A stretch of 64,000 nucleotides of DNA from Myxococcota bacterium (GTDB taxonomy: Bacteria > Myxococcota_A > UBA9160 > PR03): positions 1-64,000 of the forward strand of contig JBFIML010000001.1 in assembly GCA_041611735.1 (NCBI GenBank), in the 5' to 3' direction. This document shows positions 1-64,000 of the stretch, one piece after another (within the stretch, counting starts at the first letter, position 1; each line of letters begins with the position of its first letter). The notes below the pieces were generated by a model. That model was not told the DNA's origin, did not search any database, and saw only the letters and a program-made list of their open reading frames with translations. A program made the translations under genes and the position numbers.

Positions 1-33
1 GACCCCGGCCAGCCGGCCTGAAGGCGGCGGGCG

Positions 34-546
34 ATGCGGGAGGCGCCGCCATCCTCCGAGGCCGCGCGCGGACCGCGCTACCGCTGCCCGCCGAGCGCGC
101 GCTGGCTGCCCCGGGTCCTCGGGGCCGCGGTGCTGGCCGCCACGCTCGTCGCCGCCTACGCCGTGGACCCGCGCGGGGCGCTGCCGCGTTCGGCGATGCT
201 GCGCGGGCTGCTCGCGGTCGTCGGCGCGGGGCTCGCCCTGTGGATCGTGCGCAAGGGCGCCGAGGTGCGCACGCAGGTCGTGCTGGGCCGGGAGGGGGTG
301 GAGTTCCGCAGCGGGCGCGGCCGGGCCGCCCTGGCCTACGCGGACATCGGCGCCCTCGACCGGGCCCCGTCGTTCGGACCCTGGAGGCCCTCTCATGAAC
401 CCCTGGGGCGCCGGGCACGCGTTCTCGACCCGGTCTCTGCGTTGCGGAATCTCGCCGTAGCCAAGGCCATGGCCGCGACTTCGCGCCTCGATCTCGGGCC
501 GAACTCGCACACGTGGCTCGGTCTGGGTCCAGGAGAGGGCCTCTAG
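34..546 (+). CDS. Small membrane protein (two hydrophobic helices plus a bPH-like segment); last ~54 codons run through a MITE-like element, so possibly disrupted
   Basis: Two hydrophobic stretches (VLGAAVLAATLVAAYAV; GLLAVVGAGLALWIV), then 'VVLGREGVEFR...LAYADI'. After nt 384 the reading frame is the repeat element. Confidence 0.5.
   Translation: MREAPPSSEAARGPRYRCPPSARWLPRVLGAAVLAATLVAAYAVDPRGALPRSAMLRGLLAVVGAGLALWIVRKGAEVRTQVVLGREGVEFRSGRGRAALAYADIGALDRAPSFGPWRPSHEPLGRRARVLDPVSALRNLAVAKAMAATSRLDLGPNSHTWLGLGPGEGL
384..543. mobile_element. MITE/ERIC-like non-autonomous palindromic element, copy 1 (160 bp)
   Basis: Perfect 11-bp terminal inverted repeat GAGGCCCTCTC (384-394) / GAGAGGGCCTC (533-543), 19/22 when extended. 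Internally a long imperfect hairpin. Clearly homologous to 38987-39129. Confidence 0.75.
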
Positions 547-1832
547 GCCCGTCCCACCGCGGCGCGCAGGCGGAACACGTTGGCGCCCGCCGTGGCGTGC
601 GTCCCGATCGCCAGGAACCCGAGCACCGCCACCACCTGGCCGGTCACCCCCGCCACCAGGGCCAGGAAGAGCCGGCCATCGCGTCCGAGCAGCAGCCAGC
701 GCAGCGGTGACGCCCGTTCGTCGTCCCGCTCCAGCGGCTCCCCGTAGCGTTCCTCCACGAGGGTCGAGAGGCTGCTGCCCTGCATGGCGAGGAAGCCGAG
801 CACCACCGCGGCATTGCCGGCTCCCATGATCCAGGCATAGAGCGTCATGCCTCCGATCAGCGCTGCGTCGCCGACGCCGCTCAACACCACTTCGTAGATC
901 CAGCCGAAGGGCGAGTCCTGGTAGCGGACGCGTGCGATCTGGCCGTCCACCCCATCGAGCACCGACGAGACCTGCGCCAGCAGTCCGCCCGCCGCCGCCT
1001 GCCCGAAGGCGAAGGCTGCACCTGCTGCGATGGTGAGCACGAAGCTCGCCACCGTGACCTGCCAGCTCTTGACGTCGCGGGAGAGCAGCCGCTCGGTGAT
1101 GCGCAGACAGATCGGGCGATTGAGCAGACGCGCGAGGGGTCCTTCGGACGTGCGCACGGCGCCGGCCAGCACCTCGCGTCGTGCAGCCAGCCAGTCCGAG
1201 CGCACCCGCACTGGCCGCCAGCGCTCCCGCACCGGCCAGCTCTCCACCGGCTCGCGACGCACCAGGGCCGCCAGGGCCGCGAGCCAGCCGGGCTCGCCGG
1301 CCTGGGTGCGGGCCAGCTCTCGCGCCCAGCAGGCCGTCGCCAGGGCGAGACCGACGGCCACGCCGTCGGCGCCGACGAGCCGCCGTCCCACCGTCCGCAG
1401 CCTCGGCCGAGGCTCCCGGCTCCACACCGCCGCGTGCGGCAGGTCCGGATGCCGGTCGCGCGCGTCCTCGCGGAAGTCGACGGCCACCACGCTGTCCTCC
1501 GCGCCGCGCGTCTCCTCCACGAACCGGACCACCAGGCGGCGGTCGTAATGACAGTCGGCGCGAGCCACGAAGAAGCGCTCGTCGCCGCCCAGGGCCGGCA
1601 CCAGCGCACGAGCCGCCTGCACCCGCGCCCGCCGGCACGGCCCGCGCTTCAGGATGCGTGTCACCTCGGCGACGGCGTCGGCGTCGCCCACCACGAGGAA
1701 GCGGTCCACACCGGTGCGCAGGAAGGCGAGGACGGTGCGCTCGGCCGCCGTGAGCCCGAAGATGGGGGTGCGCGCCGCGCCGCTCCGCGGCGGAGCGTAG
1801 AGCACACAGCGAAGCTGGTCAGGCCGCTCCAT
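543..1832 (-). CDS. IPCT/DIPPS-like fusion (NTP-transferase-like domain plus CDP-alcohol phosphotransferase) with degenerate motifs
   Basis: 'LDGVDGQIAR...SPFG' CDP-OH-P motif, several C-terminal TM helices, overlaps the 3' end of ino1. Confidence 0.75.
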   Translation of the reverse strand: MERPDQLRCVLYAPPRSGAARTPIFGLTAAERTVLAFLRTGVDRFLVVGDADAVAEVTRILKRGPCRRARVQAARALVPALGGDERFFVARADCHYDRRLVVRFVEETRGAEDSVVAVDFREDARDRHPDLPHAAVWSREPRPRLRTVGRRLVGADGVAVGLALATACWARELARTQAGEPGWLAALAALVRREPVESWPVRERWRPVRVRSDWLAARREVLAGAVRTSEGPLARLLNRPICLRITERLLSRDVKSWQVTVASFVLTIAAGAAFAFGQAAAGGLLAQVSSVLDGVDGQIARVRYQDSPFGWIYEVVLSGVGDAALIGGMTLYAWIMGAGNAAVVLGFLAMQGSSLSTLVEERYGEPLERDDERASPLRWLLLGRDGRLFLALVAGVTGQVVAVLGFLAIGTHATAGANVFRLRAAVGRA

Positions 1833-2916
1833 GGGCGAGAAACGCCTCGATCTGCCGCCGGGCCTCTGCGTCCCGCATCTGCACCGGAGGATGCTTCATG
1901 GCGTAGGCGGAGATGGGGAGCAGGGGGCCGGCCAGCCCGCGCTCGCGCGCGAGTTTCACGTAGCGGATCACGTCGATCACGATGCCCGCCGAGTTCGGCG
2001 AATCCTGCACCGAGAGCCGCGCCTCGAGCTCGATGGGCGCCCCACCGAAGCCGTGCCCCTCGATGCGCAGGAAGCAGACCTTGTTGTCGTCCTGCCAGGG
2101 CACGTAGTCGCTGGGGCCGATGTGGACGTTGTCGGCGCCGATGTCGTACGGGATCTGCGAGGTCACGGCCTCGGTCTTGCTGATCTTCTTGGATGCCAGG
2201 CGCTCCCGGGACAGCATGTTCAGGAAGTCGGTATTGCCACCGGTGTTGAGCTGGTAGGTGCGCTCGACCCGGACCCCACGGTCCGCGAAGAGCTGCACCA
2301 GGGTGCGGTGCAGGATGGTGGCGCCCACCTGGGACTTGATGTCGTCCCCGGCACAGGGGATGCCCGCGGCGCGGAAACGCTCGCCCCACTGCGGGTCCGA
2401 CACGATGAAGACCGGCACGCAGTTCACAAAGGAGACTCCGGTCTCCAGGCACGCCTCCGCGTAGGACTGGACGGCCTTCTGGGAGCCGACCGGCAGGTAG
2501 GAGAGCAGCATTTCGGCGCCGCTGTCCCGCAGTACCTGGGCCACGTTCACGGGGGGCTCGTCGGCGACCCGGAAGGAGCGGTGCTCCGGGTAGTCGGCCA
2601 TGTGGTTGGCGATGCCGTCGTGCACGGGGCCCATGCGGACCCCGATCGGGCTCCCGGCGATCCGATCACGGATCGCGCGGGTGCAGTTCGGCGGGGCGAA
2701 AGCCGCCTCGTGGAGCGGACGCCCGACCTTGCGGGCGTCCACGTCGAAGGCGGCCACCACCTGGACGTCGGCGGGGCGATAACCCCCCATGTCGAGGTGC
2801 ATGAGTCCCCAGGCTTCCTGCTGCTCCGGGGGCAACTCGCGGTAGTGCTCGATTCCCTGGAGGAGGGAGCTGGCGCAGTTTCCCACCCCGGCAATGGCGA
2901 TCCTCACCTCTCCCAT
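1819..2916 (-). CDS. ino1: myo-inositol-1-phosphate synthase
   Basis: IAGVGNCASS, SYLPVGS, GDDIKSQVGAT, YQLNTGGNTD, SKKISKT and DSPNSAG motifs. Start taken at MGEVRIAI. Confidence 0.95.
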   Translation of the reverse strand: MGEVRIAIAGVGNCASSLLQGIEHYRELPPEQQEAWGLMHLDMGGYRPADVQVVAAFDVDARKVGRPLHEAAFAPPNCTRAIRDRIAGSPIGVRMGPVHDGIANHMADYPEHRSFRVADEPPVNVAQVLRDSGAEMLLSYLPVGSQKAVQSYAEACLETGVSFVNCVPVFIVSDPQWGERFRAAGIPCAGDDIKSQVGATILHRTLVQLFADRGVRVERTYQLNTGGNTDFLNMLSRERLASKKISKTEAVTSQIPYDIGADNVHIGPSDYVPWQDDNKVCFLRIEGHGFGGAPIELEARLSVQDSPNSAGIVIDVIRYVKLARERGLAGPLLPISAYAMKHPPVQMRDAEARRQIEAFLAHGAA

Positions 2917-2981
2917 TGGACCGTACCTCGCTCTGCGATGGGACGACGAGCCGAGCAAGCTCCCGAGGCGACACCAGGAGG

Positions 2982-4118
2982 CTAGACAGGCCCCCGGGGA
3001 CGGTCAAGGCTGTGCCCGACCCGGAAGAGACGGACGAGGCCCACACGCCGCAGCGTTGCGACCGGGCGCAAGCCGTGTTCCTTGGCCAGCCACTCGAGGC
3101 CCCGGCTGGCCACGGCTGCGGCCTTCTCGATGGCGCGCGGAATCGACTCCGGGTCGCCGAGGGGCAGGCGCTCCGCCACCGCCACCCGGTTTGCGAGGGC
3201 CACGAAGGCATAGAAGAAGGCGCGCCGCTCGTCGCCGTCCAGCTCGGCCGCGGCGCGGAAGACGGCCTGGGCAGAGTCCGCCGTCACGGGGAGGTCGGGC
3301 AGCCAGACGGGCAGATGCCATTCGCCCAGGGCGGGAGCGCCCCCGGCCGCGGGCAGCCCGGCGCGCTGCTCGGCACTCAGCACGGCGTAGATGCGCATCG
3401 CCTCCTGCCAGGCCGGGAAGCCCAGATCCTGCAGCCGGCCGTCGCGCCAGCGCAGCGCCCACTCCTCCAGGTCCGAGGCGAGCTCGTGCATCACGCCCTG
3501 GAGCGCGCGGAAGTAGAACCAGTAGTCCCGCTCGAAGAGGAGCCCGAGCAGGTGCAGGACGTCCGCCAGGTCGTCGTCGGCCCGACGCGCCAGGAGGTGG
3601 AACTGGCCGTCGAGGGTGCGCGCCCCCGTCGGCGGCTGCCAGCCGGGGTCCTCCGGCTTGAGCTGCACCTCCGCCCGCGCCCGGATCCAGAGCACCAGCA
3701 GCTCGGCGTCCAGGGCGCGCGCTGCGCGCAGCAGCGTGGCGTCGCCGGCCTGGGCACAGGCGTGGAACCAGGCGTCGAGCCGCTCTTCCGCGGGCGTGAA
3801 GCCGCTCCAGGCGTCGAGATCGAGACAGGCCTGCAGCTGCTCCCCCGAGGCGCACTCCAGCAGCCAGCCGGCATCTTCGAGACCCAGCGCCTTCACCGTG
3901 AAGCACAGCTCCGCCTCGGGCAGGCCCCGCACCACGCGGCGCGGGTCCCGCAGCAGGTCGAGCAGCGCGGCGCGGCGCGCCAAGGGCGTCTCGCACACCA
4001 GCCCGACCTGGCCTTCGAGGGAAAGGCGCTCGAGGGCCTCGGCTGCTGCGGCCCGATCGGTGTCAGCCAGTTCGAGAATGCGCCGCGCCGCCTCGGGCAG
4101 CGCGCGCTCGCGCGCCAT
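2982..4118 (-). CDS. DUF6178-like protein
   Basis: 'ASGEQLQACLDLDAW', 'LEEWALRWRDGRLQDLGFP', 'LANRVAVA' and 'LFRVG' resemble this deltaproteobacterial family. Confidence 0.7.
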   Translation of the reverse strand: MARERALPEAARRILELADTDRAAAAEALERLSLEGQVGLVCETPLARRAALLDLLRDPRRVVRGLPEAELCFTVKALGLEDAGWLLECASGEQLQACLDLDAWSGFTPAEERLDAWFHACAQAGDATLLRAARALDAELLVLWIRARAEVQLKPEDPGWQPPTGARTLDGQFHLLARRADDDLADVLHLLGLLFERDYWFYFRALQGVMHELASDLEEWALRWRDGRLQDLGFPAWQEAMRIYAVLSAEQRAGLPAAGGAPALGEWHLPVWLPDLPVTADSAQAVFRAAAELDGDERRAFFYAFVALANRVAVAERLPLGDPESIPRAIEKAAAVASRGLEWLAKEHGLRPVATLRRVGLVRLFRVGHSLDRPRGPV

Positions 4119-4166
4119 CGGCGCGGACGGTAGCGCATGCGCTCCGCGCTGACTCCGGCCGCGGGG

Positions 4167-4796
4167 CTAGCGCTGTACGAGAGGGACGAAGGCGCAGCCG
4201 CCCAGGTCCTCGCTCTGGAACGAGCCGTCCGCCCGACGCCGCACGCGCACCAGCTCCTGGAGACCCGGTGGCCCGATGGGTGCGAGCAGGCGTCCGCCCG
4301 GAGCGAGCTGCTCGAGCAGGGCCGCCGGGACGCGAGCGGCGGCGGCGGCCACCACCACGCCGTCGAAGGCGATCCGGCCGGGGAAGCCGCGATGGGCGTC
4401 GCCCACCACGAGATGCACGTTGCCGGGCACGCCCGGGTCGCGGGACAGCCGCTCCCGGGCCCGGACGACGAGCCGCTGCCGTAGCTCGATCCCGAACACG
4501 CGACGCACCAGGCGGGCCAGGATGGCCGCCTGGTAGCCGCTGCCCGTGCCCACGTCCAGCACCGTGTCGTCGGGCTTCGGCTCGAGAGCCTCGAGCATCA
4601 GGGCGACCATGGTGGGCTGGGAGATGGTCTGCCCCTCGGCCAGGGGGAGTGCGCGATCCTCCCAGGCGTACTCGGCCAGCTCCGCCGGCACGTACAGATC
4701 GCGCGGCGTCGCGAGCAGCGCGTGGAGGACGCGCGGATCGGAGACGCGCGTCGCCAGCTGCGAGCGCAGCCAGTTGCGCGGATCCTCGCGCGCCAT
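4167..4796 (-). CDS. pcm: Protein-L-isoaspartate O-methyltransferase
   Basis: GQTISQP, VLDVGTGSGYQAAIL, QLAPGGRL and FVPL motifs. Confidence 0.95.
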   Translation of the reverse strand: MAREDPRNWLRSQLATRVSDPRVLHALLATPRDLYVPAELAEYAWEDRALPLAEGQTISQPTMVALMLEALEPKPDDTVLDVGTGSGYQAAILARLVRRVFGIELRQRLVVRARERLSRDPGVPGNVHLVVGDAHRGFPGRIAFDGVVVAAAAARVPAALLEQLAPGGRLLAPIGPPGLQELVRVRRRADGSFQSEDLGGCAFVPLVQR

Positions 4797-4851
4797 GGGC
4801 GCATGGTACCATCGAGTCGATCCGCACAGGCGGCGCGGAGACCTCGTCGAG

Positions 4852-6369
4852 GTGATCGCACGAGCTTGGACGATACTGTCGGGGCTGCCGGCGGGCGCGC
4901 TGGCGGCGTTGGGGCTCCGGGAAGAGGCGGGTCCGGGGACCCTCGCGGCAGGGGCTCTCGTCGGAGGACTCGGGCTCGCACTGCTGGCGTCGTGGCTCGC
5001 CCGACGCGCGGGGGATCCCGGAGCCCCACGTCGGCTGGCTGCCGCCGCCTGCTGGGGATGGGTGGCCCTGCCGGCTCTGGGAGCCGCGCTGCTCGGGGTC
5101 CAGCCGGGCCCGGGGAGCCTGCTGCTGGCGGTCCTCTTGCTGCTCTCCCTCGCGCTGGCACGGGCCGCGCGGGCGCCGCACGGCGGGCCCGGCGCGGCGG
5201 GCATCGGGGCGCGCGCCGTCCTCGCCGCGGGTTTCGGCGGACTGGCGATCGTCTTCGTGGCGTCGCTGCTGGCCGCGCGCCACGCGCAGACGCCTCCGGT
5301 CAGCGCCGAGCGCGCCGCGGCCGTCTACGAGCTCGACGCGGCGGTGGTGACGCGCGCGCTCCCGCAATGCCGGCCCCGCCCCCGACGGGTGGAGACGCTG
5401 CTCGAGGTCGGCGCGCATCCGCGTCTCTCCTCCGATGGGAGCCGCGTCTGGTTCGACGCGGCCGACGCCAGCGGGCAGCGCCAGATCCAGCGTCTCGATC
5501 TCGAGAGCGGGCGCGTGGTGTGCTGGACCTGCGCCGAGCCCGGGCACAACGTGCGGCCGGCGCCGGGAGCGGGCGACCGGCTGGTGGCCTTCGAGACCGA
5601 TCGCTGGGTTTCGTGGCGACGACCCGCGGACAGCGAGATCCATGTGATCGACGGCCGGGGGGACGCGCCGAGCCGTCCCTCGCGGCGCCTCACGCTGTGG
5701 CCCGGAGCGGACGAGCATCCGACCTTCGGTCCCGACGGGCCGTATCTGGTCTGGTCGCGCTCGACCGGCGGGCGCTACGCGGTGGTGGGGGCGAGCGTGC
5801 TGAGCGGGCACGGGGGCCTGACGATGGGTGCGCCGGGCGTGCTCCTGGCGGGCGGAGCGGAGTGGGTGGCGCCCCTCGCCTGGTCGCCGGACGCGCGGGC
5901 CCTGGTGATCGCTCACGGGAATCCGCTGGCCGCCTCGGAGCTCGCCATTCTCGATCCGGCCACCGGCGATCGCCGACCGCTGCAGGCCGGCGCCGGCCGC
6001 GCCGCCTGCTTCGGCGCCGACGGGGGCTGGATGGCCGCCGCCACGGCGGCGGGGGCCGGCCTCGCCGCTCGCCTGCCCGCCGGGCTCGGCTTCCTGCTCG
6101 CTCCGCGGGCGGTCGATCGCACCCGCCATGCCCCCCTCCACGCCTCGGGCGGCGTGCGCGTGGGAGCCACCGAGAGGGGTCTCCAGTTCGACCTCGAGCT
6201 GGGCGAAGCCGCAGCCTGGGGCGAGCTCACGGGGCTCGCGCTCTCGGCCGACGCAGCGAGCCTGGTGCTCGGCCAGCGTCGCGCGGCCGGGAGCGGCGTG
6301 CAGGAGCGCCTGCTGCGCGTGGAGCTCGATTGCGACGTGGGATCCCGTCCGCCGGGCGGTGAGGCATGA
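4852..6369 (+). CDS. Membrane protein with several N-terminal TM helices and a C-terminal TolB/PD40-like beta-propeller
   Basis: Hydrophobic N-terminal third, then repeats 'PRLSSDGSRVWF', 'PTFGPDGPYLVW' and 'AWSPDARALV'. GTG start estimated. Confidence 0.65.
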   Translation: MIARAWTILSGLPAGALAALGLREEAGPGTLAAGALVGGLGLALLASWLARRAGDPGAPRRLAAAACWGWVALPALGAALLGVQPGPGSLLLAVLLLLSLALARAARAPHGGPGAAGIGARAVLAAGFGGLAIVFVASLLAARHAQTPPVSAERAAAVYELDAAVVTRALPQCRPRPRRVETLLEVGAHPRLSSDGSRVWFDAADASGQRQIQRLDLESGRVVCWTCAEPGHNVRPAPGAGDRLVAFETDRWVSWRRPADSEIHVIDGRGDAPSRPSRRLTLWPGADEHPTFGPDGPYLVWSRSTGGRYAVVGASVLSGHGGLTMGAPGVLLAGGAEWVAPLAWSPDARALVIAHGNPLAASELAILDPATGDRRPLQAGAGRAACFGADGGWMAAATAAGAGLAARLPAGLGFLLAPRAVDRTRHAPLHASGGVRVGATERGLQFDLELGEAAAWGELTGLALSADAASLVLGQRRAAGSGVQERLLRVELDCDVGSRPPGGEA

Positions 6370-7271
6370 GGAGGTTCCGGGCGACCGCGGGCGCCGCCCT
6401 CGGGCTCCTGATCGCCGCCTCGACGTCGCTGGCGGACGAGCCGTCGTCGGAGGCGGTGCTGGCGGAGCTGCCGATCCTCGAGGCGCCAGAGCCGAACCGC
6501 GTGGTGATCGACCTCGCCGCGCCGGGCAACCGTCCCCTGCGGGTTCTGCTCGACACCGGCGCGGCCCTGTCCTACGCCACGCCTCGCGCCGCTCGGGACC
6601 TCGGCATCCGGGTGCGCCGCCAGAAGTCGAGTGCCTACCGCCGGGCGACCCTCCTCGGGCGTGATCTCCAGCTCCTGGTGGACGCCTCCTCGAGCGACAC
6701 GGGGGCACGCACCAACTGGGAGTACGTCGTGGTGGGCGGAGACTTCCTGGCCCGCTACGTGCTCGAGATCGACTTCCACCGCGTGCGGGTACGTTTCCTC
6801 GATCCGGAGCGCTATCAGGTGCCCGAGCAGAGTGACGCTCCGGGAACGGCGGTGCTGCCGCTGCGCGTGGTCGGCAACCGGCCCGTGGTAGAGGTGCATG
6901 TCGGCAAGACGCGGGTCCCCTTCCTGATCGACACGGGGCTCCAGGGCACCTTGATCGTCTCCGGAGAGTGGGTGGAGCGGGCCGGACTCCAGTCGGACCC
7001 CGACGTGGATCCGGCCGCCGAGGGAACCCTCGGTCCGCTGCGCGTGGAGGCGGCGCGGGCCGCCCGGTTGCGGCTCGGGAGCTTCGAGGAGCGCGACGTA
7101 CCGATCCTGCTGGCGCCCCGCGGGCTCCACAACCAGGGCATCGGATCCGATTCCCTGCTGGGTGTCGATCTCCTGCGGCGCTTCGTGGTGCGCATCGACT
7201 ACCCCCGGCGACGTCTGTGGCTGTGGGAGCCGGCTCGCAAGCCTGGCGACGATGCGCCGTCCGCACCGTGA
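6366..7271 (+). CDS. Secreted retropepsin-like aspartyl protease with two domains
   Basis: Signal peptide, two catalytic motifs LLDTGA and LIDTGL, and 'LLGVDLLRRFVVRIDY'. Confidence 0.85.
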   Translation: MRRFRATAGAALGLLIAASTSLADEPSSEAVLAELPILEAPEPNRVVIDLAAPGNRPLRVLLDTGAALSYATPRAARDLGIRVRRQKSSAYRRATLLGRDLQLLVDASSSDTGARTNWEYVVVGGDFLARYVLEIDFHRVRVRFLDPERYQVPEQSDAPGTAVLPLRVVGNRPVVEVHVGKTRVPFLIDTGLQGTLIVSGEWVERAGLQSDPDVDPAAEGTLGPLRVEAARAARLRLGSFEERDVPILLAPRGLHNQGIGSDSLLGVDLLRRFVVRIDYPRRRLWLWEPARKPGDDAPSAP

Positions 7272-7300
7272 GGTCCCGGCATCCCGGGTATCCTCCGAGC

Positions 7301-7939
7301 GTGCTCAGCCTCGACCAGATCCGAGGGGCGCTGGTGCGCCATCGGCCCGTCACGACCCCCGACGAAGCCTCTCCCCGCGCCGCAGTGGCCCTGCTGCTGC
7401 GGCAGCGTCGCGCGGGAACGGAGATCCTCCTGATCGAGCGGGCCCGGCGGGAGGGGGATCCCTGGTCCGGCCACATGGCCTTCCCCGGCGGCCGGCTCCA
7501 GCCCGAGGACGCGAGCGCGCGTCACGCCGCGGAGCGGGAGACCCGCGAGGAGGTGGGGATCGCCGTGGAGCCCGCCCACCTGCTGGGCCGCCTCGACGAC
7601 CTTCCTGGCCGCCACGCGGGCCGGCGTTTCCCGCTGGTGATCTCGGCCTTCGTGTACGGCGTCTCCGACGCCGGGGAGCCCCGCGTGCCCAACGAGGAGG
7701 TGCGGTCGGCCCTCTGGGTGCCCACCAGCGAGCTCCTGGACCCGCAGCGCCACATCGAGCACCTGCTGCACCGCGGCGGCGGGACGCTGCGCTATCCGGG
7801 CATCGCAGTGGGTGGAGCCCAGCGGCGCGTGGTGTGGGGCCTCACCTATCGCTTCCTCGAGGTGTTCCTGGCCGTGGCCGGGCGTCCGCTCCCGGACCGT
7901 TGGGAGGGCTTTCCCGGGAGCGACGACGCGCCTAGCTGA
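7301..7939 (+). CDS. Nudix hydrolase, CoA pyrophosphatase family
   Basis: 'WSGHMAFPGG...AAERETREEVG' Nudix box and 'VWGLT'. Confidence 0.9.
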   Translation: MLSLDQIRGALVRHRPVTTPDEASPRAAVALLLRQRRAGTEILLIERARREGDPWSGHMAFPGGRLQPEDASARHAAERETREEVGIAVEPAHLLGRLDDLPGRHAGRRFPLVISAFVYGVSDAGEPRVPNEEVRSALWVPTSELLDPQRHIEHLLHRGGGTLRYPGIAVGGAQRRVVWGLTYRFLEVFLAVAGRPLPDRWEGFPGSDDAPS

Positions 7940-9860
7940 TGTGCTGACCGGCCTGCCCGCGTCGCGCGCGGCCGTCGAGCACGTGCAGCACTCGCAGGCG
8001 CGCCAGCCGGCCGGGCGAGAGCTGTCCGATGGGCAGGTAGACGAGCCGGCGCTGCAAGTGAGCCGCCCAGTCCCGCATGCGCCGCGATGGCGGACGGCGC
8101 GCCACGAGGGCCACGTGCGGCGCCATGCTGTAGTCGAGAGCCGCGAGCACCAGACGCTCCGGCTTGCTGGTGACCATTCCGTAGGCCGGGTCGGTCCAGA
8201 CGTCGAGCATGCGGCGCGGCGGATGGGAGAGCACGAACCCTCCGTAGCGGGCCCGGCCGATGCCGGGTGCCACGGCGTCGTCGCGCGGGTCGCTGGCGTA
8301 GAGCGCCATGTCCGACTCGGCCTCGTGCTCCCCCAGCCAGGTGAGCAGGAAGGGATAGCGGGAGCCCTCCGGGTCCTCGTCGAAGATCACCACCACGTTG
8401 CCCACCTCGCCGGGCGCGCGCCCGCGACGGTGCACCCACAGCTCCCCCTCCATCCAGCGCCGCAGCGTCTCGCGCACGTCGACGCCCTCCTCGATGGAGA
8501 CCCGGAAGGGCTCGCTGCTGGCGCGCGCGTCCTGGAGGATCCGCCGGCTGCGGCGACGCACCAGGTGGCCGAAATCCTCCACCACCAGGTCCTCGGGCGG
8601 GTAGGAGCAGATGCCCTCGCCCGAGAAGGGCTCGATGCGCGCGAGGCCACGCGGGTCGTGCCCGCGCGGCCGCTGGAGGGGCGAGGTCCGCCGGCCGGGA
8701 CGGGGGCGGCGGGGTCGCAGGCGCAGGGTGCGCGCCCCGAGCTGGAGCTGCTCCGCCGAGATGCGCGCCGTCGGCAGGTCCGCCACCCGGCGCTGCCAAG
8801 GGTAGCTGGAGCCGAGCTGCCACAGCTCCCAGGCGAAGTGGTCGTCCACGCAGCCGCGCGCCGCCACCACGAGATCGTGCAGGTCGGGCACCAGCTGCGC
8901 CTCTGCGGCCGCCAGCCGGCGTGCGAAGCGGGCGAAGCCACGACGCTGCCCGGCACCGACCTCCTGACCGGTCAGCGCCTGGTGGCGAGCCGCCGCCTCG
9001 TCGAAGAGCGCGGCGGCCACGCGCAGGCGGTCCAGGGGCCCGGCGCCGTTCCCCGCCGCCCCCGCCCGGGCCGCGATGCGCCGCACCGCCTCGCGCTCGT
9101 CCTCGGCGCTGGGAGTCGAGCGCGCCACGATGCGCAGCGGGCCGGCCCGGGACGAAGCCGGCTCCGAAGCGGGCTCCGCCCCAGGCGGTTCGCCCGCCCG
9201 GCGCAGCTCGTAGACGGCTGCGGTGAGCGGCATCTCGCCCAGCACCTCGGGCAGACACTCGGGATCCAGGTTCCAGACCGAGACCCCCTCCCGCTTGACG
9301 CGGGCCAGGGGCAGCGCGTCGCCGCCCGCTGCCAGCGCCCGCGCGACGCCTTGCACGTGGGCCAGGCCGCAAACGAGCAGCACCGGGCCGTGGCACTCGG
9401 CGGCCAGACGCGCCGTGCGCCAAACCATGCCTGCCTCCCGGCGCGGGTCGCGCGCGTCGCGGGACCGCGGCCAGGCGGCGACCGCGTCGGCATACGCGGA
9501 CCGGCCGATGCGCGTGATGGTCCAGGGGTCCGGCAGCCGCTCGCGATACTCGGGATAGTCGTCCACATCGAGGTCCACGAAGCCCACCGGGATGCCGAGC
9601 TCCAAGCCGCTGCGGATCGCCTCCACGATGGGGTCGCTCGGCTCCACGGGCAGGTAGACGGCCTCCCCGGCGCGGGTCACGTACAGCACCACCGAGAGCT
9701 GCGGGAGCCGGCGCACCGCCCGCAGCACCGGCTCCTCCAGGGTCGAGGGCAGCTCGACCGCGATCGCCGCCGGTGCGAGCCGTGCCACGCTCTCGCGCAC
9801 GGCGTCGGCGAACTCGACCCGATAGTGGGCGACCCCGAGGATCTCGACGGCTGCGGCCAT
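7932..9860 (-). CDS. Large uncharacterised partner of a MoxR-type AAA+ ATPase
   Basis: 643-codon ORF directly downstream of the AAA gene. N-terminus 'ILGVAHY...IAVELP' is TraB/DUF5682-like. C-terminus has 'GVDVRETLRRW...VVVIFD'. Confidence 0.65.
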   Translation of the reverse strand: MAAAVEILGVAHYRVEFADAVRESVARLAPAAIAVELPSTLEEPVLRAVRRLPQLSVVLYVTRAGEAVYLPVEPSDPIVEAIRSGLELGIPVGFVDLDVDDYPEYRERLPDPWTITRIGRSAYADAVAAWPRSRDARDPRREAGMVWRTARLAAECHGPVLLVCGLAHVQGVARALAAGGDALPLARVKREGVSVWNLDPECLPEVLGEMPLTAAVYELRRAGEPPGAEPASEPASSRAGPLRIVARSTPSAEDEREAVRRIAARAGAAGNGAGPLDRLRVAAALFDEAAARHQALTGQEVGAGQRRGFARFARRLAAAEAQLVPDLHDLVVAARGCVDDHFAWELWQLGSSYPWQRRVADLPTARISAEQLQLGARTLRLRPRRPRPGRRTSPLQRPRGHDPRGLARIEPFSGEGICSYPPEDLVVEDFGHLVRRRSRRILQDARASSEPFRVSIEEGVDVRETLRRWMEGELWVHRRGRAPGEVGNVVVIFDEDPEGSRYPFLLTWLGEHEAESDMALYASDPRDDAVAPGIGRARYGGFVLSHPPRRMLDVWTDPAYGMVTSKPERLVLAALDYSMAPHVALVARRPPSRRMRDWAAHLQRRLVYLPIGQLSPGRLARLRVLHVLDGRARRGQAGQHIS

Positions 9861-9886
9861 GGGAAGGCACCGCGGCCCGCGGCGCC

Positions 9887-10717
9887 TCAGTCCTCCAGGA
9901 AGCGCAGGGCCTCGCGACCCACCACGCGCTCCACGGCCCGGGCCAGGGCGGCCCGCACGTCGTCTTCCAGCTGTCGCGAGCCCAGGCGCTTCTGCGCGTA
10001 GCGCGCCACGTTGATCCCATCGCGCACGGTAAGACGGTCGTCGGCCTGGTGTGCCCGCTGCAGGAAGTCCGTCACGTAGTCGAGCAACTCGTCCTCCGCC
10101 AACGGCAGGTTCGTCTCCAGGATGTGCCGCTCCTCGTCGCGCTCGGGAAAGTCGAGCCAGATGCGCGGCTGCAGGCGCGACTCGATGTACTCGGGCAGCT
10201 CGAAGGTGCTCGCGTCGTCGTTCATGGTGGCGACCAGACGGAAGTCCGGGTGGGCCGCAATCTTCACACCGGCCACGGCGGACTCCACCGTGCGCCGGTC
10301 GTCCAGCAGCGGGGCGAGGCTCGCCCAGGACTTCTCGCTCATGCGGTTGCCCTCGTCGAGGATGCACACGCCGCCGGTCAGCATGGCGCTCGTGAGAGGG
10401 GAAGCGACGTAGCGGATACGGCGACCCGCGTCGATCACGGGCAGCGCGAGCAGGTCCTCGGGACGCGTGTCCACGGTGGCCTGCATCACGTAGACCGGCC
10501 GCCCGAGGCGACGGGCGCCCGCCACGGCCAAGGTCGTCTTTCCGACGCCGGGCGGGCCCAGCAGGCGCGGGTGGAGGGCCAGATCGCCGGGTCCGAGCAC
10601 CATCCAGGCGGCCAGCAGCTCGCGCAGCGGTTCCTCGCGCCCCACCCAGTGGCCGGGCAGCTCGTCCGGGTGGGCCAGGTGGAGCGTCACGCCGTCGACG
10701 ACGACGGTGCGGCTCAT
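9887..10717 (-). CDS. MoxR/AAA_5 family ATPase
   Basis: Walker A GPPGVGKT, Walker B CILDEGNR, 'HPDFRLVATMN'. Confidence 0.9.
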   Translation of the reverse strand: MSRTVVVDGVTLHLAHPDELPGHWVGREEPLRELLAAWMVLGPGDLALHPRLLGPPGVGKTTLAVAGARRLGRPVYVMQATVDTRPEDLLALPVIDAGRRIRYVASPLTSAMLTGGVCILDEGNRMSEKSWASLAPLLDDRRTVESAVAGVKIAAHPDFRLVATMNDDASTFELPEYIESRLQPRIWLDFPERDEERHILETNLPLAEDELLDYVTDFLQRAHQADDRLTVRDGINVARYAQKRLGSRQLEDDVRAALARAVERVVGREALRFLED

Positions 10718-11250
10718 GCGGGCTGGAGCGAGACGTCGATCACGAGCCGATTCGCCTCCTGCTCCAGGCTGGCCCGCAGCTCGTCGACGTCCAGGCGCTC
10801 GGGCACCTCGAGGGTCACGTTCATCTCGTAGTGGGGCGAGCCGCCGGGGCCGGGCCGGCTGCGCGTGGCGAGCTCCACCACGTTCACGCCCCGCTCGGCC
10901 AGCACGCGGCACAGGCCGGCCACGATGCCCGCGCGGTCTTCGCCGGCGGCGAGCATGCGGTAGAGGTGATGGCCGGGCGCGGGCACCTCCGAGCGCGAGC
11001 CCGCCTCCAGGTGGCGCACCAGGATGGTGAGCCCGTGCTCGCGCTCCAGGCGCTTGGCCCCCACCGCGAGGCGGTCGCCCGCATCGGCGGCGGTGGAGGA
11101 AGAGAGCAGGATCACCGCGAAGTCCGTACCGAGGATCGTCATGCGCGAGTCCTCGAGGTTCGCGTCGCAGTCGTAGACGAGCCGCGCGAGATCGGCCACG
11201 AGCCCCGGCCGGTCGGCGCCCATCGCCGAGAGGATGAACCAGCGCCGCAT
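10714..11250 (-). CDS. Double ACT-domain protein, GcvR-like
   Basis: 'GADRPGLV...NLEDSRMT' and 'GEDRAGIV...VNVVEL'. Confidence 0.85.
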   Translation of the reverse strand: MRRWFILSAMGADRPGLVADLARLVYDCDANLEDSRMTILGTDFAVILLSSSTAADAGDRLAVGAKRLEREHGLTILVRHLEAGSRSEVPAPGHHLYRMLAAGEDRAGIVAGLCRVLAERGVNVVELATRSRPGPGGSPHYEMNVTLEVPERLDVDELRASLEQEANRLVIDVSLQPA

Positions 11251-11337
11251 GGCCTGCCCCCGTGATCGGATCCGCTCCCCAGGCTAGCACGCATGAGCGC
11301 GCCCCCCGGCGCCGGAGCCAGGCTGCGGGAGGCTGCT

Positions 11338-11529
11338 TCACTCGGGGCGGTGGCCCCGGCACTCCCGCACCGGGAGCGGGGGGTAGCGGCGGAAGCTCGG
11401 ATCCCACTCGGCGCGCGCGCAGCGCCAGAAGACGCTGCCGCGGGGGTTGCGCTGGGTGCGGGCGAAGCGGCACGTGGCGCACAGTCCCACCTCGGGCCGC
11501 GGCTCCCGGGGGCGCGCCGGGCCGCTCAC
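11338..11529 (-). CDS. Small Cys-rich (probably metal-binding) protein, 63 aa
   Basis: GLCATC...SVFWRC...YPPLPVREC. GTG start overlaps the GH31 stop (GTGA). Confidence 0.7.
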   Translation of the reverse strand: MSGPARPREPRPEVGLCATCRFARTQRNPRGSVFWRCARAEWDPSFRRYPPLPVRECRGHRPE

Positions 11530-13964
11530 GGGGCGGGCTCCACCTCGAGGCATCGCGGCGTGCCCGCGTCCGGCAAGCGGACCTCCAGCCGTCCCTCCCC
11601 CCAGCGCCAGCCGGGAGCGTCCGCTCCGGGCGACAGCAGCGTGGCGTCGCACGTGACGCGCAGCGGTGGCGGGCAGCCGTGCACGACGATCCGCAGCAGT
11701 CGCGGCGGGATCGCATGGGTGCCCTCGCGGGTCCCGATCTCGAGGCGCAGGCGTCCTCCGGCGCGGTCGAACAGCCGCAGGGCGGTGCGCGCCACCCGCC
11801 CCGCGCGGTAGGCGAGGCTCTCGCCGTCGTCCTCCTCGTGGGTCCCCTGGAAGTCTGCGCCCGGGAACACCTGGAGCACGAGCGGCTCCTCCGGCCTGGC
11901 CCCCTCGTGGAGCACCGGGCTCTGGGTCGGCAGCACGCTGCCCCCGCGCACGAAGAGCGGCAGCCGTTCCAGGGGCGCGTGCACCGTGATGCGCCGCGGC
12001 CCGACCCAGCGGCTGTCGTCGTCGAAGCCGAACCAGGTCCCGGGCGGCAGGTAGACCTGGCGTTCCCGCACGCCGCGGGTCAGCACCGGGGCCGCCAGCA
12101 GGGACGGGCCGATCAGGACCTGGTCGTCCACGTCCGCCGCGGGCTCGTCGTCCGGGAAGTGCCAGAACAGCGGCCGCCAGGGGGGGGCTCCGCTCGCCTC
12201 GGCTTCGCAGCAGAGACCGTAGAGGTACGGCAGCAGCCGCATGCGCAGCTCGAGGGCGGCCCGCGCGATCGCCTCGACCCGCCGTCCGAAGCGCCAGGGC
12301 TCCTGCCGCTTGCCCCACATGGAGTGGGTGCGCGCAAACGGGTAGAGGGCCCCGATCTGGATCCAGCGCGCGTAGAGCTCCGACGAGCAGGGCAGGGCGA
12401 AGCCGCCGATGTCGGCGCCGCACAACGGTACGCCCGAGAGCGAGAGGTTGAGCAGCATGCGCACCGAGAGGCGCAGGTGGCTCCAGGTGCTCAGGTTGTC
12501 CCCGGTCCACACGGCCGCCCAACGCTGGATGCCCGCGAACCCCGAGCGGGTGATCACGAAGGGGCGCCGCTCCGGCGCGAAACGCTCGAACGCCTCGCGG
12601 GTGGCGCGGCACTCCAGGTGGCCGTAGGCGTTGCGCAGGTGCTCGTGCGGCAGGCGCCGGGTCGGGTCGGCGGGATCCGCCTGCTCCACGCCGGAGAGGT
12701 CCTGGCCGCGCAACGGCACCACCCGGCGGCCGATGCGGAGCTCGCGTCTCCAGCCGGCCGGCTCGTTCATGTCGTTCAGGATGCCGGCCACGCCCACCTC
12801 GAAGAGCGGCCGGTGCTGGTCCGCCCACCAGCGGCGCGTCTCGGAGCGCGCGAAGTCCGGCAGGGCCGCGTCGCCAGGCCAGACCTTGAGCGTGAACACC
12901 CGGTCGTCGCGGGTGCGACAGAAGTGGCCGCCCTCGACACCGTCCCGGAAGACGCTCCATTGCGGGTCCGCCTTCACGCCCGGATCCACGAAGCACACCA
13001 GCCGGAAGCCCGCGGTGGCCAGGTCGCGCACCAGCCCCTTGGGATCGGGAAAGCGCTTCGGATGCCAGGTGAAGACCCGGAAGCCGTCCATGTGGTCGAT
13101 GTCCAGGTGAATCGCGTCGGTGGGTAGGCGCCGCCGGCGGATCTCCGCGGCGAGACGGCGCACTTCCTGCTCGCTGGCGTAGGACCAGCGCGACTGGTGG
13201 TGTCCGAGCGCCCAGCGCGGCGGCCGGGGCGCGCGTCCGGTCCAGGCGCTGTAGCGGCGCAGCACGTCCGCGGGCGACGGGCCGGGGAACACCAGCAGCT
13301 CGAGGCCGCCCGCGTCGGTCTCCATGCCGACGCGTTCCGGGTGCGAGGCGGCCACGTCGAAGCGCGACGGGGCGGGCACGTCGAGCAACACGCCGTCGGC
13401 CCGCCGTCCTGCCCGGGTCGACGCGAGGCGCAGGAAGAACGGAATCGACAGGTAGAGGGGGTCGCGGTCGAGACGCACGTCCGGGTCCTGGTTGCGCATG
13501 CGCAGACGCCGGCCACGCTGGTCGAGCGGGCCGCTCTTCTCGCCGAAGCCGAAGAAGCGGTCGCGGGCTCCCGCGCGCAGCGCGACGCGGGCGCGTCCGT
13601 CCGAGGCCAGGGCGAAGTCCGTGAGCTCGGCGAGCACGACCCCGGCGCGATCGAGCACCCGCACCCCGAACGGCTGGGGGGCCACTTCCACGCAGACGGC
13701 TCCCTGCGGGCCCTCGAAGGCGAGCGCCACCCCGCCCTCGTCGCGCTCGAAGGGCTCGACCCGGGCCGCCGACCAGGGCTCGCGGCCCAGTGCCGCCGCC
13801 CGATCGGGGGGCAGCGCGCCCGACGCGACGCGCAGGCGCACGCAGCCGTCGCGCGCGATGCGGAGCTCCCCGTGCACCGCGCCGAGCTCGAGCGCGACGC
13901 CGTCCGGCGGCCGCGATCGCCAGGCCCGCAGCGCGGGGACCGGAGCGAAGGGCGCCTCCCCCAT
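11526..13964 (-). CDS. Glycoside hydrolase family 31 (alpha-glucosidase-like)
   Basis: FGFGEK, HQSRWSY, HLDID, NDMNEP nucleophile, WTGDN acid/base, GADIGGF, QEPW. Confidence 0.95.
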   Translation of the reverse strand: MGEAPFAPVPALRAWRSRPPDGVALELGAVHGELRIARDGCVRLRVASGALPPDRAAALGREPWSAARVEPFERDEGGVALAFEGPQGAVCVEVAPQPFGVRVLDRAGVVLAELTDFALASDGRARVALRAGARDRFFGFGEKSGPLDQRGRRLRMRNQDPDVRLDRDPLYLSIPFFLRLASTRAGRRADGVLLDVPAPSRFDVAASHPERVGMETDAGGLELLVFPGPSPADVLRRYSAWTGRAPRPPRWALGHHQSRWSYASEQEVRRLAAEIRRRRLPTDAIHLDIDHMDGFRVFTWHPKRFPDPKGLVRDLATAGFRLVCFVDPGVKADPQWSVFRDGVEGGHFCRTRDDRVFTLKVWPGDAALPDFARSETRRWWADQHRPLFEVGVAGILNDMNEPAGWRRELRIGRRVVPLRGQDLSGVEQADPADPTRRLPHEHLRNAYGHLECRATREAFERFAPERRPFVITRSGFAGIQRWAAVWTGDNLSTWSHLRLSVRMLLNLSLSGVPLCGADIGGFALPCSSELYARWIQIGALYPFARTHSMWGKRQEPWRFGRRVEAIARAALELRMRLLPYLYGLCCEAEASGAPPWRPLFWHFPDDEPAADVDDQVLIGPSLLAAPVLTRGVRERQVYLPPGTWFGFDDDSRWVGPRRITVHAPLERLPLFVRGGSVLPTQSPVLHEGARPEEPLVLQVFPGADFQGTHEEDDGESLAYRAGRVARTALRLFDRAGGRLRLEIGTREGTHAIPPRLLRIVVHGCPPPLRVTCDATLLSPGADAPGWRWGEGRLEVRLPDAGTPRCLEVEPAP

Positions 13965-14009
13965 GCCACCCAGTCTAGGGCCCGCCTGGCCCCGCTACAC
14001 TGGCGTGCC

Positions 14010-14900
14010 GTGCAGCGCCTGCGCCGCATCCTGGGCCGGGTGGAGCGCGTGCTCGAGCTGGCCGAGCTCTGGCTCGCGCGCCGCACCGGTGCGCCTCCCG
14101 CGCCACGGCTCCTGGAGCGCCACACCGCCTTCCGCTGGGACGCGCGCGACGGCGTGGGACGCCTGGTGGCGGTGGCGCAGCCGCACGCCGTGGATCTGGA
14201 TGATCTGGTCGGCGTGGAGGGTCCCCTGGCGCGCCTGCTCCGCAACACGGAGCAGTTCGTGCGGGGCCTGCCCGCCCAGCACGTGCTGCTGCACGGCGAG
14301 CGGGGCACCGGCAAGTCCTCGGCGGTGAAGGGTCTGCTGCCGCGCTTCGCGGGCCGGGGGCTGCGGCTGGTGCAGGTGCACAAGGAGGACCTGATCCACC
14401 TGCCGGACGTGCTGGCGGCCCTGCGCGGATCCTCCTTCCGCTTCCTGCTCTTCTGCGACGATCTCTCCTTCGACGAAGGCGAGCCCGGCTACCGGGAGCT
14501 CAAGGCCGCCCTGGAAGGAGGCCTGGAGGCCCCGCCCGAGAACGTGCGTGTGATCGCCACCAGCAATCGGCGTCACCTGATCCCCGAGCGGGTGGCGGAC
14601 AACCGGGCGGCCCGCCTGGACGAGGCGGGCGAGCTCCACCTGGGCGAGGCCCTGGAAGAGAAGCTGGCCCTGGCGGACCGCTTCGGACTCGTGCTCGGCT
14701 TCTACGGCTTCGACCAGGGCACCTACCTGGCCATCGTGGAGCGCTACGCGGCCAAGGCGGGGCTCGACGTGTCCGCCGAGCGCTTGCGCCGGGAGGCGCT
14801 GCGGTTCGCCCTGGAGCGCTCGAGCCGCTCCGGGCGCACCGCCCGGCAGTTCGTGGACGACCTGGCCGGTCGGCTCAGTCTCGGGTCAGGCCAGGACTAG
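14010..14900 (+). CDS. DUF815-family AAA+ ATP-binding protein
   Basis: GERGTGKSS, LLFCDDLSF, ATSNRRHL, SRSGRTARQF. Confidence 0.9.
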   Translation: MQRLRRILGRVERVLELAELWLARRTGAPPAPRLLERHTAFRWDARDGVGRLVAVAQPHAVDLDDLVGVEGPLARLLRNTEQFVRGLPAQHVLLHGERGTGKSSAVKGLLPRFAGRGLRLVQVHKEDLIHLPDVLAALRGSSFRFLLFCDDLSFDEGEPGYRELKAALEGGLEAPPENVRVIATSNRRHLIPERVADNRAARLDEAGELHLGEALEEKLALADRFGLVLGFYGFDQGTYLAIVERYAAKAGLDVSAERLRREALRFALERSSRSGRTARQFVDDLAGRLSLGSGQD

Positions 14901-15949
14901 CCCAGCACGTCGGCGAGGACGCGCAGGGCGTTCTCGCCCAACACCTTGCGCACGCTCTCCGGGGCGTGTCCGCGGTCCAGCAGACCCCGGGTGACGTGGG
15001 GGTAGACGGTCACGTCGCCGAGACCCGGTGCGGGGATGATCGCGCCGTCGAGATCGCTGCCCAGGCCGGCCGCCTCGACGCCGCCCACGCGCATGACGTG
15101 CTCCAGGTGGTCGAGCAGACGCGGCAGCCCGCCCCGTCCCAGGAAGTCGCGTCCGAAGGCGACCCCCACCACCCCGCCCCGCTCCGCCACGCGCCGGATC
15201 TGGTCGTCGGAGAGATTGCGCGACACGTCGTGCAGCGCTCGGCAGGCGGTGTGGCTCACCACGCAGGGCCGCCGCATGGCAGCGAGGGCATCGTCCACGC
15301 CTGCGGCGTTCAGGTGCGCCAGGTCCACGACCACGCCGAGCCGCTCCATCTCGGCCACCAGCTCGCGGCCGAACGGGGTGAGGCCCCGGCCGTCGAACTC
15401 CGGGGCGGTCATGGGATGGCCCGCCTCGGTGGCCTGGAAGTGCACGAGCCCGACCATGCGCAGCCCCCGCTGGTGGGCCCGGCCCAGGGCGTCGAGGTCG
15501 CCGCCCAGGCCGTGGGAGCCCTCCAGGCAGGCGAGGCCCGCCAGCCGGCCTGCGGCCGCCGCCCGGCGCATCTCGCTGCCGGTGCGCGCGAAGACGAGAC
15601 GCTCGGGGTGACGCGCCGCGGCCTCGGCCAGCAGGTCCAGGGTGGCGAGCGTCTGCGCAAGGCCGCGGCTGCGCTCCAAACGAGCCAGCAGCTTGAGCGG
15701 CGCGATCAGCTCGGGCCGCACGCGGGCGGGATTGACGACGAGGCCGAACACGACCGCGTCGAGCCCACCCTCGGCGGCCCGGGGCAGATCCAGGTGCCAG
15801 GCGAAGGGCGAGCCGGGCAGACGGTTGCGATGGCGGCGCGCCAGGTCGTAACCGAGCAGCCGCACCCAGAGCAGCGTGTCGATGTGCAGGTCGAGCACCA
15901 GACAGGCACGGTGGAAGGCCAGGATCTCGTCGGGGACCGCCGTCGCCAC
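14897..15949 (-). CDS. Membrane dipeptidase (peptidase M19)
   Basis: DLHID, LEG, VVDLAH, VVSH, RNLSDDQI, GLGSDLDG. Confidence 0.9.
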   Translation of the reverse strand: MATAVPDEILAFHRACLVLDLHIDTLLWVRLLGYDLARRHRNRLPGSPFAWHLDLPRAAEGGLDAVVFGLVVNPARVRPELIAPLKLLARLERSRGLAQTLATLDLLAEAAARHPERLVFARTGSEMRRAAAAGRLAGLACLEGSHGLGGDLDALGRAHQRGLRMVGLVHFQATEAGHPMTAPEFDGRGLTPFGRELVAEMERLGVVVDLAHLNAAGVDDALAAMRRPCVVSHTACRALHDVSRNLSDDQIRRVAERGGVVGVAFGRDFLGRGGLPRLLDHLEHVMRVGGVEAAGLGSDLDGAIIPAPGLGDVTVYPHVTRGLLDRGHAPESVRKVLGENALRVLADVLG

Positions 15950-16026
15950 GGCGCCTATGGTACGGTCTTCGCCGCTGGAGCGGGGGACGACGTCGTGCGC
16001 GGCGGTCCCGCGGCAGCGGAGGCCGG

Positions 16027-17523
16027 GTGAAAGGGGTCGTGGCGAGCGGCCACCGCCGCGTGACCGAAGTGGCGTGTCGGGTACTGGCGACGGGCGGCAA
16101 CGCCTTCGACGCCGCCGTGGCCGCCGGGTTTGCCTCGCCGGTGGCGGAGCCGGCCCTGACCAGCCTGGGGGGCGGCGGATTCCTGCTGGCCCACACCGCG
16201 GCCGGTCACCAGATCCTGTTCGACTTCTTCGTGGACACGCCGGGGCGGGGCCGCCCGGCGCGTGATCGCGAGCCGCACTTCCTGCCCGTGACGGTCCGCT
16301 TTCCGGCCTCGGAGCAGGTCTTCAACGTCGGGCTCGGCTCGGTAGCGGTCCCCGGCAACGTGCGGGGACTCCTCCACGTGCACCGTCGCCTCGGCCGGCT
16401 GCCGCTTGCGGAAGTGCTCGCGCCGGCGGTAGAGCTGGCGCGGGAGGGCACCGAGCTCGAAGAGCGCCAGGCCTACTTCCTCGCATTGCTGCAGCCGATC
16501 ATGACGCTCACGCCCGCCGGTCGGGCGCTCTTTGCCCTCGGCGGCCGTTATCGCGGCCGTGGCGAGCGCTTCGCGAATCCCGAGCTCGCGACCTTCCTCG
16601 AGACCCTGCCGCGCGACGGCGAACGGGAGCTGTACGAAGGGGGGCTCGCGGCCCGCGTGGCGCGCGACATGCGCGAAGGTGGCGGCGGGCTCGGCGAGGC
16701 GGACCTGGCCGCCTACCGGGTCGTCGAACGCGCCCCGCTCGCGGGGCGCTACCGAGGCCGGACGCTGCTCACCAATCCGCCCCCGTCCCCGGGTGGCGTC
16801 CTGCTCGCCCTCTCGCTGCGCCTGCTGGAGGAGCACTCCGTGGTTCCGTTCGGCTCCGGAGAGCACCTGGCGACGCTCGTCGCCGTCATGCGGGAGGTGG
16901 ATCTGCTGCGCGAGCGCGAGGGGACCGACTGCGGGGCACCCCCGGAGGCGGCGCTGGCCGCGAGCCTCGCGCGCGTGCGCCGGTCTTCCGGCGGAACCAC
17001 CCACGTGAGCGTCTGCGACGCGGAGGGCAACGTGGCGAGCATGACGACTTCCAACGGCGAGGGGTCCGGGTACGTGATGCCTGGAACCGGCATCATGCTC
17101 AACAATATGCTGGGAGAGGAAGACCTGCACCCGCACGGCTTCCACGCGGCGACGCCCGGGGAACGGGTGGCCTCCATGATGGCGCCATCGATCCTGCTGG
17201 ATGGAGGACGCGTGGTGCTGGCCCTGGGGAGCGGAGGCAGCAAACGGATCCGGACGGCCCTCCTCCAGGTGGTGAGCGACGTGATCGATTTCGCCATGGA
17301 TGTGCGCAGCGCCGTGGAGGCCCCGCGGCTGCACTGGGACGGGCGCTGCGTGCAGGTCGAGCCCGGGTGGTCTACCCCGGCCCTGGAGGCGCTGCGCCGC
17401 AGGGAGGCGGTGAACCTCTGGCCGGTGCAGGACGTCTACTTCGGCGGGGTCCACGCCGCGGCCCCGGACGGGGACGCCGCCGGCGACCCTCGCCGGGGTG
17501 GACACGCGGCCCGGGTCGTATAG
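16027..17523 (+). CDS. ggt: Gamma-glutamyltransferase family protein
   Basis: GGNAFDAAVA, SLGGGGF, catalytic TTHVS, LNNML, GSGGS. Confidence 0.9.
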   Translation: MKGVVASGHRRVTEVACRVLATGGNAFDAAVAAGFASPVAEPALTSLGGGGFLLAHTAAGHQILFDFFVDTPGRGRPARDREPHFLPVTVRFPASEQVFNVGLGSVAVPGNVRGLLHVHRRLGRLPLAEVLAPAVELAREGTELEERQAYFLALLQPIMTLTPAGRALFALGGRYRGRGERFANPELATFLETLPRDGERELYEGGLAARVARDMREGGGGLGEADLAAYRVVERAPLAGRYRGRTLLTNPPPSPGGVLLALSLRLLEEHSVVPFGSGEHLATLVAVMREVDLLREREGTDCGAPPEAALAASLARVRRSSGGTTHVSVCDAEGNVASMTTSNGEGSGYVMPGTGIMLNNMLGEEDLHPHGFHAATPGERVASMMAPSILLDGGRVVLALGSGGSKRIRTALLQVVSDVIDFAMDVRSAVEAPRLHWDGRCVQVEPGWSTPALEALRRREAVNLWPVQDVYFGGVHAAAPDGDAAGDPRRGGHAARVV

Positions 17524-17585
17524 CGCCGGGATCGCGAGTGACGCTCGGGGCGCTCGCGGCATCGTCGAGGCGAGGAGGACAGGCC

Positions 17586-18404
17586 GTGGCGCACGTGCCG
17601 GCGCGCCGCCACCGGGGGCTCGTGCTCGGACTCCTGGTGGTGCTCGCCGCGGCGGGAACCCGCGCCGAAGAGCCGGCGGGCCCGGCGCCGCGCCCCGAGG
17701 TGGCGTTGGATCCGGCCTCCGCGCCGCCCGGGGCGGATGCCCTCCTCGAAGCGGAGGACGACCTGGTGGAGCTGGCCGAGGAGGAGGTCGGCGCCGAGGC
17801 GCCCGATCCCCTGGAGCCCGTGAATCGGGGTCTCTTCCGCGTGAACCGCGTCTTCGACCGCTTCTTCTTCGAGCCCCTGGCGCGCGGCTACGGATGGCTC
17901 GTCCCCGACCCGGGCAAGCGGGCAGTGGGGCGCGTCTTCGCCAACCTGAACGAGCCCGTGGTGCTGGTGAACGATCTCTTCCAACTCCGGCCTCGACGGG
18001 CGCTGGACAGCGGTGCGCGCTTCGTGGTCAACACGACCGCGGGGGTGGGCGGCCTGTTCGACATGGCCTCGCGTCTCGGCGTCGATCCCCACCACGCCGA
18101 CTTCGGGCAGACCCTGGCGCGGGCCGGTCTCGGCCCCGGCGCGTATCTGATGCTCCCGCTGCTCGGACCGAGCACCGTGCGCGATGCCCTGGGCCAGATC
18201 GTGGACGTGGCGTTACGACCGGACACCTGGCTGCTCACGCCCGGAGGGCGCTTGGTGCTGGCCAGCACCGGCGGCGTATCGCGACGCGAGGCGCACCTGA
18301 TCGAGCTGGAGGAGTTGGAGCGTTCCTCGGTGGATTACTATGCGGCGCTGCGGAGCGTCTACCTGATGCACCGCCAACGGCTGATCGAGGAGGGGTACGA
18401 ATAG
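17586..18404 (+). CDS. VacJ/MlaA family protein
   Basis: DPLEPVNR, RFVVNTTAGVGGLFD, DFGQTL, YLMLPLLGPSTVRD. AGGAGG RBS before GTG 17586. Confidence 0.9.
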   Translation: MAHVPARRHRGLVLGLLVVLAAAGTRAEEPAGPAPRPEVALDPASAPPGADALLEAEDDLVELAEEEVGAEAPDPLEPVNRGLFRVNRVFDRFFFEPLARGYGWLVPDPGKRAVGRVFANLNEPVVLVNDLFQLRPRRALDSGARFVVNTTAGVGGLFDMASRLGVDPHHADFGQTLARAGLGPGAYLMLPLLGPSTVRDALGQIVDVALRPDTWLLTPGGRLVLASTGGVSRREAHLIELEELERSSVDYYAALRSVYLMHRQRLIEEGYE

Positions 18405-18435
18405 CGTGGCCAGCGCCGACCGCTGGAGCCCCGAC

Positions 18436-19113
18436 TCAGGAAGCGATGCCCTGCTCCTGGTCGGCGATCTTCTCCTCGAGCGCCCGCAGCAGGCCTTCGA
18501 AGCCCTGGCGCCGGATCACCGCCGAGTACTCCGAGCGCCGCAAGGCCAGCTCGCTCACGGTGCCGTTCAAGAACACGTCGAAGATGCGCCAGCCATCCTC
18601 GGCGCGGCGCAGCCGGTAGTCGAGCTGGACCGGCTCGCCATCGCTCTTGACGATTCGCGTGTGCACGAGCACGGTGCCGAGGGCGGCGGACTCGGCTCCC
18701 AGGCTCTCGAAGCGCTCCCCCGCGTAGCCATTGAAGCGCCCGGCATAGTTCGCCACAGCGAGGCGCGAGAAGGTGGCGACGAAGTGCTCACGATCCGCCT
18801 CGGAGAGCTTCTTCCAGTGCCGGCCCAATGCCTTGCGGGCCATGAGCGCGAGATCGAAGCCGCCGCGCACCACCGGATCGAGTCGCGCCTGGCGGCCTGC
18901 GTAGCCGAGCTCGCCGGCACCGCGCATCACCTCGAGCAGGACGCCGTGGAAGCCATCGACCACGGCCCGGGCGCCGTTGCGGTCCGCCTGCGTGGATTCC
19001 TCCGCCCGGCCGAGACCCGGCCCCAGCAGGACGGCCGCCAGGGCGATGGCCGCCACGAGCCTCGATGCATCGCGCCGGTTCCGAGCAGGGAAGTGCACGA
19101 CGCACTTCAGCAT
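18436..19113 (-). CDS. MlaC/HpnM-family periplasmic lipid shuttle
   Basis: FDLALMARKALGRHW, LDYRL, WRIFDV, SELALRRSEY. The real start may be downstream of 19113. Confidence 0.85.
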   Translation of the reverse strand: MLKCVVHFPARNRRDASRLVAAIALAAVLLGPGLGRAEESTQADRNGARAVVDGFHGVLLEVMRGAGELGYAGRQARLDPVVRGGFDLALMARKALGRHWKKLSEADREHFVATFSRLAVANYAGRFNGYAGERFESLGAESAALGTVLVHTRIVKSDGEPVQLDYRLRRAEDGWRIFDVFLNGTVSELALRRSEYSAVIRRQGFEGLLRALEEKIADQEQGIAS

Positions 19114-19142
19114 AGCGGAGCGCCGGCAGCCCCGGAGAGTCC

Positions 19143-21788
19143 GTGATCGGGGGCGTCGAGGCGGCCGTCGGACGCTTCGCGGCCCGCTGGACGGACGCCG
19201 CCCAGCGCCGTCCCCTCCTCACCCTCGCGGCCTGCCTGGTGCTCGCAGTGCTGGCGCTCTTCCACGCCGCGCGTCACCTCGGCGTGAACGCCGACACGGA
19301 CGCCATGCTGTCCAGCGAGCTCCCCTTCCGGCGTCAGCAGGCGCAGCTGGAGACCGCGTTTCCGGGGCTCGAGGACACCCTGGCACTGCTGGTGGAGGCG
19401 TCCACGCCGGGCCGCGCCGCACGCGCCGCGGACGCCCTGGCGGCGCGTCTGGCGGCGCAACCGGAGCGCTTCCGTCACGTCTTCGTACCGGGAGGCGGCG
19501 CCTTCTTCGAGCGCAACGGTCTGCTGTACCTCGAGCTGGAGGACCTCGAGGAGCTGGCAGACCGGCTGGCCGCCGCCCAGCCCTTCCTGGCCGAGCTGTC
19601 CCGCGACTCGAGCCTGGCGAGCCTGCTCGGCCTGCTCGAGCGCGCGGTGCGGGAGTCCGAGTCGGAGTCCTTCACCGCGGTGGACCTGGTGGGGGCCTTC
19701 GATGGGATCGCCGGCGTCCTGGATGGCGACGCCGCCACTCCGCCTGCCTTCGCCTGGGAGGCCTGGGCGCTCGGCTCCGACCTCGACGTCTGGAGCCGGC
19801 GCCGCCTGGTGCTGGCGCAGCCGGTGCTCGAATTCGCGACGTTGCAGGCGGCGCAGCCCGCCCTGCAGGCCATCCGCGCTGCGGTGCGGGAGCTCCACGC
19901 GCAAGAGCCGGGCCTGCGGGTGCGCGTGACCGGGGATCCGGCGCTCTCCGCCGAGGAGCTGGCGTTGGTGGAGCGTCAGGCGGGGTGGGCGGGGATCGTG
20001 GCCTTCGGGCTGGTGGCCGGCCTGCTCACCCTCGGGCTGCGCTCCTTCCGCACCGTCCTGGCGCTGCTCGCGACGCTCGCCTGCGGGCTCGCCTGGACCC
20101 TGGGCTTCGCGGCGCTGGCCGTGGGCCACCTGAACCTCATCTCCGTGGCCTTTGCCGTGCTCTTCATCGGCCTCGGCGTCGACTTCGGCATCCACTTCAG
20201 CATGCGCTACCGGGAGCTGCGCGCGGCGGGCGAGGGTTGCCCGGAAGCCCTGCGCGCGAGCGCCGGTCAGGTAGGCGGCTCCCTGGTCCTGTGCGCGCTG
20301 ACCACGGCGATCGGCTTCTACGCCTTCGTGCCCACCGACTACGCGGGCGTGGCGGAGCTCGGCGTGATCGCCGGGACCGCCATGTTCCTGAGCCTGGCGG
20401 CCACCCTCTCCCTGCTGCCGGCCCTGCTCAGCCTCGCTCCCGGCGCCGGCCGCGGCACGATCCCCGCCGGGTCGCTGCTCGTCACGTGGATGCCGAGCCT
20501 GCCGCTGCGACGTCCGCGGGTCGTGCTGGGTGCCGCCCTGCTCGCCGCCGCGGTCGCCGTGGCGATGCTCCCGCAGGTGCGCTTCGACGCGAACCCGCTC
20601 CACGTGCGCGATCCGAACGCCGAGTCGGTGCGGGCGATGCAGGACCTGCTCGACGAGGGCGACACGGTGCCCTGGACCGTGGAGCTCGTGGCGGGGGACC
20701 TGGCCGAGGCGGAGGCCCTGGTGCGCCGCCTGGATCGGCTCGAGCCCGTGGAGCGCGCCATCAGCCTGCGCGATTTCGTGCCGCAGCAGCAGGACGAGAA
20801 GCTCGAGGTGCTGCGGGACGTGGCGCTGTTCCTGGGTCCCATCGCGCCCCGAGCCCGGGGGCGGTCCGATCCGGAGCCGGCGCGGCTCGCCCTCGCTTCC
20901 CTGCACCAGGCGCTGGCGAGCCGGCGGGCCGAGCCGGACGTCCCCGCCCGGCTCGAAGCGAGCCTGCGCCGCCTGCAGGATGCCACTTCGGATGCGCGCG
21001 AGCGCCTGACCCGCAGCGCGGATCCCGCCGCGGAGGTGCAGCGGCTCGAGGCGCTCCTGCTGGGCGATCTGCCGGACTGGCTGGCGCGCCTCGACCGCGC
21101 GCTGCACGCGACGCCGGTCCGTCTCGCGGACCTTCCCGAGCCGCTTCGGCGCCGTTATCTGGCGCCCGACGGCCGGGCGCGGGTGCAGGTCTTTCCGGGC
21201 GAGGACGCCTCGCGCCCGGAGGTGCTGGAACGCTTCGTGGATGCCGTGCAGGCGGAGGTGCCCGACGCGGCCGGCAGCGCAGTCAGCATCGTGGAGTCGG
21301 CGCGGGCCATCGTGCGGGCCCTGCGCCGCGCCCTGGCCGGAGCCCTCGTGGCCATCACGCTCCTCCTGCTCGCCCTGTGGAGGAGCGTGCGGGACACGCT
21401 CCTCGTCCTGGCGCCCCTCCTGCTCGCCGCGCTTCTCACGGCGGCCGGTTCGGTGGTGCTGGATCTGCCCTTCAACTTCGCCGACGTGATCGTGCTGCCG
21501 CTCCTGCTCGGGATCGGGGTGGACAGCGGGATCCACCTCGTGCACCGCCATCGCGAGCGCGTGCCGACCGACCGTGACGTCCTGCACACGAGCACGGCGC
21601 GTGCCGTGCTGTTCAGTGCGTTCACGACCATCGCGAGCTTTGGGAGCCTCGCCTTCTCGACCCACCGCGGCATGGCGAGCCTGGGTCAGCTCCTGACGCT
21701 CGGGGTCGCCCTCACGCTGCTGGCCAACCTGCTGGTGCTGCCCGCGCTGCTGACCGGACTCAGGCGTCCCCCAGCACGAAGTCGGTGA
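19143..21788 (+). CDS. hpnN: MMPL/RND transporter, HpnN (hopanoid-associated) type
   Basis: FFERNGLLYL, LNLISVAFAVLFIGLGVDFGIH, LPLLLGIGVDSGIH, STHRGMASLG. Adjacent to HpnM-like and VacJ genes. Confidence 0.8.
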   Translation: MIGGVEAAVGRFAARWTDAAQRRPLLTLAACLVLAVLALFHAARHLGVNADTDAMLSSELPFRRQQAQLETAFPGLEDTLALLVEASTPGRAARAADALAARLAAQPERFRHVFVPGGGAFFERNGLLYLELEDLEELADRLAAAQPFLAELSRDSSLASLLGLLERAVRESESESFTAVDLVGAFDGIAGVLDGDAATPPAFAWEAWALGSDLDVWSRRRLVLAQPVLEFATLQAAQPALQAIRAAVRELHAQEPGLRVRVTGDPALSAEELALVERQAGWAGIVAFGLVAGLLTLGLRSFRTVLALLATLACGLAWTLGFAALAVGHLNLISVAFAVLFIGLGVDFGIHFSMRYRELRAAGEGCPEALRASAGQVGGSLVLCALTTAIGFYAFVPTDYAGVAELGVIAGTAMFLSLAATLSLLPALLSLAPGAGRGTIPAGSLLVTWMPSLPLRRPRVVLGAALLAAAVAVAMLPQVRFDANPLHVRDPNAESVRAMQDLLDEGDTVPWTVELVAGDLAEAEALVRRLDRLEPVERAISLRDFVPQQQDEKLEVLRDVALFLGPIAPRARGRSDPEPARLALASLHQALASRRAEPDVPARLEASLRRLQDATSDARERLTRSADPAAEVQRLEALLLGDLPDWLARLDRALHATPVRLADLPEPLRRRYLAPDGRARVQVFPGEDASRPEVLERFVDAVQAEVPDAAGSAVSIVESARAIVRALRRALAGALVAITLLLLALWRSVRDTLLVLAPLLLAALLTAAGSVVLDLPFNFADVIVLPLLLGIGVDSGIHLVHRHRERVPTDRDVLHTSTARAVLFSAFTTIASFGSLAFSTHRGMASLGQLLTLGVALTLLANLLVLPALLTGLRRPPARSR

Positions 21789-22626
21789 GCGCCTCCCGGA
21801 AACCCTCCGGGTTGTCGATCATGACCGAGTGGCCGGCCCGCGGCACCACCGCCAGGCGGCCGTGGGCCAGGGCCTCGTCCACCATGCGGTCGGCGGTCCG
21901 GGGGGAGAGCACGTCCGAGGCGGCACCGCGCACCACCAGCGTCGGGCAGGTCACGCGGGCCAGCGCCTCCCAGAGGGAGCGCGTGGTGGCCTCCTCCCGG
22001 CCGTCCGCTTGTTCCCGGCCCGCCACCCGGGTGAGCTCCCGCCAGGCCGGATCGAGCTTCGGGACCCAGTGCCCGTCCGCCTCCCGGCGCAGGCCGTGCT
22101 CGGCCAGCCGCGTCAGCACCTCCGGCCGGGCGGCCGGATAGACGCCTGCCAGCACGCCCGCGTACTCGCGGGGCGAGGCGAAGCGCACCGGCGCGCGGCG
22201 CGTGGCGTCGAGGCGGATGCGCAGCACGCCGCGCGGATCGAGCTCCGGAGCCGAGTCCACCAGGGCGAGGCCCGCCATGCGTCCCGGATGGCGGCCGGCG
22301 AACAGGAGCGCGATGCGGCCGCCGAGCGAGTGGCCCACCAGCACCAGACGTTCGATTCCGAGCGCTTCGCTCGCGGCCTCCAGATCCCGCACCAGGCTCT
22401 CGTAGTCGTAGCGGCGCTGGGGATCGCGGTCCGAGTCGCCGTGCCCGCGCAGGTCGAGGGCCAGCGTCCGGTAGTGGGGCACGACCGCAGGCGCCACGTC
22501 GTCCCACACGTGGGCGTCGTTGCCGAAGCCGTGCACGAAGAGCAGCGGAACGCCTGGGCGGCTCCACTCCAGCACGTGGAGGTCGAGGCCGTCGGCGGCA
22601 CGGACGCGAATCGAACGCGGTGACAC
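21760..22626 (-). CDS. Alpha/beta hydrolase
   Basis: HGFG, DLRGHGDS, GHSLGG, AGH. Confidence 0.9.
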   Translation of the reverse strand: MSPRSIRVRAADGLDLHVLEWSRPGVPLLFVHGFGNDAHVWDDVAPAVVPHYRTLALDLRGHGDSDRDPQRRYDYESLVRDLEAASEALGIERLVLVGHSLGGRIALLFAGRHPGRMAGLALVDSAPELDPRGVLRIRLDATRRAPVRFASPREYAGVLAGVYPAARPEVLTRLAEHGLRREADGHWVPKLDPAWRELTRVAGREQADGREEATTRSLWEALARVTCPTLVVRGAASDVLSPRTADRMVDEALAHGRLAVVPRAGHSVMIDNPEGFREALTDFVLGDA

Positions 22627-22660
22627 GCGGCGATGCTAGCCGGGTGGTACCTTGGCGGCG

Positions 22661-24067
22661 ATGACCGATCGCGCCGCCGTCCTGGCCGCCCTCGACGCTC
22701 GCTTCGAACGCACCGTGGAGGAGCTCGTCGAGCTGGTCCGCATCCCGAGCGTCTCGGCAGCGGGCTTCGACCCCCGGCAGGTGCAGCGCAGCGCCGCAGC
22801 GGTGGCCGGCCTGCTGTCCGATGCCGGCTTGAGCCGCGTCGAGGTGCTGCGCGTGGGAAGCGCCCATCCCTACGTGGTGGGCGAGTGGAGCGGGGCAGCT
22901 CAGGCGCCCACGGTCCTGATCTACGCACACCACGACGTGCAGCCGCCCGGACGGGCCGCCCACTGGAAGAGCCCCGCCTTCGAGCCGATGCGCCGCGCGG
23001 ACGGTCGCCTCTACGGCCGCGGGGTGGTGGACGACAAGGCCGGACTCCTGCTGCACGTGGCGGCGATCCGGGCCTGGCTGACGACGACAGGCGCGCTTCC
23101 GGTCAACGTCAAGGTGCTGGTGGAGGGGGAGGAGGAGATCGGCTCCGCCCACCTGGCCGAGTTCCTCCGCACGCACCGCCAGAGGCTCGACGCGGACGTG
23201 CTGGTGCTCTCGGACACGACGAACCTGGAGACCGGTCTCCCCTGCCTGACGGTGAGCCTGCGCGGCCTGGTAGCCGTGGACGTCACGGTGCGCACCCTCG
23301 ACCATCCGCTGCACAGCGGCGTCTGGGGCGGTCCCGTGCCCGACGCGGCCACCACCCTGGTGCGCCTGCTCGCCCCTCTCCTCGACGAGCGGGGGGCGAT
23401 CGCGGTGCCGGGGCTCTACGACGACGTGCCCGAGCTGGATGCCGCGGAGCGCCAGCGCCTGGCGGCGCTTCCCCTCGACGAGGCGCGCTTCCGCAGCGAC
23501 GCGGGCCTGCTGCCCGGCGTCGCTCTCGCCGGCGAGACGGACCGGCCGCTCTACGAGCGGCTGTGGGCGCGTCCGGCCCTGGCCGTCACCGCCCTCGAGG
23601 GCATGCCTCTGGCGGAGGCCGCCAACCAGCTGATGGCCCAGGCGAGCGCGCGCGTGGGCGTGCGCCTTGCCCCGGGTCAGGATCCCGGGCGGGTGCGCGA
23701 CCGGCTCGTCGCGTTCCTGCGGCGCGACCCGCCGTGGGGCGTGGAAGTGGAGACGCGCTGCGAGGTGGCGGCGCCGGGCTGGCGCACCGAGCCCACCGGC
23801 CCCGCCTTCGAGGCGGCGCGGCGCGCCCTGGCGGCGGGCTTCGGGCGTGAGGCGGCGCTGGTCGGCTGCGGCGCCACCATCCCCTTCGTGGGGCCCTTCG
23901 TGGAGGTGCTGGGTGGCGTGCCGGCGCTCCTGCTGGGCCTCGAGGACCCGCCTTGCAACGCCCACGGGGAGAACGAGAGCCTGGACCTGGGCGACTTCCG
24001 CAAGGCGGCACATGCGTCGGCGCACCTCCTGGCGGAGCTCGCGACGGTCCCCCGTCGGACGCGCTGA
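22661..24067 (+). CDS. M20 family dipeptidase/amidohydrolase
   Basis: YAHHDVQP, YGRGVVDDKA, EGEEEIGS, AHGENE. Confidence 0.9.
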   Translation: MTDRAAVLAALDARFERTVEELVELVRIPSVSAAGFDPRQVQRSAAAVAGLLSDAGLSRVEVLRVGSAHPYVVGEWSGAAQAPTVLIYAHHDVQPPGRAAHWKSPAFEPMRRADGRLYGRGVVDDKAGLLLHVAAIRAWLTTTGALPVNVKVLVEGEEEIGSAHLAEFLRTHRQRLDADVLVLSDTTNLETGLPCLTVSLRGLVAVDVTVRTLDHPLHSGVWGGPVPDAATTLVRLLAPLLDERGAIAVPGLYDDVPELDAAERQRLAALPLDEARFRSDAGLLPGVALAGETDRPLYERLWARPALAVTALEGMPLAEAANQLMAQASARVGVRLAPGQDPGRVRDRLVAFLRRDPPWGVEVETRCEVAAPGWRTEPTGPAFEAARRALAAGFGREAALVGCGATIPFVGPFVEVLGGVPALLLGLEDPPCNAHGENESLDLGDFRKAAHASAHLLAELATVPRRTR

Positions 24068-24154
24068 GGGGGCGAGGCCGCTCCATGCGGGCGGCTCGCC
24101 GGCAGTGGTAGGCTCACCCCCGGCGGCGATCGCCGCCGCCACGTCGGAGGACCC

Positions 24155-24457
24155 ATGACGCAAGCCCCCGTGCGCGTGATCGCCACCTTCGCGGTGCAGG
24201 CCGACAAGCTGGACGAGTTCATCGAGGCGGCGCGCAGGACGCTCGTCGCCCCGACCCGGAAGGAGGCGGGCTGCGTCCAGTACGACCTCTGCCAGGACGC
24301 GGCGGATCCCACCCGGTTCGCCCTGGTGGAGGCGTGGGAGAGCGAGGGTGCGCTCGAGGCCCATCTGGCCCAGCCGTCGCTCCAGGCTGCCGTGACGCGC
24401 CTGGCTCCCCTGGCCGCCGAGGCGCCCCGGGTGCAGCGCCTGCGCGCCGTCTCCTGA
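24155..24457 (+). CDS. Antibiotic-biosynthesis monooxygenase (ABM) family protein
   Basis: TRKEAGCVQYDL...EAWES...AHL. Confidence 0.85.
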   Translation: MTQAPVRVIATFAVQADKLDEFIEAARRTLVAPTRKEAGCVQYDLCQDAADPTRFALVEAWESEGALEAHLAQPSLQAAVTRLAPLAAEAPRVQRLRAVS

Positions 24458-24464
24458 GCGCGCC

Positions 24465-25124
24465 GTGGACGTGCGCATCCGTCCCGCCGTCCGTGAAGAC
24501 GCCCACTTCCTGGCGTGGGTCATGCAGGAGGCCGCCCGCTCCCATCTCGAACGCGGCATGTGGGACCTGGTGTTCCCGGGCGACGAAGCAGAGCGGCTCG
24601 GCTACCTGACGGCGCTCGCCTGCACGGAGCCGCGCTCCTTCTGTCACCATGCCGGCTTCTGGATCGCCGAAGCGGACGCTCGACCGGCCGCGGCGCTGTC
24701 GGCCTACGTCCCGGCGCAGGTCGGAACTCCGGCCTTCGTGCAGGCGCTGCGGGCCACGCTGGCCGCAGCCGGCTGGAGCGAGGCCCGGATGCGCTCGCTT
24801 CAGGAGCCCTTCGCCCTGTTCCAGTCCTGCACGCCGGACATCCCCGACGACGCCTGGGTGCTCGAGTGGGTGGCGGCGCGACCCGAGTTCCGTCGCCGCG
24901 GCCTGGTCCGCGCGTTGCTCGAACACACCCTGGAGACCGGCCGCCGCGCCGGCCACCGCACCGCCGTGATCGGAATCCTGATCGGCAACGAGCCTGCCCT
25001 GCGCGCCTACCAGAAGGTCGGCTTCCGCCTGTGCGACGAGCGTCGCCGCCGCGAGTTCGCGGACCGCATGGGAGCGCCCGGCACGGCGCAGCTGCGCCTC
25101 GAGCTCGCGGCGGGACAGCCGTGA
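24465..25124 (+). CDS. GNAT N-acetyltransferase
   Basis: VAARPEFRRRGLV and NEPALRAYQKVGF. Confidence 0.85.
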   Translation: MDVRIRPAVREDAHFLAWVMQEAARSHLERGMWDLVFPGDEAERLGYLTALACTEPRSFCHHAGFWIAEADARPAAALSAYVPAQVGTPAFVQALRATLAAAGWSEARMRSLQEPFALFQSCTPDIPDDAWVLEWVAARPEFRRRGLVRALLEHTLETGRRAGHRTAVIGILIGNEPALRAYQKVGFRLCDERRRREFADRMGAPGTAQLRLELAAGQP

Positions 25125-25768
25125 GCCGGTACGAGCGGGTTGGCTGGGCGGGCGCGCGCCGCGCGGCGGCGCTCGTCCTGCTGGTCGCGCTCGCCTTCGG
25201 CTGTACCTGGGTCAAGCGCTTCGGCTACGCGGGGCCGGGCCGCGACCGCTGGCAGCGGCCTGCAGAGGTGGTGGCGGCCCTCGCCCTGCCGCCCGCCGCG
25301 CAGGTGGCGGATCTCGGCTCGGGGGGCGGCTACTTCAGCTTCCGCCTGGCGGAGGCGGTGGGCCCCACCGGCACCGTCTACGCGGTGGACGTGGACGCGG
25401 GCCTGAACCGATGGCTCGAGCAGGAGGCCCGTCGGCGCGGGCTCGGGAACGTGCGCGTGGTCCTGGCCGCCCCGGACGATCCGCGCCTGCCGGCCGAGGG
25501 CGTCGACCTCGTCTTCACCTGCAACACCTACCACCACCTGCAGGAGCGCAGCGCGTACTTCGCGCGGCTGCGAGCCTTCCTGCGTCCGGGGGGCCGGGTG
25601 GCGATCGTCGAGTACCGCGATGCGGGCTGGATCCCCTTCCTCCACCACGCCACTCCCCGGGACCGGATCGTCGCGGAGCTTGGGCAGGCGGGCTTCCGGC
25701 TCGCGGTGGAGCACCACTTCCTGCCGCGCCAGAGCTTTCTGGTCTTCGACAGGGAAGTCCTCGACTGA
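25121..25768 (+). CDS. Class I SAM-dependent methyltransferase with possible lipoprotein signal
   Basis: RDRWQRP, VADLGSGGGYF, VYAVDV, NTYHH, LRPGG. LAFGC lipobox-like motif. Confidence 0.85.
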   Translation: MSRYERVGWAGARRAAALVLLVALAFGCTWVKRFGYAGPGRDRWQRPAEVVAALALPPAAQVADLGSGGGYFSFRLAEAVGPTGTVYAVDVDAGLNRWLEQEARRRGLGNVRVVLAAPDDPRLPAEGVDLVFTCNTYHHLQERSAYFARLRAFLRPGGRVAIVEYRDAGWIPFLHHATPRDRIVAELGQAGFRLAVEHHFLPRQSFLVFDREVLD

Positions 25769-25848
25769 CTGATTTTGCCCCCAGGGACGGGTACATTTGC
25801 CCCGCGGGGCTCAAATCACCGGAAAAGCCAATTACCGGAAGCGTCAAC

Positions 25849-25890
25849 TAGTCAAGAACGTCCCAATCCGGTACAATGGTTGGACCTCGG
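25849..25890 (+). promoter_or_regulatory. Sigma70-like promoter with adjacent FadR/GntR-type operator
   Basis: TAGTCA (25849)-N17-TACAAT (25872), overlapped at its 3' end by TGGTTGGACC, in an AT-richer intergenic island before the FadR gene. Confidence 0.55.
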
Positions 25891-25910
25891 ACCTCAAATG
25901 GAGCTTTACC

Positions 25911-26672
25911 GTGGTCGACTTCGAGCCCCTGGCGGCGACCCGCCGGGCGGATGGCGTGTTCGATCAGTTGCGCTCCCGGATCCTCTCCGGGGCCCTCCCC
26001 GCCGGCAGTCAGCTCCCCAACGAGCGCGAGCTGGCCGAGACGCTGGGGGTGAATCGCGCCTCGGTCCGTGAAGCCCTCAAGCGTCTCGAGTTCCTCGAGC
26101 TCGTGGTGGTGCGCCACGGGCAGGGCACCTTCGTCCAGGAGCTCTCCGACTCCTCGGCCCTGCAGGTGATCGAGGGTCTGCTGCGCGATCCGGAGGTGGT
26201 GACCCGCGACCTGCTGGCCCAGCTCCTGCTCTTCCGCCGTCACGTGATGGTGCACGTGGTCGAGCTCGCCGCGGCCCATCGCGCCGAGGAGCAGCTCGAA
26301 AGGGCCCGCCGGCTGCTCGTGGCCGAGGACGCCGAGGGCAACGATCCCAAGCGCGCCCTCGAGATCGACCTCGAGTGGAATGCGCTGCTCGGCGAAGCAA
26401 CCGGCAACCTGATGTATCAGCTCCTGACCAACCTCTTCACCAAGCTGGTGCGCCGCCTCGGCCCCTTCTACTACAACGAGCGCCGCGACTCCGCCCGCTC
26501 ACGCACCTTGCACCGCGACCTCCTTGCGGCCATCGAGCGCCGCGACAGCGCCGCCGCCCGCCGCCTGGTGGAGGCCATGTTGTCCTACAGCGAACAGGCG
26601 ATCCTCGGCGAGATCGAGCGCCTCGAGGCAGCCGGTGCCATCGGTCCCGGCGCGCGGAGGGGCACGCGATGA
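25911..26672 (+). CDS. FadR/GntR family transcriptional regulator
   Basis: LPNERELAETLGVNRASVREALKRL...GQGTFV wHTH plus FCD domain. GGAG RBS. Confidence 0.92.
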   Translation: MVDFEPLAATRRADGVFDQLRSRILSGALPAGSQLPNERELAETLGVNRASVREALKRLEFLELVVVRHGQGTFVQELSDSSALQVIEGLLRDPEVVTRDLLAQLLLFRRHVMVHVVELAAAHRAEEQLERARRLLVAEDAEGNDPKRALEIDLEWNALLGEATGNLMYQLLTNLFTKLVRRLGPFYYNERRDSARSRTLHRDLLAAIERRDSAAARRLVEAMLSYSEQAILGEIERLEAAGAIGPGARRGTR

Positions 26673-28336
26673 GCGTGGACCGCACGCGGCTGCGCTGGAA
26701 CGGGTGGGGGCGCCTGGGGCAATCCTACGAGCTGTCGCGCTCCCGGGAAGAGGCCCTGCGCAGCGAGCTCGGCAAGCTCCTGGGCCGTCCGCTCGAACCG
26801 GCGCCGCCGCCGGCTTCGCTGGCGGACGTGCGCCTGCCGCCGTCGAAGCTCGGCTCCGACGTGCTGGCGGCCCTGCGGGCCGCCTGCGGACACGACGGCG
26901 TGCGCACCAGCGTGGAGGAGCGCGCCACCCACGCGGCGGGGAAGAGCCTGATCGACCTGGTGCGGCTGCGTCGCGGCGAGATCGAGCATGCCCCGGAAGC
27001 GGTCGTCTATCCCCCCGACGAAGGAGCCGTGGCGGCGGTGCTGCGCCTGGCCGGGGAGGCGGGCTTTGCCGTGGTGCCCTTCGGCGGCGGGACGAGCGTG
27101 CTGGGCGGAGTCGAGGCCCGCAGCGTGCGCGGACAGACCGGAGCCGTGGCCCTGGACACGACCCGCCTCGATCGCCTGGTGCGCGTCGACGCGGAGAGCC
27201 GCACCGCCACCTTCCAGGCCGGCATCGAAGGGCCTGCCCTGGAGGCAGCCCTGGCTGCCCGGGGCTTCACGCTCGGCCACTTTCCCCAGTCCTTCGAGCA
27301 CTCGACCCTGGGCGGCTGGATCGCCACTCGCTCCTCGGGCCAGCAATCGAACGGCTACGGGAGCATCGAAGGTCTGCTCGTGGCGCTGCGCGTGGTGACG
27401 CCCCGGGGCGTGCTGCGCAGCGTCCCGGTCCCGCGCTCGGCCGCCGGGCCGGACCTGAACCAGCTCCTGCTCGGCTCGGAAGGGGCCTTTGGGGTGATCG
27501 TCGAGGCCAGCGTGCGCGTCCGGCCGGCGCCGACCGTGCAGGACTATCGGGGTGTGCTGTTCCACTCCTTCGCCGACGGCGTCGCCGCCATCCGCGACGC
27601 GGTGGGCGAGCAGCTGCCGGTGGCCATGCTGCGGCTCGCGGACGCGGCGGAGACCGAGCTCGGCGCCCGGCTGCGCCGCGATCCGGCGCGCCGCTTCGAC
27701 GCCACGGCGCGTGGGCTCGCCGTCCTGCAGCGGGCCGGCTACGGCCCCGGGCGCTGCCTGCTGGTCTACGGGGTGGAGGGGCGCGACGCCCGTCGTACCC
27801 GCGCCACGGCGACGCGCATGCGGCGCATCGCCCGCCGGCACGGCGGCTTCGCCCTCGGGCGGGGTCCCGGTCGCGGCTGGCGGCGCGAGCGCTTCCGCGC
27901 CCCCTATCTGCGCGACTGGTTGCTGGACCACGGCGTGGCGGTCGACACCTTCGAGACGGCGTTTTCCTGGAGTCGTCTCGAAACGGGGCACGACGCGGTG
28001 CTGCGCGCCCTGCGCGGCGTCCTCGAGCGACAGGCGGGAGGGGGGCTGGCCATGACGCACCTCTCCCACAGCTATCCCGACGGCGCCTGCCTGTACTTCA
28101 CGGCGCTCTGGCCCCTGGACACGGGTCGCGAGATCGCCCAGTGGACGGCCATCAAGCACGCCACGACCGAGGCGATCCTCGCCGCGGGCGGAACCCTCTC
28201 CCACCACCACGGGGTCGGCCTCGACCACGCCGCCTGGCTCGTGCGCGAGAAGGGTGCGCTCGGGGTGGATGCGCTGCGGGCCGTGAAGCGGAACCTCGAT
28301 CCCGACGGGATCCTCAATCCGGGCAAGCTCCTGTGA
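26669..28336 (+). CDS. FAD-linked oxidase, alkyl-DHAP synthase (AGPS)-like
   Basis: RWNGWG, PFGGGTSV, GHFPQSFEHSTLGGWIATRSSGQQS, GSEG, HLSHSY, SHHHGVG, NPGKL. Confidence 0.85.
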   Translation: MSVDRTRLRWNGWGRLGQSYELSRSREEALRSELGKLLGRPLEPAPPPASLADVRLPPSKLGSDVLAALRAACGHDGVRTSVEERATHAAGKSLIDLVRLRRGEIEHAPEAVVYPPDEGAVAAVLRLAGEAGFAVVPFGGGTSVLGGVEARSVRGQTGAVALDTTRLDRLVRVDAESRTATFQAGIEGPALEAALAARGFTLGHFPQSFEHSTLGGWIATRSSGQQSNGYGSIEGLLVALRVVTPRGVLRSVPVPRSAAGPDLNQLLLGSEGAFGVIVEASVRVRPAPTVQDYRGVLFHSFADGVAAIRDAVGEQLPVAMLRLADAAETELGARLRRDPARRFDATARGLAVLQRAGYGPGRCLLVYGVEGRDARRTRATATRMRRIARRHGGFALGRGPGRGWRRERFRAPYLRDWLLDHGVAVDTFETAFSWSRLETGHDAVLRALRGVLERQAGGGLAMTHLSHSYPDGACLYFTALWPLDTGREIAQWTAIKHATTEAILAAGGTLSHHHGVGLDHAAWLVREKGALGVDALRAVKRNLDPDGILNPGKLL

Positions 28337-30006
28337 GCGTGCCCTGGACCCTCGCCCAGCGCGCCGCCGCCCTGGCCCGGGCCGAGCGGGACGGCGTGGA
28401 CGTGCTGGTGATCGGAGGGGGCATCACGGGCGCCGGGGTGCTGCGCGACGCGGCGTCGCGCGGCTTGCGCGTCCTCCTGGTGGAGCGCCTGGACTTCGGG
28501 GCCGGGACCTCCGGCAGCTCCTCGAAGATGGTCCACGGGGGGCTCCGCTACCTGGCCCAGGGCCATCCGGGCCTGACCCGTGAGGCATGCCGCGAGCGCG
28601 ATCTGCTGCTGCGGCTCAACCCCAATCTGATCCGCGGCATCCCCTTCCTGGTCCCCTGCTGGGAGGGCGGGAAGCTCAAGCCCTGGCAGGTGAAGGCTGC
28701 CCTGTTCCTCTACTACGCGCTCTCGGGCTTCCGGCCCGGCTCGCGCTTCCGCATGCTCGGGGCGGAACAGGTGGCGCGCTATTCCCGCGACCTGCGCCAG
28801 GACGGTCTGCGTGGGGCGGGCCTCTATCGCGACGCCCAGGTGGACGACGCGCGTCTCGTGCTCGAGACCGTGAAGAGCGCCCGATCGCTGGGCGGCGAGG
28901 CGGTGAACCACGCCGAGGTCGTGGAGTTCAGCCACGACGCGGCGGGCCGGATCCGCACGCTGCGCGTCCGCGACCGCCTGGCGGAGCGCAGCGTCGAGAT
29001 CCGCGCCCACGCCGTGGTGAACGCCGCGGGCCCGGCGGTGGAGCGCGTGCGCGGCCTCGACCGGGACGCCGCGTCTGCCACCCTGCGCCCCGCCAAGGGC
29101 ATCCACCTGGTGATCCCGCGCCGGCGCGTCCATATCCGGGGCGTGATCACGTTCGAGGCGCACGACCGGCGACCGCTCTTCCTGCTCCCCTGGGACGACA
29201 TGTGCCTGGTCGGCACCACGGACGACTTCAGCGACGAGATCGACGAGCCCGTGGTGACCATCGACGAGGTGCACTATCTCCTCGCCGCCGCGAACGAGGC
29301 CTTCCCGGGCGTCGCCCTCAACACCAACGACATCGTGAGCGTCTTCGCGGGAGTCCGCCCCCTGGTGGCGGACGAGGACAGCGCGCGCCCCCCCTCCTCG
29401 GTGTCGCGCGAGTACCGGGTCACCGAGTCGCGCTCCGGGCTGCTCTCGGTGGCGGGCGGCAAGCTCACCACCTACCGGGCGGTCGGCGAGCGGGTGGTGG
29501 ATCGCCTGCTGCGGCGGCTGCCCGTCGAGCGGCGCCGTGCAGCCGGCCCGAGCCGGACCGCCGCGCTTCCCCTGCGCGAGGATCGTTTCGACGCCGCGCA
29601 GCTGCGCGAAGAGCTGCAGAGGCGCTTCGAGCTGACGGCCGAGCGGGCGATGCGCCTGGTGCGCGTCTGGGGCGCCGACGCTCCGGAATTGCTCGCGGCG
29701 GCGCCACGCGAGCTGCGGCGGCCGATCGGCGCCTCGCGCTTCCTGTGGGCGGAGATCCCCTGGGCGTTCCGCCACGAGGCGCCGGCCACGCTCTGCGACC
29801 TGCTGGAGCGCCGGCTGCGCCTGGCACTGTTCGCGTCGGGACAGGGCCTTCCGGAGCTGCCGCGCATCGCGGCGGTGGCGGCGGAGGCGGCCGGCTGGGA
29901 CGACGCCCGGAGCCGGGAGGAGGCGCAGCGCTACGCGCAGGCGGTGCGCCGCCGCTACCAGATCGTGTCGCCTGGCGCGCTCCGGCAGGCCCAGAGCGCC
30001 GCCTGA
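28333..30006 (+). CDS. glpD: FAD-dependent glycerol-3-phosphate dehydrogenase/oxidase family
   Basis: IGGGITGAG, GTS.SSSKMVHGGLRYL, DDARL, KGIHL, GTTD, GVRPL, GGKLTTYR. Confidence 0.9.
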   Translation: MSVPWTLAQRAAALARAERDGVDVLVIGGGITGAGVLRDAASRGLRVLLVERLDFGAGTSGSSSKMVHGGLRYLAQGHPGLTREACRERDLLLRLNPNLIRGIPFLVPCWEGGKLKPWQVKAALFLYYALSGFRPGSRFRMLGAEQVARYSRDLRQDGLRGAGLYRDAQVDDARLVLETVKSARSLGGEAVNHAEVVEFSHDAAGRIRTLRVRDRLAERSVEIRAHAVVNAAGPAVERVRGLDRDAASATLRPAKGIHLVIPRRRVHIRGVITFEAHDRRPLFLLPWDDMCLVGTTDDFSDEIDEPVVTIDEVHYLLAAANEAFPGVALNTNDIVSVFAGVRPLVADEDSARPPSSVSREYRVTESRSGLLSVAGGKLTTYRAVGERVVDRLLRRLPVERRRAAGPSRTAALPLREDRFDAAQLREELQRRFELTAERAMRLVRVWGADAPELLAAAPRELRRPIGASRFLWAEIPWAFRHEAPATLCDLLERRLRLALFASGQGLPELPRIAAVAAEAAGWDDARSREEAQRYAQAVRRRYQIVSPGALRQAQSAA

Positions 30007-30013
30007 CGCGAGT

Positions 30014-30037
30014 CACGGCCGTACCCCCACGGCCGTG
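30014..30037. repeat. Perfect 9-bp inverted repeat between glpD and the kinase gene
   Basis: CACGGCCGT-N6-ACGGCCGTG with no U-tract. Confidence 0.4.
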
Positions 30038-30041
30038 TACC

Positions 30042-30980
30042 ATGGCCGCGGTCATGCCCGGGCGCACCCTCGTCGTGGTGAACCCCCGCAGCCGCAGTGG
30101 CGCCACGGCCCGCCGCTGGAGCGCAGTGGAGGAGCGCCTTCGCGCAGCCCTGGGTCCCCTCGAGGTGGAGTTCACCCGGGGGTCGCGCGACGCGGAACGC
30201 ATCGCCCGGGAGGGGGTGCGGGCGGGCGTCGAGCGGCTCGTGGTGGCGGGGGGCGACGGCACCGCGAGCGAGGTGGCGACGGGGTTGCTGTCGGCAGGGC
30301 TCGGCGGCTACGTGAGCGTGGCGCTGTTGCCGCTCGGCACGGGCTCCGACCTGGCCCGTACGCTCGGCACCCCCCGTGATCTGGAGCAGGCGATCGGGCG
30401 GCTGGCGAGGGGCAAGCCGCGTCGCATCGATGCGGGCCGGGTCACCTATCGGCGTCCGGACGGGGGGGAGGCCGTCGCCTACTTCCTGAACGTGGCGAGC
30501 CTGGGGCTCTCGGGCTCCGTCGTCGCCTTGGTGAACCGCGCGCCGAAACACCTGGGGCCGGGCTTCTCCTACCTGGCCGGGACCCTGCGCGGCCTGGCGC
30601 GCTGGCGCGACGCGCAGGTGACCCTCGCCCTGGACGGAATCCCCGTGCACGAGGGACCGATCGTATTCGCCACGGCCGCCAACGGCTGCTTCTTCGGGGG
30701 GGGCATGCACGTGGCGCCGGAGGCCCGGCCCGACGACGGACTCTTCGACGTGGTGGTGGTGCCGGGCATGCCGAAGGTCCGCCTGCTGCGCAACCTGCCA
30801 CGGCTCTATCGCGGGACGCACCTCACGATCGCCGGGGTGAAGCAGCATCGCGGACGCGTGCTCGAGGCGCGATCCGACGAGACGGTCTGGATCGACGTGG
30901 ACGGCGAGCCGCTCGGCACGCTTCCCGCGCGCTTCGAGCTCCTGCCGGGCGCCGTCGTCCTGTGCGGCGCGGAGGCGTGA
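30042..30980 (+). CDS. Diacylglycerol/lipid kinase family protein
   Basis: VNPRS, GGDGT, LPLGTGSDLAR, FFGGGM, DVDGE. Confidence 0.92.
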   Translation: MAAVMPGRTLVVVNPRSRSGATARRWSAVEERLRAALGPLEVEFTRGSRDAERIAREGVRAGVERLVVAGGDGTASEVATGLLSAGLGGYVSVALLPLGTGSDLARTLGTPRDLEQAIGRLARGKPRRIDAGRVTYRRPDGGEAVAYFLNVASLGLSGSVVALVNRAPKHLGPGFSYLAGTLRGLARWRDAQVTLALDGIPVHEGPIVFATAANGCFFGGGMHVAPEARPDDGLFDVVVVPGMPKVRLLRNLPRLYRGTHLTIAGVKQHRGRVLEARSDETVWIDVDGEPLGTLPARFELLPGAVVLCGAEA

Positions 30981-31939
30981 GCGACCGCTTCGCCACCATC
31001 CGCGCTCGGTGTGCCGCCGTGGCGGAGCGGGCGCGCCACGTCCGCCTCGTGCCATCCGGCATCGGGGCCCTGGCGGAGCGTCTGATGGCGCAGCCCGAGG
31101 TGGCGCCCGCCTGGGACGAAGAAACCCACTACCGGGGCGATCCCGATGCGCTGCTCGCCTACGTGCTCAGCCTCGAGAGCGTGAACTTCGGCTCCGGATG
31201 GTTCCCGAGGCTGCGCAAACGCCCCGGGCGCTCCGGCTACTACACCGTCGCCCTGGGGCTCAAGGAGCGTTTCGAAGCCGCGGGTCCCTGGTCGGCGGAG
31301 GAACTGAACGCCCTCGAGACGGCGGAGCTCGCCCGAATCCTGGGCCAGGACGCCGGGGACCCGGACGTGGCGGAGCTGTTGAGCCTGTTCACCCGTGCCC
31401 TGCGCGATCTCGGCCGGCTCGTGCGCGACCGCCACGGCGGCCGCTTCGCGGCCCTCGTCGCGGAAGCCGGCGGATCGGCGCAGACGCTGGTCGCGCTGCT
31501 GGCCCGCATGCCGTTCTTTCGCGACGTCGGGCGCTACGCGGAGCTCGAGGTGCCCTTCTACAAGCGCGCGCAGCTGGCCGCGGCGGATCTGGCGCTGGCC
31601 TTCGAGGGCAAGGGGCCGGGCCGCTTCGAGGATCTGGCCCGGCTCACGGCGTTTGCGGACAACCTGGTGCCGCACGTCCTGCGCCTGGAGGGAGCCCTGG
31701 AGTACGCTCCAGAGCTGCTGCGCCGCATCGAGGCGGGAGCCCTGCTTGCGGCCGGCACGCCGGAGGAAGTCGAGATCCGCGCCGCGGCCGTGCACGGCGT
31801 GGAGCGGCTGGTGGAGGCGTTGCGTCGGCAGGGTGCGCCGGCCACCGCCCAGGAGCTGGACTTCCGGCTCTGGCACCGGGGCCAGCGTCCGGAGTTCAAG
31901 GCCCAGCCGCGTCACCGCACGCGCAGCGTGTACTACTAG
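30977..31939 (+). CDS. Queuosine salvage protein (Q_salvage/DUF2419, QNG1-like glycosylase)
   Basis: NFGSGW, FYKRAQL, LTAFADN.VPHVL, EVEIRA, LDFRLW, HRTRSVYY. Confidence 0.88.
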   Translation: MSDRFATIRARCAAVAERARHVRLVPSGIGALAERLMAQPEVAPAWDEETHYRGDPDALLAYVLSLESVNFGSGWFPRLRKRPGRSGYYTVALGLKERFEAAGPWSAEELNALETAELARILGQDAGDPDVAELLSLFTRALRDLGRLVRDRHGGRFAALVAEAGGSAQTLVALLARMPFFRDVGRYAELEVPFYKRAQLAAADLALAFEGKGPGRFEDLARLTAFADNLVPHVLRLEGALEYAPELLRRIEAGALLAAGTPEEVEIRAAAVHGVERLVEALRRQGAPATAQELDFRLWHRGQRPEFKAQPRHRTRSVYY

Positions 31940-31954
31940 GAGGGAGGCGCAAAC

Positions 31955-32479
31955 GTGGCGCGGAGCTCGGGACTGCTCGACGGAGCCCTGGTCGGCATGC
32001 TTCTGCTGGTCGCGCTCCTGGCGGGCGTGGCCTGGCTGCGCGGCGGGCCGGAGATGCTCCGCGCCGGGTTCGCCGGGGGGCTCGGCCTCCTCACCCGCTT
32101 CGGCCTGCTGCTGCTGGTCTCGTTCCTGGCGGCGGGCCTGGTGGAGGTGTTGATCCCTCGGGAGTCGATCCGCGGGGTCTTCGGGACCGAGTCCGGGGTG
32201 CGGGGCATCCTGCTGGCCGCCGGCGCCGGCGCCCTCACGCCCTCGGGCCCCTTCGTGGCCATGCCCCTGGCTGCGGTCCTGGCTCGCGGCGGGGCCGGTC
32301 CCGGCCCCCTGGTGGCCTACGTGACGGGCTGGGCCCTCCTGGCCCTGCACCGGCTGCTGGCCTGGGAGATGCCGATGCTCGGGGTGCGCTTCGCGCTGCT
32401 GCGCTGGTCCGTCTCGCTGGCCCTGCCGGTCCTGGCGGGGCTCGCGGCACGGCTCCTGACGCGGGGCCCGGGCATTTGA
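31955..32479 (+). CDS. Small permease-like membrane protein (DUF318/ArsP-like)
   Basis: Highly hydrophobic; 'GILLAAGAGALTPSGPFVAMPL', 'WEMPMLG'. Confidence 0.7.
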   Translation: MARSSGLLDGALVGMLLLVALLAGVAWLRGGPEMLRAGFAGGLGLLTRFGLLLLVSFLAAGLVEVLIPRESIRGVFGTESGVRGILLAAGAGALTPSGPFVAMPLAAVLARGGAGPGPLVAYVTGWALLALHRLLAWEMPMLGVRFALLRWSVSLALPVLAGLAARLLTRGPGI

Positions 32480-32503
32480 CCGGCGGCGCTCTTTCTGTAT
32501 ATT
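32476..32503 (+). promoter_or_regulatory. Sigma70-like promoter of the cold-shock-domain gene
   Basis: TTGACC-N16-TATATT. Confidence 0.6.
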
Positions 32504-32578
32504 TACCAGCTCCTTGCGGCGCCGAGCGCCTTCATGCCTCCAACTCCAACGCGGCAGGCGCCCGGGAAGCGAGACTCC

Positions 32579-33049
32579 ATGCTGGTCCTGGAAGACATCG
32601 AACCCGGCAATCGGGTCACCCACAAGAACACCGGGCTCCGTTACACGGTCGCGGACCTGGGCGAAGCCGAGGTGCTGCTCACGCCCGAGAAGGCCGACTT
32701 CGAGGACCTGCTGGTGCCGACGCAGCTCTTCTGCCAGGAGTTCGTGGCGGGCGACCGCTACAGCCAGCCGCGCAGCCGGGGGCGCGGCCGCCGGGCCGCC
32801 GCCGTCCGCACGCCGACCGGCCCGAAGGCCAAGGGCCGCATCAAGAAGATGGTGCGGGATCGGGGCTTCGGCTTCATCCGGGGCGACGACGGCAAGGAGG
32901 TCTTCTTCCACCGCTCCGGCCTGAACGGCGCCGACTACGATGCGCTCTCCGAGGGCGACGTGGTCGAGTACGTGATCCAGGAGGGCCCGCGGGGCCCGCG
33001 TGCGGAGCACGTCCGCTCCGTGGGCGAAGCCGCCGTCGCGACTGCCTAG
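32579..33049 (+). CDS. Cold-shock domain protein with N-terminal extension
   Basis: C-terminal RGFGFI (RNP1), VFFH (RNP2), 'EGDVVEY...GPRGPRA'. Confidence 0.88.
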   Translation: MLVLEDIEPGNRVTHKNTGLRYTVADLGEAEVLLTPEKADFEDLLVPTQLFCQEFVAGDRYSQPRSRGRGRRAAAVRTPTGPKAKGRIKKMVRDRGFGFIRGDDGKEVFFHRSGLNGADYDALSEGDVVEYVIQEGPRGPRAEHVRSVGEAAVATA

Positions 33050-33067
33050 CGCGGTCTGGCTCCTGGC

Positions 33068-34714
33068 CTAGCCGCCGTAGCGGTGCACCACGGGCAGCCG
33101 CCGACCCGAGCCGAAGGCCTTGGGCGAGGTGCGCAGGACGAGCGGCATCTGGCGCCGCTTGTACTCGTTGCGATCCAGGCGTTGCACGATCTGGCGCACC
33201 AGCTCGCGCGTGGCGCCTTCGGGCGGCTCGATGTGCTCGGCCCCGTGGCCCCCTTCGATGGCCCGGGCGAGTACCGCATCGAGGATCGGGTAGGGCGGCA
33301 GATCGTCCTCGTCGCGCTGCCCCGGAGCCAGCTCCGCCGAGGGCGGCTTCTCGATCGTGCTGGGGGGAATCCGCTCGCCCGCCCGGTTGGCGTGCCGCGC
33401 CAGGGCGTACACGTCCCGCTTGTAGACGTCTCCCAGCACGGCGAGCCCGCCGACCGTGTCCCCGTACAAGGTGCAGTAGCCCACCGAGAGCTCGCTCTTG
33501 TTGCCGGTGGCCAGCACGAGCCGTCCCTCGTGGTTCGAGACCGCCATGAGCAGCCCGCCGCGGATGCGGGCCTGGATGTTCTGCTGCGCGATGCCGTAGT
33601 CGTCGCAGGGACCGAACAGCTGGCGGAAGATCTCCAGGTAGCGCTCGTACACCGGCCGGATGTCCACGAGCCGCGTCTCGATGCCGAGGTTGCGTGCCAG
33701 GGTCTGCGCGTCCCGCACGCTGTGGTCGGACGAGAAGGGGCCCGGCATCACCAGACCGAGCACGCGGTCGGCGCCCAGGGCCTGGGCCGCCAGCCAGGCG
33801 GTCACCGCCGAGTCGACGCCGCCCGATAGCCCCAGCACCGCGCCGGGAGGCAGGCCCTGCTTGCGGAAGTAGTCGCGGATGCCGAGCACCAGACCCGCCT
33901 CGAGCTGGGCCGGGCCCTCGAGCTCCGGCACCTCGTCGGGAGCCAGGTCGCAGGGAGGCGACTCGAGGTCCACCACCTCCAGGGCCGGCTCGAAGAGCGG
34001 CAGCACCGCCCGCACGCGCCCGCGCGCGTCCACCATGAAGGAGCCGCCGTCGAAGACGAGCTCGTCGTTTCCGCCAACCTGGTTGGCGAACACGATCGGC
34101 ACGCGGTGGCGGCGCGCCAGGTCGGCGAACAGCCGTCGTCGCTCCCGGGGCTTGCCCACGTGCCAGGGCGACGCCGAGAGGTTCAGCACCAGGTTCGCCC
34201 CCCGGCGCGCCAGCTCGCCCACCGGGTCCTGCGGGTAGGGGATCGAGCCCACCCAGGCGTCCTCGCAGACCGAGAGGCCCAGGGTCGTCCCGCTCCCCGG
34301 CAAGGGCACCGGCACCTGCTCGTGGGCCGGGACGAAGTGACGCTTCTCGTCGAAGACGTCGTAGGTCGGCAGCAGCGTCTTTGCTTGTACGCCGATCCGG
34401 CGTCCGCCCGCCAGCAGCAGCGCGGCGTTGGCGAGCTGCCGCGATCCCTGCCGCGGCACCGGCAGGACGGCGCCGCACGCGATGGCCACGCGCCGGGAGG
34501 CGGGCAGCAGCGCCTCGATCTCGCGCTCCTGGTCCGCCACGAAGCCCCGCCGTTCGAGCAGGTCCAGGGGCGGGTAGCCGGTCAGGACCATCTCCGGCAG
34601 CACCACCAGGTCGGCACCCGCCGCCGCGGCCTTGGTCGCCGCCTCCTCCACGAGCCGGCGGTTGGACGCCAGCGCGCCGACGGTGGGGTTCACCTGGGCG
34701 AGCGCGACGCGCAC
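33068..34714 (-). CDS. nadE: Glutamine-dependent NAD+ synthetase
   Basis: Nitrilase triad (PEM, KTLLPTY, VCED), GLSGGVDS, TGNKSE, PPSAEL, EYKRRQ. Confidence 0.95.
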   Translation of the reverse strand: MRVALAQVNPTVGALASNRRLVEEAATKAAAAGADLVVLPEMVLTGYPPLDLLERRGFVADQEREIEALLPASRRVAIACGAVLPVPRQGSRQLANAALLLAGGRRIGVQAKTLLPTYDVFDEKRHFVPAHEQVPVPLPGSGTTLGLSVCEDAWVGSIPYPQDPVGELARRGANLVLNLSASPWHVGKPRERRRLFADLARRHRVPIVFANQVGGNDELVFDGGSFMVDARGRVRAVLPLFEPALEVVDLESPPCDLAPDEVPELEGPAQLEAGLVLGIRDYFRKQGLPPGAVLGLSGGVDSAVTAWLAAQALGADRVLGLVMPGPFSSDHSVRDAQTLARNLGIETRLVDIRPVYERYLEIFRQLFGPCDDYGIAQQNIQARIRGGLLMAVSNHEGRLVLATGNKSELSVGYCTLYGDTVGGLAVLGDVYKRDVYALARHANRAGERIPPSTIEKPPSAELAPGQRDEDDLPPYPILDAVLARAIEGGHGAEHIEPPEGATRELVRQIVQRLDRNEYKRRQMPLVLRTSPKAFGSGRRLPVVHRYGG

Positions 34715-34755
34715 GCGGGCAGGATCGGGGGGGCGTGCGCCGGCGTCAAGCCGGC

Positions 34756-35223
34756 TCAGGGATAGTAGACGTAGATGGCGTCGGCGACGCAGGCCGGCTT
34801 GCCGCCACCCTCGACCTCGATGTGGAGGCCGAAGGTTGCGCGGGCGCCTCCACCCGGCATGTCGCGCACGTCCTTGAGCTCCGCCGCCAGGCGCACGCGG
34901 GAGCCCGCCGGGACCGGCGCCGGCAGTCGCATCTTGTCCAGGCCGTAGTTGACGCCGAGGCGGACCCCGTTCACGCGGACGAGCTGCGGCAGCAGGGCCG
35001 GTGCCAGGGAGAGCGTCAGGTAGCCGTGGGCGATGGTCTGCTTGAAGGGCGATTCGCGCCCCGCCCGCTCCACGTCGACGTGGATCCACTGATGGTCGCC
35101 GGTCGCCTCCGCGAAGGCATCGATCTTCTCCTGGGTGACCTCGACCCAATCCGTGGGGCCGAGTCGCTGGCCCACCAGGCTCTTGAGCGAAGGAATGTCC
35201 GGTACCACCGTCGGCTGGGCCAT
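34756..35223 (-). CDS. MaoC-family dehydratase
   Basis: FAEATGDHQWIHVD, TIAHGYLTL, NYGLDK. Confidence 0.92.
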   Translation of the reverse strand: MAQPTVVPDIPSLKSLVGQRLGPTDWVEVTQEKIDAFAEATGDHQWIHVDVERAGRESPFKQTIAHGYLTLSLAPALLPQLVRVNGVRLGVNYGLDKMRLPAPVPAGSRVRLAAELKDVRDMPGGGARATFGLHIEVEGGGKPACVADAIYVYYP

Positions 35224-35244
35224 CGTGCTTCCCCGGGGCAACGA

Positions 35245-35733
35245 TCAGACGCGCCGCCGCATCTTACCACGCCGTCGCGGCGCCTGGCCCGTCTCCGCCA
35301 GCTGCCGCAGACCGGCCAGCCCGTCGGCCAGCGCCCGACGCAGGAACCAGCCGAGCAAGCGGCCGGTGCCCGGCACCCGGGGCCGGAAGCGCACTCGCCA
35401 GCGCACGCGCGTCTCCGGGCCGGCGGCCTCGAGCGTGACCTCGCCCTCGTGGTCGCGCACCGGTGCCCCCCCGAGCAGTCGGTAGACGAGCCGGCTGGCA
35501 GGCTCGAACACCACGATCTCCTCGTCGAGCACGAGGCCGCCGCCCCGCACGGTGCGGATCGCGCCGACGCCGTCGGGCTCCGGCTGGCCCGCCCGGCGAC
35601 GCACCACCTCGCGCACCGGCATCCAATGCGGCATGTGCTCGTGGTCGGTGAGCAGCGCCCAGATCCGCTCCGTCGGCGCGCCCACCGCGACGTGTTCCTC
35701 CACCTCCACGAAACGGGGATCCGCCTCAGCCAC
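35245..35733 (-). CDS. SRPBCC (polyketide cyclase/START) family protein
   Basis: APTERIWALLTD...WMP, GVGAIR, RLVY. Confidence 0.85.
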   Translation of the reverse strand: MAEADPRFVEVEEHVAVGAPTERIWALLTDHEHMPHWMPVREVVRRRAGQPEPDGVGAIRTVRGGGLVLDEEIVVFEPASRLVYRLLGGAPVRDHEGEVTLEAAGPETRVRWRVRFRPRVPGTGRLLGWFLRRALADGLAGLRQLAETGQAPRRRGKMRRRV

Positions 35734-36244
35734 GCTCGATCTCGACCACCTCGTACCAGCGTTCGGTCTCGGTCCGGTGGCGCACCACCGCTGCGCGGGA
35801 GACGAGCACCGGGAAGCGCCCGTTGCGCCGCCGCACCAGCCAGGCGAGCGGACTCTCGATCACCTCCGCCACGTCGTTCACGGCCTCGACGCCCGACTCG
35901 GTCCACGCCACGAAGCGCAGCCGGCTGCGCGACCGCAGGCCGAGCCGCAGCCGCGTGCCCCGGGCGCGCTCGAGGAGACGCGCCGCGCCCTCCTCGTCGC
36001 CGAGCAGCGTGTGAGGGTCGCGCGGACGCGCCAGGCGCGCCGCCCGCAGCAGGCGTAGCACCTTGCCGAGACCCGCCACCGAGGCCACGGTCAGCTCGGG
36101 CCCGAGATCCGCCACGTCCTCGATGCGGTCGGTCCCGAGCCGCCCATGGGCCGGGCGGAAGCCGAGCCGCAATCCCTGCCGGCCGCTCTCTCGCAGCGGC
36201 TCCACCTGGGCCAGGAGGGCGCCCACCTGCCGGATCGAGGCCAT
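35726..36244 (-). CDS. Hypothetical protein
   Basis: Coding-like composition, GGAG RBS, overlaps the start of the SRPBCC gene. Confidence 0.6.
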   Translation of the reverse strand: MASIRQVGALLAQVEPLRESGRQGLRLGFRPAHGRLGTDRIEDVADLGPELTVASVAGLGKVLRLLRAARLARPRDPHTLLGDEEGAARLLERARGTRLRLGLRSRSRLRFVAWTESGVEAVNDVAEVIESPLAWLVRRRNGRFPVLVSRAAVVRHRTETERWYEVVEIERG

Positions 36245-36330
36245 CTCCCCAGTCTACCGGTCCCATCCCGCCCGGGGCGCCTATACTCGAGCGACCAGCC
36301 GGCTCCGAACGGCCGGCGGCAGGAGGGCGC

Positions 36331-37890
36331 ATGCGAGCACGTACCGTCGCCTCGATCTGTGTGGTCGTCTCTGCGGGCCTGGGCTTCGGGGTGGCGGGGT
36401 CGTTCCTCTACAAGGCTGCGATCGGTCTCGATCCCTCGGCCTTCCCGGCTGGCGACTGGCTCCAGCGCGTGGGGGAGCGGCTGATCCCGGACCTCCAGCT
36501 GAGCCTCCCCGGCGTGCTGCTCACCCTCGGGACCCTGCTGGCCCTCGCGGGGGGCACCTTCCTGCTGGTGCGGAGAGCGCTCCGCACGGGCCCCGGGGCG
36601 GACGTGGGCCGCCGCGGCTTTCTGACCGGCTCCCTGGGCGGGGCGCTCGCCGCCCTGGCCGCGCTCCTGGCCGGCGGCGTCGCCACCTGGCTGCGCGCCT
36701 TTCGCGGACTCGGCAACGAGGGCCGCGGCTGGGCGCCAGTGGCCGGCGAGATCTTCGGGGGCGCGGTCACCAAGACCAACCCCACCTGGGAGGAAGCCTG
36801 GCGCGGCGCCCGGGTGCGCAGCTACCGCCGTCTCGGTCGCACGGGCTGGAACGCCTCCGACATCTCGCTCGGGAGCGGCCGCATCCACGGCGAGCAGGGC
36901 GAACGCCTGGTGCGCGAGGCGGTCGACCGCGGCGTCAACTACATCGACACGGCGCCGGACTACTCGGCCACGGGGAGCGAGCAGGCGATCGGTCGCGCCA
37001 TCCGCGGCCGCCGCGATCAGCTCTTCCTCGCCACGAAGTTCTGCACGCCCCGGGGTCACCTGCCGCCCGGAACCCCGGTGTCGGCCTACAAGGCCGCCGT
37101 GGAGGGGAGTCTCGCGCGTCTCGGTACCGACCGCGTGGACCTCGTCCACGTGCACTCGTGCGACGAGATCGACCGCCTCATGGATCCGAACCTGCACGAG
37201 GCCTTCGACCGGCTGCGCGAGGAGGGCAAGGCCCGCTTCCTGGGCTTCTCGACCCACACCCCGAACCTGATCCAGGTGGCCAACCGCGCCATCGAGTCGG
37301 ACCGTTTCGACGTGATGATGCTGGCCTATCACCACGGCATCTGGCCCCGCATCGGCGAGGTGATCGAGCGGGCTCGCAGCCAGCGGGACATGGGCGTCGT
37401 GGCCATGAAGACCCTGAAGGGCGCCCGTCACCACGGCCTGGCCGGGTTCCGGGACCAGGCGAACGCCTTCTCCCAGGCGGCCTTCAAGTGGGTGCTCGCC
37501 AACGACCAGGTCTCGTGCCTCGTGGTCTCGTTCTTCGAGGAGCAGCACGCGGACGAGTACCTCTACGCGTCGGGCGCCGCGCTGATGCCCCGGGACGTGG
37601 CCATCCTGGACCGCTACGAGCAGGCCGTGCGGGGCAGCTACTGCGTCCCCCACTGCGGCGCGTGCCTGGAAAGCTGCCCGGAAGGCCTGCCCATCCACGA
37701 CGTGCTCCGCCATCGCATGTACTTCGAGGACTACGGTTGGGAGAAGCAGGCCATGGGGCTGTACGCGAAGCTGGCGAAGGACGCCTCGGTCTGCGCCGGC
37801 TGTCCCGCGCCCTGCCTGGGCTCCTGCCCGGTGGGGCTCCCGATCGCCAGCCGCATGCGCGAGGCTCACCAGATGCTGACGCTGTCGTGA
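36331..37890 (+). CDS. Aldo/keto reductase with C-terminal Fe-S Cys motifs and N-terminal TM/Tat region
   Basis: YRRLGRTG, NYIDTA..Y, LATKF, SLARLGTDRVDL, AMKTLKG; C..HCGAC...CP and CAGC...C...CP. AGGAGG RBS. Confidence 0.9.
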   Translation: MRARTVASICVVVSAGLGFGVAGSFLYKAAIGLDPSAFPAGDWLQRVGERLIPDLQLSLPGVLLTLGTLLALAGGTFLLVRRALRTGPGADVGRRGFLTGSLGGALAALAALLAGGVATWLRAFRGLGNEGRGWAPVAGEIFGGAVTKTNPTWEEAWRGARVRSYRRLGRTGWNASDISLGSGRIHGEQGERLVREAVDRGVNYIDTAPDYSATGSEQAIGRAIRGRRDQLFLATKFCTPRGHLPPGTPVSAYKAAVEGSLARLGTDRVDLVHVHSCDEIDRLMDPNLHEAFDRLREEGKARFLGFSTHTPNLIQVANRAIESDRFDVMMLAYHHGIWPRIGEVIERARSQRDMGVVAMKTLKGARHHGLAGFRDQANAFSQAAFKWVLANDQVSCLVVSFFEEQHADEYLYASGAALMPRDVAILDRYEQAVRGSYCVPHCGACLESCPEGLPIHDVLRHRMYFEDYGWEKQAMGLYAKLAKDASVCAGCPAPCLGSCPVGLPIASRMREAHQMLTLS

Positions 37891-38987
37891 GCGACGCCGC
37901 CGCAGCGGGCCGCCTGCTCGTCTACGGGGCCACCGGCTTCACCGGGCGCCTGGTGGTGGACGAGGCCCGCAGGCTCGGCTTCGCGCCGGTGCTCGGGGGG
38001 CGCAGCGCCCGGACCCTCGAGCAGATGCGCGACGCCGTGGGCGGCGCCGAGATCCGCGTGGCAGACGCCGCGCGACCCGAGAGCCTGGCGGGCCTCTGCC
38101 ATGGGATCGGCGTGATCGCGAACTGCGCCGGGCCCTTCGCGGGACTCGGCGAGCCGGTGCTGCGCGCCGCCCTCGAGGCAGGCGCCCACTACCTCGACAC
38201 CACCGGGGAGCAGGAGTACATGGCACGCGTCATGGATGGGCTGCAGCCCGAGGCCCAGCGCCGGGGCGTGACGGCCATCGTGGCCCACGCCTTCGAGTAC
38301 GCCCTCGGCGACTGCGCGGCGCGCATCGCGATCGAGGAGACGCCGGAGGCGGCGACGCTCGAGGTGTTCAACCGGGTGGAAGGCTTTGCAGCCACCCCCG
38401 GTACGCGCCAATCGGCCCTCGAGGCCCTGGGCGGCCGGCACCTGGCGGTGGTGAACGGGCGCCGGCGTCTGGAGGCCCCAGCCTCGCAGCGCGCCACGCT
38501 GCGCTTCCCCGACGAGGACGTAGACCGGGTGGGGCTGTGCTTCGGTGGCGGGGAGGTGCTGTCGGCTCCGAGCTATGCAGCCACGCTGAGGACGGTGCGC
38601 ACCTACCTGGTGCTGCCGCCGCTCGTGGCCACCCTGGCGCCCCTGGCGTTGCGTGCCGCCGCGCCGCTGCTGCGCAGCCGCCTGCGCGGCTGGCTGGGGC
38701 ACCGCCTGGCCGGCGGGTCCCAGGGTCCGGGGCCCGAGCGGCGCGACCAGCCCTGGTGGGTGATGGCGCGGGTGCGTGCGCCAGGGGGCGGCGGCACGCG
38801 CGTCACCGTGTCGGGCTACGACTCCTACGGGATCACCGCGGTGATCGTTGCCCTCGGCGCCCGCTGGCTGCTGGAGGGGCGCTCGAAGCGGCCGGGCGTC
38901 GTCACCACGGCCCAGGCCTTCGATCCCCGGGCGTTCCTGGACGCACTGGCCGAGGCCGGTGTCGCCTGGCGGATCGACCCGCTCTAG
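37887..38987 (+). CDS. Saccharopine dehydrogenase-like NAD(P) oxidoreductase
   Basis: VYGATGFTG, NCAGPF, HYLDTTGE. Confidence 0.88.
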   Translation: MSDAAAAGRLLVYGATGFTGRLVVDEARRLGFAPVLGGRSARTLEQMRDAVGGAEIRVADAARPESLAGLCHGIGVIANCAGPFAGLGEPVLRAALEAGAHYLDTTGEQEYMARVMDGLQPEAQRRGVTAIVAHAFEYALGDCAARIAIEETPEAATLEVFNRVEGFAATPGTRQSALEALGGRHLAVVNGRRRLEAPASQRATLRFPDEDVDRVGLCFGGGEVLSAPSYAATLRTVRTYLVLPPLVATLAPLALRAAAPLLRSRLRGWLGHRLAGGSQGPGPERRDQPWWVMARVRAPGGGGTRVTVSGYDSYGITAVIVALGARWLLEGRSKRPGVVTTAQAFDPRAFLDALAEAGVAWRIDPL

Positions 38988-39129
38988 AGGCCATCTCATG
39001 AATCCTTCGGTGGCCAGGCACGCGTCTTCGACCCGACCTGTGCGTTGCGAAGTCTCGCCGTAGCTACGGCTATGCGATCTCCGGGCGAGTTCACGCACCC
39101 GGCTCGGTCGGGGTCCACGAGATGGCCTC
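38987..39129. mobile_element. MITE/ERIC-like palindromic element, copy 2 (143 bp)
   Basis: TIR GAGGCCATCTC / GAGATGGCCTC flanked by TA on both sides. Internal palindrome GCCGTAGCTACGGC. Homologous to 384-543. Confidence 0.78.
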
Positions 39130-39722
39130 TACGCCCGGCGCCGCATCAGCCAGGTGGGGATTCCCAGCACGCGCACCTGCTCCGCGGTCTCGAAGCCGAG
39201 CCGCTCGTAGAAGCGCACGTTCTCCGCACGGTCGGTCTCGAGCCAGGCGTCGGCACCGGACGCGTCCGCGCGGGCGCACAGGCGCTCCATCAGCCGCGTC
39301 CCGATCCCGCCGCCCTGCAGCGCGGGCTCCACCGCGACGGGTCCCACGTGCCAGTGGGGTTCCTGGGGATCGCGCTCGGCCCAGGCCGCCATGCACCGCA
39401 GGCGTCGCGCGCAGGCCCGCGGCCCGAAACGCAGCAGGGGGGGCAGGAGCCGCAGCACGTGCGAAGCCGGCAGCAGACACAGGCCCGGGGGCGCCGCACC
39501 GGCCACCCCCACCGGGAGGCCGGCGCGGCGGGCCACCAGGGGGGCGGCGGGGGCGAGCGCGAAGAAGGTGCGGAAGAAGGCCGCCAGGGCCCGCTCGCGA
39601 CGGGCCGCGTCGCGACCCCCGGCGGCCCGCTCCAGGGGGTTGGCGCACAGGGCGCGGGCCGCCAGGCTCGCGACGGGGGTCCGCTCGTCGTCGCGCAGCG
39701 CGCCGACCTCGAGCGCAGCCAT
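39129..39722 (-). CDS. GNAT N-acetyltransferase
   Basis: HWHVGPVAVEPALQGGGIG, WLET, NVRFYERLGF. Confidence 0.88.
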   Translation of the reverse strand: MAALEVGALRDDERTPVASLAARALCANPLERAAGGRDAARRERALAAFFRTFFALAPAAPLVARRAGLPVGVAGAAPPGLCLLPASHVLRLLPPLLRFGPRACARRLRCMAAWAERDPQEPHWHVGPVAVEPALQGGGIGTRLMERLCARADASGADAWLETDRAENVRFYERLGFETAEQVRVLGIPTWLMRRRA

Positions 39723-39730
39723 GCAGGACG

Positions 39731-41125
39731 CTAGGCGCTGCCGCCGCGGATCGCCCGCACGAAGGCCTCGTAGAGCGCCTTGTGGATCGTCTTGCGGTCC
39801 GCGCGGCCGTACTTCTGGCGGAATGCCTTCAGCGGGATGATGCCCTTGGCCATGGTCCGGTGGCCGCCGCCCACCCCGAGGCCCTCCACCACCGCCCGCA
39901 CCACCTCCCCGGCCGCCCGCACGTAGCCGACGTTGCGCACCGAGAAGACGAGGTCCGCGTTCACGAAGCCCGCCGCGATGGCCCAGTCGGCGCCCTCCGC
40001 CTGGAGCGCCAGGTCCGCCACCTGGGGGATCACGTCCTCCCGCACGCGACCCAGCACCAGGATGTGGAGCGATTCCTGGACGGACGTTCGCGCCAGGGCG
40101 CGCCCCAGGGCCTTCAGGCCATCCACGGGCAGGGCCGGACGCTCGATCCGGCGCAGCAGGGCCGGGCTGTGGCTGGCGTGCAGGAACGCGAAGGCGTCGA
40201 TGTCCTGACGGCTGGTCTCGCGTCCCAGCAGCTGGGTGTCGCTCTTGATGGCGTACAGCAGCGCCGTGGCCAGGCGGGGTCCGATGTCCAGGTTCGCTGC
40301 CCGCAGGTATTCGGTCAGGATCGTGGCGGTGGCCCCGTAGGCCGGGCGGATGTCGCGCAGGACGGCATCGTAGCCGGTGCGCTCCGGGTGGTGATCGATC
40401 ACCACGTCCACCGAGCGGCAGCGGGCCGGCACGTTGTCCCCGAAGACGTTCGGCTGCACGTCCACCAGCGCGATGCCCTGGAAGCTGTCCAGCTCGATGG
40501 CGGCGAGCGTCTGCACGTCGATGCCCAGGGCCGCCACCATGGCCCGGTTCTCCGGGCGCTTCACCTCCCCGAACGAGACGAGGGGGGCCGTGGTGCGCTT
40601 GCGTCCCAACAGGGCGCGCAGGGCATAGCCACAGGCGATGCCGTCCGGATCCGGGTCCGGCTGCAGCAGGATCGCCACCTTGTCCCGCCCGCCGAGCAGC
40701 GTGCGGAGATCCACCACGCGGCGCAGGTTCGACAGATGGGAGAACTCCTGCTCCACGTCGTCGCGGATGAGGGAGCGCAGGGCTGCCCGTCGCAGGCACG
40801 GGTGCTCCGGCATCTCCGCCTGGGTGAGCTTGTCGGACAGGACCAGGATCGGTGCGTGGCTGGCGGCCTCGGCGATGGCCGAAACGGCGGCTCGCACGAA
40901 GGAGGCCTCCTCCGAAACCAGGGCGAAGCCGTCGCCCTCCTTCGGGTTGAGCTTGGCGATGGCCTCGGCGGCCAGGCCGCCCTGGAGAGCACGGAAGCCC
41001 GGGGGGCGCGCCCGCGATTCGTCCTCGCGGGGCACCCAGGTGAGCTCCTCGCTCTCTCCGGCGCCGATCCGGCCCCACAGCCGGGCGAGCTCCGCGCCGT
41101 CACACACGATGATCCGGCGTGCCAC
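39731..41125 (-). CDS. DHH/DHHA1 phosphoesterase with N-terminal RCK/TrkA-like extension
   Basis: DPDPDG, LVD, IDHH, SDT, SVR, GGGH motifs. Confidence 0.88.
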   Translation of the reverse strand: MARRIIVCDGAELARLWGRIGAGESEELTWVPREDESRARPPGFRALQGGLAAEAIAKLNPKEGDGFALVSEEASFVRAAVSAIAEAASHAPILVLSDKLTQAEMPEHPCLRRAALRSLIRDDVEQEFSHLSNLRRVVDLRTLLGGRDKVAILLQPDPDPDGIACGYALRALLGRKRTTAPLVSFGEVKRPENRAMVAALGIDVQTLAAIELDSFQGIALVDVQPNVFGDNVPARCRSVDVVIDHHPERTGYDAVLRDIRPAYGATATILTEYLRAANLDIGPRLATALLYAIKSDTQLLGRETSRQDIDAFAFLHASHSPALLRRIERPALPVDGLKALGRALARTSVQESLHILVLGRVREDVIPQVADLALQAEGADWAIAAGFVNADLVFSVRNVGYVRAAGEVVRAVVEGLGVGGGHRTMAKGIIPLKAFRQKYGRADRKTIHKALYEAFVRAIRGGSA

Positions 41126-41255
41126 CGTTCTCTCCGGTGCCCTGCCGTGCTGCGCAGGGCGCGGACCGGCCGATTCTAGCGCGAGCGCCCCAGCGACCGT
41201 CCGCACCGGGCGCTCCGTTTCTTCCCTGCGGGGACGAGGCGCTAGGCTCCGCCTC

Positions 41256-42113
41256 GTGCAGCGCCTCTTCGTGGGAGACGTCCAGGGCTGTGCCGACGAG
41301 CTCGGCGAGCTGCTGGTCCGGGCACGCAACGCCTTCGGCCCGGATTTCGAGGTCTGGTTCGTGGGCGATCTCGTGAATCGGGGACCCGCCAGCCTGCGCG
41401 TCCTCGAGCAGGTGCGCGAGCTCTCCGATGCCGGGCGGGCGCACACCGTGCTCGGCAACCACGAGGTGGCCCTCCTCCAGGCTGCCCTCGGACTCCGGCA
41501 GCCGGATGCGGACGATACCTACCGGGAGGTGCTCGAGGATCGGGATGCGGAAGCCTGGCTGGACTGGCTGCGGAGGCGACCCCTGGCGATCCGGGGGCGT
41601 CTCGGCGAGACCCCCTTCGTGCTGGTGCACGCGGCCGTGGCGCCCGAGTGGAGCCTCGCCGACGTGTTGGCACACACGCGCCGCGTGGAGGTCCGCCTCG
41701 GCGGCGCGCTCGCGGAGGCGCGCCGCCTGCTGGCCGCCGACCCCGCCCGGGATCCGGACCGCGACGTGCTGGCCCGGCTCATCCAGTGCCGGAGCGTGGA
41801 CGGGCGCGGCGTCTGGTCGGCGGACGCGCCGGCCTCGCCGCGCGATGCGTGGCACCGACGCTGGCGCGAGCGCCGCCACGACTACGGCGTCGTCTACGGC
41901 CACTGGGCGCTCCAGGGGCTGCACGTGGCCCCGGGCCTGCGGGGACTCGACACGGGCTGCGTTCACCACGGTCGGGGAAGGGACGGGTTCCTCACCGCCT
42001 GGCTGCCGGAGCCGCAAGCGCGCCACCCCTTCGAGGTCCCCGACGATCGCTTCTGGCAGGTGCGTGCCCACCGTCGCTACTGGCCCTTTCGCGCCCCCCA
42101 AGAACGTGCTTGA
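41256..42113 (+). CDS. apaH: ApaH-like bis(5'-nucleosyl)-tetraphosphatase / metallophosphoesterase
   Basis: GDVQGC, GDLVNRGP, LGNHE, VHA, GHWA, LDTGCV. Confidence 0.82.
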   Translation: MQRLFVGDVQGCADELGELLVRARNAFGPDFEVWFVGDLVNRGPASLRVLEQVRELSDAGRAHTVLGNHEVALLQAALGLRQPDADDTYREVLEDRDAEAWLDWLRRRPLAIRGRLGETPFVLVHAAVAPEWSLADVLAHTRRVEVRLGGALAEARRLLAADPARDPDRDVLARLIQCRSVDGRGVWSADAPASPRDAWHRRWRERRHDYGVVYGHWALQGLHVAPGLRGLDTGCVHHGRGRDGFLTAWLPEPQARHPFEVPDDRFWQVRAHRRYWPFRAPQERA

Positions 42114-42138
42114 ACTCGACCTCGCACCGATCTAGATT
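42110..42138 (+). promoter_or_regulatory. Sigma70-type promoter pointing into the non-coding region
   Basis: TTGAAC (42110-42115)-N17-TAGATT (42133-42138). Predicted +1 near G42145, the first base of a helix. Confidence 0.65.
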
Positions 42139-42144
42139 GACTTC

Positions 42145-42650
42145 GTACCCTGGACCCGGCGCAGGGGGAAGAGGTTCCGCCTCCGCCGACCGGACCGAGC
42201 GCCGGGTGACCCAGGTACGCGTCGGTGAGTCGGCGGGGGAGGGCGAGCCTGCGGGGTCGCGCCCGGAAGCCGGCCGATCAGCCGGAGTTCTGCGAGGCGC
42301 GAGGTCGCGGGCATCGGCGCGGGGGAACCTTCCCGGACCCGGGAGCTTCCACCCAAACGCCGGAGAGAGAGGGGAGTCTCCGACGACGCAGGCCGCGGCG
42401 AGGGCCCTGTCCGCGAACGCGCCAAACAGGATCGTTCGGGGGCGCACGGTCGCCCGGTCTTCGCAAGAGTTCCCCGAGGTTGCGCCGCGAGTCGGTGGCC
42501 GTTTGGATTCCGGTTCTCTCCGCGCAGCGGTTGTGCGGAGGGTCGGACGGTCGCTGCGACGCCGCTCCGGTACACGGCACGAGCCGGGCTTGCCCCGACG
42601 GAGGCCCGGGAAGGCCCCGCCGCCTCGACCCAGCCCGCCCGAGGGGTCTT
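42145..42650 (+). ncRNA. Candidate large (~500 nt) structured non-coding RNA, family unrecognised
   Basis: No credible ORF between convergent genes, an upstream promoter, and many nested and long-range helices whose G-U pairs favour the + strand. Confidence 0.6.
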
Positions 42651-42655
42651 GCCTC

Positions 42656-43594
42656 TCAGGGTGGCGCTCCGCGCTCTTCCAGGAGGCGACTCGCCTCCCG
42701 TCGCGCGCGAGCGTCCGCGTCCTGCGCGGCCACGTGCGCCACGGCCCCCGCCACAGGTTCGCTCCACACGCTCGGTGCGAGGCGAAGCGCCTGCCGTCGC
42801 AGCAGGCGGTCCGGGTGTTCGAGGGCTCGGAGCAACAGCTCGGCCAGGGCGGGATGGCTGGCACGGGCGGCTCCGGTCAGTACCGCGCGCAGCACGCCGG
42901 CCTCGGCAGCACCCTCTGCGTCCCGCAGCCCCGCCACCAGCGCGTCGAGGCCCTCGCGCCGGCTCGTCGCGAGCTGCGCCGAGACGGCGCGTGTCTCGGC
43001 GGGTCGGCCCGTGTCCAGAGCGTGTCGCGCCTGGAGCACGGCGGCTTCCGGGGAGAGGGGAGCCAGGGGCGCACGGCCTTCCAGCAGGGCGAGTCGCGCC
43101 TCGTCGCGCAGGCCGGCGTCGGGGCTGTCGAGCCAGGCGGAGTAGACGGGGACGAGACGCTCCGGAGACCCGGCGGCGGCGATCTCGCGCACGGCCGCCT
43201 CCCAGCGCTCCTCGGCGTCGGCATCGGACAGGACGAAGACCCCACGTGCCCCCTCCACCAGGACGTAGGGAGCGCGTGCTCCCCGCAGGAGCAGGAGGAC
43301 GCGCTGGCCGGGCTCCAGGGCCGGCGTCCGGGAAGGAGACCGCTTCACCGCGAAGCGCGCTTCCACGTCGCCGAGCACCGCGTGGCCCTCTCGCAGTCGA
43401 ATGCGTCCCGGCTCCACGGCGTCCACCGTGGCGAGGACGGCCCGGTCCGCCCGGGCGGCGCGTTCGTGCAGTGGCGCCGGGCCCGAGGGCAGGGGATGGA
43501 CGAACGCCTGGGCCCTCGCGGACGCGGCGCCGAGGGACGCTGCGAGCGCGACGGCGGCGGTCGACCACGAGCGCACGCGGCCTCGATGGCCCAT
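42656..43594 (-). CDS. Exported HEAT-repeat-like protein
   Basis: Signal peptide (AAVALAASLGAASARA) and helical repeats 'LDSPDAGLRDEA', 'LEHPDRLLRRQAL', 'DADARARREA'. Confidence 0.65.
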   Translation of the reverse strand: MGHRGRVRSWSTAAVALAASLGAASARAQAFVHPLPSGPAPLHERAARADRAVLATVDAVEPGRIRLREGHAVLGDVEARFAVKRSPSRTPALEPGQRVLLLLRGARAPYVLVEGARGVFVLSDADAEERWEAAVREIAAAGSPERLVPVYSAWLDSPDAGLRDEARLALLEGRAPLAPLSPEAAVLQARHALDTGRPAETRAVSAQLATSRREGLDALVAGLRDAEGAAEAGVLRAVLTGAARASHPALAELLLRALEHPDRLLRRQALRLAPSVWSEPVAGAVAHVAAQDADARARREASRLLEERGAPP

Positions 43595-43614
43595 CGTGTG
43601 CGAGTATACGGAGG

Positions 43615-45087
43615 ATGAGTGCCATGAGGTTGCGCCGGATCCGCACGGCGGCGCTCGGCCTGCTGGGGGCCTTCTCCACCTCGTGCGCCGGGCTGGGCTC
43701 GCTCGGCACGCTCACGCCCGAGCAGGAGGTGGCGGTCGGTGCCCGCGAGGCGGTCAGCGTCGAGCAGGAGATCGGCCTGGTCGCCGACCCGCAGCTGGTT
43801 GCGTACGTGGAGGCGATCGGCCGCCGCGTGGCCGCCCACTCGCCGCGGCGAGACATCACCTACCGCTTCCACGTGGCCGACATGGCCGAGCCGAATGCGT
43901 TTGCCCTCCCGGGCGGCTACATCTACGTGTCGCGGGGTCTTCTCGTGCTGGTGAACTCGGAGGCCGAGCTCGCCAACGTGCTCGGCCACGAAATTGCTCA
44001 CGTGACGGCGCGCCATCACGCCCAGCGCCACAGCCGCGCCACCAGCGTCGGTCTGCTCACGGTGCTGGGCACCGCCGCGGCCGCGATCCTGGGCGGCGCC
44101 GAAGCGGCGCAGCTGGCGGGCCAGATCGGACAGGTGGCGGGAGCCGGCCTGATCGCCTCCTATACGCGCGACCAGGAGCGCGAGTCGGACGAGCTTGGCC
44201 AGCAGATGGCCCTGCGGGCCGGCTACGACCCGGCGGCCATGGCGAACTTCCTGCGCACGCTGGAGGGCTGGGCGCGGCTCCAAGAGGGCGGCAACCGCAT
44301 GCCGAGCTTCCTGGACAGCCATCCCGCGACTCCCGAACGCATCGCGGCCACCGCGGCCCGGGCCGCCACCTTGACGCCGGGCGGAGCGCCGCGGGATCCG
44401 GACGGACGCGAGCGCGTGCTGGCGCACCTGGACGGGCTGGTGGTCGGCCCGAGCGTCGGCGAGGGCGTGCTGCGGGACGGCCTCTTCCTGCACCCGGACC
44501 TGAGCTTCGCGCTGCGTCCTCCCAGCGGCTGGCGCGTGCAGAACCAGAAGCGCGCCCTCGCCGCGGCGGCTCCGTCGGGCGATGCACTCTTCGTGCTCGA
44601 GCTCCAGGGCCCCGGCGACGACCCGCGTGCGGCCGCCGAGGCCTTCGCCCGCGCCAAGGGCGTCCGCTATGCGGAGTCCGGTCCGGCGCGGGGCACGCTG
44701 CTGCCCGGCTGGCGAGCGTTGGCGGTGGCGGAGTCCCAGCAGGGCCGCCTCGCGGTGGACCTCACCTGGATCGCCTGGCAGGGGCTCGTCTACCGGCTCT
44801 CCGGTGTGACCCCGGTCGCTGCCCAGGGACGCCATGCCGGGAGCTTCGAGACCGCCGCGCGCAGCTTCCGGCCCCTGTCGAGGGCCGAGCGGGCCGGCAT
44901 CCGGGAGCTGCGTCTGCGCCTGGTGACGGCCCGGGCCAACGAGTCCCTGGCTGCCCTGGCGGCGCGAGCGCAGGGCGTCTGGAAGCTCGAGGAGCTCGCG
45001 CTGGTGAACGGCCTCACGCCCGAAGCCCGCCTCGCAAGCGGCCTGCGCATCAAGGTGGCGAACGCCGAGCCATACGTCGGGCGCTAG
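43615..45087 (+). CDS. M48 family metalloprotease lipoprotein (BepA/YfgC-like)
   Basis: STSC lipobox, PNAFALPGG, HEIAH, ERESD, SHP. Confidence 0.92.
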   Translation: MSAMRLRRIRTAALGLLGAFSTSCAGLGSLGTLTPEQEVAVGAREAVSVEQEIGLVADPQLVAYVEAIGRRVAAHSPRRDITYRFHVADMAEPNAFALPGGYIYVSRGLLVLVNSEAELANVLGHEIAHVTARHHAQRHSRATSVGLLTVLGTAAAAILGGAEAAQLAGQIGQVAGAGLIASYTRDQERESDELGQQMALRAGYDPAAMANFLRTLEGWARLQEGGNRMPSFLDSHPATPERIAATAARAATLTPGGAPRDPDGRERVLAHLDGLVVGPSVGEGVLRDGLFLHPDLSFALRPPSGWRVQNQKRALAAAAPSGDALFVLELQGPGDDPRAAAEAFARAKGVRYAESGPARGTLLPGWRALAVAESQQGRLAVDLTWIAWQGLVYRLSGVTPVAAQGRHAGSFETAARSFRPLSRAERAGIRELRLRLVTARANESLAALAARAQGVWKLEELALVNGLTPEARLASGLRIKVANAEPYVGR

Positions 45088-45101
45088 CCGGCGTCGCGCG
45101 C

Positions 45102-46265
45102 GTGGGCGACGCGTCCGTGCTCGAGGTTCGCATCGACTCGCTGGCCGGCGACGGCGATGGGGTGGCCCGCGACGCCTCGGGACGCGTGATCTTCGTGCCC
45201 TTCACGGCCCCCGGGGACCGGGTCCGGGTGCGGGTCGTGGAGGCGCGACGGCGCTTCGCCCGCGCCCGGGTCGAGACGCTGCTCGAGCCGGGCCCCTCGC
45301 GCACGTCGCCGCACTGTCCCGTGTTCGGGGAGTGCGGCGGCTGCACGTGGCAGCACGTGGACTATGCGACCCAGGTGGAGGCCAAGCGGCGCATCCTGGA
45401 GGAGGCCCTGCAGCGGGTGGGCGGGATCCGGCCGCCCGGCGGGATCGGCATGGTGGCCTCGCCGCAGCCCTACGCCTACCGCGCCCGGGCCCGGGTGCGG
45501 GTGGAGGGCGGACACGTGGGCTACCGGCGCCGGCGCAGCCACGCCCTCTGCCCGGTGCGGGGCTGTCCCCTGCTGCTGCCCGCCCTGGACGCGTGTCTGG
45601 CCCGCCTGGCGAGCCATCCTCCCGCCCGGGAGGGGGAGTGGGAGCTCGCCGCCGGTGACGATGGGAGCGTGCGGGCCGCGCCGCTGCCGTCGCCCCCGGG
45701 GCCGTCGGTGGAGCTCCGCGTCCGGGGAGAGACCCTGCAGGTCTCGCCCGGGGTCTTCGCCCAGGCGAACGGGTTGTTGCGCGAGACCCTGGTCGAGGCC
45801 GTGTGTGAGGCGGCGGGGCGCGGGGAGACCCTGCTCGAGCTGCATGCGGGTGCCGGCTTCTTCACGCTGTCTCTCGCACGACACTGGCGCCGTCTGGTGG
45901 CGGTCGAGGCGGACTCCGCGGCGGTCCGCGACCTGCGGCGCAACCTGGCCGCCGCAGGTCTCGACCACGTGGAGGTGCGGGCGCGGCCGGTGGAGACGGT
46001 GCTCGGCGGGCCGCCGCCAAGCCGTCTGGCACCCGAGGTCGTGGTGCTCGATCCGCCCCGCACCGGCCTGCCGCCTGGCGCGGCGCGGGCCCTGGCCAAC
46101 CTCGGGGCGAGCCGCGTGGTCTACGTTTCCTGCGATCCTGCCACCCTGGCTCGCGACCTGGCAGTCCTCGGGGCGGGGGGTCTCGCGGTGCGGCGGGTGC
46201 AGGGCTTCGACCTGTTTCCCCAGACGCCCCACGTGGAGACGCTCGCCGTCCTGGAGAGATCCTAG
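45102..46265 (+). CDS. rlmD: TRAM-domain RNA m5U methyltransferase (RlmD/TrmA family)
   Basis: TRAM domain, C...CGGC Fe-S motif, FAQAN, LDPPRTG, YVSCDP, DLFPQTPHVE. Confidence 0.85.
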   Translation: MGDASVLEVRIDSLAGDGDGVARDASGRVIFVPFTAPGDRVRVRVVEARRRFARARVETLLEPGPSRTSPHCPVFGECGGCTWQHVDYATQVEAKRRILEEALQRVGGIRPPGGIGMVASPQPYAYRARARVRVEGGHVGYRRRRSHALCPVRGCPLLLPALDACLARLASHPPAREGEWELAAGDDGSVRAAPLPSPPGPSVELRVRGETLQVSPGVFAQANGLLRETLVEAVCEAAGRGETLLELHAGAGFFTLSLARHWRRLVAVEADSAAVRDLRRNLAAAGLDHVEVRARPVETVLGGPPPSRLAPEVVVLDPPRTGLPPGAARALANLGASRVVYVSCDPATLARDLAVLGAGGLAVRRVQGFDLFPQTPHVETLAVLERS

Positions 46266-46906
46266 GGCGGAACCAGGCCGTGGCGCAGGGCGTAGCGCAC
46301 CAGCTCGGTGGCCTTGCGAACGCCGAGCTTGCGCATCAGGTTGCGCCGGTGGGCCTCCACCGTCTTCGTGCTCAGGTGGAGCTGCGTGGCGATCTCCTTG
46401 GCGGAGAGACCGTCGGCAATGAGCTGCACGACCTCGCGTTCGCGGACCGAGAGGCGGGCGCCCGGTGCATCCGCAGCTTCCCCGTGCGGGGTGCGAAGCT
46501 GGCTCACGATCTCCCGGGCCACCGGCGGACTGAAGTAGCTGCCTCCCCGCATCACGGCGCGGATCGCGGCCACCACCTCGGAGGCGCGGGCATTCTTGAG
46601 CACGTAGCCGTCGGCGCCCAGCGACACGGCGCTCTGCACGAACGGTGGGTCGCCGTGAACGGAGAGCAGGACCACCTTCAGCTCGCGCTTTCGGGTGCGC
46701 AGCTTCTCCAGGGCTTCGAGACCCCCCAGGCGCGGCATGCTGATGTCCAGCACGACCACGTCCGGCCGGTGCTTCTGCACCTGCTCGAGCACCTCGCGGC
46801 CGTCGGATGCCTCGCTGCACACGGTGAATTCGGGCTCCGCCTCCAGGATGCGGCGCAGCCCTTCGCGCACGATGCCGTGGTCGTCGGCCACCAGGATGGA
46901 GATCAC
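46262..46906 (-). CDS. NarL/LuxR-family response regulator
   Basis: ADDH, LDISMP, GYVLK, LSVRERE...KTVEAHR. Confidence 0.95.
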   Translation of the reverse strand: MISILVADDHGIVREGLRRILEAEPEFTVCSEASDGREVLEQVQKHRPDVVVLDISMPRLGGLEALEKLRTRKRELKVVLLSVHGDPPFVQSAVSLGADGYVLKNARASEVVAAIRAVMRGGSYFSPPVAREIVSQLRTPHGEAADAPGARLSVREREVVQLIADGLSAKEIATQLHLSTKTVEAHRRNLMRKLGVRKATELVRYALRHGLVPP

Positions 46907-47020
46907 GAGGCCCCATCGTAAACCCTGCGCTACGAGGGAACAATCGCCACGGCGGCCGTGGTGCGGGCGGCGCGGGCGGGGGCTACCCTCCCCGCTGGGA
47001 CGTCTTCAGGAGGCAGCGCG

Positions 47021-47347
47021 ATGGCCGAGGCAATCTTCGAGCGGATCCGACGGGACGTCGAGGCCCACCCGATCCTGGTCTACATGAAGGGCACGCCGGG
47101 CTTCCCGCAGTGCGGCTTCTCCGGGGCCGTGGTGCGCATGCTCGAGGAGCTCGGAGCTCCCTTCGAGGCGCGCGACGTGCTGGCCGATCCCGAGCTGCGC
47201 GAGGCGATCAAGCGCTTCTCGAACTGGCCCACAGTCCCCCAGATCTACGTCTCCGGCCAGTTCGTGGGAGGCTGCGACATCCTGGGCGAGCTGTATGAGA
47301 GCGGAGAGCTCGCCGAGATGGTGAAGCAAGCCCTCGAGCGGAAGTAG
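47021..47347 (+). CDS. grxD: Monothiol glutaredoxin Grx4
   Basis: MKGT..FPQCGFS, WPTVPQ, GGCD. AGGAGG RBS. Confidence 0.95.
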   Translation: MAEAIFERIRRDVEAHPILVYMKGTPGFPQCGFSGAVVRMLEELGAPFEARDVLADPELREAIKRFSNWPTVPQIYVSGQFVGGCDILGELYESGELAEMVKQALERK

Positions 47348-47354
47348 GTGCGGA

Positions 47355-47996
47355 GTGCGCCCGGGTCGCGGGAACGGCCGCCCGGCCGGGGGCCCGTTTG
47401 CATCCTTCGTGCTCTACGTGGAGGGCCCACGCGACCGTGACGTGCTGGTGGCCTGGGCCCGCCGGGTCGGGCCGCGCCTGGCCCAGGAGCTGGCCCGGGC
47501 GTCGGTGATCCTCGGCGGTTGCCGCCCGGCCCGCGCCCGCGAGCACTTTCGCGACCTGCGCGAGCGGGACGCCGCCACGCGCGGCCTGTGCGTTCTCGAC
47601 CGCGACGCGGGATGGCCCGAGCCGAAGCCTCGCGCCGAGCCGGGCCTCGACTTCTTCACCTGGCGGCGCCGTCACATCGAGAGCTATCTGCTGGTGCCGG
47701 CGGCCATCCGGCGCTCCTTGCGGCTCCCCCCGGACGACGCGCGCACCGAGCGCCTGCTCCGCCGCCTGCTTCCCGCGGCGGCGGACGAGGACTCGCTGGC
47801 GACGCTCGACGCCAAGCGCCTCTTCGTGACCCACGGTCTGCTCGCGCGAGCGCTCGGCCAGCCCGTGGCGGTGGGTCGCGTGGCCCGGGCCATGCTGGCC
47901 GAAGAGATGCACGCGGAAGTCCACGCGCTGCTCGATCGGATCGGGAGGGAGCTGGGCATCCGCCGGGCGCCGGAGATCTACCTGCGCCGTGGCTGA
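47355..47996 (+). CDS. Standalone TOPRIM-like domain protein (OLD-nuclease C-terminal type)
   Basis: LYVEG..D, CVLDRD, RRHIESYLL. Confidence 0.6.
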   Translation: MRPGRGNGRPAGGPFASFVLYVEGPRDRDVLVAWARRVGPRLAQELARASVILGGCRPARAREHFRDLRERDAATRGLCVLDRDAGWPEPKPRAEPGLDFFTWRRRHIESYLLVPAAIRRSLRLPPDDARTERLLRRLLPAAADEDSLATLDAKRLFVTHGLLARALGQPVAVGRVARAMLAEEMHAEVHALLDRIGRELGIRRAPEIYLRRG

Positions 47997-49062
47997 GGCG
48001 GCGCCGGTGCGCGGGAGGCCCGGCGCCAGCGGGGGCGGACGTGCCCTCGTGCTGCGGCGGCCGGCTGCGGTCGAGACCGAGCCCCTTGCCCTGGTGGAGC
48101 GCCCGAGGCCCGAACCTGGCCCGGGCGAGATCCTGGTGGACGTCGAGGTGTGCGGCGTGTGCCGGACCGACCTGCACGTGGTGGAAGGCGACCTGGCGCC
48201 GCGCCGTCCCGAGATCGTCCCGGGCCACGAGGTGGTGGGACGCGTGGCGCGGTGCGGGCGGGACGCGGACCGCTTCCGGCCTGGCGAGCGGGTGGGCGTC
48301 GCCTGGCTGCACCACAGCTGCGGGCGCTGCCGCTTCTGCGTCCGGGGCGAGGAGAACCTCTGCCTGGAGCCCCGCTTCACCGGTTGGGACACCGACGGCG
48401 GCTACGCGGGCTTCGTGCTGGCCCGGGAGGCCTTCGTCTACCCGATCCCGACCGATCTCCCCGCGCGGGATGCGGCCCCGCTCCTGTGCGCCGGCATCAT
48501 CGGCTATCGCGCCTTCGTCCGCTCCCGGGCCTGCCCCGGCCAACGGCTCGGGCTGTTCGGCTTCGGTGGCTCCGCCCACATCGTGATCCAGATCGCCCGG
48601 CACGCGGGCATCGAGGTGCTCGTGTTCAGCCGGGAAGACGGCCACCGGGAGCTGGCCGGGCGTCTCGGTGCCGCCTGGGTGGGCGGCAGCCTCGACGTCC
48701 CCCCCCATCCCCTCGACGCGGCGATCCTGTTCGCCCCCGCCGGCGAGCTCGTGCCCGTGGCTCTCGAGCGCCTCGACCGGGGCGGCACCCTGGCCGTGGC
48801 CGGGATCCACCTCTCGGACGTGCCGGGGCTCGACTACGTGCGTCATCTGTTCCAGGAGCGCACGCTCACGAGCGTGACTGCCAACACGCGCCGCGACGGG
48901 GAAGCGCTGCTGCGCCTGGCCGCGGAGATTCCGATCCGCCCCCACACCCGCCTGTATCCGCTGGAGCAGGCCAACCAGGCCCTGGCGGACCTGAAGCACG
49001 ATCGCATCCGGGGCGCCGCGGTGCTGGAGGTCGCCACGGCCCAGGGGAACGCCGGCCCGTGA
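47989..49062 (+). CDS. Zinc-dependent alcohol dehydrogenase
   Basis: CGVCRTD, GHE, CGRCRFC...C, LLCAG, GFGGSAH. Confidence 0.93.
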   Translation: MAEAAPVRGRPGASGGGRALVLRRPAAVETEPLALVERPRPEPGPGEILVDVEVCGVCRTDLHVVEGDLAPRRPEIVPGHEVVGRVARCGRDADRFRPGERVGVAWLHHSCGRCRFCVRGEENLCLEPRFTGWDTDGGYAGFVLAREAFVYPIPTDLPARDAAPLLCAGIIGYRAFVRSRACPGQRLGLFGFGGSAHIVIQIARHAGIEVLVFSREDGHRELAGRLGAAWVGGSLDVPPHPLDAAILFAPAGELVPVALERLDRGGTLAVAGIHLSDVPGLDYVRHLFQERTLTSVTANTRRDGEALLRLAAEIPIRPHTRLYPLEQANQALADLKHDRIRGAAVLEVATAQGNAGP

Positions 49063-49817
49063 AGGCGCTGGTGCTCGACTTCGACGGGGTCATCTCCGAC
49101 AGCGCCCGCGAGGCCTTCGTCGTGGCGCGCCGCACCTGGCTCGCCCTGTGTCCCGGCTCGTCGTTGGGCGAGGCGGACCCGTCCCGTCTCTACGCAGGCT
49201 TCCTCGCGCTCATGCCCCTGGGCAACCGGGCCGAGGACTACGGCGCCGCCCTGGCGGCGCTCGAGCGGGGGGTGAGGATCCCCGACCAGGCCCGCTACGA
49301 CAGCTTCCGGGCCGGTCAGGACGAGGAGTGGCTGCGCGAGTTCCACCGCCGCTTCTACGCCGAGCGCGCCCGCTTCGCCGCCGAGGATCCCTGGGGCTGG
49401 AGGCGACTCCTGGCGCCGTACCCGCGCTTCCTCGCCGTCCTGCGCCGGCGGGCGGGAGAGGTCTCCTACGCCATCGCCACCTCCAAGGATGGGGACTCGC
49501 TGCGCATCCTGCTGCAGCACTACGGAGTCGACGACCTCTTCCCTGCCCGGAGCCTCCACGACAAGGAGACGGGCGTGAGCAAGACGGCGCACCTCGAGCA
49601 GGTGCAAAGCGAGCTCGGGCTCGAGTTCGCAGAGCTCACCTTCGTGGACGACAAGGTGAACCACCTGGACGCGGTGGCCGGGCTCGGCGTGCGCTGCGCG
49701 CTGGCCGCCTGGGGCTACAACGGGCCTCGCGAGCATGCCCTGGCTCGTGAGCGCGGCCATCTCGTGTGTACCCTCGACGATGTCGAGGAGCGGCTGTTCG
49801 GCAGGCGCGACCCCTGA
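49059..49817 (+). CDS. HAD-family hydrolase
   Basis: LDFDGVI, ATSK, FVDDK, WGYN. Confidence 0.88.
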   Translation: MKALVLDFDGVISDSAREAFVVARRTWLALCPGSSLGEADPSRLYAGFLALMPLGNRAEDYGAALAALERGVRIPDQARYDSFRAGQDEEWLREFHRRFYAERARFAAEDPWGWRRLLAPYPRFLAVLRRRAGEVSYAIATSKDGDSLRILLQHYGVDDLFPARSLHDKETGVSKTAHLEQVQSELGLEFAELTFVDDKVNHLDAVAGLGVRCALAAWGYNGPREHALARERGHLVCTLDDVEERLFGRRDP

Positions 49818-49870
49818 ACACCTGGCATCTCGCTGCGGGCGCCCTACCTTCCCGCTCAGCGAGGCACGGC

Positions 49871-50428
49871 TTGGAACTGGACCTGCAGCTGCACGCGGAG
49901 CGCACGCCGAACCCCCACTGCGTCAAGTGGGTGGTGAGCCGCCCGCTGCTCGAGCCCGGGCAGAGCGCACACTTCGATGCGCCGCCGTCCGAAGAGGTCT
50001 CGCCCCTGGCGGCGCGGCTGTTCCAGTTGCCCGGCATCCAGGCGGTCTTCCTGGCACCCCGCTTCGTGAGCGTGACCAAGGCCGAGGACGTGGACTGGCC
50101 GGACCTGGCGCGTCCGCTGGTGGACGCCCTGCGCAGCTTCCTCGAAGCCGACGGGTCGGCGCTCGGCCCCGCCTTCGAGGCCCAGGCCAGCGGGCCCCAG
50201 GGCGAGGTCGAAGCCCGCATCCGGCGCATCCTCGACCAGGAGATCCGCCCGGCGGTCGGGCGCGACGGCGGCGACGTGGTCTTCGCCGGCTACCGGGGCG
50301 GCGTGGTCGAGCTGTACCTGCAGGGCTCGTGCAGCGGCTGCCCGAGCTCCCTGGCGACGCTCAAGTTCGGGATCGAGGCGCGCCTGCGTGAGGAGATCCC
50401 GGAGGTCACGGAGGTGGTGGCGCTCTAG
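49871..50428 (+). CDS. NifU/Nfu-type Fe-S carrier (Nfu_N + NifU-C)
   Basis: ERTPNP, SPLA..LF, IRPAV..DGGD, GSCSGCPSS. TTG start estimated. Confidence 0.9.
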   Translation: MELDLQLHAERTPNPHCVKWVVSRPLLEPGQSAHFDAPPSEEVSPLAARLFQLPGIQAVFLAPRFVSVTKAEDVDWPDLARPLVDALRSFLEADGSALGPAFEAQASGPQGEVEARIRRILDQEIRPAVGRDGGDVVFAGYRGGVVELYLQGSCSGCPSSLATLKFGIEARLREEIPEVTEVVAL

Positions 50429-50447
50429 CCGGCGCCCCGACAGGACG

Positions 50448-50491
50448 ATCCCCCCGCTGTGGGGCTCCCGGCGAGCGGAGCCACGGGGGAT
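50448..50491. terminator. Imperfect GC hairpin after the NifU gene, possible terminator
   Basis: ATCCCCC...GGCTCC / GGAGCC...GGGGGAT followed by GGGTGTTT. Confidence 0.3.
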
Positions 50492-50598
50492 GGGTGTTTC
50501 GAGAGCAGGACCGCCAGCGCCCGCGCCGCCGCCTGCGCCAGCCCCGCTGGCCGCTTCCCTGCGAGCAGCCCCCTCGCCGCCGACGGGCTTCCGGGTCC

Positions 50599-51945
50599 AT
50601 GACGCTGCGGGGCCGATTGACCCTGCTGGTGGCCGGGGTGCTGCTGGTGACCCCCTTCCTGCGCGCCTGCGGGGCGTCGGAGGGGCCCACGGCCCTGGCC
50701 GAGCCCGCGCCGGAATCGCCCGCGCCGCGCCTCGAAGCCCGGCCCCCGGCCTCGGCGACGCTCGAGCTCGTGCGGCGGGAGCTGCCGCCCAGCGCAGCCG
50801 GGCGTTCCGGGAAAGCCGCCGAGCCCTTGTCAGCCCCGCAGGACGCCGCCCGGCTGGTGGAGACGTTGCCGCTGCCCGCCGGAGCGGAGGACATACCCGG
50901 GCCGCTTCGCGTGGAGTACACCCTGCACCCGGAGCTCACGCGGCGCATCGAGCAGGCCCTGCGCCGGGGACGCGTGGAGCTCGGCCACGTGATCGTGCTC
51001 GAGCCGCGCAGCGGACGCCTGCTCGCCTACGTCTCCACCGAGCCGGAACGACTGCCCGCCACGCGGCCCTACCCGGCGGCATCGCTCATGAAGGTGGTGA
51101 CCGCTGCGGCCGTGCTCGAGCACGCGCCGGAACGAGCCCGGCGTCCCTGCCTGTTCCAAGGCAGTCCCTGGCGCCTGACGCGGGCGCGGCTCGACCCGCC
51201 GCAGCGCGGCCGCTCCGTCTCCTTGCGCCGCGCCATGGCGACCTCCAACAACCAGTGCTTCGCCCAGCTCGCGGTCCACGCGCTCGGGCCCCGCACCTTG
51301 CATGGCGAGATCGAGCGCCTGGGTCTCCTGCGCGCCCCGGCCCCGGGTCACGAGCCGGGCCGCCTGGATCACGGGGACGACCCGCTCGAGCTCGGGCGCC
51401 TGGGGTGCGGTCTCGCCGGCTGCGAGATCACGCCGCTCGCCGCAGCCCGCCTGGCCGCTGCGCTGGCGGAGGGCCGGCTGGTGGAGCCGCACTGGATCGC
51501 GCGGGTGGTCGATGCCGCCGGCCGCGAGATGACGCCGGCCCCGCCGGAACCGCGCCGCGTGCTGTCGCCGCGGCTCGCCGCGGAGCTGCGCAGGATGCTC
51601 GTCGACACGACGCGCACCGGCACGGCGCGGCGCGCCTTCCACACCCGCCGCGGGCCGCTGCTGGGGCCGGTCCGGGTGGCGGGCAAGACCGGAAGCGTGA
51701 ACGGAAGCGACCCGAGCGGGCGCTACGAGTGGTTCATCGGTGTGGCGCCTGCCGAGCGTCCCGAGGTGGCCGTAGCCACCCTCGTGGTGCAGAGCGACCT
51801 CTACTGGATCAGCTCCTCCCAGCTCGCCGCCGAGGTGCTGAAGACGCTGTTCTGCCCGAAGGGGGTGTGCCGGGTCGATGCGGTGCGGGACTGGCTCGAA
51901 CCGGCCGCTCCCGACGCACCCCAGAAGCCGGCGTCGGGGGTCTAG
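50599..51945 (+). CDS. Penicillin-binding transpeptidase-domain protein
   Basis: SxxK (ASLMK), SxN (SNN), KTG, N-terminal TM helix. Confidence 0.88.
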   Translation: MTLRGRLTLLVAGVLLVTPFLRACGASEGPTALAEPAPESPAPRLEARPPASATLELVRRELPPSAAGRSGKAAEPLSAPQDAARLVETLPLPAGAEDIPGPLRVEYTLHPELTRRIEQALRRGRVELGHVIVLEPRSGRLLAYVSTEPERLPATRPYPAASLMKVVTAAAVLEHAPERARRPCLFQGSPWRLTRARLDPPQRGRSVSLRRAMATSNNQCFAQLAVHALGPRTLHGEIERLGLLRAPAPGHEPGRLDHGDDPLELGRLGCGLAGCEITPLAAARLAAALAEGRLVEPHWIARVVDAAGREMTPAPPEPRRVLSPRLAAELRRMLVDTTRTGTARRAFHTRRGPLLGPVRVAGKTGSVNGSDPSGRYEWFIGVAPAERPEVAVATLVVQSDLYWISSSQLAAEVLKTLFCPKGVCRVDAVRDWLEPAAPDAPQKPASGV

Positions 51946-53084
51946 GCGGAGCGGATCTCGGTGAGGACGGTGCCGAGCGAGCCCACCTCGCCGTGGCGCA
52001 GGGACTCGACCGCCGGAAGCCCCGCCACGATCCGCTCCAGGCGGGCCGCCATCGAGGCCTCGATCCCGCGGAAGCGCAGGGCCAGCCCCCGATCGCCTTC
52101 GTCGCGGATCACTTCGGCGTCGATCAGGAAGGGCTCCTCCCGCGCCGAGCCGTAGATCGCGAGCTGCAGGCGTGCGCCGAGCCGCAGCTCCGGGTGGGGA
52201 TCGATCAGCATGCCACCCGCGGAGAGGTCGCGGCCGAGGAGCACGCGGCGCGCGTCACCGGCGAGGGCCACCACTTCGCGCTCGAAGCGCGCCCGGGCAT
52301 GACGTCGCCGCTCGGGGCCGGATTCCTCCTTGCGCTCGCTCTTGCGGTTGGCGCCGGGCCGGCTCGTGGCCGAGGCGGCCTCGATCACCGCGGGTCCTTC
52401 CGAGCGCTCGCGCAGGATCTCGCTCACCCGGGCGCGAGTGGCCTCGTCGAGGCGGCCGAAGCTCACCGCGATCTGCATCTGCCGGCGGTTCTCCTCGGGG
52501 CCGGCCTCCGGGGTCGAACGCACCACCTGGCCGCGCAGGTTGAAACCGCGGCCGCCGGTCAGCTCCGCGGGAAGCTGGATGGCCAGCGAGGTCCCGGCGT
52601 CGTAGGCGTGCTCCGCCACCAGGCTGCACCCGTGCAGGGAGAGGTCCGCCAGCACCGCGCTGCGGCGCCGGAAGCGCGTCCGCACGGTCACCGGATAGCC
52701 GATCGTGGTGCGTTTTTCGCCGCGTTGGTCGTCACCCTGGAAGAGCGCGCGTGTGACCAGGAGACGCAGGGCCACCGGGTGGACGGGCCGGCGCACCAGG
52801 AAGTCGAAGCCGATGCGTCGCAGCATGGCCCGCAGGGTCTGGGAGTCCTCGTCCACCACGGCAATCTTGACCGGGCGGCTCTGGCCGTTGCCGCGCAGCG
52901 GCCATTCGCGGGCCAGCAGCGCCCGCCGCGAGTTGGTCACGAAGAGGTCCCGGGGCGGCTGGACCCGCGCCGGCACGGCGGCCCCTCGCAGGTGGGCGAA
53001 GTCGATGCCGAGCCCGGTCAGGATGTCGCGGACGTCGTCGAGCTCGCCATCGTCGACCAGCAGAACCGGAAAATCGGACCCCAT
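51942..53084 (-). CDS. REC-like plus tandem PilZ domain protein (c-di-GMP effector)
   Basis: VLLVDD; RGEKR/DLSLHG and RRHAR/DLSAGG. Confidence 0.8.
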   Translation of the reverse strand: MGSDFPVLLVDDGELDDVRDILTGLGIDFAHLRGAAVPARVQPPRDLFVTNSRRALLAREWPLRGNGQSRPVKIAVVDEDSQTLRAMLRRIGFDFLVRRPVHPVALRLLVTRALFQGDDQRGEKRTTIGYPVTVRTRFRRRSAVLADLSLHGCSLVAEHAYDAGTSLAIQLPAELTGGRGFNLRGQVVRSTPEAGPEENRRQMQIAVSFGRLDEATRARVSEILRERSEGPAVIEAASATSRPGANRKSERKEESGPERRRHARARFEREVVALAGDARRVLLGRDLSAGGMLIDPHPELRLGARLQLAIYGSAREEPFLIDAEVIRDEGDRGLALRFRGIEASMAARLERIVAGLPAVESLRHGEVGSLGTVLTEIRSA

Positions 53085-53237
53085 GCAGTCCCCGTGGGCC
53101 GGGTCAACGGGCGCCGGCCCCCCAGCCTCAGTCGGCCGAACCCAGCCGGAGCTGAAGGGCAGGCGTGCCAATCCCGGGTCGCCGCCGGCGGTCTCGCCCC
53201 GACGCAGGTTTTCCTTCTAGTTTCGGGAACTTGATGC

Positions 53238-54215
53238 TTACGGGGGGGTGCGACGCCGGCCCGGGCCCCCAGGTCCGAAAGGGCGCCGCGGGTCCCTTCG
53301 AGGCGCTTGCTCCCGGTCCCGAGCCGACCCCTTCTTCGAACCCCGAGGTGGATCGGCGTCCTCCGGGCCCGGCGGCTCCGGGGCCGGCGGTCGCTTGGGG
53401 CCCCGGTCCCGGGGCGCGCCCGCCCCCGGCCCACCGCCCGCGGCGGGAGGCGATCCGACCCGTGCGCGCGGCGCCGCCCGCCGCGCCACGACGAGTCCGA
53501 GGGCGCCGAGCCCCGTCCCGACGGCCAGCGTGGCAGCGGTCGAGGCCAGAGGCGCCACGTCGAGCGTGGCCTCCAGGACCGCGACCAGGTTGTTTGCCAC
53601 GTGGCATGCCACCGCGGCGCGGATCCCCCCCGACCACAGCGTGACCGCGCCCAGATAGAGCCCGAGTACCACGGCCGCAAAGGCGTGCACGAGGTCGCCG
53701 TGCAGGGCGCCGAAGGCGATTGCCGAGAGCGAGACGGCGGCCAGGCCGCCGAGCCGAGGCTCGAGTCCTCGTTGCAGGAAGCCGCGGAAGAACAGCTCCT
53801 CGCCAATGCCGGGCGCGACGCCCAGCCCGAGGAGCACGCCGAGCAACGCCCGCCCTCCGACGTGTGTCAGTCGGGCGTCGAAGTCGGCGAGGGCGCCGCC
53901 CTCGCGCAGCTCGAGGAGCCGCAGCGCACTCTCGGCGGCGTGGCTCACGGCCACGAAGCCCAGCGCCACCAGCAGCCCCGGGCCCGCGGCGAGATGCCCG
54001 GGCCGGAGCCCCAGGCGCTCGCTCAGGGGCGCCCGGGCGAGTGCGGCCCCGGCGCCGGCGGCGAGGCCCAGCACGATCGAACTCGCGGCGGCCTGGAGGG
54101 CCAGGGCGCCGGCTCCCGACGGGTGAAGCCAGCGCAGCAGGGTCTGTGCCCCGGCGATGACGGCGAGCGCAGCCGCTGCGAGGAGCACGGCCAACTGGAT
54201 GCGTCGCTCCTGCAT
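53238..54215 (-). CDS. CPBP (CAAX protease/Abi) intramembrane metalloprotease
   Basis: EELFFRG, FGALH, HVANN, Pro-rich tail. Confidence 0.88.
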   Translation of the reverse strand: MQERRIQLAVLLAAAALAVIAGAQTLLRWLHPSGAGALALQAAASSIVLGLAAGAGAALARAPLSERLGLRPGHLAAGPGLLVALGFVAVSHAAESALRLLELREGGALADFDARLTHVGGRALLGVLLGLGVAPGIGEELFFRGFLQRGLEPRLGGLAAVSLSAIAFGALHGDLVHAFAAVVLGLYLGAVTLWSGGIRAAVACHVANNLVAVLEATLDVAPLASTAATLAVGTGLGALGLVVARRAAPRARVGSPPAAGGGPGAGAPRDRGPKRPPAPEPPGPEDADPPRGSKKGSARDREQAPRRDPRRPFGPGGPGRRRTPP

Positions 54216-54286
54216 CCGGGCAGGGTACCGGTGGTCCCCGCTCGTCCCAGGCGGGCACTCGGGAGCCCTGCTGCTACCCTCGCCAG

Positions 54287-54844
54287 GTGAGCGCTTCCCC
54301 GCTGGCTCCCTCCTTCCTCCTGGCCATGCCCGACCTCGCGGATCCCAACTTCAAGCGGACCGTGGTCCTGCTCGTCCACCACGATGCCGACGGCAGCTTC
54401 GGCCTGGTGCTGAACCGTCCGACGGAGATCGCATCCGACGAGCTGTGCGAGACGCTGGGCATCGGCTGGAACGGAGATCCGGATCTCGCCGTGCACTGGG
54501 GCGGGCCCGTGCAGCCGAACACGGGCTGGGTGCTGGCGGGCGACGGGGTGCTCGACGGCGTATCCGAGGCGAAGCAGGTTCGGGACGGCGTGCACTGGGC
54601 GGGCTCGCTCGAGGCACTGCGCCTGGTGGCCGACGAGCCGCCGGCCCGCGTGCGCCTCTTCCTCGGCTACTCCGGCTGGGGTCCGGGCCAGCTCGAGGAG
54701 GAGATCGCGCGCGGCGCCTGGGTGGTGGCGCCCCTGGAGCTCGAGCTTCCCTTCGAGGTCGATTCGGACCGCATGTGGGACCAGGTCTGGCGGCAGCTCG
54801 GCATCAACCCGGCCACCGTGGTGTCGACGCCCGGCGTGCACTGA
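54287..54844 (+). CDS. YqgE/AlgH family protein
   Basis: LLAMP..DPNF, GLVLNRP, GGPV, GYSGWGPGQLE. Confidence 0.93.
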   Translation: MSASPLAPSFLLAMPDLADPNFKRTVVLLVHHDADGSFGLVLNRPTEIASDELCETLGIGWNGDPDLAVHWGGPVQPNTGWVLAGDGVLDGVSEAKQVRDGVHWAGSLEALRLVADEPPARVRLFLGYSGWGPGQLEEEIARGAWVVAPLELELPFEVDSDRMWDQVWRQLGINPATVVSTPGVH

Positions 54845-54857
54845 GCAACCTGGGCCC

Positions 54858-56693
54858 CTAGCTGCGCGGCGGCGAGGCGGAGCCGCGCGGCGGATAGTCC
54901 AGGCTGTCGTCGAGGCGGGCGATGGCCTCCTGGGGGAAGCTGGGCAGGTAGAGCTCCTGCTTCTCGCGCCAGGTCTGCACCCGCTCCTCCGCCGCTCGCG
55001 TCTTCTCCGCGTCCATTCCCTCGCCCTTCTCCAGGTACGTGGTCTGGGAGGGGAAGGCGAACCCGCTGCCGCTTTCGTCCACGACGTCCATGATGCGCAG
55101 GTAGACGTCCTCCCGAACCGCCAGGAACTCGTTGAAGTCCCGGGTGTCCACGTATGCGAAGATCTCGAGGTCCAGGGAGTAGGCGCCGAAGCCCACCAAG
55201 CGCACGCGCGCCGGCTCCGGCGTGACCTTGGGATGCGCATAGAGCAGCTTGCGGATCTCCACCAGCACCCAGCGCAGCTGGTCGGGGGTGGTCTCGTAGC
55301 GCAGCCCGAGCGTGGCATGTATGCGCATGCGATCGCGGACGGCGAAGTTCTCGAGCTCCATCTGTGCGAAGTTCGCGTTGGGAATCGAGACGAGCGTGCG
55401 GTCCAGCGTACGCACGCGGGTCGAGCGCAGGCCCACGTCCTCGACGGTTCCCACCTTGTCGCCCCAGCGACAGAAGTCCCCCACCCGAACGGGACGGTCG
55501 GCAATCACGGTGATGCCGCCGAAAACGTTCTCGAGCGTCTTCTGGGCGCCGAGCGCCACCGCCAGGCCGCCCACCCCGAGCCCCGCCAGCAGCGTCGTCA
55601 CGTTGAAGCCGAAGTTCTGGAGCATGGCGACGAAGGCGAGCGCGCCGAGGATGACCTTGACCACGCGGCGTCCCAGGGGCAGCACCGCCGTCGCCGCGCC
55701 CTGCCCCTGGGCCACGAGGCGGTCCGAGACCCAGGCGCTGAACACGTCCACCACCCGGAAGGCCAGCCAGGCGAGGGCGACCACGAGCAGCGCCTTCTCG
55801 AGACCGGTGACCACGCGATCCGCCGGGATGGCCAGGGCCAGGAACGGTGTCCCCGCCGAGACCAGCAGCACCGCGAGCCACAGGCGCACGGGGGACCCGA
55901 TCTCGTCCAGCAGGCGGTCGTCGAAGTCGGTTACGGTGCGGGCTACGAGCGGGTGGAGGACGCGCAGCAGCAGTCGGGCCAGGTACCAGGAGAGCGCCCA
56001 GGCCACGATCACCAGCGCGAACAGCCCGATCCACTGCCAGAGCTGGATCTCGAGCATGCTCCATTCGAAGAAGGGGGCCGGGAGCAGGCGGCCCAGGACC
56101 CCATAGCCGAACTGGCTGTACAGGGACGGGACGCGCGCCACGGTAGCGGCCGAGAACTTCCAGATCCGAACGCCGTCCTCGGCGCGGGGCACGCGTTCCA
56201 CGAAGATGCTGACCGCACCACGCCGGGTCTCGATGCTTCCTACCCGGTCCCGATCCGGCGGGAGACCGTCGTCGGTGCGTCCCTCGGGCTCGTCGGAGAG
56301 TGCGTCCGGCTCGATCCAGAGCTTGCGGTCCAGGACCACCTTGAGCTGACGCGCGAGCACGGGCCCGCGGGTCTCGCGCTGCTCCCGGGGCACGCTTCGC
56401 AGGTCCAGGTACTGGGCGGCAGTCTCCCAATTGCCGGCCGCGGCGGCCTCCAGGTAGCCCACCACGGCGCCGCGAGGGACGCCCCGTTCCAGGGCGTCCT
56501 CGGGGCCCGCGGGGGGTGCGAGCGCGGCGTCCTTGGCCGGGCTCTCCACCGTGGGGGCCTCGGCCTCGGGCGCCGCGGGCTGGGCGGCGGCCGGGGTCGA
56601 GAGCAGGGCGAGCAGCAACGCTCCCGCGACGACGTCCAACAGGCGATGGGGGGGCGCGGCGGCCCCAAGGTGGATGGCGAGCATGGGGCGCAT
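54858..56693 (-). CDS. MscS-family mechanosensitive channel with periplasmic N-terminal domain
   Basis: LLAGLGVGGLAVALGAQ, DRPVRVGD, GLRSTR, IPN, FAFPSQT. Confidence 0.93.
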   Translation of the reverse strand: MRPMLAIHLGAAAPPHRLLDVVAGALLLALLSTPAAAQPAAPEAEAPTVESPAKDAALAPPAGPEDALERGVPRGAVVGYLEAAAAGNWETAAQYLDLRSVPREQRETRGPVLARQLKVVLDRKLWIEPDALSDEPEGRTDDGLPPDRDRVGSIETRRGAVSIFVERVPRAEDGVRIWKFSAATVARVPSLYSQFGYGVLGRLLPAPFFEWSMLEIQLWQWIGLFALVIVAWALSWYLARLLLRVLHPLVARTVTDFDDRLLDEIGSPVRLWLAVLLVSAGTPFLALAIPADRVVTGLEKALLVVALAWLAFRVVDVFSAWVSDRLVAQGQGAATAVLPLGRRVVKVILGALAFVAMLQNFGFNVTTLLAGLGVGGLAVALGAQKTLENVFGGITVIADRPVRVGDFCRWGDKVGTVEDVGLRSTRVRTLDRTLVSIPNANFAQMELENFAVRDRMRIHATLGLRYETTPDQLRWVLVEIRKLLYAHPKVTPEPARVRLVGFGAYSLDLEIFAYVDTRDFNEFLAVREDVYLRIMDVVDESGSGFAFPSQTTYLEKGEGMDAEKTRAAEERVQTWREKQELYLPSFPQEAIARLDDSLDYPPRGSASPPRS

Positions 56694-56801
56694 GGATCCT
56701 CCTCGCAGCCTCGTGGCGATCGAGGCCTGGATGGATCCCGGATTCTAGGCGGGCATGGCGAGACTTCGAGGCACACGCGGGTCGCGCGCAGGGAGCAGAA
56801 C

Positions 56802-56900
56802 GCCGCCGCCCGCCGCTTCGAAAGCCTCTTGGGAATTCGGATCCGCGGGGAGCCTTGAGAGCCCGTCCGAACGACCCGTCGAAGCGGCGACGGCGGCCGC
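56802..56900 (-). ncRNA. Candidate ~100-nt structured sRNA or mscS 5' leader
   Basis: 11-bp perfect stem 56811-56821/56879-56889 extended by 7 bp, inner stem TTCGGA/TCCGAA, begins at a predicted TSS. Confidence 0.45.
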
Positions 56901-56907
56901 GAAGAGT

Positions 56908-56936
56908 TGGTTAGCAAAATCATGACTCGGAGTCAA
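56908..56936 (-). promoter_or_regulatory. Leftward sigma70-like promoter overlapped by a palindromic operator
   Basis: Minus strand TTGACT-N17-TAACCA with TG extension; palindrome TGACTC-G-GAGTCA at 56923-56935. Confidence 0.55.
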
Positions 56937-57004
56937 TTCTCTGCGCCAGGTCCGGGGATCCCGGCCCGGGCTGCCTATACTCCGCCTCTCCCTGGAGGTC
57001 CGCG

Positions 57005-57916
57005 GTGCGACGCGTCGCCATCGGCATCGGGGCAGCCCTCGGGGTGCTCGCCGCCCTCGCCGCCATCCTCGGCTACCAGCGGGTCTCCACCCTCGAAGTG
57101 GTGGCCGTGCAGGGCGATGTCCACGTCCTGTTCGGTCTGGGCGGCAACGTCGGCATCCTCCGCACGGAGCGCGGTGCCGTGGTGGTGGACACCATGACGT
57201 TCCGGATGCAGGGGGAGCGCATCCGGCTGTTGGCGGAGCGCCTCGGAGGCGGCCCGGTGCAGGCGGTCCTCAACACCCACTACCACCGCGACCACACCCA
57301 CGGGAACCCGGCCTTTCCCGCGGGCCTGCGCATCGTGGCCACCGCCCGCACCTTGGATCACCTGCGCACCCGGGACGCCGGGTTCTGGCGCGGCCCGACC
57401 GCGGAGAGGCTCCCCAGCGAGACCTTCGTGGCCGAGCACGAGCTGCGGATCGGCGGCAAGACCATCCGCGCCCTGCATCCGGGACGCGGGCACACCGACG
57501 GCGATTTGGTGGTGCTCTTCGTCGAGGATCGCGTGGTCCACCTGGGCGACCTGCTCTTCCAGGGGCGCTACCCGACCGTGGATCTGGAGGCCGGCGGCTC
57601 GTTCCCGGCCTGGATCGAGAGCCTCGACCGGGTGCTCGAGCTCGAATTCGACCGGGCCATCCCGGGGCATGGCCCGCTGACGGACCGGGAAGGCCTGCGC
57701 GCCTTCCAGGACTTCCTCCGCGAGGTGTGGCAGGTGGCGGAGGACGCCGCCCGCGCGGGCCTCTCCCTGGAGGAGACCCTGGCCCGGGCTCGCCTCACGC
57801 GCGACGCGGGCTACGAGCGGATCTGGGTGCCGTTCGTGGTTCGCATGGACCGGGACCTGGTGCTGCGCCGGGCCTGGCAGGAGGCCAGCGGCGCCGCCGC
57901 GGGCCCGCAGGGTTAG
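57005..57916 (+). CDS. MBL-fold metallohydrolase (cyclase-like)
   Basis: NTHYHRDHTHGN, GHTDGD, GD, IPGHG. TATACT -10 at 56976. Confidence 0.9.
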   Translation: MRRVAIGIGAALGVLAALAAILGYQRVSTLEVVAVQGDVHVLFGLGGNVGILRTERGAVVVDTMTFRMQGERIRLLAERLGGGPVQAVLNTHYHRDHTHGNPAFPAGLRIVATARTLDHLRTRDAGFWRGPTAERLPSETFVAEHELRIGGKTIRALHPGRGHTDGDLVVLFVEDRVVHLGDLLFQGRYPTVDLEAGGSFPAWIESLDRVLELEFDRAIPGHGPLTDREGLRAFQDFLREVWQVAEDAARAGLSLEETLARARLTRDAGYERIWVPFVVRMDRDLVLRRAWQEASGAAAGPQG

Positions 57917-57957
57917 TGCCAGTTGGTGCCAGGCTGGGGACCGAAGGAGGAAACGTC

Positions 57958-58734
57958 GTGGACGTGGGCAGGCTCTTCTCCGTGACCGGCAAGACGGTGC
58001 TCGTGACCGGCGGATCCCGTGGCATCGGACTCATGATCGCCCGCGGTTTCGTGGCCGCCGGTGCCCGCGTGTACGTGGCGTCGCGAAAGGCGGCGGACTG
58101 CCAGCGCGCTGCGGAGGAGCTGTCGCGGGAGGGGACCTGCCAGGCCCTGGTCGCCGATCTCTCCAGCGAGGCGGGCGCACGGGCCCTGGCCGAGGCGTTC
58201 GCGGGGCGGGAGCCGGCGCTGCACGTGCTGGTGAACAACGCCGGCGCGAACTGGGGCGCCCCCCTCGCCGAGTATCCGGAGTCGGGCTGGGACAAGGTGA
58301 TGAGCCTCAACGTGAAGGGCGTCTTCTACCTGACGCGCCACCTGCTGCCCCGCCTCGAGCAGGCGGTCCGGCCCGGCGACCCGGCGCGGGTGATCAACGT
58401 GGGGTCCATCGACGGCCTGCACGTCCCGCTTCTCGAGACCTACGCCTACTCGGCCAGCAAGGCGGCGGTGCACCACCTGACGCGGGTTCTGGCGCGGCGG
58501 CTGGCGCCCCAGGGCATCACCGTGAACGCCGTGGCACCGGGGCCCTTCGAGAGCAAGATGATGGCCGAGACACTGCGACGCTTCGGGCAGGAGATCCGCG
58601 CCAGCTGCCCGCTCGGGCGCATCGGGGAGCCCGAGGACATGGCGGGGGTCGCCCTCTACCTGGCCTCGCGCGCCGGGGCCTACGTGACCGGCGCCGTGAT
58701 CCCCGTGGACGGTGGCATCGCCACGACGGTGTAG
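57958..58734 (+). CDS. SDR family oxidoreductase (RhlG-like)
   Basis: TGGSRGIG, NNAG, YSASK, APGPF. AAGGAGG RBS. Confidence 0.93.
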   Translation: MDVGRLFSVTGKTVLVTGGSRGIGLMIARGFVAAGARVYVASRKAADCQRAAEELSREGTCQALVADLSSEAGARALAEAFAGREPALHVLVNNAGANWGAPLAEYPESGWDKVMSLNVKGVFYLTRHLLPRLEQAVRPGDPARVINVGSIDGLHVPLLETYAYSASKAAVHHLTRVLARRLAPQGITVNAVAPGPFESKMMAETLRRFGQEIRASCPLGRIGEPEDMAGVALYLASRAGAYVTGAVIPVDGGIATTV

Positions 58735-58742
58735 GCCAGGTC

Positions 58743-59972
58743 CTACACGAAGATGCCGGCCACGCAGCCGGTCATCAGCGTGGCCAGGGTGCCCGAGAGG
58801 ATCGAGCGCAGGCCGAGCCGCGCCACGTCGGGGCGGCGCGAGGGAGCCAGGCCGCCGATCCCGCCCAGCAAAATGGCCAGGGAGCCGAAGTTCGCGAACC
58901 CGCACAGGGCGTAGGACGCGATCACCGCCGAGCGGGGCGCCAGGTTCCCCTCCGCCACCTGACGCGCCAGGGCTTCGTAGGCCAGGAACTCGTTGAGCAC
59001 CGTCTTGAGGCCGAGCAGCGAGCCCACCGCCGGAGCATCGGCGAGCGGGACGCCCATCAGCCAGGCGAGCGGCGCCAGCACCCACCCGAACACCCGTTGC
59101 AGGGTGAGGTCCGGCACGCCGACCCAGGCGCCGGCCCCGGCCAGGGCGTCGTTCACCAGGGCGATGCCGGCCACGAACGCGACCAGCATCGCTCCCACGT
59201 AGGCGGCCAGGCGCAACCCGGTCAAGGCGCCGAGCGAGGCTGCGTCGATCAGGTTCGCCGCCGGCCGCTCCACGCGCACCCGCCCACCGCCTGCCGTCTC
59301 CGGCGTCTCCGTCTCCGGCACCATCACCTTGGCCACCACCAGCCCGGCGGGCGCCGAGAGCAGACTCGCGGTGACCAGGTGGCCCGCGTAGTCGCCGCCC
59401 AGGATCCGCGCGTAGGCCACCAGGACCGAGCCGGCGATGGTGGCCATGCCGGTGGTCATCACCGCGAACAGCTCCGAGCGGGTCATGCGCTCCAGGTAGG
59501 CGCGTACCAGGATCGGCGCCTCGGCCATGCCCACGAAGATGTTGGCCGCCGCGGCGAGGCTCTCGGCTCCGGAGGTCCGCAAGGTGCGCGAGAGCGCCAG
59601 GCCGAGCCCATCCACCACCCGCTGCACCACGCCCAGGTGATGCAGCACGGAGAAGAGACTCCCCATGAAGACGATGATGGGGAGCACGTGCACGGCGAAG
59701 GAGAAGCCGGAGCCCGCCAGCGCTCCGAACACGAACTCGACGCCGGCGTCGGTGTACGCCAGCAGCCCGGCCACCGCGGCATTCACGCCCACGAAGAAGC
59801 GGCGTCCGGCGGCCGTCTCCAGCAGGAGCAGGGCGAGGGCGAGCTGGAGGGCGATGCCCCACGCGATGGTGCGCCACGGCATGCGCCGGCGGTCCACGGA
59901 GAAGATCCAGGCGATCCCCACCATGGCCAGCAGCCCGAGCGCCGAGATCGCCCGCAGGCCCAGCTCGCTCAC
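58743..59972 (-). CDS. nupC: Concentrative nucleoside transporter (CNT/NupC family)
   Basis: SGAES...NIFVG..EAP, GMATIAGSV, KTVLNEF, ALCGFANFGS. Confidence 0.9.
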   Translation of the reverse strand: MSELGLRAISALGLLAMVGIAWIFSVDRRRMPWRTIAWGIALQLALALLLLETAAGRRFFVGVNAAVAGLLAYTDAGVEFVFGALAGSGFSFAVHVLPIIVFMGSLFSVLHHLGVVQRVVDGLGLALSRTLRTSGAESLAAAANIFVGMAEAPILVRAYLERMTRSELFAVMTTGMATIAGSVLVAYARILGGDYAGHLVTASLLSAPAGLVVAKVMVPETETPETAGGGRVRVERPAANLIDAASLGALTGLRLAAYVGAMLVAFVAGIALVNDALAGAGAWVGVPDLTLQRVFGWVLAPLAWLMGVPLADAPAVGSLLGLKTVLNEFLAYEALARQVAEGNLAPRSAVIASYALCGFANFGSLAILLGGIGGLAPSRRPDVARLGLRSILSGTLATLMTGCVAGIFV

Positions 59973-60615
59973 CGCGGCGCGAAGGCTCGCGCCAGGGCGC
60001 GCGCCGCCGCCTCGGGATCCGGGGCGCCGGCCACCGCCGAGATCACCGCCGCCGCGGCGGCGCCGCTGCCGGCCACCTGCGCCGCTCGCGACGCGTCGAT
60101 GCCGCCGATCGCCACGGCGGGGCGGGGGGCGGCCAGCCGCACCGCCTCCGCCAGCTCCGCGAGCCCGCGCGCGGCGTACGGCGAGGTCTTCGAGTGGGTC
60201 CCGAAGACGGGCCCGAAGGCCACGTAGTCCACGGGCTCCGCCCCCGCGGCGCGCACCTGCGCCAGATCGTGGGTCGAGCGGCCGACCAGCAGCCGCGTGC
60301 GCGCCGCAGCCGGCAGGCGCGCGGGGGGCAGGTCCTGCTGGCCGAGGTGTACCCCGTCGGCTCCCGCGGCCAGGGCGAGGTCGAAGCGATCATTCACTAC
60401 GAGGAGCGCTGCGTGGCGGTCGGCCAGCGCTCGCAGGGCCCGGGCCCAGGAGAGCGTCTCGCGGTCGGTGGCGTGCTTGGCGCGCAGCTGCACCACCCGG
60501 GCCCCCCCGGCGAGGCCCGCCCGGGCCTGCTCCACGGGATCGTGCTTCCAGCGCGGGTCGTCATCGGCGATCACGTAGAGACCGCGTACCCAATCCGCCG
60601 CCGGGCGGTTGCGGG

Positions 60616-60619
<4 letters not shown>
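59969..60619 (-). CDS. thiE: Thiamine-phosphate synthase
   Basis: VQLRAK, VNDR, GVHLGQ, GRSTH, GPVF.T.SK, AIGGI. Confidence 0.92.
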
Positions 60620-62048
<1,429 letters not shown>

Positions 62049-62052
<4 letters not shown>

Positions 62053-63125
62053 GAAGCCCTCCGCAGCGGCAGGGTGACGCGCGCGCACGTTCCCCGCCCG
62101 GGCACGCTCTCGAGCTGGAGGATCCCGCCGTGCAGGGCCACGAAGTGCCGGGCCAGGGCGAGGCCCAGGCCGCTCCCCCGGGCCTTGGTGGTGACGAAGG
62201 GCGTCGTCACGCGGGGCAGCAGCTCCGGCGCAATCCCGGCGCCGCTGTCCTCGAACTCGATCACCACGCCGGGCAGGCGCGCACCGTCCGCGGGGTCCAG
62301 GCGGTGATCGAGGCTCATGCGGGTCACGATCCGGAGTCGACCTCCCTCGGGCTCCATGGCCTCGAGCGCGTTGCGCGCAAGATTCAGGAAGACCTGGGTG
62401 AGGCGGTCCGCGTCGGCCCGCAGCTCCGGGATCGAGGGGTCGAAGCGCCGTTCGAGCTTCGTGTGCGCACCGAGCGGATCCATGGCAAGCAGATCGAGCA
62501 CGTCGTCGAGCACCCGGTGGAGATTCACCGGGCTGGGGCGCAGCGCCTCGGGCCGACCGATGGCGGAGAGATCGTCCACCAGCGTGGCGATGCGATCCAC
62601 CTCGCGCACGATCAGCTCGGCGGTCTCCCGGCTCTTCGCGTTCTCGGCGCGCGCCGCTAGCAGCTCGGCGGCCCCGCGGATCCCGCCGAGGGGGTTCTTG
62701 ACCTCGTGCGCGATGCCCGAGGCGATCCTGCCGAACTCTTCGATGCGCTCCCGTTCGCTCCAGAGCGCACGCAGGGCATTGCCGAGCGTCCGGTCGCGCA
62801 GCACGACGACCGCCCCATCGATGCGCCCGTCGGGGTCGAGCAGCGGCGCGCTGGCCACGTCGGCCACGACCGGGGCGACGAAGGGCCGCTCGATCGGCAC
62901 CTCGTTCTCCGCAGCGGAGGTGCCGGTGCGCAGGGCGCTGCGGGCCAGATGGGCCAGGCGGGGGCCGCCCGGGAGGCGCTCGAGCGGGCGCCCGGCTCCG
63001 CCCTCGCTGGAGACGCCCAGGATGCGCGAGGCCTCGGCGTTCATCTGCTCCACGCGCTCGTCGCTGCCCACGACCACGATCCCGTCGAGGACGGCATCGA
63101 GCACGTTGCGCAGATCGCGAGGCAT
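62049..63125 (-). CDS. ntrB: NtrB-type PAS sensor histidine kinase
   Basis: PAS domain, AHEVKNPLGGIRGAA, FDPSIP, NLARNA, DSGAG, GSGLGL. Confidence 0.85.
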
Positions 63126-63156
63126 GGGAAGCTTCCTGAGGACCGCCCGGCAGGAC

Positions 63157-63173
63157 TGCCTAATTTTTGGGCA
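63157..63173. promoter_or_regulatory. NtrC-type binding site
   Basis: TGCCTAATTTTTGGGCA (TGC-N11-GCA with AT-rich core), about 30 bp upstream of the ntrB start. Confidence 0.7.
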
Positions 63174-63225
63174 ACGGTACCGGGTCCGGTTGGTCGCGTC
63201 GAGGAAGCCGACGCAGGGGGGAAGC

Positions 63226-63825
63226 ATGCGGCGGATGGCCGGGATTGGCCTGTGGGCAGGGCTCGCGCTGGTGGCCGGGGTGGCCTCGGGGCAGGGCGCA
63301 CCGGGTACGGGTACCGGGAGCGGCGGCTTTCCCTGGCCCGACGACTGGCCGGTCTGGGGACCCCGCGCGCGCCTCGGCGTCCAGGTGCAGCCCATGAGCG
63401 AGGAGCTGCGCGAGCACATGGGGGCGCCCCGCGACCGGGGCATCCTGGTGGCGCGCGTCGCCCCGGGGAGTGCCGCGGAGAAGGCGGGCCTGCGCGTGGG
63501 AGACGTGGTGCTCTCGAGCGACGGGGAGCCGGTCCGGGAACCCCACGACCTGGTCTTCGCCGTGGCCTCGGCGCCTGCCGGCTCCCAGCTAGTGCTCGAG
63601 CTGCTGCGCGAGGGCAAGAAGCAGCGCGTCTCCGCGGCACCCGAGGGCGAGCCCGCGCCCGGCCTGGACCGGGAGGCGTGGCGCGCCATGCGGGAGCGCA
63701 TGAGCCGCGGTCTCGAGCAGGGTCGCAAAGAGCTGCTGCGCCGGCTGGAGGAGCTCGAGCAGCGCCTGCGCGAGCTCGAGCAGCGCCTCGACGAGACGGC
63801 GCCGCGCGAGCAGGAGAAGACCTGA
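63226..63825 (+). CDS. Exported PDZ-domain protein with C-terminal coiled coil
   Basis: Signal peptide; RLGVQVQ, V.PGSAAEKAGLRVGDV; LEELEQRLRELEQRL. Confidence 0.85.
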   Translation: MRRMAGIGLWAGLALVAGVASGQGAPGTGTGSGGFPWPDDWPVWGPRARLGVQVQPMSEELREHMGAPRDRGILVARVAPGSAAEKAGLRVGDVVLSSDGEPVREPHDLVFAVASAPAGSQLVLELLREGKKQRVSAAPEGEPAPGLDREAWRAMRERMSRGLEQGRKELLRRLEELEQRLRELEQRLDETAPREQEKT

Positions 63826-63833
63826 AGCCCGGC

Positions 63834-64000
63834 TCAGGCCAGCCGACCGAGGACCTGGCGCACCGCCTCCGGATCGACGCGGCCGGTCACGCCGCCGGCG
63901 GGGGCGAAGCGCACGGCGTCGAGCGCCTGGAGCAGGTCCACGGCCTCCCGGACCGGGGCCGACAGGGGATGCGCGGTGAGAAGCTCGGGAGTCGCCCGTT
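63834..64000 (-). CDS. 3' end of a gene running off the window (possibly a BatD-like C-terminus)
   Basis: Frame reads ...TPELL...EAVDLLQALDAVRFAP...LGRLA*. Confidence 0.45.
   Translation of the reverse strand, partial: RATPELLTAHPLSAPVREAVDLLQALDAVRFAPAGGVTGRVDPEAVRQVLGRLA

Follow-up and report, generated by a model that had tools for sequence, protein, structure and literature searches.

Our analyses revealed that the gap between two convergent genes in this 64-kb stretch of DNA (the whole of which we call the window) very probably contains the gene for a structured RNA of ∼485 nt that is stable, acts in trans and is transcribed independently; its class is absent from Rfam and has passed by vertical descent through a single uncultured order of Myxococcota. 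A preliminary description, made from the letters of the window, had proposed that the gap holds an undescribed ∼500-nt multi-domain structured RNA that is expressed from its own promoter on the + strand and is not a leader of the next gene. That core claim is supported in every respect except folding energy, and the class is genuine and apparently undescribed. The RNA has a strong conserved promoter and combines one strongly supported and one probable pseudoknot with helices that span long distances and with near-invariant unpaired blocks. Few bacterial RNAs of such size and intricate folding are known, and every one of them (RNase P, tmRNA, OLE, GOLLD, ROOL, HEARO, raiA) opened new biology. 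This RNA was seen in uncultured Myxococcota only, which screens centered on cultured genomes may have missed.

The RNA Gene Lies in a Noncoding Gap and Has a Conserved Promoter

The + strand gene upstream ends with a TGA at 42111–42113 and the stop codon of the − strand gene downstream occupies 42656–42658, leaving a gap of 542 nt (42114–42655). As had been proposed, this gap between convergent genes is noncoding: it shows no codon-position GC periodicity and no conserved ORF signal, and 42121–42706 is the longest stretch without such periodicity in the window. The upstream gene (41229–42113, start approximate) encodes an ApaH-like metallophosphoesterase (Pfam Metallophos, E 8e-13), to which NCBIfam ApaH models gave 161 and 110 bits, scores below the cut-offs of those models. 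The convergent downstream gene (42656–43594, − strand) has no Pfam or NCBIfam match, and one of its homologues has a weak match to HEAT_2. A conserved "N-terminal domain" of the upstream ORF that appeared in tblastn searches proved to be an antisense reading of an opposite-strand DHH/DHHA1 gene.

The promoter predicted for the RNA consists of a −35 box, TTGAAC (42110–42115, + strand), and a −10 box, TAGATT (42133–42138, + strand), with a 17-nt spacer and a predicted +1 near G42145. Comparison with relatives upheld it. A TTGnnn-N16-18-TAnnnT promoter is present at a conserved position in 54 of 55 copies, in 29 of these copies the −10 box stops 6 nt short of P1, the first helix of the RNA, and the homologues carry an A/T-rich tract immediately upstream of the −35 box. 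The promoter emerged only from this comparison; a generic promoter scan found none. Alignments, covariance model matches in the window (R1, 42140–42247; R2, 42556–42630) and metatranscriptome contigs together place the RNA gene at 42145–42630 on the + strand. We infer the 5′ end from the promoter and the 3′ end from where conservation stops (sequence conservation ends at 42628), giving a length of about 485 nt, from 42145 to ∼42630. The primary transcript may extend some tens of nucleotides past 42630.

In two metatranscriptome runs from one study, we found RNA-library contigs in which the conserved blocks alone match and the intervening sequence differs. The block-carrying contigs are 222 to 473 nt long. 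One contig, of 473 nt, spans both conserved blocks, and another, of 251 nt, matches the window itself with two differences. Contig depths reached 435–672, although contig depth is a poor measure. Being assembled, these contigs show neither strand nor ends, nor do they separate RNA from DNA carry-over. Outside the conserved blocks there was little or no contig cover, on which we place no weight.

The alternative that survives best, although we judge it very unlikely, is that the gap is a cis-acting element, belonging either to the ApaH-like mRNA, as a long 3′ UTR, terminator or stability element, or to a flanking gene, as an antisense or leader element. In 31 of 54 homologous loci, an ApaH-like gene is indeed the next gene upstream in the same orientation; in the window its stop codon is overlapped by the −35 box, and no clear intrinsic terminator separates this gene from the RNA (the terminator scan returned a single weak terminator-like site, inside the RNA). 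However, the conserved promoter position is retained in copies that include the 23 loci without an ApaH-like gene upstream. Moreover, the gene downstream varies from locus to locus (HEAT-like, M48 peptidase, AFOR, MoeA); the one in the window, which is adjacent in 12 of the 54 loci, is convergent. The size of the RNA and its two pseudoknots go far beyond known 3′ UTR elements, and the metatranscriptome contigs have depths far above the flanks, with the same caution on contig depth. These data favor an independently transcribed, trans-acting RNA.

The RNA Matches No Rfam Family

A search of the whole window against Rfam 15 (4227 covariance models) gave no matches at the gathering threshold. When the region 41900–42900 was searched at E ≤10, five sub-threshold chance matches resulted, to four miRNA models and one IRES model, with scores of 14 to 18 bits. 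The same search of 16 homologous loci yielded three unrelated matches, none of them within the RNA. Thus, no Rfam family was matched, in keeping with the reported absence of known RNA signatures. The genome has its own RNase P RNA (RF00010, contig C26, 225.8 bits), tmRNA (RF00023, C78, 135.6 bits), 6S RNA (RF00013, C13, 53 bits) and SRP RNA (RF00169, C2, 51.8 bits), all found elsewhere and all above gathering scores; the gap contains no match to RNase P RNA or SRP RNA. ARAGORN found no genes in the window, with neither a tRNA-like domain nor a tag reading frame. In 6S RNA the 5′ and 3′ ends pair to close a long irregular duplex that has a central bubble, whereas here the 5′ end forms a local hairpin. 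Cobalamin riboswitch models gave no match at E ≤10 in the gap or in the 16 homologues, and the next gene in the window is convergent, leaving none downstream to regulate.

Could the RNA nevertheless be a highly divergent member of a known family (RNase P, tmRNA, 6S, SRP, OLE, ROOL, GOLLD, HEARO or cobalamin riboswitch) that the models missed? Covariance models can miss very divergent lineages, and GCCGGAGACCG loosely resembles the B12 box of cobalamin riboswitches. Against this stand the 4227 models left unmatched at E ≤10 both in the gap and in the RNA of the 16 homologues, the RNase P, tmRNA, SRP and 6S RNAs already assigned elsewhere in the genome, the lack of any tmRNA found by ARAGORN in the window and the lack of a downstream gene to regulate. 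We regard this explanation as very unlikely, about as much so as a cis-acting element, and favor an RNA of a separate class. A literature search that covered the main texts of papers, one 2026 preprint among them, returned nothing on this RNA.

The RNA has the features of the large ornate bacterial ncRNAs, a descriptive kind and not a homology family: it exceeds 300 nt, has several covarying helices, and contains a pseudoknot (PK1) and highly conserved unpaired nucleotides (the invariant blocks). OLE is described as a large ncRNA of hundreds of nucleotides and unknown biochemical function from one lineage, Bacillota, with many conserved helices and highly conserved unpaired nucleotides, that is thought to act in a ribonucleoprotein (PMC11332333, PMC12054373, PMC12265935). 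Our RNA is similarly large, with many conserved helices and conserved unpaired nucleotides, and is likewise limited to one lineage. Unlike OLE, it occurs in Myxococcota MAGs rather than Bacillota, has no Rfam match and is expressed from its own promoter between unrelated genes. It is not known to have counterparts of the oap-like partner genes of OLE nearby. For ROOL and GOLLD, cryo-EM is reported to have shown RNA-only multimers (PMC12286853). The present RNA shares their size class, ornate folds with pseudoknots and unknown function. ROOL and GOLLD are often phage- or prophage-associated, whereas this RNA is single-copy, syntenic, absent from the phage and plasmid collections and without a model match.

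The likeness to RNase P RNA and tmRNA is an architectural analogy only: peripheral insertions that vary by lineage surround a conserved pseudoknotted core, pairing brings the two end regions together, and transcription starts at a promoter of its own and apparently yields abundant RNA. In contrast to those RNAs, it is confined to one order rather than universal, and the gap has no model match. The raiA motif is ∼200 nt long and occurs in Bacillota and Actinomycetota. It is characterized as a structured ncRNA widespread in its phyla, with its own promoter and a role that is just emerging (PMC10861870, PMC11706538). The RNA described here is more than twice that size and has no model match.

The RNA Is Conserved across One Uncultured Order

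Of 150 further genomes sampled from within the order, R1 matched 81, and all but two of the matching genomes have one copy. R2 matched 55 of 150 genomes in a sample of the class, all within the order. The 32 genomes sampled from the sister order and the 123 from elsewhere in the phylum yielded no homologue. Within the order, the RNA was seen in 8/35, 12/33 and 0/3 genomes of f10, f12 and f9, respectively; many genomes yielded no match, so it is not universally required there. Two colinear conserved blocks were evident in 28 of 40 relatives. An exact 22-mer from the near-invariant core hairpin occurs at 42 loci among 185,579 species genomes, all of them in MAGs and mostly labeled Myxococcota. 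The 5′ block precedes the core block at all 42 loci, and at 41 of them the 3′ block follows, the remaining locus being truncated by the end of the sequence. Extracted homologues range from 343 to 591 nt. The expected conservation in relatives was thus confirmed, with the RNA kept across one uncultured order of Myxococcota.

This distribution bears on whether the RNA is the guide or scaffold of a mobile or defense system, such as an omega-RNA-like or retron-like RNA or a transposon end. Large structured RNAs have proved to be of that kind before: HEARO turned out to be the guide/scaffold RNA of a mobile or defense system. Yet the present RNA occurs once per genome in nearly all cases, in stable synteny with housekeeping-type genes, with no nuclease, transposase or reverse transcriptase among the clustered neighbors. 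Moreover, searches of plasmid and phage collections gave no match to it and its distribution is confined to one order, making this origin scarcely credible compared with a vertically inherited RNA gene.

Covariation Supports a Pseudoknotted Fold

We scored covariation on sequence-only alignments, using slid strands and 500 shuffles as controls. Across nine helices (66 pairs), 86.3% of the positions are paired, compared to 43–49% in the slid controls, and none of the 500 shuffles reached this value. Forty-two of the 66 tested pairs have changed on both sides. Another such alignment, which includes the 5′ hairpin and PK1, gave 30 of 32 pairs changed on both sides and 87.1% paired (slid controls, 35–51%; 0/500 shuffles as good). 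The slid controls are the fairer comparison, because the sequences are related and shuffles overstate significance. P7 and PK1 also receive support from permutation tests that need no alignment. On the + strand only, the covarying helices contain many G-U pairs, an asymmetry that fixes the strand and agrees with the bias toward that strand noted earlier. Covariation is therefore strong, and long-range pairs are included.

Folding energy gave a different result. Folding of the single sequence gave z-scores of −0.13 (+ strand) and +0.46 (− strand), so the RNA does not fold better than shuffles, an outcome that the preliminary description itself had named as a refutation. Since the sequence is 74% GC, the z-score is uninformative here, and the comparative evidence outweighs it; a value near zero does not exclude a real structured RNA in a high-GC genome. 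That conservation of the gap instead reflects protein-binding sites in the DNA or small ORFs has a negligible chance of being right, for although high GC inflates apparent pairing and the z-score is ∼0, compensatory changes affect 42/66 pairs, long-range ones included, against slid controls at 43–49% paired, indels in the variable regions are not multiples of three, codon periodicity is absent and G-U pairs fall on one strand.

About half of the helices listed in the earlier fold were not conserved; others were supported in whole or in part. Among these is the 5′ hairpin (42145–42218, + strand), in which P1 (42145–42153 with 42211–42218) and P2 (42154–42162 with 42199–42207) enclose a 36-nt loop. 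P1 is 91.8% paired with six of six pairs changed on both sides, and in P2 eight of nine pairs have changed on both sides. The loop contains the 5′ strand of PK1 (42176–42190), which pairs with GUCGGCGGGGGAGGG at 42229–42243 to form 14 bp. PK1 is 95% paired with 13 of 14 pairs changed on both sides; in the alignment-free test, native strands gave −21.9 kcal/mol versus −16.8 kcal/mol for cross pairings, and 0/1000 permutations were as good. This pairing uses the strand previously assigned to a long-range helix, 42227–42238/42615–42626. That helix has 11 of 12 pairs in the window and is not upheld: it is 67.5% paired in the alignment, with three columns mostly mismatched, and the native and cross energies are −13.6 and −13.5 kcal/mol (343/1000 permutations as good). 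The 42227–42238 strand pairs instead with 42176–42190.

The same loop contains the 5′ strand of a second, probable pseudoknot, PK2, in which 42170–42175 (consensus CGAGGU, AGAGGU in the window) would pair with GCCUCG at 42622–42627, near the 3′ end. PK2 is 97.0% paired, with compensatory changes in two sequences only (U-A and G-C); column 54/841 contains UG in 34, UA in 13 and CG in 6 sequences. Its support is thin, because the sequence is near-invariant and leaves little compensatory change. RNAalifold proposed an alternative within the 3′ domain, a local GAGG/CCUC helix, but this does not covary and is disrupted in the only sequence with a change in CCUCG. PK2, itself thinly supported, fits better than this helix. 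Neither of the pseudoknots proposed earlier (AGGTTCC 42172/GGAACCT 42324 and CCAAACG 42353/CGTTTGG 42500) is conserved.

A Near-Invariant Hairpin and Long-Range Helices Form the Core

Downstream of PK1 lies a variable insertion, V1 (42244–42312), which one clade of homologues lacks and which is predicted to fold into a long hairpin in the window. Its internal pairs come from a constrained fold of the window only and have no comparative support. Two helices of the earlier fold, GCCTGCG 42247/CGCAGGC 42387 and GGAAGC 42265/GCTTCC 42345, fail for this region: they involve an insertion missing from many copies and cross covarying helices. The core hairpin that follows (42323–42350) is near-invariant, with an outer GGAAGY/GCUUCC helix, an inner UCCCG/CGGGA helix and a GACC loop. 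It is 95.4% paired and shows one-sided, wobble-compatible changes only; its inner helix, TCCCG 42331/CGGGA 42340, had been recognized correctly and is 97% paired in the other 54 sequences.

Two helices connect the core to distant segments. In LR-b, CCGGAG (42360–42365) pairs with CUCCGG (42565–42570). It is 93.3% paired, and four of its six pairs have changed on both sides (for example, CGAAG/CUUCG). The previously listed CGGAGA 42361/TCTCCG 42377 is only 32% paired in the other sequences. P7 (42368–42373 with 42471–42476, the latter followed by a conserved GA) encloses the variable region V2 (42377–42468). Register shifts lower the pairing of P7 in the alignment to 64.5%; in the alignment-free test its native strands gave −12.7 kcal/mol versus −9.4 kcal/mol for cross pairings, with 0/500 and 0/1000 permutations as good. 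A third variable region, V3 (42477–42562), holds the long hairpin 42491–42560 of the earlier fold; V3 is not alignable across homologues, and this hairpin comes from the constrained fold of the window. That fold also suggested a linker helix, 42219–42226/42313–42320, which we rejected (native −3.7 versus cross −4.0 kcal/mol; 847/1000 permutations). When the CAGGCGC block that immediately precedes the core hairpin was paired with the segment after the hairpin, the signal was small yet significant (−4.65 versus −4.03 kcal/mol; 0/1000); this pairing overlaps LR-b and is left out of the fold.

The 3′ domain begins with a putative small hairpin, P9 (42575–42586, CGGC-ACGA-GCCG), read by eye from the alignments and the fold, the stem of which varies in sequence between homologues (for example, CUCG-GAAA-CGAG). 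It is followed by a near-invariant block, UGCCCCGACGGAGGCC (42590–42606), made up of invariant alignment columns, for which no covarying partner was found in the alignments. The P10 hairpin (42607–42619, CGGG-AAGGC-CCCG) is 94.5% paired, with a compensatory CAGG/CCUG in one sequence. The helix CCGGGC 42584/GCCCGG 42604 of the earlier fold survives in part: its inner four pairs are each 64–89% paired, with some AU, UA and GU variants, and its outer pairs compete with the better-supported P10.

A Model of the Fold and Its Possible Functions

In the fold that these pairings define, a conserved core carries the variable peripheral insertions V1–V3. The large loop of the 5′ hairpin pairs with the segment just downstream (PK1, 14 bp), and LR-b, P7 and the near-invariant hairpin form a central junction. 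The 5′ hairpin loop would probably also pair with the last conserved bases (PK2), tying the 5′ and 3′ ends into a compact fold. The near-invariant unpaired blocks, namely the GACC-loop hairpin and GCCCCGWCGGAGG, may be contact or active sites.

Any function is entirely a matter of inference. Tentatively, at somewhat short of even chances, we propose that the RNA, rather than regulating a neighboring gene, is the core of a ribonucleoprotein; that it is a ribozyme seems unlikely. Less likely again is the most far-reaching version, in which it founds a class of large catalytic RNAs not seen before, or forms the core of a new, order-specific ribonucleoprotein machine, with the GACC-loop hairpin and GCCCCGWCGGAGG as an active or binding site held by the double pseudoknot. 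The alignment and models would allow annotation of the RNA in hundreds of MAGs, and they offer a starting point for solving its structure, assaying ribozyme activity and searching for partners.

A link to the neighboring hydrolases or to the HEAT-like protein had also been proposed and remains conjectural. Synteny with the ApaH-like gene is frequent (31/54). The distribution of the HEAT-like protein does not follow that of the RNA, which rules this neighbor out as an obligate partner, and the analysis turned up no partner protein. On the most far-reaching reading, the frequent location of the RNA next to genes for an Np4N hydrolase of the ApaH-like kind and a phosphoesterase of the DHH/DHHA1 kind might reflect a role in nucleotide-cap or short-RNA metabolism.

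Distribution of the Element

The candidate RNA gene (~42145–42630, plus strand) lies in a 542-nt intergenic gap, 42114–42655, that lacks the codon-position GC periodicity present on both sides; the window has no longer stretch of this kind. By BLASTN, the gap matched 28 of 40 relatives, mostly as two colinear blocks (window 42319–42371 and 42592–42627) 220–391 nt apart. An exact 22-mer of the RNA core, scanned over 185,579 species with one genome per species, matched 42 loci, every one in a MAG. The 5′ and core blocks were in order at all 42 and the 3′ block followed at 41, the remaining locus being truncated by its end. Record labels were Myxococcota, Myxococcales or Deltaproteobacteria for 33 of these loci, Spirochaetales for six, and Opitutales, Gemmatimonadota and no name for one each; the non-Myxococcota labels probably reflect labelling or binning noise, not a wider distribution. 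The eight loci whose MAGs were submitted under the names Spirochaetales, Opitutales or Gemmatimonadota are L039, L045, L057, L060, L064, L066, L077 and L078.

Covariance models of the 5′ domain (R1) and 3′ domain (R2) placed the RNA within the window's order. In a phylum-wide sample, R1 was positive in 10 of 151 genomes, namely the window's own and 9 of 23 other order members; it was negative in all 4 genomes from elsewhere in the class and in all 123 from elsewhere in the phylum. Within the order sample it was positive in 82 of 151 genomes, the window's own counted; leaving that genome out, the families gave 14/16 (f1), 29/35 (f8), 6/6 (f11), 8/14 (f4), 12/33 (f12), 8/35 (f10) and 0/3 (f9). 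R2 was positive in 56 of 151 genomes of a class sample, all inside the order, and in 0 of 32 from f13, the other family sampled in the class. Nearly all genomes carry one copy. Two model matches on different contigs occurred in G030 and G220 (R1, order sample) and in G179, G196 and G232 (R2, class sample); these may be genuine second copies or may come from duplicated contigs or mixed bins. Plasmid and phage collections held no match to the RNA, and it is unlikely to belong to a mobile element.

Covarying Structure

Pairs were counted on MAFFT alignments constructed from sequence only, one of the 5′ domain (47 sequences) and one full-length, covering 66 pairs in 9 helices across 55 sequences. 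On the 5′ domain, RNAalifold picked, unprompted, a helix of 14 bp that joins the hairpin loop to a downstream segment (pseudoknot PK1). The 32 pairs of the 5′ hairpin (P1+P2) and PK1 were paired in 87.1% of cells compared with 35–51% in slid controls, and 30 of the 32 changed on both sides, values reached by 0 of 500 shuffles; the 5′ hairpin of the preliminary description was correct. Over the full length, 86.3% of cells were paired (43–49% slid) and 42 of 66 pairs had changes on both sides; on none of the five measures did any of 500 shuffles do as well. Because the sequences are related, shuffle figures overstate significance, and the slid controls and permutation tests are the fairer measures.

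PK1 itself was 94.9% paired with 13 of 14 pairs compensatory, and the long-range helix LR-b (42360–42365 with 42565–42570) 93.3% paired with four of six compensatory. The core hairpin (42323–42350; 95.4%), which includes the TCCCG/CGGGA stem, also correctly proposed in the preliminary description, showed only one-sided, wobble-compatible changes. Compensatory changes occurred in one sequence for the 3′ hairpin P10 (94.5%) and in two sequences only for PK2, a probable second pseudoknot from the 5′ loop (42170–42175 with 42622–42627; 97.0%). The long-range helix P7 aligned poorly (64.5%); in an alignment-free test its native duplexes averaged −12.7 kcal/mol versus −9.4 kcal/mol for mismatched partners, and in runs of 500 and 1000 permutations none was as good, which clearly supports it.

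Other helices of the preliminary description fared less well. Its 400-nt closing helix (42227–42238 with 42615–42626) pairs 11 of 12 positions in the window and shows no covariation, and its 5′ strand belongs to PK1 as that helix's 3′ strand; PK2 preserves the notion of contact between the 5′ region and the 3′ end. CCGGGC/GCCCGG was supported in part, and GCCTGCG/CGCAGGC, GGAAGC/GCTTCC, CGGAGA/TCTCCG and the two suggested pseudoknots were unconserved or crossed supported helices. The folding-energy comparison suggested there found the gap no better than dinucleotide shuffles (z = −0.13, plus strand; +0.46, minus strand), an outcome that the preliminary description had listed as refuting and a score that is uninformative at the window's G+C of 73.8%, since conservation and covariation show a structured RNA. 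A non-RNA explanation of the conservation is unlikely.

Like structural and catalytic RNAs generally, the RNA combines a conserved core with a variable periphery. V1 (42244–42312) is an insertion absent from one clade, and regions V2 and V3 are variable in both sequence and length. Because that clade entirely lacks V1, the core tolerates losing a 50–90-nt hairpin, and these short forms would be suited to structural work. They are L003, L005, L006, L008, L010, L011, L026, L027 and L038 (alignment A2, columns ~146–290).

Through PK1 the 5′ hairpin loop clamps the neighboring segment and, through PK2, probably the 3′ terminus too. Such clamping would shield the two ends and lock the geometry of a central junction, on which lie the near-invariant hairpin and also the GCCCCGWCGGAGG block.

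Comparison with Known RNA Families

A cmscan search with all 4227 Rfam 15 models, as the preliminary description had advised, gave no match at gathering thresholds in the whole window and none within the element at 16 homologous loci. At E up to 10, the gap yielded only sub-threshold chance matches of 14–18 bits (four miRNA models and one IRES model), and ARAGORN, run on the window, detected neither tRNA nor tmRNA. RNase P RNA (contig C26), tmRNA (C78), small SRP RNA (C2) and 6S RNA (C13) all scored above their gathering thresholds elsewhere in this genome. A divergent member of a known family is unlikely. Searches of the full-text literature, supplementary candidate lists of large computational screens aside, turned up no description of the RNA, and a term search of one 2026 preprint returned nothing on it. 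By these results, it represents a new class, not a variant of a known one.

Promoter, Transcript Ends, and Expression

The motif TTGnnn-N16–18-TAnnnT lies directly upstream in 54 of 55 distinct copies, with 6 nt from the end of the −10 box to the first helix in 29. From the window's copy (TTGAAC, 42110–42115; TAGATT, 42133–42138; plus strand), a start near G42145 is predicted, in agreement with the preliminary description. We interpret the element as a compactly folded RNA, probably transcribed on its own. In homologues, the −35 box has an A/T-rich tract ahead of it; among loci L002–L080 many copies carry this tract (e.g., GAATTTCG or GAAAATC) 20–45 nt upstream of the box, in genomes of 70–74% GC. 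The tract resembles an UP element, which suggests strong transcription. In at least one homologue, locus L028, a GC-rich hairpin and then a T-run, of the classical kind, sit ~15–45 nt past the conserved CCUCGG, so the primary transcript may reach some tens of nucleotides beyond the conserved 3′ end; at the same place after the 3′ block, the hairpin in the window is weak.

Two metatranscriptomic runs of the same study contained 34% and 3% of the sampled words. Their contigs, mapped to 41500–43300, matched almost only the core and 3′ block and differed in the intervening sequence, and hence are homologues from related organisms. One 473-nt contig holds both blocks at the expected spacing, and a 251-nt contig equals window 42316–42566 with two differences. 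Depths reached 435–672, in contigs that reveal neither strand, ends nor true abundance and from RNA libraries that may hold DNA; these data are supportive of expression, not decisive.

Neighboring Genes

At 31 of 54 homologous loci the RNA is preceded on its own strand by an ApaH-like gene, and at 9 more a DHH/DHHA1 gene is the immediate divergent neighbor; neither was seen in the examined flank at 14. Downstream genes differ by locus (HEAT-like at 12–13 loci, M48 peptidase, aldehyde ferredoxin oxidoreductase, MoeA), and a cis-regulatory element is unlikely. The possible link to the HEAT protein raised earlier was not upheld, as the two do not co-occur across the order: HEAT-like protein versus RNA was 4/35 versus 29/35 in f8 and 7/9 versus 0/9 in genus g30. 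Neither neighbors nor the HEAT-like distribution identified a partner protein. The RNA would most likely serve as a ribonucleoprotein scaffold, with a ribozyme the next most likely role.

In the window, the upstream gene stops at TGA 42111–42113 (plus) and the downstream gene at 42656–42658 (minus). Codon-position GC and Pfam resolve the plus-strand ORF 40638–42113, a false fusion of the kind typical for high-GC DNA, into two genes on opposite strands: a DHH/DHHA1 phosphoesterase (39731 to ~41150, minus) and an ApaH-like metallophosphoesterase (~41229–42113, plus). The tblastn matches to "residues 1–163" of this ORF are the DHH gene read antisense; about 200 aa at that gene's N terminus form an extension with no Pfam match. 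The second-longest stretch without codon periodicity, 53071–53551, has no Rfam match; conservation there is limited to the first ~85 nt (53000–53087), probably the end of a gene, the remainder giving scattered short matches. The plus-strand ORF 43401–46265 encodes TRAM and tRNA/rRNA (uracil-5) methyltransferase domains (RlmD/TrmA-like; aa 572–953) roughly 2.5 kb past the RNA, and its N-terminal 570 aa are probably a further artefactual extension.
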